A stretch of 41,746 nt of DNA from Candidatus Electronema nielsenii (GTDB taxonomy: Bacteria > Desulfobacterota > Desulfobulbia > Desulfobulbales > Desulfobulbaceae), in assembly GCA_026122915.1 (NCBI GenBank), contig JAGIXO010000004.1, positions 1 through 41,746 of the forward strand, given 5' to 3'. The notes under the pieces are model-generated. The model worked only from the letters and a program-made list of their open reading frames with translations. It ran no database searches and was not told the origin of the DNA. The translations under genes were made by a program, and so were the position numbers. Shown here in pieces: positions 1 to 41,746 of the stretch. Position 1 is the first letter of the stretch. Each line of letters opens with the position of its first letter.

Positions 1-254
1 CCTGCTGCTGGTCTCTGGGCATCCGACAGGGCGATCCTGCTGACAACTTGCATCATTGTTCGTTTCAGGACAAAAAAGCTACCGCCGGACAGCACCCCGC
101 CGATCAGCACCGACTTGGCGCAATGCCAGCCAGACAGATACCAGCCAGACAGGGCAAGCAACACCACGAAGAAGATATTAAATTGCTCAACCGTCCGCAG
201 CAGGGAAAAATCATCAGCCTGCTTTGCGTCTGCGCTGATTGGCTCAGTCATCAT
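1..254 (-). CDS. ATP synthase subunit I-like membrane protein (runs off the window start)
   Basis: Translated by hand: MMTEPISADAKQADDFSLLRTVEQFNIFFVVLLALSGWYLSGWHCAKSVLIGGVLSGGSFFVLKRTMMQ..., hydrophobic. Its start overlaps the stop of the AtpZ-like gene, the usual atpZ-atpI order. Confidence 0.65.
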   Translation of the reverse strand, partial: MMTEPISADAKQADDFSLLRTVEQFNIFFVVLLALSGWYLSGWHCAKSVLIGGVLSGGSFFVLKRTMMQVVSRIALSDAQRPAA

Positions 255-525
255 CCTTGGCGATTCTTCGGCTCAAATCCCAGAGATGCTTGAAGCCTGC
301 CGCGATACCAAAGCCAAGAAAAAGAAAACTCAGCCACGGCGCGGTACGACCTCCAAACACCTTATTGTCTAAATACCAGCCCATGCCGAAACCGATCACC
401 ACCGAGAGGGCGAAGGTCATACCGCTCTGACTGTAGTTTGCCAGATCAGAGAGGATGCCTTTTTCCTCTTTCCGCTCCCGATTTGATTGACTCAATTTGA
501 TAGCACGGCGGCGCGGCAAGTGCAA
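244..525 (-). CDS. AtpZ/AtpI family small membrane protein (start uncertain, possibly TTG at 495)
   Basis: Two TM segments with the family pattern 'VIGFGMGWYLD..FG...PWL..FL..GIAAGF'. Confidence 0.8.
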   Translation of the reverse strand: MHLPRRRAIKLSQSNRERKEEKGILSDLANYSQSGMTFALSVVIGFGMGWYLDNKVFGGRTAPWLSFLFLGFGIAAGFKHLWDLSRRIAKDDD

Positions 526-532
526 TATTTTT

Positions 533-1825
533 CTATTCAGTCGCCAATTTTGTCAGCGAGGCGGCAGTCGCGTCCATAGCCTGCTGCAAATGCTCGCGCT
601 CATGGGCGGCGGAGACAAAAGCTGCCTCGAATTGGGACGGAGCTAGCCAGATGCCGCTGGCTAACATTTGGCGGAAATGCTGCCCGTAGTGTTCTGTATT
701 CGATTTCATTGCCGATACAAAGTCTGTCACCGGCGCGTCAGTGAAGAAGCAGGTCATCATTGAGCCGATTCGGTTCAGCACTGTTGGCACCGGGGCTGCC
801 GCACCGATGGCCGCGAGCTTGTCGGCAAACCAATTGCTCTTTTCCTCAAGTTCTTTATAAAAGCCGGGCCGTCGCACCACCTTGAGCATGGCCAAGCCTG
901 CGGCCATCGCCAGCGGATTGCCGGACAAAGTACCTGCCTGATAGACCGGCCCAACTGGTGAGACCAAATCCATGATTTCCTTTTTGCCGCCGTAGGCACC
1001 CACCGGCAGGCCACCGCCGATGATTTTGCCGAGACAGGTCAGATCCGGCAGAATGCCGAAACGCTCCTGCGCTCCGCCAAGAGCCAAGCGGAAACCGGTG
1101 ATGACTTCATCAAAAATCAGGACAATGCCCAGCTCGGCGGTCAGCTCGCGCAGTTTGCGCAGGAAAGCCAGTTCCGGCACAATCACGCCCATGTTGCCCG
1201 CCACCGGCTCGATGATCACGCAGGCGATATCCAAGCTGGCATCGCGCAGGGTCTTTTCGAGTATTTCTATATTATTGTACGGAATGGACAGGGTGTTTTT
1301 GACGATGTCCTCCGGCACGCCGGGGCTGCCGGGAATGCCAAGCGTGATCACCCCGGAACCGGCCTTGACCAAGAAGGAATCCGCATGGCCGTGGTAGCAG
1401 CCGTCAAATTTGACGATCACTTTGCGCCCGGTGTAGCCCCGCGCCAGCCGCACCGCGCTCATGGTGGCCTCAGTGCCGGAGCTGACAAAGCGCACTTTTT
1501 CGATGGAAGGCACGGAAGCGCAGACCAATTCGGCCAGCTCGACCTCCAGCGCGGTGGGCGCGCCAAAACTGGTGCCGTTGGGCACGGCCTCATGAATCGC
1601 CTTGACCACTTCAGGATGGCCGTGGCCCAGAATCATCGGCCCCCATGAGCCGACAAAATCAATGAATTCATTGCCGTCCGCATCGGTGATCGTACATCCT
1701 TGGGCCTTGGCAACAAAAAGCGGGTCGCAGCCCACAGCTTTGCAGGCCCGCACAGGCGAATTCACGCCGCCGGGAATGACGTGGCAGGCTTGGGAGAAAA
1801 GAGCGGCGGAGTTTTTGGTCTTCAT
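533..1825 (-). CDS. hemL: Glutamate-1-semialdehyde 2,1-aminomutase
   Basis: PGGVNSPVRA, SGTEATMSA, FDEVITGFR, GKIIGGGLPVGAYGG (PLP lysine) and YQAGTLSGNP motifs; 430 aa. Confidence 0.97.
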   Translation of the reverse strand: MKTKNSAALFSQACHVIPGGVNSPVRACKAVGCDPLFVAKAQGCTITDADGNEFIDFVGSWGPMILGHGHPEVVKAIHEAVPNGTSFGAPTALEVELAELVCASVPSIEKVRFVSSGTEATMSAVRLARGYTGRKVIVKFDGCYHGHADSFLVKAGSGVITLGIPGSPGVPEDIVKNTLSIPYNNIEILEKTLRDASLDIACVIIEPVAGNMGVIVPELAFLRKLRELTAELGIVLIFDEVITGFRLALGGAQERFGILPDLTCLGKIIGGGLPVGAYGGKKEIMDLVSPVGPVYQAGTLSGNPLAMAAGLAMLKVVRRPGFYKELEEKSNWFADKLAAIGAAAPVPTVLNRIGSMMTCFFTDAPVTDFVSAMKSNTEHYGQHFRQMLASGIWLAPSQFEAAFVSAAHEREHLQQAMDATAASLTKLATE

Positions 1826-2081
1826 GAATGATTTCCGGTTCCGAGTGCTGGTTCAATGATTCCGGGCTTTGCGTCTTGAACTGTCAGCCCCTTGTATGGT
1901 AAGCTGCACGGGCAAGACAGTTCTGAATCAAGGGCTTGCAGGCGGCTGGTATTTTACCTGTCCGCCGTTGCCCGCTGACTATAGCATGTTGCTTTTTCTT
2001 CTGTCAAAAATAAAAACGGATTTTTGCTGTTCCCAGCTCTGCTGAGGAGGGCTGGGCGGACAAATAGAGCGTTGTGAATAG

Positions 2082-3005
2082 ATGAAAATTACAGCTGACA
2101 TATATCTCGGTGACTGCAACGAGCAGTTACGATTACTTCCAGAAAATTCTATTGATCTAATTATAACATCACCGCCTTATGCAGATCAGAGAAAAAATAC
2201 CTACGGAGGTATTCGTCCAGACGAATATGTCGAATGGTTTCTGCCTGTCTCGGAACAGTTGTTGCGTGTTCTCAAGCCAACTGGAACTTTTATTCTCAAT
2301 ATCAAAGAAAAAGTGGTGGATGGTGAACGCAGCACTTACGTGATGGAACTTATTTTGGCAATGCGCAAGCAGGGCTGGCTGTGGACTGAAGAATTCATCT
2401 GGCATAAAAAAAATTGCTATCCGGGAAAATGGCCGAATCGCTTTCGTGATGCGTGGGAGCGGCTGCTGCAATTCAACAAAAGCAGAAAATTCCACATGTA
2501 TCAAGAAGAAGTGATGGTGCCGATGGGCGATTGGGCAACTTCACGCCTGAAAAAACTTTCTGAGACTGATAAAATCAGAGACAATTCAAAGGTCGGCAGC
2601 GGATTCGGTAAAAATATTTCCAATTGGCTTGACCGCGACAAAGCATATCCAAGCAATGTGTTGCATTTAGCAACTGAATGTGGCAACAAAAAGCACAGCG
2701 CAGCTTTCCCAGAAGCTCTGCCGGAGTGGTTCATTAAACTGTTCACAAGAGAAAACGACACAGTTCTTGATCCGTTCATGGGATCAGGGACGACATTGAT
2801 TGTCGCCAATCGGATGCGGAGAAATTCTATAGGCATTGAGATCATGCCGGAATATTGTGAAGCAGCGAGGAAGCAGCTCATGCCGCAGACGCTGTTTTTG
2901 TTTGAGCCGAGAGCAGAATATGAACAAAATAAATCTGAAAGATGTATCCAGATACGTCGAGCAGAATATAGGCATTTTTCACCAGAAGCGGATTCAAAGC
3001 ATTGA
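2082..3005 (+). CDS. Site-specific DNA methyltransferase (N4-C/N6-A, beta class)
   Basis: Catalytic TSPPY near the N-terminus, H.AAFPE.L motif and SAM-binding VLDPFMGSGTT near the C-terminus. Confidence 0.92.
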   Translation: MKITADIYLGDCNEQLRLLPENSIDLIITSPPYADQRKNTYGGIRPDEYVEWFLPVSEQLLRVLKPTGTFILNIKEKVVDGERSTYVMELILAMRKQGWLWTEEFIWHKKNCYPGKWPNRFRDAWERLLQFNKSRKFHMYQEEVMVPMGDWATSRLKKLSETDKIRDNSKVGSGFGKNISNWLDRDKAYPSNVLHLATECGNKKHSAAFPEALPEWFIKLFTRENDTVLDPFMGSGTTLIVANRMRRNSIGIEIMPEYCEAARKQLMPQTLFLFEPRAEYEQNKSERCIQIRRAEYRHFSPEADSKH

Positions 3006-3654
3006 TGGACTAAAGCTGTCCAATGTCCTCAAAAGAAAAAATCCGTATCTCTTTCGAGCAAAATATCTCTTGACTGCGGAGCAAATTGTCAAAGGTTTAG
3101 TTGACGCACATATTTCTTCTAATGAAGAAACGCTTTTTGGCGACTGGCTGGAAGGTCTTGCCTTGTTTATCAATGCGCAGACGTATGGCGGACGCAAATC
3201 AGGAATACAGGGCATTGATTTGGAATTTGATGCGGATAGCCGACGAAATATAGTGACTATCAAATCTGGCCCTAACTGGGGCAACAGTTCACAGATTGCC
3301 AAGATGCGCTCTGATTTTAAAACAGCTCAAAAAATTTTGCGTACCAGTAATTCCAATCTTCATGTTATGGCCGTCAACGGCTGCTGTTACGGAAAAGACA
3401 GCAAGCCGGACAAAGGAGATTATTTCAAATACTGCGGCCAGCGTTTCTGGGAATTCATCTCTGGGGACAGTGAATTATTTATAGCAATCGTTGAGCCGCT
3501 TGGAAATATGGCAAAAGAAAAAAACGAGGAGTTCCAAAAATCATACGCACAGATGATCAACAGGTTCACTAAAGAATTCGCCAACTCTTTCTGCAACGAC
3601 AGCGGTGAGATAAAATGGGACGAGATGGTTCACTTCAACTCTTCTGCTGAATAA
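2920..3654 (+). CDS. Type II restriction endonuclease, PmeII-like
   Basis: Start taken at ATG 2920 (MNKINLKD). LKRKNPYLF, SS.ETLFGDWLE, GIDLE..IKSGPNWGNSSQ (PD-(D/E)xK-like) and CGQRFWEFISGD; overlaps the MTase gene. Confidence 0.8.
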   Translation: MNKINLKDVSRYVEQNIGIFHQKRIQSIDGLKLSNVLKRKNPYLFRAKYLLTAEQIVKGLVDAHISSNEETLFGDWLEGLALFINAQTYGGRKSGIQGIDLEFDADSRRNIVTIKSGPNWGNSSQIAKMRSDFKTAQKILRTSNSNLHVMAVNGCCYGKDSKPDKGDYFKYCGQRFWEFISGDSELFIAIVEPLGNMAKEKNEEFQKSYAQMINRFTKEFANSFCNDSGEIKWDEMVHFNSSAE

Positions 3655-3687
3655 AATAAATACACACTTCGTCCTATACTGAACAAA

Positions 3688-4830
3688 ATGACTATGAAAT
3701 CATCTGACTGCAAGAATATTATTAAGATCAAGGCTAATTCTGATAAGAAGCCACTTTCTAAGGAGCAGAAAAAATTTAATCTTCTTATTAAAAAAATCGA
3801 AAGCAATAAAAAATTATTCAAAGATTGGAATGACGCTATTCGTACTTTCAAACATAGCATCGATGCCGAGTATAGGAAACTGCACGATGAATACGATAAA
3901 CAGCTTGTAGTGCTCTTGCGCCTCCTTGATGCGGCATATCCGAACAAGCTGTTTACAAAAACAGATAAAAGAAAAATGAATCATCTGATCGTCTCAATTG
4001 GTGACGAATTGATGTCGGATGAAAGAACAGAGGAAGTTATGGATATTTATAATAAATACAAAACAGATATTCCTCAAGTCGATGAAAAAAGTGACCAACA
4101 AGTCGGCGAGATGATGAAATCTATGTTTGAAGAAATATTAGGCGTTGAGATTGATGATGAGATTGATGTCAGTTCGCCGGAAAAATTTGAAGCTGCCCTG
4201 AAAGAAAAAATAACTCAGAAAAAAGAGCAGGAACGGCTGGCTGAAGAACAGCGCAGTAGGCGGAAAAAGACAGTAAAGCAATTAGAAAAAGAAGCAAAAT
4301 TGAAGCAGCAAGAGCAGGAACTCAGCAAGTCAATTCAAGAAATTTATCGAAAAATGGTTGCTGCGCTGCATCCTGACCTTGAGCAAGATGAAGCCGAAAA
4401 AGCGAGAAAAACGAAGATAATGCAAGAGGTGAACGTTGCTTATTCAGAGAAAGATTTATTACGTTTATTTGAATTACAATTGGAACTGGAGCATATTGAC
4501 GAATCCCAGCTTGGCGATATCGCGGAAGAAAAATTAAAACTTTTCAATAAAACTCTGCAAAACCAGCTAAAAGAGTTGGAGCAGGAAATTTATTTCATCG
4601 AGAACGGAGCAAAAATGGAAATTGATTGGCTTCAATTTATTTCTTTGTCACCGGATCAATTTTTGGAAGAATTGCAGCAAGGGATACGAGATTTTGAAGG
4701 CAATATAGAAAAAACAAAAAAATATATTGAACAGTTCACATCGCATCAAGAACTGAAAGCGTTCCTGAAAACCTATAAGGTGCCTCGTCAGCAGTCTTGT
4801 ATACCTGTCCCCCTCGATTTATACCTTTAA
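3688..4830 (+). CDS. Coiled-coil protein with an internal J-domain-like segment
   Basis: IYRKMVAALHPDLEQDEAEKARKTKIMQEVNVAY contains the HPD J-domain signature; flanks are K/E-rich coiled coil. Confidence 0.7.
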   Translation: MTMKSSDCKNIIKIKANSDKKPLSKEQKKFNLLIKKIESNKKLFKDWNDAIRTFKHSIDAEYRKLHDEYDKQLVVLLRLLDAAYPNKLFTKTDKRKMNHLIVSIGDELMSDERTEEVMDIYNKYKTDIPQVDEKSDQQVGEMMKSMFEEILGVEIDDEIDVSSPEKFEAALKEKITQKKEQERLAEEQRSRRKKTVKQLEKEAKLKQQEQELSKSIQEIYRKMVAALHPDLEQDEAEKARKTKIMQEVNVAYSEKDLLRLFELQLELEHIDESQLGDIAEEKLKLFNKTLQNQLKELEQEIYFIENGAKMEIDWLQFISLSPDQFLEELQQGIRDFEGNIEKTKKYIEQFTSHQELKAFLKTYKVPRQQSCIPVPLDLYL

Positions 4831-4865
4831 AAGGGGGGAATATTTTTCATTCAATGGAGATTAGC

Positions 4866-5153
4866 ATGAAATTCAAACGTAATGTAGTGTTAGCTGTGAG
4901 TATTTTTTCTATAATTGTAGCTGGCCTTGCCATGATAGAGCCAGCAGGAGCTGAAAAGCAAGACAGCAATCAGAAGTATAAATGTGATGGACGCACACAC
5001 TGCTCGCAGATGACTTCATGTGAAGAGGCAAAATTTTTCATCAAAAATTGCCCTAACACGAAAATGGATGGAAACAATGATGGTATTCCCTGCGAGAAGC
5101 AGTGGTGTAAACAGCCAATAACAATTGAGAAAACGATCTCTGTTTTGCGCTGA
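4866..5153 (+). CDS. Secreted Excalibur calcium-binding domain protein
   Basis: GGAG RBS before ATG 4866, signal peptide, then CDGRTHCSQMTSCEEA...CPNTKMDGNNDGIPCE. Confidence 0.85.
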   Translation: MKFKRNVVLAVSIFSIIVAGLAMIEPAGAEKQDSNQKYKCDGRTHCSQMTSCEEAKFFIKNCPNTKMDGNNDGIPCEKQWCKQPITIEKTISVLR

Positions 5154-5183
5154 CAGGGATCGTTCACAATCAAGAGGAACACT

Positions 5184-5648
5184 ATGAAAAAAAACGCTCA
5201 ACATACCATTGCTGCCTTATTGCTAACCTTCCTTTCTTCTTCCTCAGCGTTGGCGAAATTTGATCTTCCTGATTATGTTTATCCTGCCAGTCAGCTGAAG
5301 GAGGCGCAGACAAAAGCCAAAAGCGGCAAGAAACCGCTGGCTTTTGTCGGCACTAACAAAGAAACTACTTGTCCGATAGCGACAGCAGCCAGCCAAGAGA
5401 TTTTTCAAGGACTGAAAGATTCCTGCATTATTGTCTATGTCGAGCAGGATGATGTCGATAATCTCCCAAAGATTGCAGAAAAGGCTCTGGAGTCAGAAGA
5501 AGCAGGCAAGTATATTCCAAAAACAGCAGTGGTTAGTGCGGACGGAAGCACGCTGATCCTCATTCTTCCTGATGCTCAACCTGAGCAACGGGCGATGAAA
5601 ATCAAGGAAGCGCAGGAAAAAATCGCTCAGTATATGGCAGAAAAATAA
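5184..5648 (+). CDS. Secreted hypothetical protein, probable thioredoxin-like fold without CxxC
   Basis: GAGG RBS, signal peptide ending ALA, and 'A..KAKSGKKPLAFV...TCP' resembling thioredoxin-like domains. Confidence 0.55.
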   Translation: MKKNAQHTIAALLLTFLSSSSALAKFDLPDYVYPASQLKEAQTKAKSGKKPLAFVGTNKETTCPIATAASQEIFQGLKDSCIIVYVEQDDVDNLPKIAEKALESEEAGKYIPKTAVVSADGSTLILILPDAQPEQRAMKIKEAQEKIAQYMAEK

Positions 5649-5702
5649 TTAACCCTTCTGTCTTTCATCTCACTACAAACACGCATAAAGGAGAACCAGA
5701 TT

Positions 5703-6032
5703 ATGGCAAGTGACAAAGTTATTAATGTGACAGATAGTTCTTTTGAAAGTACCGTGATTAACGGAGAACTTCCCTGCCTCGTTGATTTTTGGGCACCGTG
5801 GTGCGGCCCATGCAAGGCTATTGGCCCGGTTATTGATCAGCTCGCGGATGAATTTGACGGTAAAGTGAAAATCGCCAAGATGAATGTCGATGAAAACCCC
5901 GAAACCCCGGGAAAATTCAGCATCAGGGCCATCCCGACTTTGATTTTATTCAAAGACGGCAAAAAGTTAGACACGATCACCGGTGCAGTGGGCAAAGGCC
6001 AGCTGGTGATGTTGCTCAACAAGGCAGTCTGA
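5703..6032 (+). CDS. trxA: Thioredoxin
   Basis: VDFWAPWCGPCK active site, AAGGAG RBS. Confidence 0.97.
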   Translation: MASDKVINVTDSSFESTVINGELPCLVDFWAPWCGPCKAIGPVIDQLADEFDGKVKIAKMNVDENPETPGKFSIRAIPTLILFKDGKKLDTITGAVGKGQLVMLLNKAV

Positions 6033-6101
6033 TCGTTCCAGCGGCGCAGTCTCCGGGGCGTACCGCGCTCCGGGGGCGAAATTCAATTGCGGAAAATTCT
6101 T

Positions 6102-7037
6102 ATGAACAAGCCAGATTATCAACTGATCATCGTCGGCGGCGGCCCTGCCGGACTAACTGCCGGGCTGTACGCCGCGCGCGGGCGGATCAAAACTCTACTC
6201 ATCGAAAAAGGCGCAACCGGCGGCCAAGTATTGCTTACGGACTGGGTCGATAATTATCCCGCCTTTCCTGATGGTGTGGCTGGTTTTGAGCTGATAGACA
6301 AGATGACTGCCCAAGCTGATCGTTTCGGTCTGGAAAAAAAATTTGCCACTGTTGAGTCGCTGGATTTGCAGGGCGAGCTGAAAAGCGTTCGCTTGGATTC
6401 TGGCGAGCAACTGACTTGTGAGGCGATTATTCTTTGCACCGGAGCCAGACCGCGTAAAATCGGCGTACCGGGCGAAGAAAAACTGCAAGGCAAAGGTGTG
6501 TCTTACTGCGCTACCTGCGATGGCCCTTTTTATCGTGATCAAGAAATCGTGGTGGTGGGTGGTGGCAACACTGCAATTCAGGAAGCGATCCATCTAACCA
6601 AATTTGCAAAAAAAGTTACTGTTATTCACCGAAGAGATAGCCTGCGGGCCACCGCCATTTTACAGGAAAAGGCTTTGGCGAACGAAAAAATCAAATTTAT
6701 CTGGAACGCTCAGGTCAGCGAAATCATTGGCACGGAGAGCGTCGAGGCAGTGAATATCCGCTATAACGACGGCTCGACCTCTGTGCTGCCGGTGACAGGA
6801 ATTTTTGTCCTCATCGGAGTGATGCCTAACAATGAAATCCTGCCGCTGGAGCAGCTAAAAACCGACGAAGGCGGCTTCTTGATCACGGACAGTGAAATGG
6901 GCTGTCTCGACCTGCCGGGCGTATTTGCCGCAGGCGACATCCGCAGTAAGCTCTTCCGCCAGATCATCAATGCTGCCGGTGAAGGGGCCAACGCCGAGCT
7001 TTCCGCTGAACACTATCTCGGCACCCGACCGAGCTGA
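6102..7037 (+). CDS. trxB: Thioredoxin-disulfide reductase
   Basis: GGGPAGLTAG, GVSYCATCDG, VVGGGNTA and GVFAAGD; follows trxA. Start taken at ATG 6102. Confidence 0.95.
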   Translation: MNKPDYQLIIVGGGPAGLTAGLYAARGRIKTLLIEKGATGGQVLLTDWVDNYPAFPDGVAGFELIDKMTAQADRFGLEKKFATVESLDLQGELKSVRLDSGEQLTCEAIILCTGARPRKIGVPGEEKLQGKGVSYCATCDGPFYRDQEIVVVGGGNTAIQEAIHLTKFAKKVTVIHRRDSLRATAILQEKALANEKIKFIWNAQVSEIIGTESVEAVNIRYNDGSTSVLPVTGIFVLIGVMPNNEILPLEQLKTDEGGFLITDSEMGCLDLPGVFAAGDIRSKLFRQIINAAGEGANAELSAEHYLGTRPS

Positions 7038-7064
7038 ATATAAAAAAACACTCAGGATACCGCT

Positions 7065-7898
7065 ATGCAAACCGCTGTTTCCAAATACCGCACCGCACAC
7101 CCCCGCTCCGTTATTTATGTACTTCTTGCCGCCACGTGCCTTTCTCTGAGCGGCTGCGGCACGGTTAAAGATATGTTCAGCTCTTGGTCGTTCGGCGCGG
7201 ATAAAGATGAGGCGTTTGAACCGGCGGATACCTTAGCGGCCAAGGGCATGGAAGATTACAAGATCGCTAATTATTCGGATGCGCTCAAGTCCTTTCAAAG
7301 TATCATTGATCACCACCCGTTTAGCCCACAGGCTCTGCTGGCCGAGCTGAAGGCCGCAGACTGCCAGTATTACAACGGCAAATATGCGGAAGCCAAGGAG
7401 CTATACAAGACCTTTGAGGAGCGGCATCCTACCAATGAGGCTGTGCCTTATGTCATGTTTCAAATTGGGATGTGCGATCTTTCCCGATCCAGTCGAATCG
7501 ACCGCGACCCTACCGGTGCGCGTGACGCAGTGCAATCTTTTTCCCAGCTCCTGCGCGTTCATCCTGATTCGCCGTACGCCAGCGAGGCCAAAGCGAGGAT
7601 ACAGGAGGGAAAAGAGTTTATTGCCAGCCACGAGTATTTTGTCGCGGTTTTTTATGTCCGCACCAGCAAATATGAGCAAGCCCAGCATCGCCTAAAATAT
7701 TTGATCGCCACCCACCCGGACGCTGCGGTCATTCCTAAGGCCAAAGAGCTACTGACTAAGTTAGAAGCAGGCAAGCCGCCCAAATGGGGCATAGAAAAAT
7801 GGTTGCCAGATTGGCAGCTGCCGGACTGGGGCTGGTGGAAAAAGGGCAAGGACGTGGTCGAGGAAACCGGCAAAGAGGCGGAGAAATCCGCCCAATAA
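7065..7898 (+). CDS. bamD: Outer membrane protein assembly lipoprotein BamD
   Basis: Lipobox LSGC, TPR helices, and HPFS, DRDPT and HE..VA.FY motifs typical of BamD. Confidence 0.88.
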   Translation: MQTAVSKYRTAHPRSVIYVLLAATCLSLSGCGTVKDMFSSWSFGADKDEAFEPADTLAAKGMEDYKIANYSDALKSFQSIIDHHPFSPQALLAELKAADCQYYNGKYAEAKELYKTFEERHPTNEAVPYVMFQIGMCDLSRSSRIDRDPTGARDAVQSFSQLLRVHPDSPYASEAKARIQEGKEFIASHEYFVAVFYVRTSKYEQAQHRLKYLIATHPDAAVIPKAKELLTKLEAGKPPKWGIEKWLPDWQLPDWGWWKKGKDVVEETGKEAEKSAQ

Positions 7899-7916
7899 CG
7901 GAGCGGGACGACATTT

Positions 7917-9731
7917 ATGGGCTTCCTTGACAGCGAAGAGCTGCTTGAGCTGCTGCTGCGGCAACGGCTGATCAACGAGCAGCAGAAACAATTTGTCCTC
8001 CGCAACAAGGAGCGACAAACGCAGTTGCTGCTCAAGCAACAGGGGATGCAGAAGCCCGGTAGTGGCCCGGCGGGTCGGGGTTATCCTGACATGGTAGATA
8101 TTGTAGCTTCCATGAAGCTGGAAATGCCGGGCGGCAAAAAGAAAATTCTCACTGAAGAGACCGTGATGCGGACGGTCGCTCATCACCTCAGCATCCCCTT
8201 TAAAAAACTTGATCCGCTGGAGTTGGATATTGAAATCGTCACCAAAACGATTCCCCGTTCCTTTGCCATTAGCCATTTGATTCTGCCTTTTGAAGTCCGC
8301 AACGGCGTTCTTCAAGTTGTCACCTATGACCCGGAAAATAAAAGTGCGCTGGAGGACATTGAGCAAGTCAATCAGATCAAGGTCAATCCTTGGTTAAGCA
8401 CCCGCAGTGATATTAAAAAAATTCTGTCGGAATTTTTCGGTTTCCAACAGTCAATCACCGCAGCTGAAAGTCAGTTCAGCGGAAGTGGTGTCAGCGCAGC
8501 GGTCGATATTGGCAATTTAGAGCAGTATGTTAAGCTCTCCAGCACCGAACTCAGCTCCACCGACCAGCACATCAAGGCGGCAGTCAATCATCTTTTCAAA
8601 TATGCCATTGATCAGCGGGCCAGTGACATTCATATTGAGCCGAAACGCGATTGCTGCATGATCCGCTACCGGATCGACGGCATTCTCCATACCATCTATA
8701 AACTGCCCAAGGCTGTGCATTCGGCCATCAGTTCGCGAATCAAAACCTTAGCTCGCTTAGACATCGCCGAAAAACGGCGGCCTCAGGACGGCAGAATCAA
8801 GATCAGCCAGCAGGACGGTAAAGAAGTCGAGCTACGTGTTTCGACTATTCCGGTCTCTTTTGGTGAAAAGACGGTTATGCGTATTCTTGATTCCAGCGTG
8901 ATCTTTCAAGACTTAGACGAAATTGGCTTTTCTAAACGAGATCGAGCGGTTTATGATTCCTTCATGAAAGCTCATCACGGCATTGTCCTTGTCACTGGCC
9001 CGACCGGCAGCGGTAAATCCACCACGCTTTATTCCACCCTCAAGAAAATTGCCACGCCGGAAATCAACATCATTACGGTGGAAGACCCAGTGGAAATGGT
9101 GCATGAAGAATTCAATCAAATATCTGTGCAACCACAGATTGATGTCACTTTTTCTACTATTCTGCGGCATATCCTGCGTCAAGACCCTGATGTGATTATG
9201 ATCGGCGAGATACGCGACCTCGCCACCGCCACCCACGCGGTACAGGCCGCCCTGACCGGTCATCTCGTTTTTTCTACCCTCCACACCAACGATGCAGTTT
9301 CCACGGTCATCCGTTTGCAAGACCTTGGTCTTGAGCCATTTTTAGTCGCTTCTACCATGCTCGGTGCCTTGGCCCAGCGCTTGGTGCGCAAAATCTGCCC
9401 GCATTGCATTGAAGGCTATCAGGCCGATTTTGCTGAGTTGCAGCGGATGGGCTTTCCGGTTTCTGGTGAAGGCACGATTGAACTCAAGCGCGGTAACGGC
9501 TGCAAAGAATGTCGGAAGACCGGTTACGCAGGTCGGATGGGTATTTTTGAGATATTTCCTATGTCCGACAAGATCAAAAAGTTGATCACGGAAAAGGCTT
9601 CTGATGCCGAGCTGCGGCAAGTCGCTATCCGCGAAGGAATGACCACGCTCAACGAAGATGCTTGGCAGAAAGTGAAGAATGGCCTGACCACAGTGGAAGA
9701 AGCGAGACGAGTTTGCGGAGCAGATGCCTGA
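7917..9731 (+). CDS. GspE/PulE/PilB family secretion or pilus-assembly ATPase
   Basis: ASDIHIEP, DIAEKRRPQDGRI, Walker A GPTGSGKSTT, LRQDPDVIMIGEIRD, TGHLVFSTLHTN and two CxxC Zn motifs. Confidence 0.93.
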   Translation: MGFLDSEELLELLLRQRLINEQQKQFVLRNKERQTQLLLKQQGMQKPGSGPAGRGYPDMVDIVASMKLEMPGGKKKILTEETVMRTVAHHLSIPFKKLDPLELDIEIVTKTIPRSFAISHLILPFEVRNGVLQVVTYDPENKSALEDIEQVNQIKVNPWLSTRSDIKKILSEFFGFQQSITAAESQFSGSGVSAAVDIGNLEQYVKLSSTELSSTDQHIKAAVNHLFKYAIDQRASDIHIEPKRDCCMIRYRIDGILHTIYKLPKAVHSAISSRIKTLARLDIAEKRRPQDGRIKISQQDGKEVELRVSTIPVSFGEKTVMRILDSSVIFQDLDEIGFSKRDRAVYDSFMKAHHGIVLVTGPTGSGKSTTLYSTLKKIATPEINIITVEDPVEMVHEEFNQISVQPQIDVTFSTILRHILRQDPDVIMIGEIRDLATATHAVQAALTGHLVFSTLHTNDAVSTVIRLQDLGLEPFLVASTMLGALAQRLVRKICPHCIEGYQADFAELQRMGFPVSGEGTIELKRGNGCKECRKTGYAGRMGIFEIFPMSDKIKKLITEKASDAELRQVAIREGMTTLNEDAWQKVKNGLTTVEEARRVCGADA

Positions 9732-9889
9732 TAGGACTTGAAGCTGCACGCTCTTCCTTCTTTCCGCTGCACTTTGCTGTTGCTTTTCAAGCAATCAGCA
9801 GTAGAATGCTTTTCTTTGCGAAAGCAAAACGGCAGGTTCTGCCGCACCGATTCAACAATGTAGAGTTCTTATCCGAGGAGAATGCAGCC

Positions 9890-11059
9890 ATGAAGCCCCG
9901 ATTTGTCTTGCCCGCCGTTGTTTCTTTATTATGCGGCTTATCCGCAGCGCAGGCCCATGAGCTGCCCGAAGGCGCGGCTCCTTTGGAAAAATCCGAGCAG
10001 TGCGCTGCCTGCCACCCGACGATCTTCCAAGAATGGCAGGAATCGTTCCACGCCAAGTCCTCTGTGCATAAGGATTCCGCTCATAAGGCCATGCACCAAG
10101 CCTATAGCAAGGCGATGATCGCCAAGGGGCAGAAGGCTAATTATCACTGCGCTACCTGTCATGCGCCGATGGCTGATAATCTGAAAGCCCTGATGAGCGG
10201 CGAGGCCGAGCCGGACAGCAGTAATACAACGCAGGTAGAAGGTGTGGGTTGTACGTTCTGTCACCGCATCGAGGCGGTTAACAAGGGCAAGAGCTTTGAT
10301 CAGTACACATTGAGCAAGGAAGGTGCGTATCATACCAGTCGCCCGGCTAACAAGAAGGCCCCGCACCAGACCGCAACATCGCCGCTGTTTGCTGATGGCC
10401 AAGTCTGCATGGGCTGCCACAGCCAGTATGTCAACCCGCACGAGGTACCAGTGTGCGTGATGACTGAAGAAGGCAAGGGCAACTGCATCACCTGCCACAT
10501 GACCCAAGCAGCAGGCGGCGCGGCAGCCAGTTCAACCAAGAAGACTCACCTCTCGCACCGGGTACTTGGTGGTCACGATTTGGATATGCTGAAAAAGGCT
10601 GCGACGCTGGAAGTGAAGATCGAGAACACCGGCAAGGAGCGCACTGTCGTGGTGGCAGTGAAAAACATCACCGAGCATACCTTCCCCTCGACCAACCCTA
10701 TGCGGATGGCCTTTGTCAAGGTGCGAGCTAAGGACAAGAAGGGGGTGGTGATCTGGGAGAACTTCAAGGCAGACCCGCTGAAAGAGGACAAGCAGGCTGT
10801 GTTCTTCAAAGCCTTCAAGGCAGGTGACAAGGTGGGCGTGCCGTCCTGGGAAGCGGAGGCCTTGGCCTTTGACACGCGACTCAAGGTGGGTGAAACCCGC
10901 AGTCTGAGCTATCCGATCTACAGCCCCGAAATCAGTGAAGTTGAGGTAGAGCTGTTCTATCTGCTCTTCCCACCCAAGGCAATTGAGGGCTTTGGTATTC
11001 CCAAAGACGGGGTGAACGACAAACGCTACTCCGTGGCGAAGAAGTCGGTGAAGATGTAA
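9890..11059 (+). CDS. Periplasmic pentaheme c-type cytochrome
   Basis: GAGGAG RBS, ATG 9890, signal peptide (AQA), five CxxCH motifs (CAACH, CATCH, CTFCH, CMGCH, CITCH) and a heme-free beta-rich C-terminal domain. Confidence 0.9.
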   Translation: MKPRFVLPAVVSLLCGLSAAQAHELPEGAAPLEKSEQCAACHPTIFQEWQESFHAKSSVHKDSAHKAMHQAYSKAMIAKGQKANYHCATCHAPMADNLKALMSGEAEPDSSNTTQVEGVGCTFCHRIEAVNKGKSFDQYTLSKEGAYHTSRPANKKAPHQTATSPLFADGQVCMGCHSQYVNPHEVPVCVMTEEGKGNCITCHMTQAAGGAAASSTKKTHLSHRVLGGHDLDMLKKAATLEVKIENTGKERTVVVAVKNITEHTFPSTNPMRMAFVKVRAKDKKGVVIWENFKADPLKEDKQAVFFKAFKAGDKVGVPSWEAEALAFDTRLKVGETRSLSYPIYSPEISEVEVELFYLLFPPKAIEGFGIPKDGVNDKRYSVAKKSVKM

Positions 11060-11068
11060 ACGGGAGGA

Positions 11069-11097
11069 AACCGGCTGCCCGAAGAGGACAGCCGGTT
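11069..11097. terminator. Hairpin between convergent genes, probable terminator
   Basis: AACCGGCTG ... CAGCCGGTT perfect 9-bp stem between the cytochrome and FNT stops. Confidence 0.6.
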
Positions 11098-11103
11098 GAT
11101 TGG

Positions 11104-11913
11104 TCAGGCTTTTCGCCTACTGTTGCGCAGGTAAGCCACCCAATACACCGCGCCGACCTGCACCGCACCGCCGACGATGTTACCTGCGGTTGACATGATG
11201 ATGTTGGTCATGCAGCCGAAGCCAGATATCGTGCCGTGGTCATCCAAGATCAGGCCAAAGGGTAGGAAGAACCAGTTGGCAATAGAATGCTCAAAGCCAA
11301 TAGCAACAAAAGCGGCTACCGGCAGGAAGATCGCCATGATCTTATCAATCACGCTGCGACCACCCATAGCTAACCAGACGGCCAGACAGACCAGCGCATT
11401 ACAGAGCATCCCCCGCAGAAAAGCCTCGCACAGGGTCAGATTAGCCTTGTTCGCCGCAATCTTCACAGCTGTCGCCCCGACTGCCCCACCGTTGATGTCA
11501 GCAATTCCAGCCAGCACCACCAGCACTACCGTGAGGACTGCGCCGATGACGTTACCAAGATAGGAGTAGAACCAGTTGCGTAGGACGCTGTGGGTGCTAA
11601 TCTGGCCACTGGCCCAAGCCATAGTGAGCAGGTTGTTACCCGTGAACAGCTCTGCCCCACCCACCACCACCAAGATCAGCCCTAAGCTAAAGCTCAGGCC
11701 GCCCAGCAGACGGGTTGGGCCGAAACCGAGGGTGGAGTCGGTTATCACCACCGTGAAGAAGAGCGAGCCAAGGGCGATGAAGGCCCCGGCCATCATCGCC
11801 AGTACCAGTAAGGTCAGGGTGTCAGCATGGGCCTTTCTCACCCCCATGCTTTCGACCTTACGGGCAATGTCGTCCGGCGAGTAGGCATCGCCAAAGCCTG
11901 GTGCGGTTCTCAT
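11104..11913 (-). CDS. Formate/nitrite transporter (FNT) family channel
   Basis: GLILVVVGGAELFTGN, LCNALVCLAVW, GFEHSIAN and GNIVGG motifs; GGAGGA RBS. Confidence 0.93.
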   Translation of the reverse strand: MRTAPGFGDAYSPDDIARKVESMGVRKAHADTLTLLVLAMMAGAFIALGSLFFTVVITDSTLGFGPTRLLGGLSFSLGLILVVVGGAELFTGNNLLTMAWASGQISTHSVLRNWFYSYLGNVIGAVLTVVLVVLAGIADINGGAVGATAVKIAANKANLTLCEAFLRGMLCNALVCLAVWLAMGGRSVIDKIMAIFLPVAAFVAIGFEHSIANWFFLPFGLILDDHGTISGFGCMTNIIMSTAGNIVGGAVQVGAVYWVAYLRNSRRKA

Positions 11914-12082
11914 GAATCCTCCTCCTTGTTGAGTTATCTCCTGCCGCTGGGCGGCCCTGATTCACTTCGGATGATGCAGCAATTCAGTTTCAATGATACC
12001 GCAAGCAACGATAAAGAGGAAGGGCTTCTTGAATGGGTTGCATTCTGCCTACTCCGCCGCGCCTTGCTTGGGTGCCGAGGGA

Positions 12083-13168
12083 TCAGAACAGGAGGTTGAA
12101 CAGCCAGCCAGTGCAGAGAATGCCTGTTCCCACCACAGCGACAAAGACGGCGATCAGCTTCGGCTTGAGCACCTTGCGGAGGATCACCATCTCTGGGAGC
12201 GAGAGGGCAATCACGCTCATCATAAAGGCCAGTGCTGTGCCTAAGGCTGCGCCCTTGCCGAGCAGTGCCTCCATCACCGGCACGATGCCAGCCGCATTGG
12301 AATACATGGGAATGCCGATCAGCACGGCCACAGGCACTGACCACCACTGGTCGCGGCCCATGATCGAGGCCATGAAGTCCTCTGGCACATAGCCGTGAAT
12401 CGCCGCGCCCACGGCAATACCCGCGATCACGTACAGCCAGACCTTGCCCACTATCTCACGCACGGCGGTTTTGCCCATGCTGATACGGTCATGCCAGGTT
12501 AGCTTGCGCTCAATCACCAACTCCCGCACTGAGCGCATTTCCTGCACCCAATCTTCAATCAGGTGTTCAAGGTGGAGGCGACCAATGACCCAGCCTGAGA
12601 CAATGGCGATCAGCAAGCCAGAGCCAAGATAGATAGCTGCCGCCTGCCAGCCAACCAAGCCGTAGAGGAGCACCAGAGCGACCTCGTTGATCATGGGCGC
12701 GGAAATGAGGAAGGAGAAGGTCACGCCGAGCGGCACCCCGGCTTGAACAAAACCGATGAAGAGCGGTACCGCCGAGCAGGAGCAGAAGGGGGTGACAATG
12801 CCAAGCAGGGCAGCCAGCACATTGCCGACAGCCTCGTTGCGACCAACCAAGTACTTGCGGGTGCGCTCCTTGGTGAAGAAGGAACGCACCATGCCGACGA
12901 CAAAGACGATCAAGGTCAGCAGTAGCATGACCTTGGGCGTATCATAAACAAAGAACTGTACAGCCGCGCCGAGATGACTGCCTTGCTCCAAGCGCAGGAG
13001 TTTGTAGGCAAAGAAATGAGAAAAGGGCAGCAACAGGCTGTAGAGTAGATACCAGATGGCCAGCCCGACTATGCCAAACAGGAGCATCCGGCCTTTGCTC
13101 ATCGCTGCTTTGCTTGTGCCGCTGTTTTTGTTCGAGCAGCCGCAGCCGCCTAATTGCATCGGTTCCAT
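12083..13168 (-). CDS. ArsP/DUF318 family permease
   Basis: TPFCSCSAVP, FLISAPMINE, GIPMYSNAAG and LSLPEM motifs; directly downstream of arsR. Confidence 0.88.
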   Translation of the reverse strand: MEPMQLGGCGCSNKNSGTSKAAMSKGRMLLFGIVGLAIWYLLYSLLLPFSHFFAYKLLRLEQGSHLGAAVQFFVYDTPKVMLLLTLIVFVVGMVRSFFTKERTRKYLVGRNEAVGNVLAALLGIVTPFCSCSAVPLFIGFVQAGVPLGVTFSFLISAPMINEVALVLLYGLVGWQAAAIYLGSGLLIAIVSGWVIGRLHLEHLIEDWVQEMRSVRELVIERKLTWHDRISMGKTAVREIVGKVWLYVIAGIAVGAAIHGYVPEDFMASIMGRDQWWSVPVAVLIGIPMYSNAAGIVPVMEALLGKGAALGTALAFMMSVIALSLPEMVILRKVLKPKLIAVFVAVVGTGILCTGWLFNLLF

Positions 13169-13177
13169 ACTTCCTCC

Positions 13178-13531
13178 TCACTGGTTTTTTTGGCGCAATA
13201 TCGCCGCAGCAGGCAGAGCGTTGCGCATTCGCTCCACCGATGGGTTCTCGTTCAGCCAGCTCGTTAGCTGCTTCAGCATCGCCTCGGCATAGGGCGAATC
13301 GCTGCCGTCCGCTATGCTGTAGAGTATCCAAGTACCTTGTCGGCGTTTGGTGACTAAGCCCGCCTCCTCCAGCACCTTCATGTGCTTAGAAACCGTGGGC
13401 TGCGCCAGCCCAAGCACCTGCTGTAGCTCGCAGACACAGCGTTCGCCCGCCTCCAGCAGCTTGATGGCTGCGGCCCGGTTCGGGTCAGACAGGGCTTTCA
13501 TCACCCGGATGAGTTTGTTCATGGTTGCCAC
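13178..13531 (-). CDS. ArsR/SmtB family metalloregulator
   Basis: KALSDPNR, CVCEL metal-binding box and QPTVSKHM..L HTH. Start is GTG 13531 or ATG 13522. Confidence 0.92.
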   Translation of the reverse strand: MATMNKLIRVMKALSDPNRAAAIKLLEAGERCVCELQQVLGLAQPTVSKHMKVLEEAGLVTKRRQGTWILYSIADGSDSPYAEAMLKQLTSWLNENPSVERMRNALPAAAILRQKNQ

Positions 13532-13542
13532 TCTTATTATTC

Positions 13543-13589
13543 ATATATTGCCATACGGTAATATATAGACCCCCGTGTTGCCCTGTCAA
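13543..13589 (-). promoter_or_regulatory. Sigma70 promoter of the arsR operon overlapped by a palindromic operator
   Basis: Minus-strand TTGACA (13589-13584) and TATATT (13565-13560). Inverted repeat ATATATTGCC-atac-GGTAATATAT (13543-13566, one mismatch) covers the -10, as expected for ArsR autorepression. Confidence 0.7.
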
Positions 13590-13632
13590 TGATTTCTTTG
13601 CAATCAGTCCGCTGTGCCGCTAAGATATCCGC

Positions 13633-14169
13633 ATGAATCAGGAACAGGATGCGGCCTTCATGGGTAAGGCTTTGGCATACGCCACCTACGCTGCGGCCTT
13701 GGAAGAAGTGCCAGTGGGCGCGGTCTTGGTCAGCGCGGACGGTAGGCTGCTCGCTGGTGCAGGCAACAACTGCATTCAGGCAAACGACCCCACCGGTCAT
13801 GCCGAGATGCGTGTCCTGCGTATTGCCGCTGAGAAGGTCGGCAACTACCGCCTGCCTAGGACGACCTTGTATGTTACCTTGGAGCCATGCCCGATGTGTG
13901 CGACAGCCCTGCTCCTCGCCAGGGTAGAGCGGATTGTCTTTGGTGCGACAGACCCTAAAAGCGGGGCGATTCAGTCTGTTTATCACATTGGCAGTGATGG
14001 TTGCCTGAACCATCGCTTCAGCATCACCAGCGGGGTGCGGGCTGAGGAATGCGGCAGTATTCTGCGAGCGTTCTTTCGGCAACGGAGAGGAAAAAGCATC
14101 GCGTCGCCACTTTTAGCTTGTCAAACGACTGAACTCGGTTTAAATAGATGTGCAGCAGTACCGCCGTGA
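13633..14169 (+). CDS. tadA: tRNA adenosine(34) deaminase
   Basis: EVPVGAV, DPTGHAE, TLEPCPMC and FFRQRR; located upstream of tRNA-Ser and ffs. Confidence 0.92.
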   Translation: MNQEQDAAFMGKALAYATYAAALEEVPVGAVLVSADGRLLAGAGNNCIQANDPTGHAEMRVLRIAAEKVGNYRLPRTTLYVTLEPCPMCATALLLARVERIVFGATDPKSGAIQSVYHIGSDGCLNHRFSITSGVRAEECGSILRAFFRQRRGKSIASPLLACQTTELGLNRCAAVPP

Positions 14170-14232
14170 AGTGACAAGGCGACTGCGGAAGGTGAGAGCA
14201 GCTTAGTCCCGACTGTTGCTTTTCACAGCTCA

Positions 14233-14318
14233 GGAGAGGTGACCGAGTGGCTTAAGGTGCACGCCTGGAACGCGTGTGTACGCAAGTACCGTGAGTTCGA
14301 ATCTCACCCTCTCCGCCA
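14233..14318 (+). tRNA. tRNA-Ser(GGA)
   Basis: GGAGAGG/CCTCTCC acceptor stem with G-CCA end, anticodon arm CACGC-CT-GGA-AC-GCGTG, long variable arm, T-loop GTTCGAATC. Confidence 0.96.
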
Positions 14319-14341
14319 ACATGATAAGCGACCCCAAGTTT

Positions 14342-14443
14342 GACAGCCGGGTCCTGCACAATAAAGAATCGTGAACCCCGTCAGATCCGGAAGGAAGCAG
14401 CGGCAGCGAGACTCTTTATGTGTTGCAGGAGTGCCCGGCTGTC
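14342..14443 (+). ncRNA. ffs: Signal recognition particle RNA (4.5S)
   Basis: Conserved core TCAGATCCGGAAGGAAGCAGC in a long hairpin closed by GACAGCCGGG/CCCGGCTGTC, followed by a T run. Confidence 0.93.
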
Positions 14444-14653
14444 TTTTTTTATGCTCGCTTGCCGCCCCGCAAGAAAGATTGTTATCCTGCCATTCCAAGT
14501 CAAATATGCCTTATATAGTCAATTCAGGCTATTGATTTTTAATCGCAGGAGCAGCCAGCATCTTCCTTTTCCCTTGCAGTCTGCGCTGCCCGCACTGTAT
14601 GCTTTGCCGGGCATTTCCTTTCATACTTCCCAACAGATAAGGAGCACAACAGC

Positions 14654-15124
14654 ATGGACCCTGTTACAATGGCTGTCGTCAACGGCATCGCGTGCGGAGC
14701 AGCAGGCGGTCTTGTCACCGCCACAGTCCCGGCAGCAGTCAAGGCGGCGACCGATGCGTGGAACAGCTTCAAAGCCCTGTTGCAGCGCAAGTTCGGCCAA
14801 GACAGCGCGTTGCTGAAGTCAGTGCAGGAACTGGAGCAGAACCCAGATTCCAAAGCCCGCAAGGATTTAGTTGCGGAGGAGGTGGCGAAGAGCAAGGCGC
14901 ATCAGGATGAAGAGCTGTTGGCTGCTGCGGGCAAGCTGCTGGAGCTGCTCAAGGCAGTACAGCCGCAGGCGGCGTATCACGCTTTGCAGACTGGCTCCGG
15001 GGCAGTGGCGCAAGGGACTGGTGCGGTTGCTGCGGGAGCAGGAGGCATTGCAGTGGGCGGCAATGTGCGGGGAGGCATCAACATGCCGGGCAGCAAGGGT
15101 GGCGAAGATGAGCGCAAGCCCTGA
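14654..15124 (+). CDS. Bell-like helical effector with C-terminal Gly/Ala/Val-rich putative amyloid motif
   Basis: TAAGGAG RBS. N-terminus MDPVTMAVV..IA.GAAGG...DAWNSFKALLQRKF, then LEQNPDS.ARK helical bundle. C-terminal GSGAVAQGTGAVAAGAGGIAVGGNV is shared with the next gene's N-terminus. Confidence 0.75.
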   Translation: MDPVTMAVVNGIACGAAGGLVTATVPAAVKAATDAWNSFKALLQRKFGQDSALLKSVQELEQNPDSKARKDLVAEEVAKSKAHQDEELLAAAGKLLELLKAVQPQAAYHALQTGSGAVAQGTGAVAAGAGGIAVGGNVRGGINMPGSKGGEDERKP

Positions 15125-17039
15125 TGAGCGCACCGGGGCCTGCCCAAGCAACAGCGGCTCTGGGGCAACAGCGCAGGACGGCGCGGTTGCTGCTGGTGAG
15201 AACGGGCTGGCGGCTGGCAGAGACATTAACTTCTACACCAGCAACCAGCCTGCGCCGCCTCCTATCCCCCGCCAGCTTCCCACGCTTGAACCCTGCTTTC
15301 TCCACCGCAAGGAGGAGCTTGCTTGGCTGAACGACAGGCTGCATCCCGGCAAGGTGGCAGCGGTGTGCGGGCCGGGCGGCATGGGCAAGAGCGCGCTTGC
15401 TGCCCAAGCAGTGCATCAGTTGGAGCCAGCCCGCTTCCCGGACGGCATCATCTTCCATAGCTTCTATCATCAGCCGAAGGTGGAGACCGCCCTGCAAGCT
15501 CTCTGCGCGGCCTTTCAGATCGAGGCAAAGGCGGGGCTTGAGACTGCGGTGCGGAATGCCCTCTCAGGCAGGAAGGCGTTGCTCATCCTCGATGGGACGG
15601 AGCAGGCGGATGACCTGCCAGCTCTGCTGCGGCTGCGCGGTGGGTGCGGGGTGCTGATCACCAGCAGGAAGACTGAGGACGCGCTGGATGAGCTGTGGGA
15701 GCTGAAGCGGCTGGACAAGGCGCAGGCAGAAGAGGTGTTCCGGCACTACAGCAAGGTTTCGGGTGATGACGCAAACGTAGCGGGCATTTGCAAGATACTG
15801 GACGGCTGGCCGGTTGCTCTGCGGATTGCGGGTCGGTATCTGCGCAGGACGAAAGAGAGCGCGGCCTTGCTGCTGCGGCGCAGCGTGGATGCGGTGAGTG
15901 CTGATGCCCGGCTTGCGCTGGGCTTGGCAGGCTGCTTGGCCTTTGCGCCGCTTGCCCGCGAGCCGGTGGCTGCCATTCTCGATGGTGATGAACGCCGAAG
16001 CCGCGCCGCCCTGAACGAGCTGGTCACATACGGCCTGCTGGAGAAGCGCGAGGAACGCTGGCAGATAAGCCACGCGCTCATCCACACCTACGCCCGCAAA
16101 GAGCTGGCCCTGAGCACAGAGAGCATGAAGCAGCTGGCAGACTGGTACATTGCTTTCTGCAAGGCTGCGAGCAATGAAGGCTTGAAGGGCTACGCCCGCC
16201 TTGATGGAGAGCGGGCGCACTGCCTGCGGCTGATGGAGAGCTGCCTTGCTATCAAGCTGTTTGGAGAGTTGAGCCACTTGGTCGTGTTCATGGATAACTA
16301 TTTAGATCTGCAAGGTCACTGGACAGAACATCAAGATGCTTTCAATATGATGTTGGCTGCTGATCAGCAAGCAGGTGAGTACAAACATAAAGCATGGAGC
16401 CTTAATCAATTAGGGCTTACCTGCCGTAAACGTGGCGAGTATGCGAAGGCTCTGGAGTGCTTCAACCAGAGTTTTGAGATATATTGCGAAATAGATGATC
16501 AGCAAGCAAAAGGAACAATTCTGAATAATATTGGTTGGACGCATGATATACAAGGTAAATATGAGTACGCCTTGCAATATTACAAAAAGAGTTTAAGCAT
16601 ACGTCGAAGGATTGGCGACCGAAGGGGTATAGGTCAAACATTGACTAATATCGCAATGATTTATACAGTCCAAGGCAAGTATGAGATAGCGTTGAAGTAT
16701 CTTAAATGTGACTTGGCTATATGCCGAAATACTAAAGATAAGGTTGGAGAGGCTGCGACCTTGAACGGTATTGGCTCAGTTTACTATCATAAAGGTAGTT
16801 TCATAAAGGCACTGAGATATTTGAGACAAGCCTTAGATATAGCGCAAGAGTATGGAGACAAGGCTGGTGAGACAGTAACTTGCTTTAACATAGCAGGTGT
16901 TTTTCATGCTCAAGGCAACCTTGCCAAGGCAGAGGAACACCTCAGCCAAGCCGTGCAGCTTGCAGAGCAGATCGGCTATCCTTCTTTGGAGCAATGGCGC
17001 GAAGGATTGGCACGGGTGCGGGCAGCGCGGCGGGGGTAA
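15108..17039 (+). CDS. NLR-like STAND protein: N-terminal putative amyloid motif, NB-ARC, five 40-aa TPR repeats (643 aa)
   Basis: Start taken at ATG 15108. PRQLP..FLHR..EL, Walker A GPGGMGKS, Walker B LLILDG, LITSR, GWPVAL (GxP), ISHALIH (MHD-like) and TPR units such as GTILNNIG...QGKYEYALQYYKKSL. Confidence 0.88.
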   Translation: MSASPDERTGACPSNSGSGATAQDGAVAAGENGLAAGRDINFYTSNQPAPPPIPRQLPTLEPCFLHRKEELAWLNDRLHPGKVAAVCGPGGMGKSALAAQAVHQLEPARFPDGIIFHSFYHQPKVETALQALCAAFQIEAKAGLETAVRNALSGRKALLILDGTEQADDLPALLRLRGGCGVLITSRKTEDALDELWELKRLDKAQAEEVFRHYSKVSGDDANVAGICKILDGWPVALRIAGRYLRRTKESAALLLRRSVDAVSADARLALGLAGCLAFAPLAREPVAAILDGDERRSRAALNELVTYGLLEKREERWQISHALIHTYARKELALSTESMKQLADWYIAFCKAASNEGLKGYARLDGERAHCLRLMESCLAIKLFGELSHLVVFMDNYLDLQGHWTEHQDAFNMMLAADQQAGEYKHKAWSLNQLGLTCRKRGEYAKALECFNQSFEIYCEIDDQQAKGTILNNIGWTHDIQGKYEYALQYYKKSLSIRRRIGDRRGIGQTLTNIAMIYTVQGKYEIALKYLKCDLAICRNTKDKVGEAATLNGIGSVYYHKGSFIKALRYLRQALDIAQEYGDKAGETVTCFNIAGVFHAQGNLAKAEEHLSQAVQLAEQIGYPSLEQWREGLARVRAARRG

Positions 17040-17059
17040 TCCCTTTGTCATTCCGGGGT

Positions 17060-17133
17060 GTAGGGGCAGGCCCCCGTGCCTGCCCGTCGTTGCAATCGGG
17101 ACACGCAGGGCGGCCACAGGGGGCCGCCCCTAC
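17060..17133. repeat. Inverted pair of GTAG-type REP elements (REPIN-like doublet)
   Basis: GTAGGGGCAGGCCCCCGTGCCTGCCC (17060-17085) faces GGGCGGCCACAGGGGGCCGCCCCTAC (17108-17133); each has a GTAG foot and an internal palindrome. Confidence 0.8.
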
Positions 17134-17188
17134 GGGGTTTGGTATGCACAGGCTGGGGCGAACCGTATGAGGAGTCTATCTCTCTGCT

Positions 17189-17411
17189 CCCCACCAGAGT
17201 GCGGCCAACCGTTGCACTCCAGTGGAACCGCAACTTGCACGAGAGTGAAAGCCGCCATTGCACTCTCGTGAAACGATCCGTTGCACTCTCGTGAAACGAT
17301 CCGTTGTACTCTCGTGCAATGCACCGTTGCACGAGAGAAGTATCCACCGTTGTACTCTCGTGCAACGTGCCGTTGTACTCTGGTGCAACCAATCTTTGCA
17401 CTCTGGCGCGG
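17189..17411. repeat. Tandem array, 23-bp period, 9 units plus 1 degenerate, core TTGYAC-TCTC/GAGA-GTGMAA
   Basis: Cores begin exactly at 17212, 17235, 17258, 17281, 17304, 17327, 17350, 17373 and 17396, with a partial unit in phase at 17189. Confidence 0.92.
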
Positions 17412-17488
17412 GCAGCGCGGCAGGCGTAGATGGACGCTGCCTGAAATCATTTAGCCATCAGGGGTAAGAAACTCACGAGGAGACAAGC

Positions 17489-17965
17489 ATGAACTGGCAG
17501 GAAGTGTGCGCTGATCCGCGCTTGCATGATTTGCCGTATAAAATTGAACTCAATGAACGAGGGCAAATTCTGATGAGTCCAGTCCGCCTGTATCACTCCG
17601 CCTTTCAGGGGAAAATAATCAAGCTGCTGACTCAGCTTGTGCAATGCGGAGAAGCCTTTCCTGAATTCGCCATCGCCACAGAAAAAGGCACTAAGGTTGC
17701 TGATGTGGTCTGGTGTTCTGATGCGCTGTGGCAGCAAATCAAACATCAGGCGGAAAGCCCTGTTGCCCCGGAAATCTGCGTGGAAGTGCTGTCCGCAACA
17801 AACACGGCGGAAGAAATGCTGGAAAAGAGACGGCTGTATTTCATGCACGGCGCGGAAGAGGTTTGGATTTGCGATCAAGATGGAACGATGCAGTTCTTTG
17901 TTGCCGCCGGAGAAATTGCACATTCAAACATTGTCCATGCTTTTCCGAAGCGCATTGCATTGTAA
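17489..17965 (+). CDS. Uma2 family (PD-(D/E)xK) putative endonuclease
   Basis: AGGAG RBS; KIELNERGQILMSP..H, KVADVVW, APEICVEVLS and Y...GAEEVWI. Confidence 0.88.
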   Translation: MNWQEVCADPRLHDLPYKIELNERGQILMSPVRLYHSAFQGKIIKLLTQLVQCGEAFPEFAIATEKGTKVADVVWCSDALWQQIKHQAESPVAPEICVEVLSATNTAEEMLEKRRLYFMHGAEEVWICDQDGTMQFFVAAGEIAHSNIVHAFPKRIAL

Positions 17966-17989
17966 TTCAAACAGGATGCCTAAACTACC

Positions 17990-19740
17990 TTGTCCTATCT
18001 CGTCCTTGCCCGCAAATCCCGGCCTCAGAACTTCGTTCAGGTCGTTGGCCAACAGCACATCGTCCGTACCCTGCGCAACGCCCTCCTGCGCAATCGGGTG
18101 CCGCACGCCCTGATCTTCAGTGGAGTGCGCGGCACCGGCAAGACTACGCTGGCCCGGATTATGGCCAAGGCTCTCAACTGCGAGAGCGGACAGCCGCCGG
18201 AACCGTGCTGCTCCTGCCGCTCCTGCAAAGAAATCGCTGCGGGTAATTCTGTTGATCTGCACGAGATCGACGGTGCATCCAACCGAGGCATTCAGGAAAT
18301 CCGCGAGCTGAAAGAGAACATCCGCTTCATGCCGGTCATGTCGCGCTTCAAGATCATCATCATTGATGAAGTACACATGCTGACCACCGAGGCCTTCAAC
18401 GCTCTGCTGAAGACCTTGGAGGAACCGCCCGCACACGTTTATTTCATGTTCGCCACCACTGAGCTGCACAAAGTGCCGGTGACGATTCTCTCCCGCTGCC
18501 AGCGGTATGAGCTGAAACGGGTGGCGAGCAACGAGTTGTCCGCTCATTTCGCCTCGCTTGCCAAAAGTGAAGGGATTGCTGTTGAGTCAGCCGCGCTGAA
18601 CATGGTGGTGCGGGCTGCTGGCGGCTCGGTTCGCGACGGCCTCAGCCTGTTAGATCAGTTGTTCTCCTATTGCGGCGAGCAGGTTTCCGCCCAAGATGCG
18701 GCAGAGGTGCTGGGCATGGTTGGCGGCGAAGTGATTGCTGGGACAGCCCAGGCTCTGCTCACGGGCGACTTGGCCGCTGCGCTTGATCGGCTGGAGACGG
18801 TGACGGCGACCGGCATGGACATCAAACGCTTCATCAACGAGTTGTTGGCGTGGTTCCGCGGCCTCGTGGTCTGTCGTGTGAGCAAAGACCCGGCCCAACT
18901 CCTCGACCTGCCTGCGGACGAACTGTCTCTGCTGCAAGAGACCGCCGCCAGCCATTCGGCTCAAACGCTTTTCCTGCTCTTCAATCTGCTCATGGAGAGC
19001 TTGGAAAAGGCGGCTTGGTCGTCGCGGCCCCGCTTTGCCGTGGAGATGGCTTTTATCCGCGCGGTACAGGCTGAAGAGGTGGTGCCAGTGACCGAGCTGC
19101 TGGGCCGTTTGGATAGCATTCTCGCCGGAGTTGCTTTGCCGCAGACGACAGAGCCAGCCGCGTTTTACGACAAAAAAAAACTGTAGTTCCTGAACGCAGC
19201 GTCGCCAAAGCCTCAGAGCCACCGCCCGCGCCGCCTTTGCCGGAGGAAGATATTCCGCATCCGGCAGAACAGCCGCCCTCCCTTCCCCCGCAGAAGGTTG
19301 CGGCGGGAGAGCGTGACATCCGCAAGGACTGGCCAGACTTCATCAAATCGGTGAAAAAACCGTGGATCGCTTCAGCCTTGGAGAAGGCGGCTTCGGTTCA
19401 TCTGGAAAACGGCAGGCTGATTCTCACCTACCATGATTCGATCGAATGCAGCACGCTCAAAATCAAAGAGCAGCGGGCCGAACTGACCGCGCTGGTCAGC
19501 GATTTTTTTCAGGAAAGCCTGAGCGTAGTCTTTGACGAGCCAAAAGCCTGCGGCCTGCCTGCGGAATCCGGCGGCGCGGAGGCGGTGCGCAAGGAGCGGC
19601 AGGCTTTGGTCGATGATCCCTTAGTGGTGTTAGCAGCGGAGATTTTCAACGGCCAAGTTGGTGACATTCGGGTCGGACCGCAGTATAAGAAACCGTTGGC
19701 AGCGGCAGAAGAGACTACCGAGGGTAGCGACGAAGTGTAA
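17990..19740 (+). CDS. dnaX: DNA polymerase III gamma/tau. The zero frame 17990-19186 gives the gamma-like form (398 aa); the full tau-like form (about 583 aa) needs a -1 shift at A9 (19172-19180)
   Basis: YLVLARKSRPQ, GVRGTGKTT, EIDGASNRG, IIDEVHML, ILSRCQ. The -1 frame is open from the A run to TAA 19740 and encodes a Pro-rich linker plus a C-terminal domain ending DDPLV..AAEIFNG. Confidence 0.9.
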
Positions 19741-19759
19741 TCCAAAAAAGGAGCGAGAA

Positions 19760-20068
19760 ATGAATATTGCCGAGATGATGAAGCAGGCCAAGGAATTGCA
19801 GGAAAAAATGGGGAGCGTACAGGCCGATTTGGCGGGCAAGAGCGTTATCGGTTCGGCTGGCGGCGGCATGGTTACTGCGACCATGAACGGTAAGGGCGAG
19901 CTGATTGGGCTGAAGATTGAAAAGGAGATGATCCGCCCGGAAGAAGCAGAGATGCTACAAGACCTGATCGTGGCCGCAGTCAGCGACGGAGCGCGCAAAG
20001 CCGCTGAACTGGGCCGCAGCGAAATCTCCAAGTTGACCGGTGGCCTGAAGATTCCTGGCTTTTCCTGA
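19760..20068 (+). CDS. ybaB: YbaB/EbfC nucleoid-associated protein
   Basis: AAGGAG RBS, MMKQAKELQ, GSAGGGMV and EMLQDLIVAA; follows dnaX. Confidence 0.93.
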   Translation: MNIAEMMKQAKELQEKMGSVQADLAGKSVIGSAGGGMVTATMNGKGELIGLKIEKEMIRPEEAEMLQDLIVAAVSDGARKAAELGRSEISKLTGGLKIPGFS

Positions 20069-20072
20069 GCGA

Positions 20073-20732
20073 TCAGCCCCCTTGCTCGATTTGGCGCACC
20101 TGACGAACAAAGTCCCGGATGCGTTGATGATCCTTGCAGCCGGGGCTGATCTCCACTCCTGAGTTCACATCTACCGCATAAGGTCGCGCCGCTTCCAGTG
20201 CCTTGCAGACATTGTTTGCGTCTAAGCCACCCGCCAGAATGAAATCGCGTTGCAGCCGGAGCGGCTTTATCAGCGACCAGTCAAAGGTTTGTCCCGTGCC
20301 GCCCTCTTGTCCCTTCTGATAGGTATCTAAAAGAAAACCCTGTACATGCTCATTGTACGGTGCCACGTCCTCGGCCCGTAGTTGTGTTCCCACCCGCAGA
20401 GCCTTGATGATTTGGCAGGGCGCGGCAGAATGGCTCAATTTTTCGCAATAGTCAGGCGACTCCTGCCCGTGCAGCTGGACATAATTAAGCGAGCAAAAAC
20501 GAATGATTTCCTCTACCTCCTCGCGGTCTCGATCAACAAACACGCCCACCGTATCAACAAAGGGCGGCAACTGCTTGATGATGATCCGGGCGGTTTCTGG
20601 CTCAACACAACGCGGGCTTTTTTTATGAAAAATAAAGCCCAGCGCATCTATGCCCGCCTCGACAGCTGCCAAGGCATCTTCCAAATTTGTGGTACCGCAC
20701 ATTTTAATGCGGATTCGGCGCACGTTCATCAC
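20073..20732 (-). CDS. trpF: Phosphoribosylanthranilate isomerase
   Basis: IKMCGTT, GFIF..SPR, VQLHGQES, GGTGQTFDW, LAGGL and VDVNSGVE. Confidence 0.95.
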   Translation of the reverse strand: MMNVRRIRIKMCGTTNLEDALAAVEAGIDALGFIFHKKSPRCVEPETARIIIKQLPPFVDTVGVFVDRDREEVEEIIRFCSLNYVQLHGQESPDYCEKLSHSAAPCQIIKALRVGTQLRAEDVAPYNEHVQGFLLDTYQKGQEGGTGQTFDWSLIKPLRLQRDFILAGGLDANNVCKALEAARPYAVDVNSGVEISPGCKDHQRIRDFVRQVRQIEQGG

Positions 20733-21497
20733 TCAGATCGACAGAAAATCGCGCAGGGTTGCTCCCTGCTCTGTGCTGCGCATTAGACTTTCTCCGATCA
20801 GTGCCGCTTTCACCCCAGCTTCCTTTAACCGAAGCATGTCCGCCCGACTGGAGATTCCAGATTCACTGACTACCGGAATGTCTGCGGGAATCAGTTTCAG
20901 GAGGCGGAACGTTGTTTCCAAATCCATGCTGAAATCCTTCAGATTGCGGTTATTGATGCCAATCAGTTTTGCTTCAGCAGCTAAGGTTCTCTCTAACTCC
21001 GCCTCATTATGTACCTCAATCAGCACATCCATGCCGCGTTCTTCCGCCTGCTGACGAAAATCAAGCATCTGCGCGGTGTCTAAAAGGGCAGCGATGAGCA
21101 GAATTGCATCAGCACCATAAACTGCTGCTTCCTCAATCTGAATTGGATCAAGGATGAAGTCTTTGCGCAGCACCGGCAATTCGACCGTGCTGCGTACCAG
21201 CGGGATGTAATCAATCGAGCCTTGAAAAAAATCTACATCTGTAAGCACGGACAGCGCATGTGCGCCGCCCTGTTGATAATTGAGCGCGATTTGCTGCGGA
21301 TTAAAGTCAGCGCAGATCACTCCCTTTGAGGGCGAGGCTTTTTTAGCTTCGGCAATGATAGCCACGCTGGACGCATTGAGTAAAGCCTGCCGAAAGCCGC
21401 GCGGTAGTGCAACAGCGGTTTTCGGCGGACGAATGCCAGAGCGTTTCAAAGCGGCGATTTCTTCCCGCTTGCGGGCGGCGATGGTGTCGAGAATCAT
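20733..21497 (-). CDS. trpC: Indole-3-glycerol phosphate synthase
   Basis: IIAEAKKASPSKG, SVLTD, LRKDF, GINNRNL and VSESGI. Confidence 0.96.
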   Translation of the reverse strand: MILDTIAARKREEIAALKRSGIRPPKTAVALPRGFRQALLNASSVAIIAEAKKASPSKGVICADFNPQQIALNYQQGGAHALSVLTDVDFFQGSIDYIPLVRSTVELPVLRKDFILDPIQIEEAAVYGADAILLIAALLDTAQMLDFRQQAEERGMDVLIEVHNEAELERTLAAEAKLIGINNRNLKDFSMDLETTFRLLKLIPADIPVVSESGISSRADMLRLKEAGVKAALIGESLMRSTEQGATLRDFLSI

Positions 21498-21536
21498 GTT
21501 CAGCTTTTAATTGATCTTGAGAGAAATAAGCAACAT

Positions 21537-22040
21537 TTATACCAGAATCCGGCAGCCACACTCCAGCTTTATACTTACGGAAGACACGTGGCGGACAGCG
21601 CGGTCTCGCCGGACATGCAGCACCAGCAAGGTGAAGGGATCAAAAACGATCACGTCCTTAACTCCCTGCGAGAGATAAAAAGGCGGGCCAATTTCCAAAT
21701 CCTTGGCCTCATAGCCTTTGTTGACCACCTCAATAACCGCTTCGGGAATCATGGTTAAGGCTGAATCTTGCTCCTCTTCGCCCGGTTCTTGGCAAAATAT
21801 GGAGATATCAGGCCGTTTCAGCCCGCTTGGGAACTGAATATAAACATCTACGGCATGGACGCAGGCACAATCCGAGCAGGCTGTTTGCTCTATGCCCTGC
21901 ACGATGCGTTCAATGTGTTTTTGATGGCGGTACACCGGCTGCGCTTCCCAGATGGCCAGTCCGTTGACGATTTCTAAGCGGATACCTAACTCGCTGGCCT
22001 GAAGGAGGGTGTTCGATAGAGTCATAACTTTACGGTACAA
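21537..22040 (-). CDS. Uma2 family putative endonuclease
   Basis: RLEIVNG, KRPDISIF, PEAVIEVV and Y..QGVKDVIVFDP. Confidence 0.8.
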   Translation of the reverse strand: MYRKVMTLSNTLLQASELGIRLEIVNGLAIWEAQPVYRHQKHIERIVQGIEQTACSDCACVHAVDVYIQFPSGLKRPDISIFCQEPGEEEQDSALTMIPEAVIEVVNKGYEAKDLEIGPPFYLSQGVKDVIVFDPFTLLVLHVRRDRAVRHVSSVSIKLECGCRILV

Positions 22041-22097
22041 AAACAGAACGGGTTCTGCAACAGTAGAATTTCGCGCGGCAGTGGCTGTTTACTGCCC

Positions 22098-23894
22098 CTA
22101 TCTATCCATCATTTTAGGAAAGGTAAGATGAAACACGGCTCCGCCATTCGGCCCTGCTTCTGCCCGGATATCACCGTTGTGGAATTTCATGATCTTCTTT
22201 GCCACGGCCAAGCCAATGCCGGTACCTTCTATATTTACATCAAGGCGGTAAAAAAGCCCAAAGATTTTCTCTCGGTATTCTTCTGGGATACCTTGGCCAT
22301 TGTCGGTGCAGCGGATGTGGTAGTGCTGCTCATCGGCAAATGAGCTGATCCGCAAACGGCCACCTTCCTTCTCGTTGCGCACGTATTTCAAGCCGTTGGA
22401 AAGAATGTTCTCAAAGACCTGAAGCGTGCGGCTTTCATTGGCATAAATGACGGGTAAGCCTTGCTCTATCGTTAGAGTGAACTTGGCCGCTTTCAGTCGT
22501 TCCGCTTGGTTGTGGGCAAAATCACCAAGGAGCTGGTTCAGATCAAGCAGCTTCTTATCCATGTCGATCCGCCCTACTCGGCTCAGTTCCAGCAAATCAT
22601 TAATCAACTGACTCATTCGCTCATTGGCCTTAACCACTTTATCCAGCATTCCCATCGCCTGTTCTGCTTTACCTTGGCTGGCTAATTTACGGATGATGCC
22701 AATAAAACCCATGCTGGTGACAATCGGTGATTTCAGATCATGCGAGACCGTATAGACAAATTGCTCTAATTCGTCATTCGACCGCTCTAACTCCTGCTTA
22801 CTCGTTCGCAGAGCAATGTTTTTCTCTTTAAAACTGGCAGCTGCATTCGTGAGATCGCCTAATTCATCTTGAAGTGGGTACGATGGAATTTCTGCATCTG
22901 CCGAGCCAGAAGCCAGCAGCTTGAAGGTTTTGGTCAACCGTTTAAGCGGGATAGTAATGCTCTTGGTGATAAGATACGAAAACAGGGCAATGAAGAGGAG
23001 AAGCAATACAGTCCAGAAGAGCAAAAGCCGCAAGCGAGAACTGACGTGCTGAAAGAGTTGCTGCTGGATGCGCTCTGATTCACTGATCATCAAGGCTGAG
23101 AGTTTTTTCGATTGATACATCGTCTCGTAGGCTTGGGCGGCCATGACTACGCTGGTGAGGTAAAGATAGCCACGAGTGCGCTGCACGGCTTCCAAAAAGC
23201 TGCTTTCGTAGCTATTCAGTACGTTATTAAGTTCTATCGTTTGATGGTTCTGTTGGAAATGTCCAATCAAAGAGCGCGTTTCTTGAATATTAAACAAAGC
23301 AGCTTTGATGAAATCACCGTCAAAGGAATCAAGATAGCGGTAGGCATTTTTTTCAATTTGTAAGAGAGCGTTGAGCATCTTTGTGCATTCGAGCAAGCGA
23401 GTTTCGCCTTCTTCTCGAATCAGCTCTTCAATCAACTGCTGCCCTCTGGTGGCATGAACGCGAAATTCACTTTTCACTAAGCGAGCTTGGAGCTGCCGCT
23501 GCCGCCGCACTTCCTGAAATGCCTCATAATAGGCTTCCAGATGCTTCTTGGCTAAAGTCACTACGGCCTTAGCACCGAGCTGCTCTATGGCTTCGCTGCC
23601 GCCGATGTTTTGCATCATCTTCTGATAGATTACACCAACCTGAGAACCTGACGAACTGTGGCCTTCATAGATATAAATGAGGGCCTGCCGCTGCATTTCG
23701 GCCATCTGAGCAGCAAAAACCATGTTATCAGCAGAGCGGCGACTGAAAAGAACAATTTTTCTGAAATCCGCAGAAAGTCTGGTGAAAGCTCCGTAGGAGA
23801 GCAGCGCAATCATGAAGGCCATTGCGCCGGTGATAACGTAGCCAAACACAATGCGTTTCTTCAGGCCAATAGCACGCAGGAGAAAATTGGTCAT
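22098..23894 (-). CDS. Membrane sensor histidine kinase (periplasmic helical sensor, HAMP, HisKA, HATPase)
   Basis: Two TM segments, HAMP (PL..L...DELGDL), YTVSHDLKSP H-box, ENILSNG, DNGQGI and GTGIGL. Start taken at ATG 23894 behind GGAGG. Confidence 0.92.
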   Translation of the reverse strand: MTNFLLRAIGLKKRIVFGYVITGAMAFMIALLSYGAFTRLSADFRKIVLFSRRSADNMVFAAQMAEMQRQALIYIYEGHSSSGSQVGVIYQKMMQNIGGSEAIEQLGAKAVVTLAKKHLEAYYEAFQEVRRQRQLQARLVKSEFRVHATRGQQLIEELIREEGETRLLECTKMLNALLQIEKNAYRYLDSFDGDFIKAALFNIQETRSLIGHFQQNHQTIELNNVLNSYESSFLEAVQRTRGYLYLTSVVMAAQAYETMYQSKKLSALMISESERIQQQLFQHVSSRLRLLLFWTVLLLLFIALFSYLITKSITIPLKRLTKTFKLLASGSADAEIPSYPLQDELGDLTNAAASFKEKNIALRTSKQELERSNDELEQFVYTVSHDLKSPIVTSMGFIGIIRKLASQGKAEQAMGMLDKVVKANERMSQLINDLLELSRVGRIDMDKKLLDLNQLLGDFAHNQAERLKAAKFTLTIEQGLPVIYANESRTLQVFENILSNGLKYVRNEKEGGRLRISSFADEQHYHIRCTDNGQGIPEEYREKIFGLFYRLDVNIEGTGIGLAVAKKIMKFHNGDIRAEAGPNGGAVFHLTFPKMMDR

Positions 23895-23905
23895 CACTGC
23901 CCTCC

Positions 23906-25165
23906 TTAGGCTAAGACAAACTCGTTCCACTTGGTCATGGTGTATTCATAGGTATCCATGACTGTGTTCCAAATTGCAATGTTCTCAAAGCGTTTGATGT
24001 ACGAACCACCAGTGCGAACCTCGCCGGGCCGCACAGAGATTTTGCCATCAGTACCTTGCAGCGGCTCGGTGGCAGGCTTGCCCTCGTACCAATACTCCCA
24101 CTCTGCCTGTGACATAAAGGGTCTGGAACGCTGGGGATTGGAAATGTAATAGCCTTGTCGGGCGATAAAGGCACCGGGCCAACCTGACAGCCACCAATTC
24201 ATAAAGGCATACGCTGCCTCCTGTCGCTCGTCGGTGCAGGCACGAGAAAGGCACATCACCCCATGCCAAGCGCGGTAGCCTTCTTTTGGGGCGGCATAAA
24301 TGCAGGGAATACCCATGCCGTTCAGCGCACTGACTCCGGGTGAGAACATACTCTCAAGCACTACCTCACCAGAGGCCATCAGCTCGACTGAATGTGGCAC
24401 TGAAGTCCATACGCCCCGAAAATGGCCGTCTCGCTTATGGGCAATGAGAATATCAAAGAGCTTGTCAACCTCTTCTCGGCTCATGTTGCCCATGTTCTTA
24501 AAGTCCATCAAGCCCTTGGCTCGCACTGCCAACGCTAAATCAAATAAACCGATTTCCGGTGAATTAATTATCGCTACCTTACCGTGCCAGCGTTCATCAA
24601 GTAGCCAGCCCCAGCTTTCGGTTTCGTAGGGAATGCCTTGAGGAATAACGCTGGCATTATAGCCAAATGAATCAACATTATGCACATAGGGCAAAAAACT
24701 GATGTGTTCAGTAGGTACGCAGCTGAACGAACCATCTGGCTGAATAAAAAGCAAATTGCAGGGCGCGTCACCCAAACCTAACTTGGCCTTGTCAGAGATG
24801 CGGCCTGTCTTGCTTAGACTGTTGATTTCATCCCAATAGGTGAGCCTGCGGATATCTATTGGCTGAATGGTCTTGGCCTGCCACAGCACCTTGATGCTGT
24901 TTGACCACTGTTCATAGAGATCAAAAGAGGTGGGATCAGTGGAGGCCTTGAGCAACACTTCCGCATCGCCGCCAGGATAAAACTCAATGTTGATACCCAA
25001 ATCATGCTCGGCCTGCTGCCGAATAGATTCCAGCAGCGTAACGTGAGTACCTACCACTTTGATAGTTGGCTTAGACGTGGCTTTGGCAAGCCGAGGAAAC
25101 GCGGTTGCAGCTAAGGCGGCAGCTCCGAGCTTTCCGCTCTGCTGAAGAAAGGTGCGGCGGTTCAT
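23906..25165 (-). CDS. Tat-exported extracellular solute-binding protein (PotD/PotF-like)
   Basis: MNRRTFL twin-arginine signal; DSFGYN, SWGWLLD..WHGKVA, PKEGYRAW and AYAFMNWW resemble polyamine-type binding proteins. Confidence 0.8.
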   Translation of the reverse strand: MNRRTFLQQSGKLGAAALAATAFPRLAKATSKPTIKVVGTHVTLLESIRQQAEHDLGINIEFYPGGDAEVLLKASTDPTSFDLYEQWSNSIKVLWQAKTIQPIDIRRLTYWDEINSLSKTGRISDKAKLGLGDAPCNLLFIQPDGSFSCVPTEHISFLPYVHNVDSFGYNASVIPQGIPYETESWGWLLDERWHGKVAIINSPEIGLFDLALAVRAKGLMDFKNMGNMSREEVDKLFDILIAHKRDGHFRGVWTSVPHSVELMASGEVVLESMFSPGVSALNGMGIPCIYAAPKEGYRAWHGVMCLSRACTDERQEAAYAFMNWWLSGWPGAFIARQGYYISNPQRSRPFMSQAEWEYWYEGKPATEPLQGTDGKISVRPGEVRTGGSYIKRFENIAIWNTVMDTYEYTMTKWNEFVLA

Positions 25166-25297
25166 AGCAGTCTTCTGTTGCACATAGTCTGAAGAACGGA
25201 ATTTTAGAGACAACAGGGCATATTCAGATATAATCTGTACCTGAACCTGAGAGCGAATGCAAGCTTGTTACCTGTCGGTGTTCGTGTTATATGATGA

Positions 25298-27247
25298 ATG
25301 ATGACCAAGAGAGAGAGTTCTTTTAGACCAGATAACCAACTCAGTGCCATGCCTCCTTCTTCTTCGTTTCTCCTGCCCCATTTCCTTCGCAAACTGCCGC
25401 CTGTGCTGCTTGCCACGCTGGTGTTTTCCTTCACGAATGGCTGCGCACACAAGAAAAAGCCTGCTCCGCCACCTCTTGTGCCACCCAAGCAAGCAGCGGT
25501 GATCAAACCCGCTCCTACGGTTAAAGCAGTGCCAGTCATTGGAGAATCTTCGACAAAATCAAAGAATATTGCAATGCCTGTTCCACCGAAGGATGAAAGC
25601 GATCATGGCTGTAGTTATTTCTATTTTCTCTGGGGTCGTCACGCTGAGTTAGAGACCAAGTACGAGGCCGCGCTCGAAGCCTATGAAAAGGCTCTGATCT
25701 GCGATCCTGACGCAGATTTTGTCATCAGCAAGCTGCCGCTCCTTTTGCTGCGCATGGACCGCCGCGATGAGGCTGCGATTAAGCTCAAAGAATATCTGGC
25801 TCGTCATCCAGAGGATACAGCTTCGAGAATGCTTTTAGCTAAAGTGTTCATTAGCGATGGCAAGTTAGCAGAGGCTGCCGAGCAGTACCGCAAAGCGCAT
25901 GAGCTGAATCCAAAAGATACCACGCCGCTGCTGCTCCTCAGTGAGCTGCATTTAGCTGAAAACAAGCAGGAGCAGGCCAAGGCTGCTTTAGAGAATGTGC
26001 TGGCGGTTGATCGTAGTTCTCATGCGGCTCATTTGCTGTTAGCTCGCCTGCTTGCTGCTGAGGAAAAATTCGCTTCGGCCTTAGATCATTACCAGCAGGC
26101 CATCGCTATTACGCCCTCAGGAGGAGTGCAGTTAGAAATGGCTGATCTCTTAGTGCGGCAGAAAAAATACAGGCAAGCAGTCAAGATGTATCAGGCATTG
26201 CTGGTCGAGAATGAGGACAACGAAGAAGCCCGCATCGCCTTGATTCATGTTTATTTAACCCAGAATAAAGAAAAGAAGGCAATGGCCGAGCTGAAGCGGC
26301 TCAAAGATTTAGCCAACAATCCTGAACAGAATGATCTGACTATAATTAAGCTCTGTATCCGCTGGGAGGAATACGCTAAGGCAATGAGCTTGCTGCAAGA
26401 CCTTCTGAAAAAGGAAGAGATGCCCGAAGCCCGCTATTTGCTCGGCGCGCTCCAGTTTCAGGAGAAGCAGTATGAGGATGCGCTCAAGACATTGGAGAAA
26501 ATCAGCCCAGAGGACGAAGAGTACGAAGACGGACTGATTCTCCAAGTGCGAACACTCAAGGAGCTGAAACAGCAGGAGCAGGCGATTCAGTTGCTACAAT
26601 CCGCGTTGGAGGGTGAGCAGCAGCTGGGGCCAGATATGTATGTCTTACTTGCGAGCCTTTATCAGACAGCGGAGCAGGACGAAGCAGTCAAGAAAACCTA
26701 TGACCGCGCCTTGAAAGCGCATCCGGGTAACGAACATCTGCTTTATGAATACGGCCTGTTTCTTGATTATAGCGGGAAGAAGAAGCAGGCGTTATCGGCC
26801 ATGCAGAAGCTGCTCAAGAAGAATTCCGATCATGTCGGTGCGCTGAATTATGTCGGCTATGCTTGGGCTGATGCCAAAGTGAATCTGAACAAGGCCTTTC
26901 TTTATCTCAGTCGAGCCAAGGAACTCAAGCCAGCGGACGGTTATATTCAAGACAGCCTCGGTTGGGTATATTACCGCTTAGGTAATTTTGAGGAAGCCCG
27001 CAAAACGCTGGAGACGGCGGCTCGCTTGACTCCTGATGATGCAGCAGTGTTCGATCACCTCGCTGAAGTGTATCTCGCTGCCGGACGGAAAGATGAGGCA
27101 TTGAAGGCGTGGCAGAAGGCCTTAGACCTGCACGCTAAAAAACCGACTGAGGGAGAGAAAAACAAGAAGCAGCAAGAACGGGAATACCGTGAACGCCAGC
27201 GTCTTGAGGAAAAAATTGACCGTCTGACCCATAAGGAGAAACAATGA
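25298..27247 (+). CDS. Large TPR-repeat lipoprotein (start uncertain)
   Basis: Lipobox-like FTNGC, many TPRs, and C-terminal ALNYVGY...DSLGWVYY...DHLAEVY typical of TPR proteins found upstream of lolB. Confidence 0.85.
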   Translation: MMTKRESSFRPDNQLSAMPPSSSFLLPHFLRKLPPVLLATLVFSFTNGCAHKKKPAPPPLVPPKQAAVIKPAPTVKAVPVIGESSTKSKNIAMPVPPKDESDHGCSYFYFLWGRHAELETKYEAALEAYEKALICDPDADFVISKLPLLLLRMDRRDEAAIKLKEYLARHPEDTASRMLLAKVFISDGKLAEAAEQYRKAHELNPKDTTPLLLLSELHLAENKQEQAKAALENVLAVDRSSHAAHLLLARLLAAEEKFASALDHYQQAIAITPSGGVQLEMADLLVRQKKYRQAVKMYQALLVENEDNEEARIALIHVYLTQNKEKKAMAELKRLKDLANNPEQNDLTIIKLCIRWEEYAKAMSLLQDLLKKEEMPEARYLLGALQFQEKQYEDALKTLEKISPEDEEYEDGLILQVRTLKELKQQEQAIQLLQSALEGEQQLGPDMYVLLASLYQTAEQDEAVKKTYDRALKAHPGNEHLLYEYGLFLDYSGKKKQALSAMQKLLKKNSDHVGALNYVGYAWADAKVNLNKAFLYLSRAKELKPADGYIQDSLGWVYYRLGNFEEARKTLETAARLTPDDAAVFDHLAEVYLAAGRKDEALKAWQKALDLHAKKPTEGEKNKKQQEREYRERQRLEEKIDRLTHKEKQ

Positions 27248-28056
27248 ACACGTTCCGATCTCAGTTCGCTTGCCTCTGTCTCGCTTCTCTGCTGCTGGGT
27301 GGCTGCGCAAGCAAAGTATCGCACCAGTCAGCGCAGCTTGACGGCAAAAGACTGAAGCTGGCAGAAGAGCGTTTGAGCAACTTCTTAACGCAGTCCTGCG
27401 TTGATGGAATAGATAGCGATGTTAAACTCAGCTGGAAAGCCTATGCCCAGCAGGAGACCTATCCGGCGACCTTACAGGCAGCTGCCCCGGCCTCACTTCG
27501 GTTAGCCCTGACCGACCCACTCGGCAGACCTCTGCTTTTGCTGGGTTCTGACGGCAAGACCTTCACGCTGGCCGATAATCGAAAGGCGCAGGGGTATCGG
27601 GGCAATACCGAGTTGAAGTTCGTGCGCCGCTTCCTTCCTTCTTTCATCCCAATGGATGACCTTTTCTTGTGGTTAAGCGGACGGGTACGCGGAGAAAGGA
27701 TGCAGACTGCGGCGGCACGAACAGATGCCGAGGGAACGCTCTGGTGGCATGGCGGTTCCACCGACGGCAGAACCGCTCATATTCTCGCGTTAGACCGGCA
27801 GAACCGCCTCAGCCGTCATATAGTCATGGATAAGAAAACCGATGAGATACTGTTTGAAGCTCGCTACAGCGGCTATGTTAAGACCGCAAAAGCCTGCGCT
27901 TGGCCGGGCAAGATCAATCTGTCCGGCAAGGCATTAGAAGCAGATTACTCAATTGAATTCGGCGAAATCTTCGGCTATGGCCCTCTTGACAAGCAGCGGT
28001 TTGAGGTTACGCTGCCACCGCATTTCACGGTTAAAGAAATGACTGACAAGGATTAG
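27244..28056 (+). CDS. LolB-like/DUF4292-like outer membrane lipoprotein
   Basis: Lipobox LGGC, LRL...DPLG.P motif, beta-rich; ATGA overlap with the TPR gene. Confidence 0.6.
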   Translation: MNTFRSQFACLCLASLLLGGCASKVSHQSAQLDGKRLKLAEERLSNFLTQSCVDGIDSDVKLSWKAYAQQETYPATLQAAAPASLRLALTDPLGRPLLLLGSDGKTFTLADNRKAQGYRGNTELKFVRRFLPSFIPMDDLFLWLSGRVRGERMQTAAARTDAEGTLWWHGGSTDGRTAHILALDRQNRLSRHIVMDKKTDEILFEARYSGYVKTAKACAWPGKINLSGKALEADYSIEFGEIFGYGPLDKQRFEVTLPPHFTVKEMTDKD

Positions 28057-29090
28057 TTCAGTTTCTTAGCCGAATTGCCGAGCGTATTGATGATCAAGAC
28101 AAAGAGATTGTCATTCTTGAAAAAGACCTGCTGAAGATCATAATTGTTGCTCGGGGCTAAATCCAGTACCACCCGGATTTTCTTGCCCGATTCTTCCTTG
28201 CTGATGCGGATACCTCGAACAAACTTGCCGTCTGCTGGGATATTCTCCGGCAGACGCTCGCCCGCAGCGGTGTCTTGAAAGTCACAGACCACCCTCGGCT
28301 TCTTTTCTTCCAAGCCAAAGACCACGGGCGGATGGAATTTGTTCAGTCGGAACATGACCATCTCGCCCCGGTTGGAATTCTTATCAAAAATCACTGAAGT
28401 CAGCACCGTGGCAGCGGCAGAGAAAGGCTTTGCTACGGGCTTGACGATTGGCTCTTCCGGTACTTTGACCGGAGGTGGTGCTGTTGTTACAGTTTGCGCC
28501 TGCTTCTCCTCAGGCAGTCGGACAACAGGCTTTACTTCTGGGTTTTTTCCCGCAGTGGGTGTCCAGATGGTGCCTGCGGTTGCGGCAGCCTTTCTCGGCT
28601 CTGGCTGAACGCTGGCATCATGAACAACCACGGTCAGGAGAGTACCGCTCGCCCCCGGCTCTTTGAAACTCTTGGTTTGTCTGCCCGGTGCCAAGTCCAG
28701 CACCACGCGCGTCTTGTTGTCGTGGATGCCAACCCGGATGCGTTGAATCAGGGTTCCCTTGGTCTCAAGGTTGTTTTTAATCCGTTTGGAAACACCGGTG
28801 TTATTGAAGTCAAAGACCATTCTGGGACTGCCATCCTTCATCGGGAAGGAGTTTGGAAGAACAGGACTGTTGAGCCGGAACACAACTCGTTCCTCGTTCG
28901 GGGAAACAGTCTCAAAGCGGATGTCTTCTATCTGTGCTGCCGCGAGCGCAGGCAGGCAGCGGAAGAACACGATCAGCAGCGCAAAGGCTGCCGCAGAAAT
29001 GTTTCTCAACATCGATCCTCGTTTGGTGGCCACTGAGGGGGAAAAGAACTTTTTAACACTGAAACCTTCTTTGAATATAACCTCCATCAT
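28053..29090 (-). CDS. Secreted protein with two AMIN domains
   Basis: Signal peptide, two copies of PR(M/V)V.DF ... IR(V/I)...(T/I)RVVLDL separated by a Pro/Ala/Thr linker, no amidase domain; start uncertain. Confidence 0.8.
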   Translation of the reverse strand: MMEVIFKEGFSVKKFFSPSVATKRGSMLRNISAAAFALLIVFFRCLPALAAAQIEDIRFETVSPNEERVVFRLNSPVLPNSFPMKDGSPRMVFDFNNTGVSKRIKNNLETKGTLIQRIRVGIHDNKTRVVLDLAPGRQTKSFKEPGASGTLLTVVVHDASVQPEPRKAAATAGTIWTPTAGKNPEVKPVVRLPEEKQAQTVTTAPPPVKVPEEPIVKPVAKPFSAAATVLTSVIFDKNSNRGEMVMFRLNKFHPPVVFGLEEKKPRVVCDFQDTAAGERLPENIPADGKFVRGIRISKEESGKKIRVVLDLAPSNNYDLQQVFFKNDNLFVLIINTLGNSAKKLN

Positions 29091-29166
29091 TCCTGTGTCA
29101 ACTGATTAGGAGTTACGCTGTTCAATTTTACAAAACGGAGCGTATCGAGCGACGTTTTAAATTTGT

Positions 29167-29258
29167 CTCGCTCGAGTCTCTTGAACACACTCACTCGAGT
29201 CTCTTATGTTCCCTCGCTCGACACTCTTGCATACACTCGCTCGAGACTTTTCAGCTCC
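29167..29258. repeat. Tandem array, 23-bp period, 4 units, core CTCGCTCGAGTCTCTT
   Basis: Units start at 29167, 29190, 29213 and 29236; 16-bp conserved part plus 7-bp variable part. Confidence 0.85.
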
Positions 29259-29297
29259 CTACCAAGATAGCTTTTATACGCCTTGGGCAACACGAGG

Positions 29298-30578
29298 TTA
29301 GCGTAAGGCTGGATTGAAATAGCCGAATTTAAGCTGCGGAAATTGTTCTTTAAGGAGCTTGAGCCAGCGGAGCATTCCTAAAGCGGGCTTATTCGGCGCA
29401 TGGCCAACCGCTTTCAAATAATGCTCTGGGTCCATGTTCAGATTGCGAAGTTGAATCAGATCAGGTGGGCAGGCGGAGATCAGCTCGCAGAGAGCGGCGT
29501 GTTCGTCCGGGTCATCGGTAAAGCCAGGGATGATGAAATAGTTGAGCGAAACGTGGCGATTATGCTTCTTCATTACTTCGATGGTTTGGCGTACATCAGC
29601 GAAGGAGAAGCCAGAAGGCCGATAATAACGATGGTGCATCTCCGCGCGCGCCGAGTTCATCGACACCCGGATTGAATCTAACCCGGCCTGTGCGAGTCGG
29701 TCAACCGCAGCGGGCAAACTGGCGTTCGTGTTAAGATTGATCGTGCCTTTGCTGGTCTGCGCGCGCATCTGGCGGATGGCGGATTCAAGCGTCGGAGCTT
29801 GCAGCAACGGCTCGCCCTCGCAGCCTTGACCAAAACTAACCACCGCTTTGGCGGCTTTCTCCAAATGCGGCACAGCTATTTCTAACAGTTCTGTGGTCGA
29901 GGGGACAAAGTGAATGCGGTCTTGCGTCGAAGGACAACAACCGCTGGGCTGCTGGGAGATGCAGCCGATGCAGCCCGCGTTACAGCAAGGAGAGGTCGGC
30001 AGCGGGGCTTCCCAGCGACCAAGGAAGTAGTTACGGGCAGCAGGACAGGCGTAGGTCAGACAGCATTTACCGAGATGCTGAATGAGCCGGTTGTGTGGGT
30101 ATTTTTTCAGCTTGGCTGCTGTCTTCTTGTTGATCAGCCGTTGATCAAAGCCCTTGGGGTCTTGACGGATATCGTTGTCACTGCGGAAGGCAGCAACAAC
30201 GAACTTACCGTTTTGCCAGCCCACAGCGGTGTAGGCGAAGAGCGGGAGTAGCGGAGCGTTTTCCTGTGTCTGATAGGCAGCAGTGTAGATCGCAGTGTGC
30301 GCCGGGGCCATGAATGCAGCCACGGCAGAGATTTCATTGCTGCCATCATAGGGATTTTCTGCCAGCAGAGCTGCTTCACCACTCTCCGGCTCAATGCCCA
30401 CTGGCAAGCGATTTGGCAGGACAAACAGCTCGCTGCCCTCTGGCAGAGGAACCAGTTCCTCCGGCGCAGGGCTGAAGAAATTCCCTGCGCTGCTTCCGGC
30501 CATTTCCAAACCCTCATAGTCAAGGATTTCGCCCTGACGATTGGCGAAAACTAAGGAAGGCCGCATACTTTTGCCCAT
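29298..30578 (-). CDS. Radical SAM protein of unknown substrate
   Basis: CNAGCIGC (CxxxCxxC), SFGQGCEGEPL, NLNTNAS and DSIRVSMNS. Confidence 0.88.
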   Translation of the reverse strand: MGKSMRPSLVFANRQGEILDYEGLEMAGSSAGNFFSPAPEELVPLPEGSELFVLPNRLPVGIEPESGEAALLAENPYDGSNEISAVAAFMAPAHTAIYTAAYQTQENAPLLPLFAYTAVGWQNGKFVVAAFRSDNDIRQDPKGFDQRLINKKTAAKLKKYPHNRLIQHLGKCCLTYACPAARNYFLGRWEAPLPTSPCCNAGCIGCISQQPSGCCPSTQDRIHFVPSTTELLEIAVPHLEKAAKAVVSFGQGCEGEPLLQAPTLESAIRQMRAQTSKGTINLNTNASLPAAVDRLAQAGLDSIRVSMNSARAEMHHRYYRPSGFSFADVRQTIEVMKKHNRHVSLNYFIIPGFTDDPDEHAALCELISACPPDLIQLRNLNMDPEHYLKAVGHAPNKPALGMLRWLKLLKEQFPQLKFGYFNPALR

Positions 30579-31009
30579 CAGTCTTCTGCGCCTTGCCGAA
30601 TCTTGGAGAGCACCGAATCAACTGCGTTATAGACATCCAAATCACTACCAAACACATCCTGCACCCGTGGATGATCAATCAGGTCGTTGATAATGTAGGC
30701 GGTCAGATAGAGACTGAGGATATTTGGGTCTGGCACTAAGGTACGGATATCGGCAATCTTCAACCGAATCTCAAATTCTTCCATCTCCGCAGGCTCACGC
30801 AGCTGCCGCGCCACACCATCTTGAATGGCATGGACATCATTAGTCTCAATGATGTGCGCATCTAAAAGCCGCTGCACTAACCGGACAGCTAATTCCGGGG
30901 CAATGTCTCTGGCTTTGCTGAGGATAAAGCGGCGCTCTCGTTCTCGTTTCCGGTCAAGAGCATCTATCGCTTTGTTGGTTGAGCCGCTGGGATTGATGTG
31001 GCGGGCCAT
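30578..31009 (-). CDS. Conserved hypothetical protein
   Basis: 143-aa ORF with AGGAG RBS; its stop overlaps the radical SAM start (TGATG coupling). Confidence 0.75.
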   Translation of the reverse strand: MARHINPSGSTNKAIDALDRKRERERRFILSKARDIAPELAVRLVQRLLDAHIIETNDVHAIQDGVARQLREPAEMEEFEIRLKIADIRTLVPDPNILSLYLTAYIINDLIDHPRVQDVFGSDLDVYNAVDSVLSKIRQGAED

Positions 31010-31024
31010 GCTATGTTCTCCTTG

Positions 31025-33223
31025 TTAGTCGCAGGAATCGCTTTTGTAAAGCCGGGCAAAGCCCTCAATGCGGGCCGCAGTTTCCGGGTCGAGTCGCAGG
31101 TTGTATTTGCGGACATATTCCGCTGCCATGCGGTGGGTGTTAAAGATCGGCACATTCAGTTTCAGGTTACTGACCGCCAACTGAAGGTACTCATCAGGCC
31201 GGTCATAGAACATCTCCAGCACCTTGGGCAGCAGCGCGTAAAAAGAGCGTGAATCCTCAGCATAAAGCAGGGTCTCAGGTGCCTCACTCAGGCTGTCAGC
31301 AGTAAGCGGGCCTTCGTAGCCAAACTTCCAGCCGGTCTGCCCCTCATGATACCCTTCTACCCACCAGCCGTCCATCACGCTCAGATTGGGTACGCCATTC
31401 ATGGCGGCTTTCATACCGCTGGTACCAGAAGCCTCTAAAGGCCGCTTAGGGCTGTTGAGCCAAGTATGGACTCCAGCAACCATCATCCGGGCGATACGCA
31501 TATCATAGCCGGGGATGAAAATCAAGCGGGCCAAGCCCTTGCTCCGTTGGTACAGTTCCTCTTGATTGTCGAGGATCAGCTTCAGCACTGACTTGCCAGG
31601 TTCGTCCTGCGGATGCGCTTTACCTGCGAAGAGGAAGTTGACCTTCCAGTTGTTTTTCAGCAAAATATCAGCTAAGGCCGGGATGTCCTCAAAAATCAGG
31701 TCAGCCCGCTTGTAGGTAGAAAAGCGGCGGGCAAAGCCAATGGTAAAGGTACCCGGACTGAGCTGGCTGGTCTCGCCCTGCCGAAGATGAGAGAGATAAT
31801 TGGGCGGATCAATCCACGTCTCTTCCATCCGGCTGCGGTGTTCCGAAAGCATCCGATTGACGTAGCTCACCAAGGTGCGGTTGTCTTCCGCCCACGCCTG
31901 CTGGAGCTTGCCAAGAAAAACCGGGTCGTTGCCGATTTCTGCTTGGACAAAGATACCTGGATCATCGCGCCAGCCAAACAGCTCGTCCGTACTGTCAAAG
32001 ACTGCTGCTCTGGCCGAGCTGATCCACGTCAGATGATGCACGCCGTTGGTCACAGCTCTAATCTTTTGTGCAAACTCAGGAAACTGTTTGCGGGTTACAT
32101 CTCGGTGTAGGCGACTGACGCTGTTCACCGCCCGATTGACTCGCATGGCAAAGGCGGTAAAGTTGTATTCATGCGGCGAATCTGCATCATTGGCTAACAG
32201 ATCAAGGATACGGTGGCAGGTGGCATGGCTGATGCCGGTGTAAAGCGAGCGGGCGAAGCGATCATGCCCGGCCTTAACCGGTGTGTGAATGGTATAGACA
32301 ATCCGCTTGGCTGCTTCCTCTGCTGCTGCTAAGATGTCTTGATCACTCATACAGTTGTGGCAGCCTTTCCCTAGCGTTTTCTCTAACTGGCGAAGAATGA
32401 GATGCAGCGTGACTGCCACCCCGTGCTGTTCATTGAGGTGAATGGTGCCTATCGTCAAGCCCAGCCGTTCCGCCAGAGGCAGCACCCCAGAACCGAGCAT
32501 TCGGCGCTGATTAGCCTTCATGATGTCGGATTTGGCACTGTACAACCGCAGACCGGCTTCGCGCACCCACGGCGGCGATGAGGGAATGGAGTAATCAAGT
32601 AGGAATTCTGGCACGAAATAGTCCATTTCCTCGCTGATTTCCATCTTCATCCAGACATGGGCCTTGGCCAAGGTGGGATGATCGTATTCATTGAAAAAAG
32701 GTACAGTCAGCTCTAACGGTTGACCGGGCTGTTCTGGGTCTTCTAATTGAAACAGAGTCGGTGTTGCTTCAGGACTCCACTGGGTAGCCTGATCAATCTG
32801 GCCTACTCTGGAATCAACCAGCTGGGAGAAATAACCTTCCCGGTAAAGCAGTGAGACCGCAAAGACCGGTATATGTAGATCAGCAAAGCTCTTCAGGGTA
32901 TCACCGGCCAACACGCCGAGACCACCGCTATAGTTGGGTACTTTACGGGGACCGTTTAAGTATTTTTTGAGCAAACGCAGGAGTGCTGGGTTTTCACTTT
33001 TCGTGTAGGCTTGTTCTCGAAGAAAATCTTGCACCGGATGAAAAATATCGGGGTCAGCACCGATTTCCATGGAAACATAGGCTACCGACCCGCTGTCGGG
33101 GCGGCTTAAAGCCTGCCAGACACGGTTGAAGACCTGCTGCGGTACGCCGAAGAAGGTACCAAATCTGCTGGTGCAGATCAGTTCTTCTGCACTATCAACA
33201 TTGACTGACTTTTTGGGAATCAC
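31025..33223 (-). CDS. glgP: Alpha-glucan (glycogen) phosphorylase
   Basis: YSGGLGVLAGD, HLNEQH, TIHTPV.AGHD, TNGVH, GFARRF.TYKRA, AGKAHP and EASGTSGMKA (PLP lysine). Confidence 0.93.
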   Translation of the reverse strand: MIPKKSVNVDSAEELICTSRFGTFFGVPQQVFNRVWQALSRPDSGSVAYVSMEIGADPDIFHPVQDFLREQAYTKSENPALLRLLKKYLNGPRKVPNYSGGLGVLAGDTLKSFADLHIPVFAVSLLYREGYFSQLVDSRVGQIDQATQWSPEATPTLFQLEDPEQPGQPLELTVPFFNEYDHPTLAKAHVWMKMEISEEMDYFVPEFLLDYSIPSSPPWVREAGLRLYSAKSDIMKANQRRMLGSGVLPLAERLGLTIGTIHLNEQHGVAVTLHLILRQLEKTLGKGCHNCMSDQDILAAAEEAAKRIVYTIHTPVKAGHDRFARSLYTGISHATCHRILDLLANDADSPHEYNFTAFAMRVNRAVNSVSRLHRDVTRKQFPEFAQKIRAVTNGVHHLTWISSARAAVFDSTDELFGWRDDPGIFVQAEIGNDPVFLGKLQQAWAEDNRTLVSYVNRMLSEHRSRMEETWIDPPNYLSHLRQGETSQLSPGTFTIGFARRFSTYKRADLIFEDIPALADILLKNNWKVNFLFAGKAHPQDEPGKSVLKLILDNQEELYQRSKGLARLIFIPGYDMRIARMMVAGVHTWLNSPKRPLEASGTSGMKAAMNGVPNLSVMDGWWVEGYHEGQTGWKFGYEGPLTADSLSEAPETLLYAEDSRSFYALLPKVLEMFYDRPDEYLQLAVSNLKLNVPIFNTHRMAAEYVRKYNLRLDPETAARIEGFARLYKSDSCD

Positions 33224-33364
33224 GAGTATCCTTGGTGCTCTGCTAAAAAAATGCGCAGCCTACTGGGTCTTGGTTTTCATGACAAAACTTGGCTCCTCAA
33301 ACAGGTTAAGAGTAGATGGGCTGCTCAGGTTTTGCAAGCGAATTCCTTTTTTCACAGAAAAATG

Positions 33365-33392
33365 TTGAATTCTTCCCCTGTTCTGGTACGAT
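33365..33392 (+). promoter_or_regulatory. Putative sigma70 promoter for pal
   Basis: TTGAAT-16 nt-TACGAT with a TG extended -10 element. Confidence 0.35.
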
Positions 33393-33428
33393 ACGAGGAA
33401 CCAATACTGATAAAATACTTACCCAAGT

Positions 33429-34001
33429 ATGGAGATGAAGATGCAAGTGAGTAAAACGTTGTGTTTTTGTGTTTTTATGGCTTTAGTTGTACCTTTTTCC
33501 ATGACCGGCTGTAGCAAAAAGAAGCCGACCGATGCAGATGCTGCTGCGGCAGCAAGCAACGGAGGTAGTGCTGAGGCAGCAACAGGCGAGACTCCTGGAC
33601 AAGATGAATCCTTGGCAAGTCCAGCAGGACAAGATGGTCAAGGTAACTTTGCTGAAGGCCGTACTTCTGGACCAATGTTGCCGGTTTATTTCGATTACGA
33701 TTCCTCTCGGATTGAAGGCGACCAAGTTAGTCGAGTTGAGCATAACGGTGATTTTCTTAAAGAGAAAAAAGATAAGAAAATACGAATCGAAGGCAACTGC
33801 GACGAGCGTGGTACTCGGGAATACAACCTTGCTCTGGGCGAACGCCGCGCCAATGCAGCCAAAAAGTATCTGATCAAACTTGGCGTTGAGGCCGGACAGC
33901 TTTCAACGGTAAGCTGGGGCGAAGAAAAGCCGCTGGTCTTCGGTCAGGATGAGCAATCTTGGGCGCAGAACCGGAGAGCTGACTTTGTATTTGCTGAATA
34001 A
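33429..34001 (+). CDS. pal: Peptidoglycan-associated lipoprotein
   Basis: Lipobox MTGC, VYFDYDS, IEGNCDERGTREYNLALGERRA, SWGEEKP and NRRA. Confidence 0.95.
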   Translation: MEMKMQVSKTLCFCVFMALVVPFSMTGCSKKKPTDADAAAAASNGGSAEAATGETPGQDESLASPAGQDGQGNFAEGRTSGPMLPVYFDYDSSRIEGDQVSRVEHNGDFLKEKKDKKIRIEGNCDERGTREYNLALGERRANAAKKYLIKLGVEAGQLSTVSWGEEKPLVFGQDEQSWAQNRRADFVFAE

Positions 34002-34117
34002 GGTCTGACCCGCACTGGTTTCAGGTTCTTCTGCCATCATGCTGAAGAACCTGTTTGTTTTTTCACCATCCCGCCTCGTTTTAATCGATCTGTAATTCCC
34101 ATTCAAGGAGATATATT

Positions 34118-34627
34118 GTGAATAGAACTGCTACTCTTCTGGCTGCTCTTTTTTTCTTTGTTACCGCTTCTGTTTCTGCGGCAGAGGTAAAAATAGCTGT
34201 TCTTAATATTCAAGATGTGCTGACTAAATCTTCCGCAGGTATGGCAGCCAAGAGCAAAATTGAGCAGAGGATGAAGGAGCTGAAGGCTTCTTTTGAAAGT
34301 GACAAGCAGCAGTTGACCGCTTTTCAAGACGAGATGAAAAAAAAAGCATCAGTCTGGAGTGACGACAAAAAGCAAGAGCAGCTTCTTGAATTCCAAAAAA
34401 AGACCCGTGATTTTGAATTCAAACGAGATGATGCCAGAAAGGAACTCAAGAATCTTGAAGATAAGAATCTTGCTCCGATCATGAAGGAACTTGAGGGCAT
34501 AGTCCGCTCAGTTGCTGCTGCTAAAGGATATTCGGTTGTATTACCCAATACTGCGGTGTTATATTTTGACAACTCTGTCGATATCACCGGTGAAGTGCTG
34601 AACAGCCTCAACGCCAAGCTGAAATAA
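34118..34627 (+). CDS. skp: OmpH/Skp periplasmic chaperone
   Basis: AAGGAG RBS with GTG start, signal peptide, KIAVLNIQ, coiled coil and VLY....DIT..V. Confidence 0.88.
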   Translation: MNRTATLLAALFFFVTASVSAAEVKIAVLNIQDVLTKSSAGMAAKSKIEQRMKELKASFESDKQQLTAFQDEMKKKASVWSDDKKQEQLLEFQKKTRDFEFKRDDARKELKNLEDKNLAPIMKELEGIVRSVAAAKGYSVVLPNTAVLYFDNSVDITGEVLNSLNAKLK

Positions 34628-34641
34628 TTTCTTCTGTTGGG

Positions 34642-35445
34642 ATGAATCCCTATCAATTTCTCCATTACACGCCCGGCACTAACTGCGGTGAGTGCGGTTA
34701 TCCCGCTTGTCTTGCCTTTGCAGTAGCCGTCACCAAGGCCGGAGTTTGCGCTGATCTTTGCCCGTATTTGAAGGATACATTGCCGCCGGAGGTGCTTGGT
34801 AATAAGGCCAGCGAGAACGCACTTGACCGCAGCCAAGAGGAACGCGAACTGGCCTTGGCTACTCACCTGCGGAGCAAAATGCAGGGGTTGGATTTACACA
34901 ATCTTGCCCCTCGCCTCGGCGCGAATTGGTCAGCAGAGCAGCCTGAATTGCTCCGGTTTTCTTTTCTTAGTCGCCCGGTGCAATTGGGAAAAGCTGGAGT
35001 TTTCATCAACGGCGAGTCACCTGCTGATCCCAGAGACCAAATTTTGCTGTATAATTATGTGGCCTCTGGTGGTGGGAGAAAACCTGAAGGTACTTGGGTC
35101 GGCATGGAAAGTCTGCCCAATTCTATTTCCAAAATCCGCACGTTAGCTACATACTGCGAAGAACGAATAGCGGAACGTTTTAGCGGCAGGGCAGGGCGGT
35201 TGATCGAATTATGCGCTGCCCTTGACGCAATTCCTGCCGAGCAAAATGCCGCTGCCGCCGCGATTATCCCTGTTCTCCCCTGCCTTCCCCTCTTGCTTTT
35301 ATTTTGGGATGCAGAGCCAGAAGATGGCTTTTCTGCCAAAGTAAAAATACTGTTTGATCAGCATGTACTCGATTTTCTTGATCTGGAATCCTTGGTCTTT
35401 GCCGCTGAACGCACGGCAGACCGTTTGCTGGAGTTAGACTGTTGA
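34642..35445 (+). CDS. DUF3786-type protein with N-terminal Fe-S domain
   Basis: PGTNCGECGYPACLAFA...CPY, then ILLYNY and LLLFWDAE..F.AKVKILFD. Confidence 0.8.
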   Translation: MNPYQFLHYTPGTNCGECGYPACLAFAVAVTKAGVCADLCPYLKDTLPPEVLGNKASENALDRSQEERELALATHLRSKMQGLDLHNLAPRLGANWSAEQPELLRFSFLSRPVQLGKAGVFINGESPADPRDQILLYNYVASGGGRKPEGTWVGMESLPNSISKIRTLATYCEERIAERFSGRAGRLIELCAALDAIPAEQNAAAAAIIPVLPCLPLLLLFWDAEPEDGFSAKVKILFDQHVLDFLDLESLVFAAERTADRLLELDC

Positions 35446-36437
35446 TGCTGCGCGACAAAATTGATTGTTTTGCCGAAGCCAAGATTTTAGTCATCGGCGA
35501 TGTGATTCTTGACCAGTTTATCTGGGGGACAGTCACGCGGATTTCCCCAGAAGCACCGGTGCCAGTGGTTGATGTCCGCAAGGAAGAATTGTTGCTTGGC
35601 GGCAGTGCGAATGTGGTACGGAACATCATCTCGCTGGGCGGCCACTGCGCACTTTGTGGGATCATCGGCGACGACACGATGGGCGCGGAGCTGCTGGCCT
35701 TGATGCGGGCCGTAGGTGCGCCGACTGAAGGTCTGATTAAAGGCCGTCGTCCGACGACGATCAAAACGCGAGTGGTGGCCCAAGGTCAGCAAGTGGTGCG
35801 CTATGACCGGGAAAAGAGCGGCCCACCTTCGGAACAGACGTTGCAAGGTTTGCTGAACTATATAAATATCCATCTTGTTAATTTTGATGCAATAATCGTT
35901 TCGGATTACGCCAAAGGCGTGATCTGTGACCCGCTCATGCGGCGACTGCATCAGCTTTTGGCCGAAACACGGGCGCAGAGCGGGCGAGCTATTCCCCTGA
36001 TTGTCGATCCTAAGCCAGTCAACGCAGGCAAATTCAGCGGGGCCACAGTGATCACCCCAAATAACTTTGAAGCGGCACAACTGAGTGGTGTGGCGATTAC
36101 TGACGAGCAAAGCCTGTTGGCTGCTGCCCGCAAAATCAAGCACGAGCTGGCCTGTGGCTCAGTGTTGATTACGCGCGGTGAGGCTGGCATGGCCTTACTG
36201 GAAGGCGAAAACGAGTTGGTTACTATTCCGACTGCGGCCAAGGAAGTTTATGATGTAACCGGTGCTGGCGATACGGTTGCAGCCACGCTCGCCCTTGGCT
36301 TGGCTGCGGGTTGCTCAATGACCGATGCCGCGATTATTGCTAATCATGCGGCTGGGATCGTGGTGGGCAAGGTTGGCACGGCCTCAGTCAACCGCGAGGA
36401 ACTATTAGCCGATTTAGACAAAGAGGAAGCACGATGA
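35442..36437 (+). CDS. rfaE1: D-glycero-beta-D-manno-heptose-7-phosphate kinase (HldE kinase domain)
   Basis: GDVILD...RISPEAPVPV, SDYAKG, VDPK, TPN..EA and VYDVTGAGDTV; no fused adenylyltransferase. Confidence 0.92.
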   Translation: MMLRDKIDCFAEAKILVIGDVILDQFIWGTVTRISPEAPVPVVDVRKEELLLGGSANVVRNIISLGGHCALCGIIGDDTMGAELLALMRAVGAPTEGLIKGRRPTTIKTRVVAQGQQVVRYDREKSGPPSEQTLQGLLNYINIHLVNFDAIIVSDYAKGVICDPLMRRLHQLLAETRAQSGRAIPLIVDPKPVNAGKFSGATVITPNNFEAAQLSGVAITDEQSLLAAARKIKHELACGSVLITRGEAGMALLEGENELVTIPTAAKEVYDVTGAGDTVAATLALGLAAGCSMTDAAIIANHAAGIVVGKVGTASVNREELLADLDKEEAR

Positions 36438-37315
36438 GACCACGCAGTATGACCGGCTTTGGTCGAGGCGAGGCAGAGGAAGGCGGACGGAGCTGGACAG
36501 TAGAAATTCGCACAGTCAATCATCGTTTTCTCGATCAGCGGGTGGTGCTGCCGCCTGCGTTGACCGGTTTAGAAGAACGGGTCAAGAAGACCGTGGCCGG
36601 ACAGCTCGACCGTGGCCGAGTAGAACTTTTCGTCTCGTGCCGGGGTAATCTGGCTGCTGCGCCGTTGTTGGCAGTTGATTTGGATTTAGCCCGCCAATAT
36701 CATAGCTGTTTGGTGCAGCTCAACGAACAACTCGGCCTTGGCTGCCACGTCAGTTTGAGTGATTTGCTTGCCCAGCGCGGTATTATTGTCCAGCAAGAGC
36801 AGAACCCAGATATTGAACAGGAATGGCCGCTGATCGAAAAAGCGGTGTTAGTCGCCCTTGCTGATTGCGACCGGATGCGCGAGCAAGAAGGCCAAGCCCT
36901 CAAAACGGAGCTGAACAGCCGTTTAGATGCCTTTGCCGCCACAGTCCGAGAGGTGCAAGTTGCGATGCCGCAGCTGGTCGCCCAGCGTCATCAGGAGTTA
37001 AAAGAGCGGCTGACCAAGCTGCTGGCGAGTGTAGATATTGATCCGGCTCGTTTGGCGCAGGAGGCAGCGATTATGGCGGACAAGGCTGATGTCACCGAAG
37101 AAGTGGTGCGTTTAACCAGTCACATCAGTCAATTCCGCAGCTTCTTGGACAGTGAAGAGCCTTCCGGCAGACGATTAGATTTCCTCCTACAAGAATTCTT
37201 GCGCGAAGTGAACACGTTGGCTTCAAAAATTTCCAATGCTGCCATTGCCCGCCTTGGTGTAGAGATGAAAAACGAGATTGAGAAATTACGCGAGCAGGTG
37301 CAGAACATCGAATAG
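36434..37315 (+). CDS. yicC: YicC/YloC family endoribonuclease
   Basis: SMTGFGR, VNHRFLD, DVTEEVVRL.SH, GRRLDFL.QE..RE.NT and EKLREQVQNIE. Confidence 0.94.
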   Translation: MRPRSMTGFGRGEAEEGGRSWTVEIRTVNHRFLDQRVVLPPALTGLEERVKKTVAGQLDRGRVELFVSCRGNLAAAPLLAVDLDLARQYHSCLVQLNEQLGLGCHVSLSDLLAQRGIIVQQEQNPDIEQEWPLIEKAVLVALADCDRMREQEGQALKTELNSRLDAFAATVREVQVAMPQLVAQRHQELKERLTKLLASVDIDPARLAQEAAIMADKADVTEEVVRLTSHISQFRSFLDSEEPSGRRLDFLLQEFLREVNTLASKISNAAIARLGVEMKNEIEKLREQVQNIE

Positions 37316-37339
37316 CGAAATCAACTCAGGGAGAAAAGC

Positions 37340-37957
37340 ATGTCTGAACATTGGGATACAATTTTTTCCAACAAGAAAGATGCAGAACTTGGTTGGTATG
37401 AAAACGATGCTGCGCAGACATTAAAGTTTTTTGATCTCATTCCGTCACGAGAAACTGCCACAATTTTTTTACCAGGCGCAGGGACATCGGTGTTAATTGA
37501 TGCTCTGTTGGCAAAAGGCCATCAGCTTATTCTTAATGACATCAGCGATGTTGCATTAAGTAAGCTCAGGACGAGGATAGGGGAGAATGATAATGTATCA
37601 TTAATGCATTATGATATTGCTCACCCATTACCTGATGGCCTTGCGAAGACAATTGATATTTGGATAGACCGGGCTGTGCTTCATTTTCTCCTCAAGGAAA
37701 GTGACATTCAAGGCTATTTTACTAATCTGCATGCAGCGGTTCGTTCAGGCGGTTACGTATTATTGGCAGAGTTTGCGACTACAGGTGCGCAAAAGTGTGC
37801 TGGACTTGAACTACATCGCTATTCCATTGAAGAAATGACATTGCGAATGGGAAAAGACTTTGAGCTGATCAAGCATGAAGAATACATATTTATCAATCCA
37901 TCTGGTGATACACGTCCGTATGTCTATGGACTTTTCAAAAGACTTGCTGGACATTAG
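37340..37957 (+). CDS. Class I SAM-dependent methyltransferase
   Basis: HW..IF, GAGTS.L.D.L, DIS..AL, W.DRAVLHFL and CAGL motifs. Confidence 0.85.
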   Translation: MSEHWDTIFSNKKDAELGWYENDAAQTLKFFDLIPSRETATIFLPGAGTSVLIDALLAKGHQLILNDISDVALSKLRTRIGENDNVSLMHYDIAHPLPDGLAKTIDIWIDRAVLHFLLKESDIQGYFTNLHAAVRSGGYVLLAEFATTGAQKCAGLELHRYSIEEMTLRMGKDFELIKHEEYIFINPSGDTRPYVYGLFKRLAGH

Positions 37958-37963
37958 CACGTA

Positions 37964-38260
37964 ATGGACAATCGGCTCATTAATATCGGCTTTGGCAATG
38001 CAGTCAAAATCAGCCGCATTCTTGCCGTAGTCAATCCTGGCTCTTCGCCCATCCGCAAGCTCAAGGAAGAGGCCAAGCAAGAACACCGGTTGATTGACGT
38101 GACCGAAGGCCGCCGCACACGGGGCATCATCATTCTTGACAGCGGTCATTTGGTGCTGACCTCGGTCCAGCCGGAGACTATCAGTCAGCGTCTATCCGCC
38201 CTTGACAAAGATCAGGCTAATCCGGCTCGCCTATTGCAAACGGAGAACGATCATGAGTGA
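37964..38260 (+). CDS. remA: DUF370/RemA family protein
   Basis: LINIGFGN, SSPIRKL, LIDVTEGRRTR and SVQPETI; located between yicC and gmk. Confidence 0.88.
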   Translation: MDNRLINIGFGNAVKISRILAVVNPGSSPIRKLKEEAKQEHRLIDVTEGRRTRGIIILDSGHLVLTSVQPETISQRLSALDKDQANPARLLQTENDHE

Positions 38261-38834
38261 AGGCATATTACTCGTCCTGTCTGCGCCCTCTGGCTGCGGC
38301 AAAACCACCATTTTGCGGCAAGTCATGGCTGAACTGCCCGGTTTGGCCTTTTCCGTTTCGCACACTACCCGCCAGTCTCGGCCCGGTGAAGTAAATGGGC
38401 GCGACTATCATTTTGTTAGCATAGAGCAGTTCAAGGCCATCCGCGACAGCACACCCTCTGGCTTTCTTGAATGGGCGGAAGTGCATGGCAATTTTTATGG
38501 CACTGCCCGGCAGGAAGTCGAGAGTCGCTTGGCTGCTGGAATTGATGTGATTCTTGATATTGACGTGCAAGGGGCAGAACAAGTGCGGCGCAATGCCGCG
38601 CCAGTGACGGTTTTCATCGCCCCGCCTTCATTAGCAGAATTAGAGCGACGACTGCGCGGGCGCGGTACTGAGAACGAAGAAAGCCTGCTTCGCCGTCTCG
38701 CTAATGCGGAAAAAGAAATGCAGGCTGCCGCTGCCTACACCTATCTGATCGTCAACGACCACTTAGAGCAGGCGATTTTGACTCTAAAATCTGTGATTTT
38801 AGCTGAACGTTGTCGTCAGCGACAGATATTGTAA
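38253..38834 (+). CDS. gmk: Guanylate kinase
   Basis: SAPSGCGKTT, SVSHTTR..RPGE..GRDYHF, EWAEVHGNFYGT and LDIDVQG. Start taken at ATG 38253 after GGAG. Confidence 0.96.
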   Translation: MSEGILLVLSAPSGCGKTTILRQVMAELPGLAFSVSHTTRQSRPGEVNGRDYHFVSIEQFKAIRDSTPSGFLEWAEVHGNFYGTARQEVESRLAAGIDVILDIDVQGAEQVRRNAAPVTVFIAPPSLAELERRLRGRGTENEESLLRRLANAEKEMQAAAAYTYLIVNDHLEQAILTLKSVILAERCRQRQIL

Positions 38835-38894
38835 CGAATCAGTAAGATATGGGCTTAATTCCGTCAGAAATTTAACAACGGATTGCCCACATAG

Positions 38895-38932
38895 AAAAGG
38901 CGACCCTCCTGACTGGAAGGCCGCCTTTTTTT
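38895..38932. terminator. Bidirectional intrinsic terminator
   Basis: AAAAGGCG.CC...GG.CGCCTTTTTTT hairpin with A and T tails between convergent gmk and the DUF1634-like gene. Confidence 0.75.
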
Positions 38933-38945
38933 ATTGCGACTGTTC

Positions 38946-39386
38946 TCAGTGTCCAGCTTTCAGCAGGCCGCTGGCAGCTAAAGCCAGAATCAATACCTCA
39001 ACAATGGCCATGATCATGTAGGCTTTCTCGCCTTTCTTCATAAAGACCGGCACGATTACGGCATAACACAACATGGTAATGCCAGAAAGAATAGCTATCG
39101 GTAGGAAGTTGAGAAAATCCCCTTTTCCGAGCAATGTCAACCAAGCCCAACCGGTGGGAGGATGATCAAAATGGAGAAAATTGTTGTTCACTGCGGTAAG
39201 ATAGTCTTTAACCGGAAGATTCCAGTAATTGGAAAGTTCATCTAACGGCACAACCGGGCTGATAATGCCAGTTACATAAAGGGCAAAGCTAATGACAATC
39301 AGCACCAGCCCAATCAGCATTCCTTTTTCTAACCAAGTAGCGTAGAGCAGCTGCTCTTCTGAGGCTACATTTTTTTCATTTGCCAT
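38946..39386 (-). CDS. DUF1634-like membrane protein
   Basis: Three TM segments, EQL.YA..L, PTGW.W...L..GDFLNF; overlaps the tauE-family gene, a common pairing. Confidence 0.7.
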   Translation of the reverse strand: MANEKNVASEEQLLYATWLEKGMLIGLVLIVISFALYVTGIISPVVPLDELSNYWNLPVKDYLTAVNNNFLHFDHPPTGWAWLTLLGKGDFLNFLPIAILSGITMLCYAVIVPVFMKKGEKAYMIMAIVEVLILALAASGLLKAGH

Positions 39387-40380
39387 GATGAGATGCCTCC
39401 TGTGTATGGGTTGAAGTTGGGCGCGACGCGTTGTTCATGGCCTTAATTCCATCATAGAGTGATTTGCCGCCTGCAAACGCCAGAATGCCAATGACCATCC
39501 AGCGGATGAACGAGGGCTTGGCGACTTTCAAAATCCGCACACCCACAAAAGAACCGAGCATAATACCAATCAGCGAAGGCGCTACCAGCATCGGAATAAC
39601 TGCGCCGTTGTTCAGATAAACCCAAGCGGCAGAGGTGTCGGTGATCGACAATAAGAATTTGCTGGTAGCAACGCTGATCTTGAGCGGCGCACCCATCATC
39701 AGGTTCAGCACCGGCACGTTGGCCCAGCCTGCGCCCAGACCAAACATGCCCGCCATTACGCCGATGATGATGAAGGTCAGCAATCCAGGAATGGTGCGGT
39801 GAATTTGCCAGTTCATGGTTTTATCCGGGGACTGGTAGATGCCGTAAATCCCCAACGCAGTGGACAGTGCGTCAGCCTTGGGCACATCCGGGAAATCGGA
39901 TTTTTTCGCCGTAAACATGATCACTACGATGCCCAAAATGGTTACGCCCAGCAGCAGTTTGACGATGTGGGCAGGCAGAGCCAAGCCGAACATCGCCCCA
40001 ACGATAGCGCAGGACGAGGCAACCAAGGCGACCGGCATGGCAAGTCGGAGGCTGGCCAAGTTGGCTTTGAGCAGACCTGGCCCAGCAGCTAATGCACCGG
40101 AAAGGGCCACCAGCAGGCCAGCTCCGCGCACAAAATCAATGTGAAAAGGGAAAAAGCCGCCGATGATTGGCACATACAGCACACCGCCGCCGACACCGCC
40201 CAGCACCGCGATGATGCCCATGAAAAAAGTCACGACCAGCAGCAGCAAAGGCATGACCCACCACGCAGTTGCGTCTGCTGGGGCTGCTGCTGCCCACGAT
40301 GTGACCGGACTGGCCAGCAACAAAGCTGCCAGTACGGCGAAGCCCGCTCTTAGGCTTCCAGTGAATCTGTTTTCCTTCAT
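39376..40380 (-). CDS. Sulfite exporter TauE/SafE family protein
   Basis: GVGGGVLYVP and GMFGLGAGWANVP repeats, multi-TM. Start taken at ATG 40380 after GAAGG. Confidence 0.88.
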   Translation of the reverse strand: MKENRFTGSLRAGFAVLAALLLASPVTSWAAAAPADATAWWVMPLLLLVVTFFMGIIAVLGGVGGGVLYVPIIGGFFPFHIDFVRGAGLLVALSGALAAGPGLLKANLASLRLAMPVALVASSCAIVGAMFGLALPAHIVKLLLGVTILGIVVIMFTAKKSDFPDVPKADALSTALGIYGIYQSPDKTMNWQIHRTIPGLLTFIIIGVMAGMFGLGAGWANVPVLNLMMGAPLKISVATSKFLLSITDTSAAWVYLNNGAVIPMLVAPSLIGIMLGSFVGVRILKVAKPSFIRWMVIGILAFAGGKSLYDGIKAMNNASRPTSTHTQEASHHGK

Positions 40381-40557
40381 ACCTTCTCTCCTTACAGTAT
40401 GTTTAAAAATGAAACAGCTGTTGAAAAATTCAACAACAGAAAACGAAGACAACTCATAGAGGCACAAAAAAGACACGGGCAATTATATGAATATAAAGGC
40501 AAAAGTTTAAATTCATCTTCGATCGTGGTACTGCTATCAGCATCGACAGGATAATGG

Positions 40558-40591
40558 AGTCAATAAAAAAATGAAAGTCAATAAAAAAATG
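40558..40591. repeat. Perfect 16-bp direct repeat AGTCAATAAAAAAATG, two copies
   Basis: Copies at 40558-40573 and 40576-40591 in the divergent tauE/usp intergenic region. Confidence 0.8.
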
Positions 40592-40704
40592 CGGGCAGAA
40601 GCAGCTTCTGCGGCTTGCTATTTTTTGCAACGGTGTTAAGATGACGAGAAACTTTGCATTGAGCAAAGACTTTCTTTTCAAACAGATACAGAAAGGAGAC
40701 GGCT

Positions 40705-41559
40705 ATGAGCGGACGGCTGATTGGGCAAGCAGAAGTCATCGCATTGGCAACGGACGGGTCTTCCTACACGGACGGAGCGGTGCAGGAGGCAATTTTTTTG
40801 GCCCAGACCTGCGGCGCAAAGATTGTGGTGCTGAATGTCATCCCTATTGATTCAGAATCAATGATGGGTGCGTACACATTCTCCGCAGGAATGAGCGAGG
40901 AAATCAAGAGCCATGTAGATAACGTCAGCAAGATGGCCAAAGACCACGGCATCGAGTGCGATGTGGTCGTTGAGGAGTCCTTTCAGCCGGATAAAGCCAT
41001 TGTCGAGTTAGCTCGCCAGCACAAGGCAGATATCCTCATTATGGGTCGGCACGGCAGAAGAGGGTTGCTCAAGCTGTTGGTGGGTAGCATGACCGCCAAA
41101 GTGATTGGTCACGGATTCCCTCGTGTGCTGGTAGTGCCTAAAGATTTCACCCTCGGCGGCGAGAGAATTCTGGTTGCAGTTGATGGCTCGGTAGCCAGCG
41201 ATATGGCTGCGGAAGAAGCGATCGATATGGGAATGCACTGTTCCAATTTAAAGGAAATCTATGTGCTTTCTGTGACTTCTTCCGAGGAAGGTCTTGATCA
41301 GGCCAAAGAATTAACTGAAGCAATTTGCAAGAAAGGACAAGGAAAGGCCCAGCAGGTGACCTTTCATCCGCTTGCTGTAGTTGGCAAACATGCGTCGGAG
41401 ATTATTGCGGCGCAGGCTCTGGAAAACAAGGTTGATATGATCTTGGTGGGAGGACACGGCAAGGGTTTGAGCAAGCTCCTCATGGGCCATGTCACCGAAA
41501 AGGTTATCGGCAAGGCACACTGCGCCGTACTGGTGATAGAAAAGAAAGAAGGCGAATAA
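40705..41559 (+). CDS. Universal stress protein, tandem USP domains
   Basis: ATDGS...MGRHGRRGL..LLVGS...VLVV and VAVDGS...GGHG.GL..LLMG.V...VLVI; AAGGAG RBS. Confidence 0.93.
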   Translation: MSGRLIGQAEVIALATDGSSYTDGAVQEAIFLAQTCGAKIVVLNVIPIDSESMMGAYTFSAGMSEEIKSHVDNVSKMAKDHGIECDVVVEESFQPDKAIVELARQHKADILIMGRHGRRGLLKLLVGSMTAKVIGHGFPRVLVVPKDFTLGGERILVAVDGSVASDMAAEEAIDMGMHCSNLKEIYVLSVTSSEEGLDQAKELTEAICKKGQGKAQQVTFHPLAVVGKHASEIIAAQALENKVDMILVGGHGKGLSKLLMGHVTEKVIGKAHCAVLVIEKKEGE

Positions 41560-41617
41560 GCAGAAAAGTAAGCAGCGGGTCAGAGCCGCTGTCATTACAA
41601 CGCGTTACCCCAGCCAG

Positions 41618-41636
41618 TAGACCTCTTGCATAAGTC
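41618..41636. mobile_element. Possible IS terminal inverted repeat (IS5-like)
   Basis: TAGACCTCTTGCATAAGTC resembles IS5-type ends as I recall them, followed by AT-rich non-coding sequence. No transposase in the window. Confidence 0.3.
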
Positions 41637-41746
41637 ATACACAATCAATTGTTCGCTCCATGTTATATAGTGTTTCAGTTTTTAGATCGTCTTGAAAACC
41701 GTCTCAACGCAAACGCTTAAACTCTTGATGCCGTCGTCAGCTATTT

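Follow-up and report, generated by a model that had tools for sequence, protein, structure and literature searches.

Bell-type effectors adjoined by NB-ARC/TPR receptors carrying the same BASS6 motif have been described in bacteria (10.1101/2020.01.06.895854; data in PMC8086366), mainly in Actinobacteria and Cyanobacteria, and cable bacteria are never named in the sections of that text available to us. That phage infection can trigger cell death through an amyloid has been proven for Bab/Agp (BASS11) of E. coli, the model system, which has a related Bell-type domain (10.1101/2024.11.07.622273). In fungi, NWD2/HET-S and PNT1/HELLP likewise consist of an adjacent NLR and a membrane-targeting effector with a shared motif, PNT1 also being an NB-ARC/TPR protein. 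The locus analyzed here (Table 1) lies in a window of 41,746 nt, the whole stretch of DNA under study, and has the architecture, gene overlap, acidic residue, hydrophobic helix and motif class of the published Bell/BASS6 pairs but, unlike these, a 25-residue deletion in its receptor. With Bab/Agp it shares the Bell-type effector, a 'MEPIS'-like start and a matched motif on the adjacent sensor; however, the Agp-type sensor has a TPR-GreA/B-C-PIN layout and is not an NTPase, the motif there is BASS11, Babybell has about 80 aa and the host is unicellular, while the partner in our pair is an NB-ARC/TPR protein, and neither GreA nor PIN was present among the best 25 of 32 Pfam rows. The fungal motifs (HRAM and PP) are unrelated to the one found here, and the fungal effectors are of the HeLo/HELL type. 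The STAND NTPases AfsR and APAF-1 match the receptor family in profile and fold over the whole NB-ARC, but in place of their SARP or CARD domain the receptor carries a 24-residue motif. This kind of locus is already known, and it has undergone a notable expansion across the cable-bacterial lineage.

Table 1 Features of the locus, with positions counted from the first nucleotide of the window.
Feature	Position	Strand	Basis
Upstream tRNA, left border of variable slot	14233-14315	+	Rfam
SRP RNA, left border of variable slot	14345-14443	+	Rfam
Effector gene encoding 156 aa, with Bell-type helical domain and C-terminal BASS6 motif	14654..15124	+	ORF, homology, model
Bell domain of effector (residues 1-104) with five predicted helices	14654..14965	+	AlphaFold2
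Exchangeable cassette: both motifs and gene junction, outer limits	14955..15286	+	X19 contig, blastn break
Effector-side motif, residues 114-138, BASS6 class	14993..15067	+	88% identity to P0026 motif
Receptor gene, 643 aa: motif, NB-ARC, TPR	15108..17039	+	ORF, profile and fold matches
Receptor-side motif, residues 17-40	15156..15227	+	Genome search, shuffles, codon comparison
NB-ARC module	15270..16097	+	Sequence, alignments
Walker A of receptor	15369-15392	+	Sequence
Walker B of receptor	15579-15593	+	Sequence
Junction of 75-nt in-frame deletion in receptor	15855..15865	+	Homologue alignment, L022 comparison
TPR sensor region, low GC, poor conservation	16308..16937	+	GC3, kin identity
REP-like hairpin behind receptor	17060-17133	.	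Sequence
23-nt tandem array behind receptor	17189-17409	.	Sequence
Uma2 putative endonuclease gene, right border of slot	17489..17965	+	Pfam Uma2 E=2e-16

Both reading frames, their 17-nt overlap (receptor ATG at 15108, effector stop at 15124) and the two motif positions were re-derived from the sequence and agreed with the first-pass annotation, whose layout of a Bell effector followed by an NB-ARC/TPR receptor was also upheld by the ORFs, the domain profiles and the fold of an intact homologue. A receptor start downstream of the motif, which that annotation had listed as an objection to its own reading, is implausible because no in-frame ATG, GTG or TTG occurs between 15108 and 15354, a point five codons 5' of Walker A, and such a start was rejected. 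Because the reading frame of the receptor is already open at 14871 and a fused form is present in Ca. Contendobacter (L113), we also considered that a frameshift might join Bell and receptor. The receptor family profile matched AfsR (E=2e-15) and APAF-1 (E=1e-12), the fold of the intact homologue matched APAF-1 and NRC, and Walker A and Walker B are both present. The TPR region is likely an exchanged sensor block, judging from its GC3 (0.38 vs 0.76 in the NB-ARC) and its identity to 18 TPR-bearing kin (0.42-0.49 vs 0.60-0.78 for the NB-ARC).

The effector was assigned to the Bell family indirectly, via its homology to P0026 (E=4e-19), a protein ending in the published BASS entry C09_s090. AlphaFold2 placed the helices at residues 3-13, 27-47, 52-62, 67-79 and 86-102 and gave the tail a pLDDT below 50, which predicts that it is unfolded in the monomer. 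The protein starts with Met-Asp-Pro, and the acidic Asp2 is followed by a hydrophobic stretch (hydropathy 1.0-1.5 in the first windows, up to 1.46 over 19 residues) that is predicted to be a membrane-inserting helix. Its length exceeds the 120-140 aa typical of published Bell proteins. Pfam HetE-N was found in the effector at E=9e-4, short of the Pfam cut-off, and 13 out of 30 homologues had it at E<=0.1; lead-level matches in the ESM Atlas were HetE-N clusters (0.94) and one HetE-N/RHIM cluster (0.93). Foldseek with the Bell model, aimed at solved HeLo, MLKL and Babybell domains, gave no hit at E<=0.001, the best structure comparison (VIA Z 6.0) was to unrelated bundles, and a profile search of PDB sequences returned nothing below E=0.19; NCBIfam had no name and PADLOC no model for the effector. 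Promoter scanning stayed at chance level (3 sites vs 1.4 +/- 1.2 expected).

We confirmed that the effector tail and the receptor head carry matched motifs under peptide-level selection, both of which had been proposed from the alignment and its synonymous codons. Fifteen of 25 columns are identical, eight with the same codon and seven with synonymous ones, and nucleotide identity between the motifs was 18/24, 19/24 and 8/24 at codon positions 1, 2 and 3, respectively (positions 1 and 2 vs position 3, 37/48 vs 8/24; Fisher test p=6e-4). Each motif is the best non-self match of the other in the 1.76-Mb genome (E about 5e-4), the next-best matches having E 0.53 with the effector query and 0.062 with the receptor query. 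Against 500 composition-preserving shuffles the pair reached z=9.3, and with a score of 68 it ranked second among the 735 pairs of adjacent ORFs on the same strand in the genome, for which the mean was 22.8 (sd 6.0). The top-ranked pair (score 74) is another matched-motif pair. The proximity of the motifs (163 nt), their 45 of 72 shared nucleotides and their low complexity would fit a functionless by-product of recent local duplication or of Gly/Ala-rich sequence, but this is barely credible given that third positions are near random where positions 1 and 2 are kept, that the shuffles preserve composition and that matching recurs in four unrelated motif classes; a recent-duplication origin was rejected on the codon-position pattern.

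The motif is Gly/Ala-rich, with three xGAVAxG-like units and fewer Asn/Gln than the BASS average, a composition that counts against the amyloid reading. An unclassified motif family, as the first-pass annotation had suggested, was rejected because of the similarity to C09_s090 (88% identity of the effector motif to that of P0026), C09_s023 and C09_s080. By sequence, the motif belongs to the published cluster C09, as assigned by search and by eye, and from the set sizes we infer that C09 is BASS6. A homologue from Ca. Electrothrix marina (RWX52249.1) already contributes its tail to the published C09 set, so that a cable-bacterial member was part of the training set. The P0026 gene is itself adjoined by an NB-ARC gene with a matched head (L086).

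The receptor lacks 25 conserved residues of helical domain 1 (HD1), a segment present in 21 of 21 homologues that comprises four invariant and six near-invariant columns. The deletion, which had been overlooked in the earlier annotation, takes out the last helix of HD1, modeled at 198-207, together with the linker that leads to the winged helix, and the receptor is thus without the complete HD1 and winged-helix linker of a functional NB-ARC protein. The 11 nt at the junction align at two places of L022 that are 75 nt apart. In the contigs of 8 of 24 listed public runs the deleted form was not found, those of runs X1, X2, X3 and X7 reaching into or across the missing segment, and no public run held more than 0.15 of the locus words, so none provided read confirmation of the deleted allele; the contigs of the one RNA run among these belong to a relative. 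This receptor copy may be dead, deregulated or mis-assembled. Loss of function is the most likely explanation for the allele, with an assembly slip or deregulation as alternatives.

The host is a cable bacterium of Desulfobulbaceae type: its genome belongs to the same family as genomes with named Ca. Electrothrix proteins, and its genus is sister to theirs. Its filamentous habit, read from taxonomy, agrees with the probably filamentous deltaproteobacterium proposed from the sequence. Bell genes were found in 21 of the 24 cable-bacterial genomes searched (9/10 and 12/14 by profile search), and among relatives the family was restricted to two cable-bacterial genera (10/61 genomes, 2/36 genera). 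A scan over 16 of 64 parts of the wider genome contigs gave at least 8 loci, a figure that does not estimate the family's range. Homologous pairs do keep matched motifs: of the 27 pairs of Bell plus neighbour in cable bacteria, 25 match, and their motifs fall into four classes. Cognate pairs scored 63.7 on average (vs 33.4 +/- 3.1 permuted, maximum 49.0 in 20000), and the two pairs without a match are L019 and L106; this co-variation is not independent evidence, because both motifs lie on one cassette and the genomes are kin. Adjacency is not the rule, since 17 of 24 receptors of the same clade have no adjoining Bell. By eye, orphan heads matched a resident Bell tail in G001, G003, G006, G007 and G016, and no such match was seen in G002, G004, G008 and G009. 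A further motif ('A'), which was not found in the BASS data searched, had 4-10 matches per genome in 11 of 11 cable-bacterial genomes and none in 30 other relatives.

The pair occupies a variable slot whose right border, which also includes a gene at 17990 that we take to be dnaX, is syntenic with G007. In kin the slot holds other defense-type genes (Phd/YoeB plus NLR in G008; ParE in G006). The tandem array behind the receptor also occurs close to several related receptors. At the orthologous site of the sister species (G007), the Bell domain is 97% identical and the NB-ARC is a sister, and both proteins carry another motif class, so the motif pair is exchanged as one cassette. Its limits were 14973-15242 from G007, while the X19 contig matched 14549-14954 and 15287-15377 with 286 other letters between, and the boundary was also visible as a blastn break against L022. 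Because both motifs flank the gene junction, one recombination event would swap both, leaving the pair matched and changing its class. Neither motif-pair exchange at one orthologous locus nor receptor heads with two motif classes appear in the available sections of the Bell/BASS text.

With collinear genes that overlap, an acidic residue at position 2 and five helices, the layout agrees with how Bell/BASS pairs have been defined in print, and we consider it probable that the pair forms an amyloid-triggered cell-death switch, of which this receptor copy may not work. By analogy to HET-S/NWD2 and Bab/Agp, the variable TPR block would sense a cue from an invader (a phage protein being the likeliest), upon which the NB-ARC would swap its nucleotide and oligomerize, the clustered N-terminal receptor motifs would nucleate a cross-beta seed, and the seed would convert the effector tail; the Bell bundle would then let go of the hydrophobic helix at its N-terminus, the helix would enter the inner membrane, and that single cell within the filament would die. 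The label 'prion-like' given to the pair earlier applies in the templating sense only, since most such amyloid signaling systems do not occur as natural prions (PMC7889193). An alternative explanation is that the motifs are a specific non-amyloid pairing module, a small beta-roll or beta-helix rung for stoichiometric receptor-effector binding, as hinted by a weak YadA-head similarity (E=0.14 in the query; among 30 members, four had E<=0.1, the lowest value being 0.0066), by the Gly/Ala-rich internal repeats and by the lack of BASS6 fibrils in the available papers. We find this improbable, because all BASS classes tested so far (BASS1, 3 and 11) formed fibrils and cross-seeded, the effector tail is predicted to be unfolded, and the same Bell domain takes motif classes that are unrelated to one another and include a BASS3-like one, as fits a generic templating switch. 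Complex prediction with three effector tails and two receptor heads scored 0.02 and was counted neither way.

There is also a small chance that the same amyloid death switch is used in development or stress (sacrificial cells, filament breakage, dispersal) and not against phage. Cable bacteria have ghost cells of unexplained origin, deliberate death for filament breakage has been raised as an option (PMC12163305), and nearly all cable bacteria carry the family, of which no member was found in kin outside this group; however, the hypervariable sensors, shifting copy number, cassette exchange and the sharing of the slot with toxin-antitoxin genes look like an arms race and unlike a fixed program of development, and the enrichment of ghost cells at the ends of filaments and in oxic samples could be explained by oxidative stress. 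Beyond the anti-phage switch at a single locus, it is possible, although doubtful with all its parts taken together, that cable bacteria run a genome-wide combinatorial amyloid-signaling immune network. Sensors at many unlinked sites, of the NB-ARC/TPR, NACHT and NTPase-less TPR types, would serve a few Bell executioners, and specificity would be re-coded through exchange of motif-pair cassettes. Channels would be bridged by receptors that carry two motif classes in tandem, and motif 'A' would connect sensors with TIR proteins and with a small helical protein of reversed architecture. Genetically controlled death would then lie behind ghost cells, with single cells killed and the conductive periplasm intact.

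Taken alone, the locus is ordinary and possibly broken; it is the pattern across the lineage that gives it value. Nature provides near-isogenic swaps, with Bell domains 85-97% identical but motif classes that differ, and these could serve directly as reagents for asking if signaling specificity is set by motif class alone. The available literature text describes the biological role of Bell/BASS pairs of the NLR type as unsettled and deliberate death of cable-bacterial cells as uncertain (PMC12163305); the family is a named candidate for cable-bacterial cell death, in a multicellular lineage that the Bell/BASS text, as far as available, does not discuss.

The window locus is a genuine Bell/BASS6/NB-ARC-TPR pair. 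The two reading frames overlap by 17 nt, as the first-pass annotation had reported, and the motif match it proposed held in a codon-by-codon comparison, in which 15 of 25 columns were identical, eight of these residues using the same codon and seven a synonymous one. Motif identity by codon position was 18/24, 19/24 and 8/24 (Fisher p = 6e-4), in agreement with the suggested selection on the peptide. The two motifs scored z = 9.3 against shuffles, the best non-self match of either in the own genome was the other, and the window pair ranked second of 735 adjacent ORF pairs. The top-ranking pair also has matched motifs (G000:C32:1913-2990; L156): one gene encodes a hydrophobic protein of membrane type whose tail is class-E-like, and the gene it overlaps encodes a product that is hydrophobic at its N-terminus and shares the motif. 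Between 15108 and 15354 a sequence scan found no in-frame receptor start. The motif thus belongs to the receptor, and the start downstream of the motif that had been named as a possible refutation was not borne out. Upstream of its ATG the receptor has 79 further codons of open frame (14871-15107), as it does in the related genome G001, and a frameshift might there yield a fused Bell-receptor product.

Coordinates of the gene pair and its matched motifs in the window
Feature	Position	Strand	Basis
Effector ORF, 156 aa	14654-15124	+	sequence
Receptor ORF, 643 aa, ATG at 15108	15108-17039	+	sequence
Effector-side motif	14993-15067	+	alignment with receptor motif
Receptor-side motif	15156-15227	+	alignment with effector motif

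Structure prediction placed five helices within effector residues 1-102 and left the tail unfolded. The Met-Asp-Pro start and hydrophobic N-terminus agree with published descriptions of the Bell domain (10.1101/2020.01.06.895854) and of the 'MEPIS' region of Bab (10.1101/2024.11.07.622273). Pfam matched the effector with HetE-N alone, below cut-off. A Bell profile built from 19 cable-bacterial domains retrieved 3337 representatives at E <= 0.001; of the 148 listed for the first time, most have a short C-terminal tail resembling a motif, and canonical BASS6-like and BASS3-like tails were recognised among them by eye. The receptor carries Walker A, Walker B and TPR repeats (sequence and Pfam). 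Its family is similar to AfsR and APAF-1 at profile level, and the predicted model of an intact homologue structurally resembles APAF-1 and plant NRC.

The motif had been called possibly unclassified, but it is 88% identical to C09_s090 and belongs to published cluster C09. In the accessible PMC8086366 data file, this entry is an exact copy of the 36 C-terminal residues of P0026, an effector homologue from Ca. Electrothrix marina whose gene adjoins an NB-ARC gene with a matched head (L086). Table 1 there gives BASS6 111 members and C09 indices reach s111; for eight further clusters the highest index seen is the same as the size in that table, for C02 indices up to s328 of 329 were seen, and from these set sizes we tightly infer that C09 is BASS6. 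A cable bacterium had already contributed this motif type to the published set, and Table S2 of 10.1101/2020.01.06.895854 may already contain Electrothrix pairs.

Homologous pairs keep matched motifs. The comparison covered 27 Bell genes that precede a long gene on the same strand; the tail matched the neighbouring head in 25 (p <= 0.008 against 500 shuffles) and not in L019 and L106; 12 other Bell hits were excluded because they were orphans, truncations or fusions or lay at the end of a contig (L010, L011, L014, L018, L080, L087, L089, L091, L092, L098, L100 and L105). The cognate score averaged 63.7, compared to 33.4 +/- 3.1 for permuted pairs. Partners with matched heads included NB-ARC, NACHT, NTPase-less TPR and FGE-sulfatase-like proteins. 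Four classes of tail were distinguished, labelled here B (BASS6), C, D and F, which are scattered over the Bell tree (12 changes versus a shuffled mean of 14.2), different classes occurring on Bell domains 97, 90, 89 and 85% identical. The flanks of the orthologous locus in the sister species G007 are 88-92% identical to the window, similarity being interrupted at 14973-15242 and 16127-17006. The window Bell and NB-ARC each have their sister in G007, yet both G007 proteins carry class C, and the C-terminal sensor of the G007 receptor differs. The same block is replaced in a contig of sequencing run X19. Because the motifs flank the gene junction, the sequences indicate that a single event would swap both, which makes cassette exchange an economical explanation of the matching; as the motifs move together, the pairs cannot be counted as independent observations.

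A stretch of 25 residues that 21/21 aligned homologues have is missing from the window receptor; it includes four invariant and six near-invariant columns. By profile alignment and the predicted model of an intact homologue, the segment is the last helix of helical domain 1 (HD1) plus the linker to the winged helix. In G007, the same 11 nt align at each end of the segment, 75 nt apart, as would suit slippage in the cell or during assembly. For 309 nt a contig of run X1 matches the window without a difference, and it then runs on into the missing segment; contigs of X2, X3 and X7, which share their sample with X1, do so too. The deleted form occurred in none of the runs examined, none of which is the source of the window's genome. 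The window allele may be broken, loss of function being its most likely reading.

Beyond the observed architecture, peptide selection, motif class, exchange and deletion, the steps of a mechanism are modelled on BASS1/3 (10.1101/2020.01.06.895854) and Bab/Agp (10.1101/2024.11.07.622273), as far as the accessible parts of these papers describe them. The receptor TPR block would sense a cue, after which the receptor would oligomerise and nucleate an amyloid; this seed would convert the Bell tail, helix 1 of the Bell domain would be released and one cell would die. The Gly/Ala-rich window motif and the apparently broken receptor count against it, as does the fact that BASS6 fibrils were not found described in the accessible Bell/BASS literature.

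The TPR block differs from the NB-ARC region in GC3 (0.38 versus 0.76) and in identity to kin (42-49% versus 60-78%). The variable slot between the SRP RNA and its right-border gene, which we take to be dnaX, holds a Phd/YoeB pair and an NLR in G008; in G006 its genes include one for ParE. A joint occurrence of both flanks was not found in G001, G002 or G003. TPR variability and slot contents are indirect signs that may point to a defence role. A hairpin, presumably REP-like, and a 23-nt tandem array lie at 17060-17409; the array also occurs close to related receptor genes (L040, L043, L046, L048, L050, L054, L057) and is a possible sign of a mobile or recombination element. A second defence spot, a DNA methylase with an EcoO109I-type restriction endonuclease, occupies a low-GC stretch at 2082-3654.

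Effector homologues occurred in 10/61 related genomes, all from two genera, with the same distribution for NB-ARC (10/41); profile search found a Bell gene in 9/10 genomes of the own genus and 12/14 of the second. Since the second encodes named Ca. Electrothrix proteins, the window genus is its cable-bacterial sister, probably Ca. Electronema. Bell genes with BASS6-class motifs were also present in Anaerolineae, Acidobacteria and Competibacteraceae, some adjoining a matched-head partner. One ORF of Ca. Contendobacter (L113:2935-6063) unites Bell, a BASS6-type motif, NACHT and an FGE-sulfatase-like domain; in L111 (Competibacteraceae) a similar ORF is followed by a free Bell with a tail similar to C09_s023 of the published set. 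A literature search outside subscription journals found no paper on cable bacteria with NLR and amyloid, or on Electronema with amyloid.

Within the NB-ARC clade of the window receptor, 17/24 receptors have no Bell upstream; all 17 carry motif-like heads, and in 15 of them two classes, labelled by eye, stand in tandem. Class A gave 4-10 matches per genome in 11/11 cable-bacterial genomes and in 0/30 other relatives, on TPR sensors, TIR proteins, small motif-first helical proteins and some Bell tails behind BASS6. A Bell with a class A tail was not found in G000, the window's own genome, which is 69% complete. In TIR proteins (L122:1480-2670 of G002, L131, L134) motif A is N-terminal or behind the TIR domain. 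The small protein G000:C181:11640-12035 (L123:1471-1866), encoded directly upstream of a motif-A TPR gene, has the reversed architecture, an N-terminal motif A before a helical domain whose last helix is hydrophobic; it has homologues in G001, G002, G008 and G016, no Pfam match and a weak PADLOC match (PDC-M14B). NTPase-less TPR proteins with motif-like N-termini are G000:C68:9934-11247 (A+E), C71:1349-2980 (A) and C118:777-1871 (another). A further STAND-type protein (G000:C79:19676-22249) has an N-terminal region resembling a caspase-type domain. In G001, an orphan BASS6 Bell that precedes just the final codons of a receptor gene (L025:3096-3673) and, elsewhere, an orphan receptor with an A+BASS6 head (L024:3271-5364) are a candidate in-trans pair.

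An exact-string search, a weak method, of the BASS section of the PMC8086366 data file, itself cut short, did not find short strings of classes A, C, D, E and F, and it is a lead that they may be absent from the BASS set. By eye, class C is similar to BASS3 entries there. Branched amyloid pathways are predicted in fungi (PMC7889193, accessible part). For the ghost cells of cable bacteria, the accessible text of PMC12163305 leaves deliberate death open as an origin and names only caspase-domain genes. These observations draw their value from the lineage-wide expansion and the natural cassette swaps, not from the single window locus.
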